9,266 nt of DNA from the IMG/VR virus record IMGVR_UViG_2698536677_000012. One strand, written 5' to 3'. The notes beneath the pieces were generated by a model. That model did not search any database. It was not told the origin of the DNA and saw only the letters and a program-made list of their open reading frames with translations. Positions 1 through 9,266 of the stretch are shown here, piece by piece. The DNA is from a virus (lineage: Duplodnaviria > Heunggongvirae > Uroviricota > Caudoviricetes). Positions within the stretch are counted from its first letter, which is position 1. The number at the start of each line of letters is the position of its first letter. A program made the translations under genes and the position numbers.

Positions 1-219
1 CAGATAAATATGGCTGCCATTTGTTATCACGTATTGGCGCTTATTGTTCGTTGATGCTGATTTTCTCGTCGCTTTTTTTTTGAGTAAGTTATATTAATTA
101 TAACAAATAATTTTCTGTGTTATTTTTTCAGGCTATCCCGTCAGAGGGGAAGCCTGTACTGCCGGGGAGCGAATGGAAAACTGATGTGTCCGGTAACTGC
201 GTGTTCTGTGAACACCATG

Positions 220-405
220 TTACTTAATTATGTAATTCATACCCGAACTCTCTGTTGACAGCCTTCTTCTGCAGGCTTCAATAACCCACGCTGAAAAGTT
301 TCCTGAACCTTTCAGATCAAGAGCGATGTTAATTTGTTCAATCATCTGGTTTGGAAATCGGATGTTGCGGGTTGTTGTTCTGCGGGTTCTGTTCTTTGAT
401 GACAT
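220..405 (-). CDS. Small (61 aa) putative ribbon-helix-helix (Arc/MetJ-like) DNA-binding protein; resembles the small DUF3950/YlcI-like proteins found next to the terminase genes of enterobacterial lambdoid prophages
   Basis: Complete ORF with ATG at 405..403 and TAA at 222..220. The basic N-terminus (KNRTRRTTTR) is followed by RNIRFPNQMIEQINIALDLKGSGNFSAWVIEACRRRL, which fits a beta-strand, helix, Gly turn, helix pattern as in Arc/CopG. It is on the opposite strand to the late genes, in an AT-rich region. The family assignment is from pattern and memory, not a search. Confidence 0.5.
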   Translation of the reverse strand: MSSKNRTRRTTTRNIRFPNQMIEQINIALDLKGSGNFSAWVIEACRRRLSTESSGMNYIIK

Positions 406-581
406 AATGTTTCCCCATATTCAGTGTTGCTGATTTGTATTATCTGAAGTTGCTTTTACGTTAATTTGACGCAGATCAATTAATACGATACCTGCGTCAT
501 AATTGATTATTTCTCGTGGTTTGATGGCGTACACACATGTTGTGATAAACCTTATATAGATGATAATCATTATCATTTCGT

Positions 582-588
582 GGGTCCT
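582..588 (+). other. cosQ: Candidate cosQ (packaging termination element) about 24-30 bp upstream of cosN
   Basis: The sequence gggtcct sits within tgggtcctttccggcgatccgaccggttacg, which closely matches the last ~30 bp of the lambda right end as I recall it. Exact cosQ boundaries are taken from memory of lambda. Confidence 0.4.
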
Positions 589-611
589 TTCCGGCGATCC
601 GACCGGTTACG

Positions 612-623
612 GGGCGGCGACCT
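612..623 (+). other. cosN: cosN: 12-nt cohesive-end sequence GGGCGGCGACCT (terminase nicking site)
   Basis: Exact match to the lambda 12-nt cohesive end gggcggcgacct. The flanks ggttacg | gggcggcgacct | cgcgg also match the lambda right-end/left-end junction. It lies ~180 bp upstream of Nu1, as in lambda. Confidence 0.85.
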
Positions 624-663
624 CGCGGTTTTTCACTATTTATGAAAATTTTTCAGGGAAAAT

Positions 664-775
664 CGTGTCGGTACTTCTCGAATATAACTTTTTGTTTTTC
701 TTTAATATTGCATCCGTAAAGGTCCGACATGAAAGTGTCCGAAAATGCCTTTTTCTGGCGTTTTCATGTCGGGCC
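664..775 (+). other. cosB: Candidate cosB: three Nu1-binding R-like elements (R3-like 664..680, inverted R2-like 721..734, R1-like 757..772) flanking an A/T-tract region (681..720) that could hold an IHF site
   Basis: cgtgtcggtacttctcg (664..680) and ggcgttttcatgtcg (757..772) resemble lambda R sites (cgtttccNttct). ggtccgacatgaaa (721..734) is the near-perfect inverted complement of tttcatgtcgggcc (762..775), mirroring the inverted R2/R1 pair of lambda. Site assignment is by analogy only. Confidence 0.4.
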
Positions 776-800
776 TTGTATTTGATAATGGGTTGTTTTC

Positions 801-1349
801 ATGAAGGTTAATAAAAAGAGGCTTGCCGAAATTTTCAACGTGGACCCGCGGACGATTGAACGCTGGCAGTCTCAGGGACTCCCTTGCGCCTCCAAAGGTA
901 GTAAGGGCATTGAATCTGTATTTGATACTGCCATGGCAATTCAGTGGTATGCGCAGAGGGAAACTGATATCGAAAACGAAAAGCTCCGCAAAGAACTGGA
1001 CGATTTGCGTGCGGCAGCGGAGTCAGATTTACAACCCGGCACCATTGACTATGAACGCTACCGGCTCACAAAAGCGCAGGCAGATGCGCAGGAACTGAAA
1101 AATGCCCGTGAAGACGGAGTAGTGCTGGAAACTGAACTGTTTACCTTCATTCTACAACGTGTGGCACAGGAGATTTCGGGGATACTTGTGCGTGTGCCGT
1201 TGACATTACAGCGTAAATATCCGGACATTTCACCATCACACCTTGATGTGGTGAAAACTGAAATCGCGAAAGCCTCCAATGTTTCAGCTAAGGCCGGTGA
1301 AAACGTGGGCGGGTGGATCGATGATTTCAGACGCGCAGAAGGCAGCTAA
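801..1349 (+). CDS. nu1: Terminase small subunit (lambda gpNu1 homolog), 182 aa
   Basis: The N-terminus [28 protein letters not shown] parallels lambda MEVNKKQLADIFGASIRTIQNWQEQGMP (winged-HTH cosB-binding domain). [28 protein letters not shown] is nearly identical to the lambda equivalent. Length matches lambda (181 aa) and the 3' end overlaps the A start. Confidence 0.95.
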
Positions 1350-3249
1350 TGCAGCCGGTGCGATAGCTACAGGGCTTTTATCTCTCATTATTCCTGTTCC
1401 ACTGACGACAGTTCAGTGGGCCAATAAACATTATTACCTTCCTAAAGAGTCGTCTTATACCCCGGGGCGGTGGGAAACACTGCCGTTTCAGGTTGGCATC
1501 ATGAACTGTATGGGCAACGATCTGATTCGCACGGTTAACCTGATTAAATCTGCCCGTGTTGGTTATACAAAGATGTTGCTGGGAGTGGAGGCTTATTTTA
1601 TTGAGCATAAATCACGCAACAGCCTTCTTTTTCAGCCCACGGACTCAGCTGCTGAAGATTTTATGAAATCTCATGTTGAGCCAACGATAAGGGATGTTCC
1701 TGCATTGCTGGAGCTGGCTCCATGGTTCGGAAGAAAACACCGCGATAATACGCTCACCCTGAAGCGTTTTTCCTCCGGTGTGGGGTTCTGGTGTCTGGGT
1801 GGTGCGGCAGCAAAAAACTACCGTGAAAAATCCGTGGATGTGGTCTGTTATGACGAGCTTTCCTCGTTCGAACCGGATGTTGAAAAAGAGGGTTCGCCAA
1901 CCCTGCTGGGGGATAAACGTATTGAGGGCTCTGTATGGCCAAAATCCATTCGCGGCTCGACGCCTAAAATCAAAGGCTCCTGCCAGATCGAAAAAGCCGC
2001 TAACGAGTCGGCACACTTCATGCGTTTTTATGTGCCCTGTCCGCACTGTGGGGAGGAGCAGTATCTGAAATTTGGCGATGATGCCTCGCCTTTCGGTCTT
2101 AAGTGGGAGAAGAATAAGCCAGAAAGTGTTTTCTACCTTTGTGAGCATCATGGCTGTGTGATCCATCAGTCTGAGCTTGACCAGAGTAACGGGCGGTGGA
2201 TCTGTGAAAACACGGGCATGTGGACCCGTGACGGCCTGATGTTTTTCAGCGCCCGGGGTGATGAAATTCCGCCGCCGCGCTCCATCACTTTCCATATCTG
2301 GACGGCGTACAGTCCGTTCACCACCTGGGTACAGATTGTCTATGACTGGCTGGATGCACTGAAAGATCCCAACGGCCTGAAAACCTTTGTGAACACCACG
2401 CTGGGCGAGACCTGGGAAGAGGCTGTGGGCGAAAAACTCGATCACCAGGTACTGATGGATAAGGTTGTGCGTTACACGGCGGCGGTGCCTGCCCGGGTGG
2501 TTTATCTGACGGCGGGCATTGACTCGCAGCGAAACCGTTTTGAGATGTATGTCTGGGGATGGGCTCCGGGAGAGGAAGCCTTTCTGGTGGATAAAATCAT
2601 CATTATGGGGCGTCCCGATGAGGAAGAGACGCTGTTACGTGTGGATGCGGCGATCAACAAAAAATACCGCCATGCAGACGGAACCGAAATGACTATTTCC
2701 CGTGTCTGCTGGGACATCGGGGGGATCGATGGCGAAATCGTTTATCAGAGGTCAAAAAAACACGGTGTTTTCCGGGTGCTGCCGGTAAAAGGCGCATCTG
2801 TCTATGGCAAGCCGGTGATCACCATGCCAAAAACCCGCAATCAGCGGGGCGTGTATCTGTGTGAAGTGGGGACGGACACCGCAAAAGAAATTCTCTATGC
2901 CCGTATGAAAGCCGATCCCACGCCTGTGGATGAAGCCACGTCGTATGCCATCCGTTTTCCTGATGATCCGGAGATTTTTTCGCAGACAGAGGCGCAGCAA
3001 CTGGTCGCGGAAGAGCTTGTGGAGAAGTGGGAAAAAGGAAAGATGCGTCTGCTGTGGGATAACAAAAAGCGGCGTAACGAAGCGCTGGACTGCCTGGTGT
3101 ATGCCTACGCGGCATTACGTGTGTCCGTGCAACGCTGGCAGCTTGATCTGGCTGTACTGGCAAAATCCCGGGAAGAAGAGACGACCCGGCCAACCCTTAA
3201 AGAACTGGCAGCGAAGCTGTCCGGAGGAGTGAATGGTTACAGTCGCTGA
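1321..3249 (+). CDS. A: Terminase large subunit (lambda gpA homolog), ~642 aa
   Basis: Collinear with lambda gpA along its whole length (e.g. [83 protein letters not shown]). With the start at 1321 (MISDAQ vs lambda MNISNSQ) the Walker-A lysine of KSARVGYTK falls at codon 76, as in lambda. The track ORF begins at 1279, but 1321 gives the lambda-like 29-nt overlap with Nu1. Confidence 0.93.
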
Positions 3250-3439
3250 ACTGCAGGTGCTGCGTCAGGCGCGCCTTGATTTATTAACCGGTAAACGGGT
3301 GGTGTCTGTCCAGAAAGATGGTCGCAGAATTGAATATACGGCAGCTTCTCTGGATGAGCTTAACCGGGCGATCAATGATGCGGAGTCGGTACTGGGGACA
3401 ACCCGCCGTCGCCGTCGTCCGCTGGGAGTGAGGTTATGA
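3233..3439 (+). CDS. W: Head completion / head-tail joining protein (lambda gpW homolog), 68 aa
   Basis: Same length as lambda gpW (68 aa). LTGKRVVSVQKDGRRIEYTAAS matches lambda [22 protein letters not shown]. SD ggagga at 3223..3228. The start overlaps the A stop and the stop overlaps the B start (ATGA). Confidence 0.9.
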   Translation: MVTVAELQVLRQARLDLLTGKRVVSVQKDGRRIEYTAASLDELNRAINDAESVLGTTRRRRRPLGVRL

Positions 3440-5028
3440 AACGAACGCCTGTCCTGATTGATGTGAACGGCGTTCCGCTTCGGGAGAGCCTCAGCTACAA
3501 CGGTGGCGGTGCAGGATTTGGCGGGCAAATGGCAGAGTGGTTGCCACCCTCGCAGAGTGCCGATGCGGCCCTGCTGCCTGCGTTGCGTCTGGGGAATGCC
3601 CGGGCAGATGATCTGGTGCGCAATAACGGAATAGCGGCCAATGCGGTGGCCCTGCATAAGGATCACATTGTCGGGCATATGTTTCTGATTAGCTACCGTC
3701 CGAACTGGCGCTGGCTGGGGATGCGGGAGACCGCGGCAAAAAGTTTTGTCGATGAGGTGGAGGCGGCCTGGTCAGAATACGCAGAAGGGATGTTTGGTGA
3801 GATCGACGTGGAAGGGAAACGCACGTTTACGGAATTTATCCGTGAAGGTGTGGGCGTTCATGCGTTTAACGGCGAAATCTTTGTGCAGCCGGTCTGGGAT
3901 ACGGAGAGTACGCAACTGTTTCGTACGCGTTTTAAAGCCGTGAGTCCGAAACGGGTGGACACGCCAGGACACGGTATCGGGAACCGTTTTCTGCGGGCCG
4001 GTGTGGAGGTCGATCGATATGGCCGTGCCGTTGCGTACCATATCTGTGAGGATGATTTTCCTCGCTCCGGGAATGGACGATGGGAACGGATCCCGCGTGA
4101 ACTACCCACCGGGCGTCCGGCCATGCTGCATATTTTCGAGCCGGTGGAGGACGGGCAGACCCGTGGAGCCAATCAGTTTTACAGCGTTATGGAACGGCTG
4201 AAGATGCTGGATTCCCTGCAGGCAACACAGCTTCAGTCGGCCATAGTGAAGGCGATGTATGCAGCGACGATTGAAAGTGACCTTGATACCGAAAAGGCCT
4301 TTGAATATATCGCCGGTGCGCCGCAGGGGCAGAAGGATAATCCGCTTATTAATATTCTGGATAAGTTCTCCACCTGGTATGACACGAATAGCGTGACGCT
4401 GGGCGGTGTCAAAATTCCGCACCTTTTCCCCGGTGATGATCTGAAACTTCAGACCGCGCAGGATTCAGACAATGGATTTTCTGCGCTTGAACAGGCGCTG
4501 CTGCGGTATATCGCCGCCGGTCTTGGCGTTTCCTACGAACAGTTGTCCCGTGATTACTCGAAGGTCAGTTACTCAAGTGCCCGCGCCTCCGCCAATGAGT
4601 CGTGGCGCTATTTTATGGGGCGGCGAAAATTTATTGCGGCCCGGCTGGCCACGCAGATGTTTTCCTGCTGGCTGGAAGAGGCACTTCTTCGGGGGATTAT
4701 TCGTCCGCCACGGGCACGTTTTGATTTTTATCAGGCGCGATCAGCCTGGTCACGGGCAGAGTGGATTGGTGCCGGAAGAATGGCCATTGACGGGCTCAAG
4801 GAAGTCCAGGAATCAGTGATGCGCATTGAGGCCGGACTGAGCACGTATGAGAAAGAGCTGGCGCTGATGGGCGAGGATTATCAGGACATTTTCCGCCAGC
4901 AGGTCAGGGAATCTGCTGAGCGGCAAAAAGCCGGACTCTCACGTCCGGTGTGGATAGCGCAGGCGTATCAGCAGCAGATAGCGGAGAGTCGCAGGCCGGA
5001 AGAGGAGACAACACCACGTGAGACGTAA
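3436..5028 (+). CDS. B: Portal protein (lambda gpB homolog), 530 aa
   Basis: 530 aa against lambda gpB 533 aa, in the same position after W. The start overlaps the W stop and the stop overlaps the GTG start of the downstream C-like reading frame. Confidence 0.93.
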   Translation: MKRTPVLIDVNGVPLRESLSYNGGGAGFGGQMAEWLPPSQSADAALLPALRLGNARADDLVRNNGIAANAVALHKDHIVGHMFLISYRPNWRWLGMRETAAKSFVDEVEAAWSEYAEGMFGEIDVEGKRTFTEFIREGVGVHAFNGEIFVQPVWDTESTQLFRTRFKAVSPKRVDTPGHGIGNRFLRAGVEVDRYGRAVAYHICEDDFPRSGNGRWERIPRELPTGRPAMLHIFEPVEDGQTRGANQFYSVMERLKMLDSLQATQLQSAIVKAMYAATIESDLDTEKAFEYIAGAPQGQKDNPLINILDKFSTWYDTNSVTLGGVKIPHLFPGDDLKLQTAQDSDNGFSALEQALLRYIAAGLGVSYEQLSRDYSKVSYSSARASANESWRYFMGRRKFIAARLATQMFSCWLEEALLRGIIRPPRARFDFYQARSAWSRAEWIGAGRMAIDGLKEVQESVMRIEAGLSTYEKELALMGEDYQDIFRQQVRESAERQKAGLSRPVWIAQAYQQQIAESRRPEEETTPRET

Positions 5029-5493
5029 TCTTTCACACATTATTGCAGCAGTATTCAATGAACCGCTGCTTCTGGAGCCCGCCTATGCGCGGGTTTTCTT
5101 TTGCGCGCTGGGGCGCGAGATGGGGGCAGCAAGTCTTTCGGTACCGCAACAGCAGGTACAGCTTGATGCTCCCGGGATGCTGGCTGAAACGGACGAGTAC
5201 ATGGCCGGAGGTAAACGACCGGCCCGTGTTTACCGGGTGGTGAACGGTATTGCTGTACTGCCGGTGACCGGCACGCTGGTGCACCGGCTGGGTGGTATGC
5301 GGCCATTTTCCGGAATGACAGGCTATGACGGTATTGTCGCCTGTCTTCAGCTGGCAATGGCGGATAGCCAGGTGCGGGGCGTACTGCTGGACATTGACAG
5401 TCCGGGCGGGCAGGCCGCCGGCGCGTTTGACTGCGCTGACATGATTTACCGCCTCCGTCAGCAGAAGCCGGTCTGGGCACTGTGCAATGACAC
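4456..5493. repeat. Tandem direct repeat, copy 1 (3' 573 bp of portal B plus 5' ~476 bp of protease C)
   Basis: 4456..5493 is repeated at 5495..6532, a period of 1039 bp. The B-derived part looks identical between copies. The C-derived part differs at 8 positions (copy-1 coordinates 5047, 5052, 5110, 5125, 5146, 5162, 5176, 5194). Confidence 0.9.
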
Positions 5494-6067
5494 NGCGCAG
5501 GATTCAGACAATGGATTTTCTGCGCTTGAACAGGCGCTGCTGCGGTATATCGCCGCCGGTCTTGGCGTTTCCTACGAACAGTTGTCCCGTGATTACTCGA
5601 AGGTCAGTTACTCAAGTGCCCGCGCCTCCGCCAATGAGTCGTGGCGCTATTTTATGGGGCGGCGAAAATTTATTGCGGCCCGGCTGGCCACGCAGATGTT
5701 TTCCTGCTGGCTGGAAGAGGCACTTCTTCGGGGGATTATTCGTCCGCCACGGGCACGTTTTGATTTTTATCAGGCGCGATCAGCCTGGTCACGGGCAGAG
5801 TGGATTGGTGCCGGAAGAATGGCCATTGACGGGCTCAAGGAAGTCCAGGAATCAGTGATGCGCATTGAGGCCGGACTGAGCACGTATGAGAAAGAGCTGG
5901 CGCTGATGGGCGAGGATTATCAGGACATTTTCCGCCAGCAGGTCAGGGAATCTGCTGAGCGGCAAAAAGCCGGACTCTCACGTCCGGTGTGGATAGCGCA
6001 GGCGTATCAGCAGCAGATAGCGGAGAGTCGCAGGCCGGAAGAGGAGACAACACCACGTGAGACGTAA
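5018..6067 (+). CDS. Chimeric ORF created by the tandem repeat: first 158 codons of protease C fused in frame, through codon acN (Thr), to the last 190 codons of portal B. Probable assembly artefact, otherwise a truncated fusion gene
   Basis: The track ORF of 349 aa starts with MRRNLSHIIAAVFNEPLLLEPAYARVFFCAL (lambda gpC N-terminus) and ends with the portal C-terminus, identical to 4456..5028. GTG start at 5018 overlapping the B stop. The N at 5494 falls in a codon whose meaning does not depend on N. Confidence 0.35.
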   Translation: MRRNLSHIIAAVFNEPLLLEPAYARVFFCALGREMGAASLSVPQQQVQLDAPGMLAETDEYMAGGKRPARVYRVVNGIAVLPVTGTLVHRLGGMRPFSGMTGYDGIVACLQLAMADSQVRGVLLDIDSPGGQAAGAFDCADMIYRLRQQKPVWALCNDXAQDSDNGFSALEQALLRYIAAGLGVSYEQLSRDYSKVSYSSARASANESWRYFMGRRKFIAARLATQMFSCWLEEALLRGIIRPPRARFDFYQARSAWSRAEWIGAGRMAIDGLKEVQESVMRIEAGLSTYEKELALMGEDYQDIFRQQVRESAERQKAGLSRPVWIAQAYQQQIAESRRPEEETTPRET

Positions 6068-6532
6068 TCTTTCACACATTATTGCCGCAGCATTCAATGA
6101 ACCGCTGCTTCTGGAGCCCGCCTATGCGCGGGTTTTCTTTTGCGCGCTCGGGCGCGAGATGGGAGCAGCAAGTCTTTCGGTACCACAACAGCAGGTACAG
6201 TTTGATGCTCCCGGAATGCTGGCTGAAACGGATGAGTACATGGCCGGAGGTAAACGACCGGCCCGTGTTTACCGGGTGGTGAACGGTATTGCTGTACTGC
6301 CGGTGACCGGCACGCTGGTGCACCGGCTGGGTGGTATGCGGCCATTTTCCGGAATGACAGGCTATGACGGTATTGTCGCCTGTCTTCAGCTGGCAATGGC
6401 GGATAGCCAGGTGCGGGGCGTACTGCTGGACATTGACAGTCCGGGCGGGCAGGCCGCCGGCGCGTTTGACTGCGCTGACATGATTTACCGCCTCCGTCAG
6501 CAGAAGCCGGTCTGGGCACTGTGCAATGACAC
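5495..6532. repeat. Tandem direct repeat, copy 2
   Basis: Second copy of the 1039-bp unit. The junction between copies is the single ambiguous base N at 5494, inside the microhomology acNgc (B has acCgc, C has acGgc). Confidence 0.9.
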
Positions 6533-7471
6533 GGCCTGTTCTGCAGCCATGCTGCTGGCGTCGGCCTGCTCCCGACGGCTGGTTACCCAGACATCCCGTA
6601 TCGGCTCCATTGGCGTGATGATGAGCCATGTCAGCTATGCCGGTCATCTGGCGCAGGCCGGTGTGGATATCACGCTGATTTATGCCGGGGCGCACAAGGT
6701 GGATGGCAATCAGTTTGAAGCGTTGCCGGCAGAGGTTCGCCAGGATATGCAGCAGCGGATTGATGCGGCGCACCGGATGTTTGCCGAAAAAGTGGCGATG
6801 TATACCGGGTTGTCTGTGGATGCGGTCACGGGAACAGAGGCCGCCGTTTTTGAAGGTCAGTCCGGCATTGAGGCCGGGCTGGCGGATGAATTAATCAATG
6901 CGTCGGATGCCATCAGTGTGATGGCCACGGCGCTGAACAGTAATGTCAGAGGAGGCACTATGCCGCAATTAACTGCAACGGAAGCNNNNNNNNNNNNNTT
7001 GAACAGGCCCGGGCGATTCTGGCCGCGGCGGCACCGCAGCAGCCGGTGGCATCCGCGCAGAGTGAAGCCGATCGCATTATGGCGTGTGAAGAAGCGAACG
7101 GTCGTGAACAACTGGCGGCAACGCTGGCGGCGATGCCGGAGATGACGGTGGAAAAAGCCCGCCCGATCCTGGCGGCTGCACCACTGGCGGATGCCGGGCC
7201 CTCACTTCGTGATCAGATCATGGCCCTGGATGAGGCAAAAGGGGCAGAAGCGCAGGCTGAAAAACTGGCGGCCTGCCCGGGAATGACCGTGGAGAACGCC
7301 CGGGCTGTGCTGGCTGCGGGATCAGGTAAGGCCGAACCGGTCTCTGCATCCACAACCGCCCTGTTTGAACATTTCATGGCGAATCATTCACCGGCAGCGG
7401 TGCGGGGTGGCGTGTCACAGACGTCAGCAGACGGTGATGCGGACGTGAAAATGCTCATGGCCATGCCATGA
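6057..7471 (+). CDS. C: Prohead protease / minor capsid protein C (lambda gpC homolog, ClpP/SppA-like serine protease), interrupted by a 13-N gap at 6986..6998
   Basis: GTG start at 6057, SD gaggag at 6041..6046, overlapping the duplicated B-fragment stop. NEPLLLEPAYARVFFCAL, VNGIAVLPVTGTLV, PFSGMTGYDGI, LLDIDSPGGQAAGAFDCADMI, KPVWAL.ND, RRLVTQT, GSIGVMMSH, HKVDGN and TEAAVFEGQ.AIEAGLADEL are collinear with lambda gpC. After the gap the frame shifts by +2 (track ORF 7046..7471), consistent with a gap of unknown length. Stop TGA at 7469..7471. Confidence 0.85.
6960..7471 (+). CDS. nu3: Scaffolding protein Nu3 homolog, translated from an internal in-frame start within C (nested gene); contains the N gap
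   Basis: ATG at 6960 is in frame with C and preceded by a strong SD agaggagg (6947..6954). GGTMPQLTATE parallels lambda SGGRMTKETQ at the Nu3 start. The C-terminal part (RIMACEEANGRE, PGMTVE.AR.ILAAAP) matches lambda Nu3 motifs. Confidence 0.6.
6986..6998. other. Assembly gap (13 N) inside C/Nu3
   Basis: Run of 13 n characters. The reading frame of C differs on the two sides, so the true gap length is not 13. Confidence 0.95.
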
Positions 7472-7507
7472 AGTCAGTGCTGACCATCAATATGAGGTTT
7501 TAACAAA

Positions 7508-7855
7508 ATGGTGACGAAAACCATCACTGAACAGCGTGCGGAAGTACGTATTTTTGCTGGTAGTGATCCGGCTCATACCGCCACAGGCAGCAGCGGGATT
7601 TCTTCTGCAACACCGGCTCTGACGCCCCTGATGCTGGATGAAGCCACCGGGAAACTGGTGGTCTGGGATGGACAGAAAGCCGGTAGTGCGGTTGGCATAC
7701 TGGTACTGCCGCTTGAAGGCACAGAGACGGTGCTGACCTATTACAAGTCGGGGACCTTTGCGACGGAGGCAATCCGCTGGCCTGACAGTGTGGATGAACA
7801 CAAAAAGGCAAATGCCTTTGCCGGCACAGCCCTGAGTCACGCGGCTCTGCCATAA
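7508..7855 (+). CDS. D: Head decoration protein (lambda gpD homolog), 115 aa
   Basis: [49 protein letters not shown] and AFAGTA match lambda gpD (110 aa) motifs [37 protein letters not shown] and FYKSGTF. SD gagg at 7494..7497. Confidence 0.92.
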   Translation: [115 protein letters not shown]

Positions 7856-7862
7856 CACGTTA

Positions 7863-7884
7863 TCAGGCCACCATGGTGGCCTGA
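7863..7884. repeat. Perfect 22-bp palindrome tcaggccaccatggtggcctga in the D-E intergenic region (potential RNA hairpin or dimeric protein site)
   Basis: The sequence equals its own reverse complement. It lies 8 nt after the D stop and 28 nt before the E start, with no downstream T-run. Confidence 0.6.
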
Positions 7885-7912
7885 CTGATTTCTGAATGAA
7901 AGGAACTGATTT

Positions 7913-8941
7913 ATGGGATTGTTTACGACCCGCCAGTTACTCGGTTATACCGAACAAAAAGTGAAATTCCGTGCGCTGTTTCTGGAGCTGTTTTTCCGCC
8001 GGACGGTGAATTTCCATACCGAAGAAGTGATGCTGGACAAAATTACCGGAAAAACGCCGGTGGCGGCCTATGTCTCCCCGATCGTTGAAGGAAAAGTGCT
8101 GCGCCATCGTGGTGGTGAAACCCGCGTGTTGCGTCCGGGCTACGTCAAGCCGAAACACGAATTTAATTACCAGCAGGCGGTTGAGCGCCTTCCCGGTGAA
8201 GATCCGGCTCAGCTGAACGACCCGGCCTACCGTCGTCTGCGTATCATCACTGATAACCTCAAACAGGAAGAGCACGCTATTGTGCAGGTGGAAGAAATGC
8301 AGGCGGTGAATGCCGTGCTGTATGGCAAATATACGATGGAAGGAGACCAGTTCGAGAAAATTGAAGTCGATTTTGGCCGATCGACGAAGAATAACATCAT
8401 ACAAGGTAGCGGTAAGGAGTGGTCAAAACAGGATCGTGACACGTTCGACCCGACATATGATATCGACCTTTTCTGTGATCAGGCCAGTGGTCTTGTGAAT
8501 ATTGCCATTATGGACGGTACCGTCTGGCGTCTGCTGAATGGCTTTAAGCTTTTCCGCGAAAAAATGGATACCCGTCGCGGTTCAAATTCACAACTCGAAA
8601 CGGCAGTGAAAGATCTGGGCGCAGTGGTATCCTTCAAGGGGTATTACGGCGATCTGGCCATTGTGGTAGCGAAAACGTCTTATGTGGCAGAGGACGGTAC
8701 CGAAAAACGTTATCTGCCGGAGGGCACGCTGGTGCTGGGGAATACGGCAGCAGAGGGGATTCGTTGCTATGGAGCCATTAAGGATGCACAGGCGTTGTCT
8801 GAAGGAGTGGTGGCTTCTTCCCGTTACCCGAAACACTGGCTGACCGTGGGCGATCCGTCCTGTGAATTCACCATGACGCAGTCCGCGCCGCTGATGGTGC
8901 TGCCGGATCCGGATGAGTTTGTGGTGGTACAGGTGAAATAA
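7913..8941 (+). CDS. E: Major capsid protein (lambda gpE homolog), 342 aa
   Basis: Collinear with lambda gpE (341 aa): TTRQLL, EQKVKF, LFLELFFR, YVSPIV, PGYVKPKHE, DPAYRRLRII, VEEMQAV, GKYTM, TRRGSNSQLETAVKDLG, GDLAIVV, LVLGNT, YPKHW and EFTMTQSAPLMVLPDPDEFV. SD aagga at 7900..7904. Confidence 0.95.
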   Translation: MGLFTTRQLLGYTEQKVKFRALFLELFFRRTVNFHTEEVMLDKITGKTPVAAYVSPIVEGKVLRHRGGETRVLRPGYVKPKHEFNYQQAVERLPGEDPAQLNDPAYRRLRIITDNLKQEEHAIVQVEEMQAVNAVLYGKYTMEGDQFEKIEVDFGRSTKNNIIQGSGKEWSKQDRDTFDPTYDIDLFCDQASGLVNIAIMDGTVWRLLNGFKLFREKMDTRRGSNSQLETAVKDLGAVVSFKGYYGDLAIVVAKTSYVAEDGTEKRYLPEGTLVLGNTAAEGIRCYGAIKDAQALSEGVVASSRYPKHWLTVGDPSCEFTMTQSAPLMVLPDPDEFVVVQVK

Positions 8942-8949
8942 TCCGTGAG

Positions 8950-8977
8950 CGGGGGCGAAATGCCCCCGTGTTTTTTT
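8950..8977 (+). terminator. Rho-independent terminator-like hairpin after E
   Basis: A 7-bp G+C stem cgggggc / gcccccg (8950..8956 and 8962..8968) with loop gaaat, followed by tg and a run of seven T (8971..8977), 9 nt after the E stop. Confidence 0.7.
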
Positions 8978-8992
8978 CACAGGGAGCTGGAT

Positions 8993-9266
8993 ATGGCAAC
9001 AAAAGAAGAAAATCAGAAACGTCTTCGTGAACTGGCTGGTCTGCTGGGGCGCGAGGCGGATATGTCGGGGAGTGCTGCGGATATCGCACAGCGTGTGGCA
9101 GAGTGGGAAGAGGAGGTTTGCGCCTCGGAAAATGAAATCGCAGATGTTGATGATACCGTTCATGAGCAGGCATGCAGGCACACCGGTGAGGATGACGTTG
9201 GTATTCTGGAACGTATCAGGCTTCTGAAGTGTTTTTACCTGTGCGGTGTTGACGATGAAACAGGTG
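8993..9266 (+). CDS. FI: DNA-packaging protein FI homolog (lambda gpFI), 5' partial, running off the window end
   Basis: ATG at 8993 with SD agggag (8981..8986). The open frame continues to the window end (91 codons: MATKEENQKRLRELAGLLGREADMSGSAADIAQRVAEWEEE...). It occupies the lambda FI position right after E, and the acidic N-terminal pattern resembles lambda gpFI. It is absent from the ORF track because it has no stop in the window. Confidence 0.6.
   Translation, partial: MATKEENQKRLRELAGLLGREADMSGSAADIAQRVAEWEEEVCASENEIADVDDTVHEQACRHTGEDDVGILERIRLLKCFYLCGVDDETG

What the first reader, a model, noticed from the sequence alone, without database searches (positions are those of the whole stretch)
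220..405. Divergently oriented small RHH-like gene right next to cos
A 61-aa ORF on the minus strand, with a basic N-terminal tail and a strand-helix-turn-helix pattern typical of Arc/MetJ/CopG regulators, sits in an AT-rich region 200 bp from cosN. No partner ORF of 60 aa or more lies downstream of it in 1..219, so a classical two-gene toxin-antitoxin pair is not evident. Possible roles are a transcriptional regulator or a moron gene at the genome end. It is the only gene in the window outside the conserved head module.
Basis: partly seen in the sequence, partly recalled or inferred. Interest (0 to 1): 0.45.

Follow-up and report, generated by a model that had tools for sequence, protein, structure and literature searches.

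The report
YlcI/YnfO small gene beside cos
The 61-codon reverse-strand gene next to the phage packaging site is a real, strongly conserved copy of the very common but uncharacterised YlcI/YnfO (DUF3950) prophage family, most likely a small Arc-like DNA-binding regulator made by the resting prophage; it is ordinary as a sighting, though nobody yet knows what the family does.

Summary
ORF 220..405 (-) encodes 61 aa, and its ATG lies 206 bp from the cosN nick of a phage-21/lambda-type cos. The region is AT-rich and has no partner gene.

It is a known family: Pfam DUF3950 (E 9e-19) and NCBIfam YlcI/YnfO. RefSeq annotates it as such, and its core occurs in 4174 of 5426 complete E. coli genomes. Phage lambda carries it at the same spot.

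It is protein-coding. dN/dS against lambda is 0.05, with mismatches of 4/1/17 by codon position.

The RHH reading is consistent but unproven:
- AlphaFold gives an extended basic N-terminus plus two helices.
- The N-I-R-F-P strand aligns in register with Arc's N-L-R-W-P (about 0.001 by shuffling).
- hhalign is weak, and Foldseek and PDB sequence searches find nothing.

The strongest functional evidence is indirect. Homologues in PICI-like satellites are divergently transcribed from the main operon. They sit behind arrays of 2-4 palindromic sites whose centres co-vary with residues just before I-R-F. No such operator was found for the lambdoid copy.

Best reading: a lysogen-expressed Arc-like regulator or moron with an unknown target. 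The gene itself is already known; interest is modest.

The parts
220..405 (-). YlcI/YnfO (DUF3950) gene, 61 aa. Codons 1-50 (256-405) are the conserved core; codons 51-61 (223-255) are a variable tail; the stop TAA is at 220-222.
   Evidence: ORF. Pfam PF13132 67.5 bits against cut-off 25. NCBIfam NF041551 35.2 against 30. PHROG 949. dN/dS 0.05 against lambda. Codon-position mismatches 4/1/17. C-terminal tails differ among homologues.
355..369 (-). Codons 13-17 (R-N-I-R-F): predicted DNA-reading beta-strand of the ribbon. P18 follows and completes the N-I-R-F-P motif.
   Evidence: I15, R16 and F17 are invariant or nearly so. They align with Arc N11-L-R-W-P15. The segment is extended in the AF2 model.
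406..420 (-). Translation initiation region. The GGGG Shine-Dalgarno-like run is at 413-416.
   Evidence: Read from the sequence.
424..528 (.). Conserved non-coding block upstream of the gene, presumed to be its promoter/leader/regulatory region. It holds interleaved inverted repeats: TGACGCAG 467-474 with CTGCGTCA 492-499, and ATCAATTA 475-482 with TAATTGAT 500-507.
   Evidence: 98 of 105 positions are identical to lambda, with mismatches spread 3/2/2 over the codon positions of the overlapping 51-aa ORF, so it is not coding. Third positions of the gene are only 33/50 identical. Repeats. No sigma-70 consensus match on the minus strand.
201..215 (.). Perfect 6-3-6 palindrome GTGTTCTGTGAACAC, 5 nt after the stop codon. 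Probably a transcript-end stem-loop; it has no U-run on the gene strand.
   Evidence: It always travels with the 61-aa variant, as a single copy.
560..576 (.). AT-rich palindrome ATGATAAT-c-ATTATCAT just left of cosQ. Function unknown.
   Evidence: conserved in lambda.
582..588 (+). cosQ (GGGTCCT).
   Evidence: Sequence identical to lambda in the alignment. The identification as cosQ rests on established lambda knowledge.
612..623 (+). cosN cohesive-end sequence GGGCGGCGACCT.
   Evidence: established lambda knowledge.
801..1349 (+). Nu1-type small terminase, divergent neighbour of the gene across cos.
   Evidence: annotated as terminase small subunit in S88.

Best explanation
The ORF encodes a member of the YlcI/YnfO (DUF3950) family.

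**Proposed protein (inferred).** A roughly 50-residue ribbon-helix-helix-type module forms a dimer. Two copies of the strand R-N-I-R-F pair into a ribbon that reads the DNA major groove. A basic N-terminal arm adds backbone contacts, and a variable C-terminal tail follows.

**Proposed expression (inferred from orientation, plus K-12 RNA-seq for the DLP12 copy).** The gene lies antisense to the late operon, between the lysis/moron region and the packaging module. It would be transcribed from its own promoter in the conserved block 424-528 while the prophage is quiescent. It would then be silenced by head-on late transcription after induction.

**Proposed role.** It acts as a small sequence-specific transcriptional regulator. 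Its target in lambdoid phages is not identified.

**What is shown.**
- It is a real coding gene under purifying selection.
- Family membership is established.
- Its position is constant in lambdoid phages.
- Satellite homologues have switch-like operator architecture.

**What is inferred.** The RHH fold, dimerisation, DNA binding by this copy, and expression in the lysogen.
For: **Family.**

**Coding and selection.**

**The conserved core is the selected unit.**
- Lambda shares window 271-705.
- Phage PPyecE_EH1910, which has a different terminase, shares 1-405.
- The overlap is codons 1-45.

**Constant position, divergent from the first packaging gene.** This holds with both Nu1/cos and HNH-TerS-TerL modules.

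**Fold.**
- AF2 gives an extended 1-18, helix 19-32, a loop containing the NFS motif, and helix 39-55.
- hhalign places residues 8-33 on Arc 5-30.
- The best ungapped profile-profile register is query 14-33 = Arc 11-30, reached by 2 of 2000 column shuffles.
- Weak PHROG hits are all to RHH-type families: HicB-like, Arc-like repressor, transcriptional repressor.

**DNA binding in the family.**
- In cf-PICI/PICI-like islands, the DUF3950 gene is the only opposite-strand gene within the island's own int-to-terminase module. It is divergent from the replication/packaging operon.
- Two GGTACGTACC palindromes 33 bp apart are conserved in five genera while the DNA between them varies.
- A third subfamily has 2-4 GTG-N6-CAC sites at about -100, -77 and -30. 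Their centres match within a locus, differ between loci, and track the residues before I-R-F.

**Expression.** ybcW-ylcI is listed as a convergent excludon detected in at least 50% of K-12 RNA-seq samples (PMC12288877).
Against: - No significant match to any solved or predicted RHH structure or PDB sequence.
- hhalign probability is only 2-3%.
- The model pLDDT is 69, and DSSP calls no strand in the monomer.
- No sigma-70 consensus promoter on the gene strand.
- No operator-like array is shared by the two lambdoid contexts.
- L003 and L053 differ at the specificity position (I against T) yet have identical upstream DNA. If this copy binds DNA, its site is therefore elsewhere.
- The operator/protein co-variation in satellites could partly reflect shared ancestry, and another nearby regulator could be the binder.
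- No functional study of the family was found.
Confidence: 0.55

Rival explanations
1. Packaging accessory factor. The protein binds DNA near cos (for example the conserved block or the palindrome beside cosQ) or binds terminase, and modulates cos cleavage or termination. One version would keep terminase from cutting the prophage cos in situ.
For: - The gene always abuts the packaging module, with two unrelated terminase types.
- The block 424-581 next to cosQ is more conserved than synonymous sites.
- One metagenomic homologue (P0207) is fused to the N-terminal DNA-binding part of a Terminase_2 small subunit.
Against: - The gene is on the strand opposite to the late operon that expresses the packaging genes.
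- In HNH-type phages it is separated from cos by the HNH gene.
- In satellites it sits at the int/alpA-replication switch, kilobases from the terminase genes.
- In L157 it lies among cargo genes.
- From established knowledge, lambda packaging in vitro needs only terminase, IHF and gpFI, and minimal cos is cosQ-cosN-cosB.
Confidence: 0.12
2. Orphan antitoxin, or a component of a toxin-antitoxin or defence system whose partner lies elsewhere.
For: - The RHH-like pattern.
- Weak PHROG hits to the HicB-like antitoxin family (E 0.005-0.012).
- In one Enterobacter island, a co-oriented DUF3800 gene follows it.
Against: - There is no co-oriented neighbour in the window, S88, lambda, K-12 or Stx phages.
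- PADLOC has no match.
- Downstream neighbours vary.
Confidence: 0.05
3. Cross-talk between phage and satellite. The phage copy is a paralogue of the satellite repressor. It would act on satellites, either by binding their operators to keep them silent or by forming mixed dimers that derepress them.
For: - The same family is encoded by lambdoid helper-type phages and by PICI/cf-PICI-like satellites of the same hosts.
- The satellite copies look like switch repressors.
- The papers searched describe only AlpA as the regulator of these PICIs and name no repressor.
Against: - Strand residues differ: TRN in the phage type against KKN or xKG in satellites.
- No satellite-type site occurs in the window beyond chance.
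- The antisense orientation argues for expression in the lysogen, not during induction.
- The idea is purely inferential.
Confidence: 0.1
4. The ORF is incidental. The conservation would reflect cis-acting DNA or an antisense RNA next to cos, not a protein.
For: - The adjacent non-coding block is highly conserved.
- The gene is missing from many lambda records.
Against: - Mismatches against lambda fall 4/1/17 on codon positions, and dN/dS is 0.02-0.22 across the divergent homologue pairs (dS of 0.2 or more).
- The ORF core recurs with unrelated flanks on either side.
- Homologues at 35-45% identity keep the motif in other genera.
Confidence: 0.03

Closest known systems
YlcI (DLP12) and YnfO (Qin) of E. 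coli K-12; Pfam DUF3950 (PF13132); NCBIfam NF041551
   Same: The first 50 residues are about 90% identical. They share the NFS motif and the same place and orientation between ybcW/bor-type morons and cos plus the Nu1-like gene. This exact protein is annotated as YlcI/YnfO family in RefSeq.
   Different: Only the last 11 residues and the downstream DNA differ (mosaic junction near codon 45-50). No function is known for any member.
Unannotated lambda ORF, complement(48110..48304) in lambda coordinates
   Same: 64 aa, 81% identical over residues 1-59 and 90% over the core 1-52. It has the same upstream block, cosQ and cosN.
   Different: It has a different C-terminal tail and a different downstream neighbour (ybcW-like). 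Many lambda records carry no CDS there.
Arc and Mnt repressors of phage P22 (Pfam Arc, PF03869)
   Same: Similar size. The strand motif N-[IL]-R-[FW]-P is followed by two helices, with a Gly in the loop at the same ungapped register. Both are small phage-encoded proteins.
   Different: There is no significant profile or structural match. The helix B motif is NFSxWV with an invariant Cys. Arc and Mnt sit in the immI region and control ant; this gene sits beside cos and has no known target.
Divergently transcribed master repressors of satellites and phages (SaPI Stl, cI/Cro-type switches)
   Same: Satellite DUF3950 genes are divergent from the main operon. Repeated operators overlap both promoters.
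   Different: DUF3950 proteins are much smaller, about 60 aa. They are unrelated in sequence and are not shown experimentally to repress. The copy in this window has no such divergent promoter/operator array.
bor and lom-type morons of lambda
   Same: The gene lies antisense within the late region, is AT-rich, and is presumed to be expressed from the prophage. That bor and lom are expressed in lysogens is stated in PMC7067206.
   Different: It is not a membrane or virulence protein. The promoter and terminator are not identified.

Membership tests
DUF3950 / YlcI-YnfO | Match to Pfam PF13132 above the gathering score | tested here: met
   67.5 bits against 25, E 9.2e-19, residues 21-49.
DUF3950 / YlcI-YnfO | Match to NCBIfam NF041551 above its cut-off | tested here: met
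   35.2 bits against 30, residues 10-47.
DUF3950 / YlcI-YnfO | Conserved I-R-F and N-F-S-x-W-V-x-x-A-C motifs in a protein of about 50-80 aa | tested here: met
   I15, R16, I25, F37, V41 and C45 are invariant. F17, S38, W40 and A44 are conserved in at least 90% of 34 diverse members.
DUF3950 / YlcI-YnfO | Encoded in prophages or satellites of Enterobacterales | tested here: met
Ribbon-helix-helix (Arc/MetJ/CopG superfamily) | Beta-strand, helix A, short loop, helix B topology | tested here: inconclusive
   AF2 monomer gives an extended 1-18, helices 19-32 and 39-55, and pLDDT 69. The strand cannot be called without the partner chain.
Ribbon-helix-helix (Arc/MetJ/CopG superfamily) | Significant sequence-profile similarity to a known RHH family | tested here: inconclusive
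   hhalign against an Arc profile gives E 0.019 and probability 2.4%, in the right register. An ungapped profile test gives 2 of 2000 shuffles. Pfam shows no RHH family. PHROG hits are weak.
Ribbon-helix-helix (Arc/MetJ/CopG superfamily) | Structural similarity to solved RHH proteins | tested here: not met
   Foldseek against PDB gives 0 matches. The best BFVD hit is NikA at E 4, not significant. The test is weak for a 61-residue monomer of moderate confidence.
Ribbon-helix-helix (Arc/MetJ/CopG superfamily) | Obligate dimer with an intermolecular ribbon | not testable with these tools
   Only single-chain prediction of window or database sequences is offered.
Ribbon-helix-helix (Arc/MetJ/CopG superfamily) | Binds repeated or palindromic operator sites | tested here: inconclusive
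   Arrays lie next to satellite homologues and co-vary with strand residues. None was found for the lambdoid copy.
Type II toxin-antitoxin (RHH antitoxin) | Co-transcribed toxin gene adjacent to the antitoxin | tested here: not met
   No co-oriented ORF of 30 aa or more is adjacent in the window. There is none in S88, lambda, K-12 or Stx phages. PADLOC has no hit.
Moron (lysogeny-expressed accessory gene) | Independent transcription unit with its own promoter and terminator inside a phage operon, expressed from the prophage | tested here: inconclusive
   Opposite orientation and low GC are met. No consensus promoter or terminator lies on the gene strand. Transcription of K-12 ylcI is reported (PMC12288877).

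The most novel reading that the evidence does not exclude
DUF3950 proteins are a family of Arc-like immunity-type repressors. In PICI, cf-PICI and P4-like satellites of Enterobacterales they would be the so-far-undescribed master repressor, with locus-specific operator specificities. The copy kept beside cos in lambda, phage 21, Stx phages and most E. coli genomes would be a prophage-expressed paralogue. It would act in trans, either on satellites or other prophages, or on cos-proximal DNA to prevent untimely terminase action on the integrated cos.
Probability: 0.15. Interest if true: 0.7.

Novelty: already known. Interest (0 to 1): 0.3.

Why it matters
As a sighting it adds nothing new. The gene is annotated as a YlcI/YnfO family protein in thousands of E. 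coli genomes.

The family is nevertheless one of the most widespread uncharacterised prophage genes. It is present even in phage lambda, where many records do not annotate it.

The comparative evidence gathered here makes a concrete hypothesis testable: the family are small sequence-specific repressors. That evidence comprises:
- the Arc-like strand motif;
- switch-like operator arrays in satellites that co-vary with strand residues;
- the gene being the lone antisense gene in otherwise one-directional operons.

If confirmed, this would add a regulatory protein to lambda's gene list. It might also identify a repressor for Gram-negative PICI-type satellites, for which the papers searched describe only AlpA.

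Tried and rejected
- **PDB sequence searches.** phmmer and a profile search found only a chance ribosomal-protein hit, or nothing.
- **Foldseek on the AF2 model.** Nothing in PDB and nothing significant in BFVD.
- **hhalign.** Arc and Mnt gave weak alignments in the right register; CopG gave nothing.
- **Rfam over 1-1000.** Only sub-threshold chance hits.
- **Sigma-70 and terminator scan.** Nothing on the gene strand.
- **Operator search for the lambdoid subfamily.** No k-mers were shared between the Nu1/cos and HNH contexts, no conserved palindromes were found, and the satellite motif GGTACGTACC does not occur in the window beyond chance. GGTAnnTACC upstream of the holin gene in three related phages is one homologous occurrence and within chance expectation. 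The palindrome at 201-215 is single-copy.
- **The 51-aa ORF at 421..576 (-).** Rejected as a gene, because mismatches against lambda are spread evenly over codon positions.
- **Toxin-antitoxin reading.** Rejected for lack of any partner.
- **Literature.** No functional study of YlcI, YnfO or DUF3950 was found. The lambda ribosome-profiling paper is not held.
- **Distant phage context L157.** The gene lies among cargo genes (a TonB-dependent receptor and UmuDC), so adjacency to packaging genes is not universal.

Full report
**Observation.** The window starts in the right arm of a lambdoid prophage and runs across cos into the head genes.
- The sequence shows cosQ (GGGTCCT, 582-588) and the 12-nt cohesive end GGGCGGCGACCT (612-623).
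- A Nu1-type small terminase lies at 801..1349 and the large terminase at 1279..3249.
- The first 800 bases are 99.5-99.9% identical to prophages of E. coli S88, O104:H4 and other strains.
- ORF 220..405 on the minus strand encodes 61 residues with a basic N-terminal arm. A GGGG ribosome-binding run lies 7 nt before its ATG, and the ATG is 206 bp from the cosN nick.
- The 200-base windows spanning 1-800 have 36.5-43.5% GC, against 43.5-52.5% from 801 to 2000 in the head genes.
- Nothing of 30 codons or more follows the ORF on its strand.
- In the S88 prophage it is the only minus-strand gene in 12.8 kb.

The one correction is that the last 86 bases of a 46-aa plus-strand hypothetical gene also lie at the left edge.

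**Is it a gene?** Yes.
- Against lambda, the first 50 codons differ at 22 aligned positions, distributed 4/1/17 over codon positions 1/2/3.
- Nei-Gojobori dN/dS is 0.05 against lambda, and 0.02-0.22 across the divergent homologue pairs, meaning those with dS of 0.2 or more.
- Lambda shares window 271-705, from the gene's 5' two-thirds through cos.
- Phage PPyecE_EH1910 has an HNH/HK97-type packaging module. It shares window 1-405, which is the gene and its downstream DNA.
- The only segment common to both is codons 1-45, the conserved protein core. Homologues carry unrelated C-terminal tails after about residue 50.

**What family?**
- Pfam DUF3950 scores 67.5 bits against a cut-off of 25.
- NCBIfam YlcI_YnfO_N is above its cut-off.
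- PHROG 949 has unknown function.
- RefSeq annotates this very protein (WP_001329960.1) as a YlcI/YnfO family protein.
- The gene's core is found in 4174 of 5426 complete E. coli genomes, with up to 12 copies per genome.
- It occurs in 155 phage records, including lambda, 434, HK629/630 and Stx1/Stx2 phages. K-12 has ylcI in DLP12 at the equivalent place, ybcW - ylcI - cos - nohD.
- Lambda has a 64-codon homologue at complement(48110..48304) in lambda coordinates (L002 2941..3135). Many lambda-type records carry no feature there.
- The family is narrow. An exhaustive phmmer search of 1.84 billion representatives finds 106 clusters, many of them noisy copies of the lambda sequence.

**Fold.**
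- AlphaFold2, on a 25-sequence alignment spanning 35-93% identity, gives an extended segment 1-18, helix 19-32, a loop with the family's NFS motif, and helix 39-55. Mean pLDDT is 69.
- This is what an RHH monomer looks like without its partner strand, but DSSP calls no strand.
- Foldseek finds nothing in PDB and nothing significant in BFVD; the best hit is the RHH protein NikA at E 4.
- Sequence and profile searches of PDB find nothing.
- The motif N14-I-R-F-P18 resembles Arc's N11-L-R-W-P15. hhalign aligns residues 8-33 with Arc 5-30 in that register, but at E 0.019 and probability 2.4%.
- In my own test, the best ungapped profile-profile segment is query 14-33 = Arc 11-30. It scores 23.0 against 11.7 +/- 2.2 for column shuffles, and 2 of 2000 shuffles reach it.
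- Weak PHROG hits of family members go to HicB-like, 'transcriptional repressor' and 'Arc-like repressor' families.

The RHH reading is therefore consistent and modestly supported, not proven.

**Context in phages.** The gene is always divergent from the first gene of the packaging module.
- With Nu1-type terminases, it is separated from that gene by about 390 bp containing cos (window, lambda, DLP12).
- With HNH-TerS-TerL modules, it is separated by only 41 bp.
- In every phage case it is antisense to the late operon.
- K-12 RNA-seq lists ybcW-ylcI as a convergent excludon seen in at least half of the samples, so the DLP12 copy is transcribed (PMC12288877).
- The block 424-528 upstream of the gene is 93% identical to lambda with no codon-position bias. 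It is more conserved than the gene's third positions (66%), so it is constrained non-coding DNA. The 51-codon ORF overlapping it is not a gene.
- The block contains interleaved inverted repeats at 467-507.
- No consensus promoter was found on the gene strand.

**Context in satellites, the main functional lead.** Homologues at 35-45% identity occur in islands with integrase, AlpA and a D5-type or DUF927-type primase. In E. coli, these islands also carry a full capsid/portal/HNH/TerS/TerL module of cf-PICI type.

- **Orientation.** In these islands the DUF3950 gene is the only opposite-strand gene within the island's own int-to-terminase module. It is divergent from the replication/packaging operon across about 135 bp.
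- **First satellite subfamily.** Two copies of the palindrome GGTACGTACC, 33 bp apart, lie just upstream of the ATG. They are conserved in Escherichia, Xenorhabdus, Enterobacter, Pantoea and Serratia, while the DNA between them varies.
- **Second satellite subfamily.** Its strand reads xK[GNHY]-I-R-F-P-H, and 2-4 sites of the form GTG-N6-CAC lie at about -100, -77 and -30.
  - Read by eye, the site at -77 sits in the spacer of a TTGACG/-10 promoter on the opposite strand.
  - On the same reading, the site at -30 directly follows a TATAGT-like hexamer on the gene strand.
- **Co-variation.** The six central bases are the same within a locus and differ between loci. They track the residues before I-R-F:

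| Residues before I-R-F | Site |
|---|---|
| YKG | GTGTTTAAACAC |
| TTKG | GTG[CT]A[TC]A[AT]ACAC |
| ATKG | GTGTT[AG]GGGCAC |
| AKKH | GTGTG[ACT]ACCCAC |

This is the architecture of an autoregulated switch repressor whose recognition strand specifies the operator. The caveats are shared ancestry of protein and sites, and the possibility of another binder. The papers searched describe only AlpA as the regulator of these PICIs and mention no repressor.

**Back to the window.** No comparable array was found for the lambdoid subfamily.
- The Nu1/cos and HNH contexts share no motif upstream.
- Satellite-type sites are not present beyond chance.
- L003 and L053 differ at the putative specificity position yet have identical upstream DNA.
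- The 15-bp palindrome 5 nt after the stop codon is single-copy and travels with the 61-aa variant. It is probably a transcript-end stem-loop.

If this copy binds DNA, its target remains unknown.

**Explanations.**

| Reading | Confidence | Main points |
|---|---|---|
| Arc-like RHH regulator made from the prophage strand and shut off by head-on late transcription; target unknown | 0.55 | Best supported overall |
| cos/packaging accessory role | 0.12 | Supported by position and a single DUF3950-Terminase_2 fusion; opposed by orientation, by satellite and cargo contexts and by what is known of lambda packaging |
| Cross-talk with satellites | 0.10 | Purely inferential |
| Orphan antitoxin | 0.05 | No partner; no PADLOC hit |
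| Non-coding artefact | 0.03 | Contradicted by the codon-position pattern |

**Novelty and score.** The finding is an already-annotated member of a known family of unknown function, in its usual place. Interest is 0.3: ordinary as a discovery. The family's ubiquity, its presence in lambda, and the satellite operator evidence make a cheap, well-defined experiment worthwhile.

Noticed in passing
L002 2941-3135 (-), which is lambda complement(48110..48304): Phage lambda itself carries a 64-codon YlcI/YnfO homologue 198 bp from its right end. Several lambda-type records (HK629, HK630, DE3 and others) have no CDS there, and others call it a hypothetical protein.
   Followed up: yes
L007, L009, L011, L014, L018 and about 30 other loci: Contigs of about 3.5 kb are filed under unrelated organisms: Kitasatospora, Cohnella, Brevibacillus 'plasmid', Arcanobacterium hippocoleae 'plasmid unnamed1', Aeromicrobium and others. 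Four of the five contigs checked are 99.8-100% identical to the right end of lambda; the fifth (L007, 2.6 kb) is 98.9%. They look like sequencing-control lambda DNA left in assemblies. The same source probably explains the many frameshifted 'ena' variants of the protein.
   Followed up: partly
window 424-528: This non-coding block between the gene and cosQ is 93% identical to lambda with no codon-position bias. It is more conserved than the gene's synonymous positions. It contains interleaved inverted repeats: TGACGCAG/CTGCGTCA and ATCAATTA/TAATTGAT, each pair 17 nt apart. Its function is unknown. The overlapping 51-aa ORF 421..576 (-) is not coding.
   Followed up: partly
L054 8957-8999; L046 3915-3957; L056-L059 2957-2999: In PICI/cf-PICI-like islands of five genera, two GGTACGTACC palindromes 33 bp apart precede the DUF3950 gene. 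That gene is the only opposite-strand gene within the island's own int-to-terminase module. L054 and L055 have a third copy downstream of the primase gene (5734-5743).
   Followed up: yes
L140-L166, 150 nt upstream of position 4001: A further DUF3950 subfamily in int/AlpA islands has 2-4 GTG-N6-CAC sites at about -100, -77 and -30. Their central bases differ between loci and track the residues just before I-R-F in the protein. This suggests many 'immunity' specificities.
   Followed up: partly
protein P0207: A 129-aa metagenomic protein joins a DUF3950 domain to the first 50 positions of the Terminase_2 small-terminase model, its DNA-binding end. There is only one representative, so it could be a gene-call artefact.
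   Followed up: partly
window 560-576: The AT-rich palindrome ATGATAAT-c-ATTATCAT ends 5 nt left of cosQ and is conserved in lambda. A plus-strand promoter-like match (TTGTGA-16-GATAAT, 540-567) overlaps it in the window. Lambda lacks 7 nt of the spacer, so a promoter is unlikely.
   Followed up: partly
L044 3950-4200: A decayed, frameshifted copy of the gene lies next to a Nu1 remnant in a defective prophage of E. coli ECGI0523. This shows that copies do erode in cryptic prophages.
   Followed up: no
L050 4853-5011 (Pasteurella phage Pmp7): A weak tblastn match (36% identity, E 5e-5) lies on the strand opposite to an annotated 'transcriptional repressor' in a 10.7-kb satellite-like element with integrase, primase and terminase. 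It is unclear which strand is the real gene.
   Followed up: no

What the first reader, a model, noticed from the sequence alone, without database searches (positions are those of the whole stretch)
4456..6532. 1039-bp tandem duplication fusing protease C N-terminus in frame to portal C-terminus, joined at a single N
4456..5493 (portal codons 341-530 plus the first 158 codons of C) recurs at 5495..6532. The join at 5494 is an N sitting in the microhomology acNgc, exactly where the two parental sequences differ (C in the portal, G in C). The resulting ORF 5018..6067 is an intact in-frame C(1-158)::B(341-530) fusion, then a second, complete C gene follows. An ambiguity code at the junction plus a second N-gap 1.5 kb downstream makes an assembly artefact the most likely explanation, for example repeat resolution across several lambdoid prophages. 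If real, it would be a microhomology-mediated tandem duplication giving a protease-portal fusion protein in a head-gene operon, which would be unusual.
Basis: seen in the sequence. Interest (0 to 1): 0.6.

Follow-up and report, generated by a model that had tools for sequence, protein, structure and literature searches.

The report
False duplication from overlapping prophage contigs
The apparent 1-kb tandem duplication and protease-portal fusion gene in this lambda-like prophage head operon is almost certainly a scaffolding artefact, made by placing two overlapping contigs from two closely related prophage variants one after the other with a single N between them.

Summary
The copies are not identical. 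Eight differences cluster in 148 nt. Copy 1 carries the allele of one natural prophage lineage (P1). Copy 2 carries the allele of another (P2; 1 mismatch in 1491 nt).

The unit is bounded on both sides by sites where P1 and P2 differ (4455; 5494, equivalent to 6533). The 13-N gap replaces a 104-nt segment whose first and last bases are also P1/P2 SNPs. The window also ends one base before such a SNP. Five of six contig ends therefore abut inter-lineage SNPs (P about 1e-5 to 1e-4).

The scaffold alternates P2, P1, N, P2, gap, P1. The junction is absent from 1870 complete E. coli genomes that carry both flanks, from 18 phage records and from three contig collections. All 77 related loci that span the unit hold it once. 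Another public draft (L012) has the same gap breakpoints and its own single-N tandem duplication.

Verdict: these are duplicated overlapping contigs, not biology. Interest is low.

The parts
801..1349 (+). Terminase small subunit gene (Nu1-like)
   Evidence: ORF. Homologous genes are annotated terminase small subunit / PF07471 in L001, L002 and L113-L128.
1321..3249 (+). Terminase large subunit gene (A-like), 642 aa
   Evidence: The exact protein is on record in more than 10,000 blocks, with PF05876 and PF20454.
3233..3439 (+). Head-tail joining gene (W-like)
   Evidence: ORF. PF02831 in homologous loci.
3436..5028 (+). Portal gene (B-like), 530 aa, intact
   Evidence: PF05136, E 2.5e-100. The exact protein is found on 24 or more contigs, always followed by a single 501-aa C gene.
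1..5493 (.). Contig 1 of the scaffold. Haplotype P2-like at 1-3258, shared at 3259-3405, P1-like at 3406-5493.
   Evidence: Mismatch table against L004 (P1) and L128 (P2). The contig ends one base before the P1/P2 SNP equivalent to 6533.
4456..5493 (+). Repeat copy 1: portal codons 341-530 plus C codons 1-158, P1 allele at the 8 SNPs
   Evidence: Region 5030-5210 is 100% identical to L003-L012. Region 3259-5493 has 3 mismatches to L009.
5494..5494 (.). Single N: scaffold join between contig 1 and contig 2
   Evidence: Single-N joins in other public drafts of this prophage type stand for either lost or duplicated sequence (L012, L027).
5495..6532 (+). Repeat copy 2: the same unit with the P2 allele at the 8 SNPs, forming the 5' end of contig 2
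   Evidence: Contig 2 (5495-6985) has 1 mismatch in 1491 nt to L123, L125, L126, L127 and L128 (2 to L124). It starts one base after P1/P2 SNP 4455.
5018..6067 (+). Apparent fusion ORF, C(1-158)::B(341-530), 349 aa: a product of the contig join
   Evidence: Pfam finds no Peptidase_S49 match, only the last 57 positions of the portal model. The ORF as translated (with X at the acN codon) was not on record in the gene-position index.
6057..6985 (+). 5' part of the S49 protease/scaffold gene (C-like) on contig 2
   Evidence: Aligns to L001 6219-7147, annotated as S49 family peptidase.
6986..6998 (.). 13-N gap standing for a 104-nt P1/P2 bubble
   Evidence: The segment is 104 nt in 73 of 73 loci. 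Its first and last bases are P1/P2 SNPs (C...G against T...A). L012 has the same breakpoints with a single N.
6999..7471 (+). 3' part of the C/Nu3-like gene on contig 3
   Evidence: Aligns to L001 from 7252 onward. The stop at 7469-7471 lies 37 nt upstream of D, as in the references.
7508..7855 (+). Head decoration gene (D-like)
   Evidence: PF02924. The exact protein occurs only in P2-type loci L123-L128.
7913..8941 (+). Major capsid gene (E-like)
   Evidence: ORF. PF03864 in homologous loci.

Best explanation
The window is a small scaffold of three contigs (1-5493, 5495-6985, 6999-9266). It was assembled from a sample that held two closely related phage-21/lambda-type prophage head modules, here called P1 and P2.

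The assembler broke wherever P1 and P2 differ. Contig 1 follows the P1 path through the portal and the start of C. It stops one base before the next P1/P2 SNP. Contig 2 starts one base after the last portal SNP and follows the P2 path through the same stretch and onward. The two contigs therefore overlap by 1038 nt and differ only at an 8-SNP allelic cluster.

A scaffolder linked them in the right order but did not merge the overlap, and it wrote one N as a minimal gap. That produces a false tandem duplication and a false C::B fusion ORF. The real locus has one portal gene followed by one 501-aa C gene.

Shown: two haplotypes, breakpoints at haplotype SNPs, N runs that are not true to size, and absence of the junction elsewhere. 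Inferred: the exact software behaviour, and that both haplotypes sit in one genome rather than in a mixed sample.
For: 1. The copies differ at 8 sites clustered in 148 nt (P = 6e-6). Copy 1's allele is 100% identical to L003-L012 and copy 2's to L002 and L123-L128. Contig 2 as a whole has 1 mismatch in 1491 nt to five P2 loci (2 to L124), and contig 1 at 3259-5493 has 3 mismatches to P1.

2. Lineages P1 and P2 differ at 4431, 4449, 4455, the 8-SNP cluster, and 6533. In the window the two copies differ only at the 8-SNP cluster, so the unit 4456-5493 is bounded on both sides by discriminating SNPs.

3. The 13-N gap replaces 104 nt whose first and last bases are P1/P2 SNPs. The base after the window end is G in all 10 P1 loci and A in the P2 loci that contain the window's last 25 nt (L123-L125, L127, L128). 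Five of six contig ends abut such sites; the binomial P is 7e-6 to 1e-4.

4. The scaffold alternates P2, P1, N, P2, gap, P1.

5. The junction is absent from 1870 complete E. coli genomes that carry both flanks, from 18 phage records, and from genome, viral and metagenome contig collections. The 2401-nt query maps onto 1362 nt in all 30 listed top hits. 77 of 77 loci that span the unit hold it once.

6. There is a precedent. Public draft L012 (GCA_001285925.2) has a single N at the same gap breakpoints. It also has its own 233-nt tandem duplication around a single N, with clustered SNPs between the copies.

7. Related prophage copies within one genome are the norm: a median of 2 and up to 7 places per genome.

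8. The layout meets the alignment criteria for duplicated overlapping contigs in PMC2864568.
Against: No reads are available, so the absence of junction-spanning reads is not shown directly. The source assembly and its software were not identified. The 2+2 nt match around the N (AC/GC) has roughly a 1/256 chance under a pure spacer model and stays unexplained except as coincidence. No complete genome in the collection carries the exact P1 haplotype (best 99.2%), so co-residence of P1 and P2 in one genome is inferred and was not observed. The window's 5' end is not at a SNP.
Confidence: 0.95

Rival explanations
1. A real microhomology-mediated tandem duplication arose within one prophage, joined in ACSGC. 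One copy was later patched by gene conversion from a second prophage. The N is only a low-quality base call.
For: The repeat is head-to-tail and in frame, with a 2+2 nt match around the junction. A 1-kb increase would fit lambda packaging limits (own knowledge).
Against: This reading needs an extra conversion event to explain 8 of 8 clustered differences matching a natural allele. It does not explain why both breakpoints, both edges of the second gap and the scaffold end sit at P1/P2 SNPs. It does not explain the N or the gap that is not true to size. The junction is unseen in any of 1870 complete genomes or in the other collections. The fusion ORF keeps neither an S49 domain nor most of the portal domain.
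Confidence: 0.02
2. A real illegitimate recombination occurred between two different co-resident prophages (the P1 C gene with the P2 portal gene). It created a hybrid junction, possibly as part of a large segmental rearrangement.
For: The left side of the junction is the P1 haplotype and the right side is P2, as such an event would give.
Against: Homologous recombination within the flanking 591-nt and 299-nt identical stretches would be far more likely than a 2-nt microhomology event (inference). Breakpoints falling exactly beside discriminating SNPs on both partners are unexplained, with a rough chance of about 0.05 x 0.01 (my estimate and one search counts). The N at the junction is unexplained. 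The same SNP-bounded pattern recurs at the second gap and at the scaffold end, which are plainly assembly breaks.
Confidence: 0.02
3. This is the same artefact, but the two haplotypes come from two strains or phage variants in a mixed or metagenomic sample rather than from two prophages in one genome.
For: The source of the window is unknown. P1-type and P2-type contigs both occur in metagenome assemblies as well as in isolates. No complete genome with the exact P1 haplotype was found.
Against: Multiple related prophages per E. coli genome are common (median 2 places), so a mixture is not needed. Nothing in the window separates the two cases.
Confidence: 0.15

Closest known systems
Duplicated overlapping contigs (DOC), the false segmental duplications of Kelley and Salzberg 2010 (PMC2864568)
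   Same: Two adjacent contigs in a scaffold overlap at their ends. The overlap holds allelic differences flanked by identical sequence. The result looks like a recent duplication. Here the overlap is 1038 nt at 99.2% identity, and the alignment reaches both contig ends exactly.
   Different: In that paper the two haplotypes are the homologous chromosomes of a diploid vertebrate. Here they are two related prophage copies, or variants, in a bacterial sample. The mate-pair test that defines a confirmed mis-assembly could not be run.
Single-N joins in other public drafts of the same prophage type (L012 = GCA_001285925.2 CYEG01000068.1; L027 = IMGVR_UViG_2671180758_000013)
   Same: L012 has a single N at exactly the window's 13-N breakpoints. 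It also has a 233-nt tandem duplication around a single N whose copies differ by clustered SNPs. In L027 a single N replaces about 70 nt of the portal gene.
   Different: The duplicated segments are different (the D/E boundary in L012). The breakpoints of the L012 duplication are not at sites that are polymorphic in my sample of loci.
Head-gene module of lambdoid phage 21 / lambda (cos, Nu1, A, W, B, C/Nu3, D, E, FI)
   Same: Gene order and families match: PF07471, PF05876, PF02831, PF05136, PF01343, PF02924, PF03864. Phage 21 records match both flanks of the junction at 98%.
   Different: Every characterised or complete relative has one B gene followed by one C gene. The extra C::B ORF exists only in this scaffold.

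Membership tests
Duplicated overlapping contigs (false duplication from mis-assembly; PMC2864568) | The two copies lie on separate, adjacent contigs of one scaffold, separated by a gap | tested here: met
   The N at 5494 lies exactly between the copies. A second N run shows that the record is a scaffold.
Duplicated overlapping contigs (false duplication from mis-assembly; PMC2864568) | Alignment of more than 300 bp at more than 95% identity between the end of one contig and the start of the next, within 300 bp of both ends | tested here: met
   1038 nt, 8 mismatches (99.2%), reaching 5493 and 5495, which is 0 bp from both ends. The criteria are quoted.
Duplicated overlapping contigs (false duplication from mis-assembly; PMC2864568) | Differences between the copies are haplotype variants, not random divergence | tested here: met
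   8 of 8 differences match two natural alleles. The clustering P is 6e-6.
Duplicated overlapping contigs (false duplication from mis-assembly; PMC2864568) | Read-pair distances fit better when the contigs are merged | not testable with these tools
   No reads or source assembly are available.
Real microhomology-mediated tandem duplication | A defined junction sequence carried by continuous DNA | tested here: not met
   The junction base is N. The junction 30-mer is absent from all collections searched. Read-level continuity is not testable.
Real microhomology-mediated tandem duplication | Copies derive from one template, so they are identical or randomly diverged | tested here: not met
   The copies carry two different natural haplotypes.
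Real microhomology-mediated tandem duplication | Breakpoints are independent of assembly-graph features | tested here: not met
   Both breakpoints abut P1/P2 SNPs, as do both edges of the second gap and the scaffold's 3' end.
Lambda/phage-21-type head module | Nu1-A-W-B-C-D-E gene order with the matching Pfam families | tested here: met

The most novel reading that the evidence does not exclude
The junction is real. An illegitimate, microhomology-guided exchange between two co-resident phage-21-type prophages, or a tandem duplication later patched by conversion, created an in-frame C(1-158)::portal(341-530) ORF in the head operon, and the N is only a poor base call.
Probability: 0.03. Interest if true: 0.3.

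Novelty: not a real feature. Interest (0 to 1): 0.05.

Why it matters
The finding matters mainly as a caution. A gene caller would report a 349-aa 'protease-portal fusion' and an extra copy of the protease start from this record, and neither exists. The case also offers a check that needs no reads. When natural relatives are available, one can test whether the edges of a repeat or gap fall exactly on sites that distinguish known haplotypes. Here they do, at five of six contig ends, which points to an assembly graph and not to recombination. If the junction were real, it would be a modest curiosity: a probably non-functional fusion ORF in a prophage head operon.

Tried and rejected
1. I tried to identify the source assembly. 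The junction pattern gave 0 hits in genome contigs, viral contigs and metagenome contigs. A 39-mer with two variants absent from the 12 loci held at that point (L001-L012) gave 99 IMG/VR loci plus one E. albertii contig, none of them the source. The source is still unknown.\n\n2. I looked for a complete genome holding both the exact P1 and P2 haplotypes. No RefSeq complete genome has the exact P1 probe (best 99.2%), so co-residence could not be shown directly.\n\n3. I tested whether the SNP-bounded breakpoint rule also holds for the single-N joins in other drafts. It is clear at one side of the L027 join (4044), weak at the other (4113), and not seen at the L012 duplication join. The rule is therefore not universal.\n\n4. 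I searched the literature for the scaffolder rule that writes a single n for a negative gap. The search gave only indirect statements. That SSPACE-type scaffolders do this rests on my own recollection and is not needed for the verdict.\n\n5. I rejected the reading of the N as an ambiguity code for C/G at a real junction. The neighbouring bases are polymorphic in their own contexts (C/T/A at 4455, G/T at 6533), and the N behaves like the other scaffold spacers.
Full report
**Observation**

The window is the head-gene end of a lambda/phage-21-type prophage. It carries, in order, a terminase small subunit gene (801-1349), a large subunit gene (1321-3249), a W-like gene (3233-3439), a portal gene (3436-5028), an S49 protease/scaffold gene (C-like), a D-like gene (7508-7855), an E-like gene (7913-8941) and the start of FI.

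The reported repeat is real in the sequence. 4456-5493 and 5495-6532 are in register at an offset of 1039. There is a single N at 5494 and a second run of 13 N at 6986-6998. ORF 5018-6067 is open and reads C codons 1-158, then acN, then portal codons 341-530.

The description needs two corrections. The copies differ at 8 positions, all between 5047 and 5194; the probability of such clustering is 6e-6. The C gene after the repeat is not complete in the window. Against references L001 and L002, the three N-free blocks map to 1764-6694, 5657-7147 and 7252 onward. The first two blocks therefore overlap by 1038 nt on the reference, and the 13 N stand for 104 nt. That segment is 104 nt long in 73 of 73 related loci. 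The N runs are scaffold spacers, not sized gaps.

**Is the junction seen anywhere else?**

It is not. A 2401-nt query across the repeat maps onto only 1362 nt in all 30 listed top complete E. coli genomes. A 121-nt probe centred on the junction finds both halves in 1870 genomes. In none of them are the halves joined. The same is true of 18 phage records, including phage 21. The junction 30-mer has no match in the species-representative genome contigs, in IMG/VR or in the metagenome contigs. The exact portal, terminase and D proteins of the window occur on many contigs, and in every place shown they sit beside one 530-aa portal gene and one 501-aa C gene. The one exception is L012, where an N splits the C gene. 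Across the loci fetched, 77 alignments span the unit as a single colinear copy.

**The two copies are two natural haplotypes**

Copy 1's version of the 8-SNP cluster is identical to that of loci L003-L012, called P1 here. Copy 2's version is identical to that of L002 and L123-L128, called P2. Block 5495-6985 as a whole has one mismatch in 1491 nt to five P2 loci (L123, L125-L128; 2 to L124). Region 3259-5493 has three mismatches to P1. A duplication copied in place from one template would not give this.

**Where the blocks end**

Lineages P1 and P2 differ densely through the portal gene up to and including 4455. They differ again at the 8-SNP cluster and at 6533; the two further lineage differences (5352, 5407) are identical in both window copies. 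The repeat unit runs from the base after 4455 to the base before the equivalent of 6533. Both edges are therefore set by haplotype SNPs.

The same holds for the second gap. P1 reads C...G and P2 reads T...A at the first and last of the 104 missing bases, with five more differences inside. The window ends one base before a site that is G in all ten P1 loci and A in the P2 loci that contain the window's last 25 nt. Five of six block ends abut such sites. The background density of polymorphic sites is 6.7-11.7%, which gives a binomial probability of 7e-6 to 1e-4. Only the window's 5' end is not at a SNP.

The scaffold also switches haplotype along its length:

| Window region | Haplotype |
|---|---|
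| 1-3258 | P2 |
| 3259-3405 | shared |
| 3406-4455 | P1 |
| 4456-5046 | shared |
| 5047-5194 | P1 |
| 5195-5493 | shared |
| 5494 | N |
| 5495-6085 | shared |
| 6086-6233 | P2 |
| 6234-6532 | shared |
| 6533-6985 | P2 |
| 6986-6998 | 13-N gap |
| 6999-7507 | shared |
| 7508-7855 | mixed (7563 P2-like, 7852 P1-like) |
| 7856-8941 | P1 |
| 8942-9266 | shared |

**Mechanism**

The sample held two related head modules. More than one matching place per genome is usual: the median is 2 places and the maximum 7. The assembler produced one path that follows P1 up to the branch at 5494, and another that starts at the branch after 4455 and follows P2. Both paths include the shared stretches, so their ends overlap by 1038 nt.

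A scaffolder ordered them correctly but did not merge them, probably because of the 8 mismatches, and it wrote one N. This matches the 'duplicated overlapping contigs' class of false duplication (PMC2864568), with prophage copies in place of diploid haplotypes. My recollection, which I did not verify here, is that some scaffolders write a single n when the estimated gap is negative.

A public draft of the same prophage type gives an independent precedent. L012 has a single N at exactly the window's 13-N breakpoints. It also has a 233-nt tandem duplication around another single N, with clustered SNPs between the copies. In L027 a single N replaces about 70 nt of the portal gene.

**Rivals**

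A real microhomology-mediated duplication would need an added gene-conversion patch. It would not explain the N, the SNP-bounded edges or the haplotype switching. A real illegitimate exchange between two prophages would explain P1 on the left and P2 on the right, but not the other features. I give these two readings about 4% together. Whether the two haplotypes sit in one genome or come from a mixed sample is open, and the verdict does not depend on it.

If the ORF were real, it would lack the S49 domain. That domain spans residues 146-293 of the intact protein, and the fusion ORF gives no S49 hit. The ORF would keep only the last 57 positions of the portal model.

**What remains unexplained**

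The 2+2 nt match around the N (portal ACCGC, C gene ACGGC) has roughly a 1 in 256 chance under a pure spacer model. I treat it as coincidence. The source record and its assembly software were not identified.

**Verdict**

This is an assembly artefact and not a biological feature. The locus should be read as one portal gene followed by one C gene.

Noticed in passing
window 6986-6998; L012 6180: The 13-N gap hides a 104-nt stretch of the C/Nu3 gene and shifts the frame. An unrelated public draft (GCA_001285925.2) breaks at exactly the same two bases, with a single N. The missing stretch is a P1/P2 bubble with 7 differences, including its first and last bases.
   Followed up: yes
L012 7053-7518 (equivalent to window 7871-8113): This public draft assembly carries a 233-nt tandem duplication at the D/E boundary, with a single N (7296) about 10 nt into the second copy. 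It gives a spurious 71-aa ORF, and the copies differ by five SNPs within 64 nt. It is the same class of artefact as in the window.
   Followed up: partly
L027 5704 (equivalent to window 4044-4113): In an IMG/VR contig a single N replaces about 70 nt of the portal gene. Window position 4044 is a common polymorphic site (C 74 / T 18).
   Followed up: partly
window 3259-3405: Contig 1 itself switches from the P2 haplotype (1-3258; 0-1 mismatch per bin to L128) to the P1 haplotype (3406-4455; 2 mismatches against 52) inside a shared stretch. None of the 128 fetched loci has this combination, so contig 1 may be chimeric, or it may be a rare natural recombinant.
   Followed up: partly
window 612-623: GGGCGGCGACCT matches the 12-nt cohesive end of lambda (from memory). 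The sequence lies about 180 nt upstream of the small terminase gene, so the window appears to span the cos site.
   Followed up: no
window 8947-8977: A G+C-rich hairpin followed by a run of T (gcgggggcgaaatgcccccgtgttttttt) lies between the major capsid gene and FI. It looks like an intrinsic terminator.
   Followed up: no
window 7000-7330: The Nu3-like part of the C gene holds three loosely similar in-frame units (gaacaggcccgggcgattctggccgcggcg / gaaaaagcccgcccgatcctggcggctgca / gagaacgcccgggctgtgctggctgcggga), seen by eye only. An arm at 7249-7279 pairs at 74% with 5407-5437 and 6446-6476, which is probably chance.
   Followed up: no
L001 8166-9481 (E. coli UPEC957C): In this complete genome the homologous prophage is cut off inside the major capsid gene and abuts a truncated TonB-dependent receptor pseudogene, so it is a prophage remnant.
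   Followed up: no
window 7563: A single base makes the D protein identical to P2-type loci only, while the rest of contig 3 is P1-like (1 mismatch to P1 against 7 to P2). This is another haplotype switch inside a contig.
   Followed up: partly
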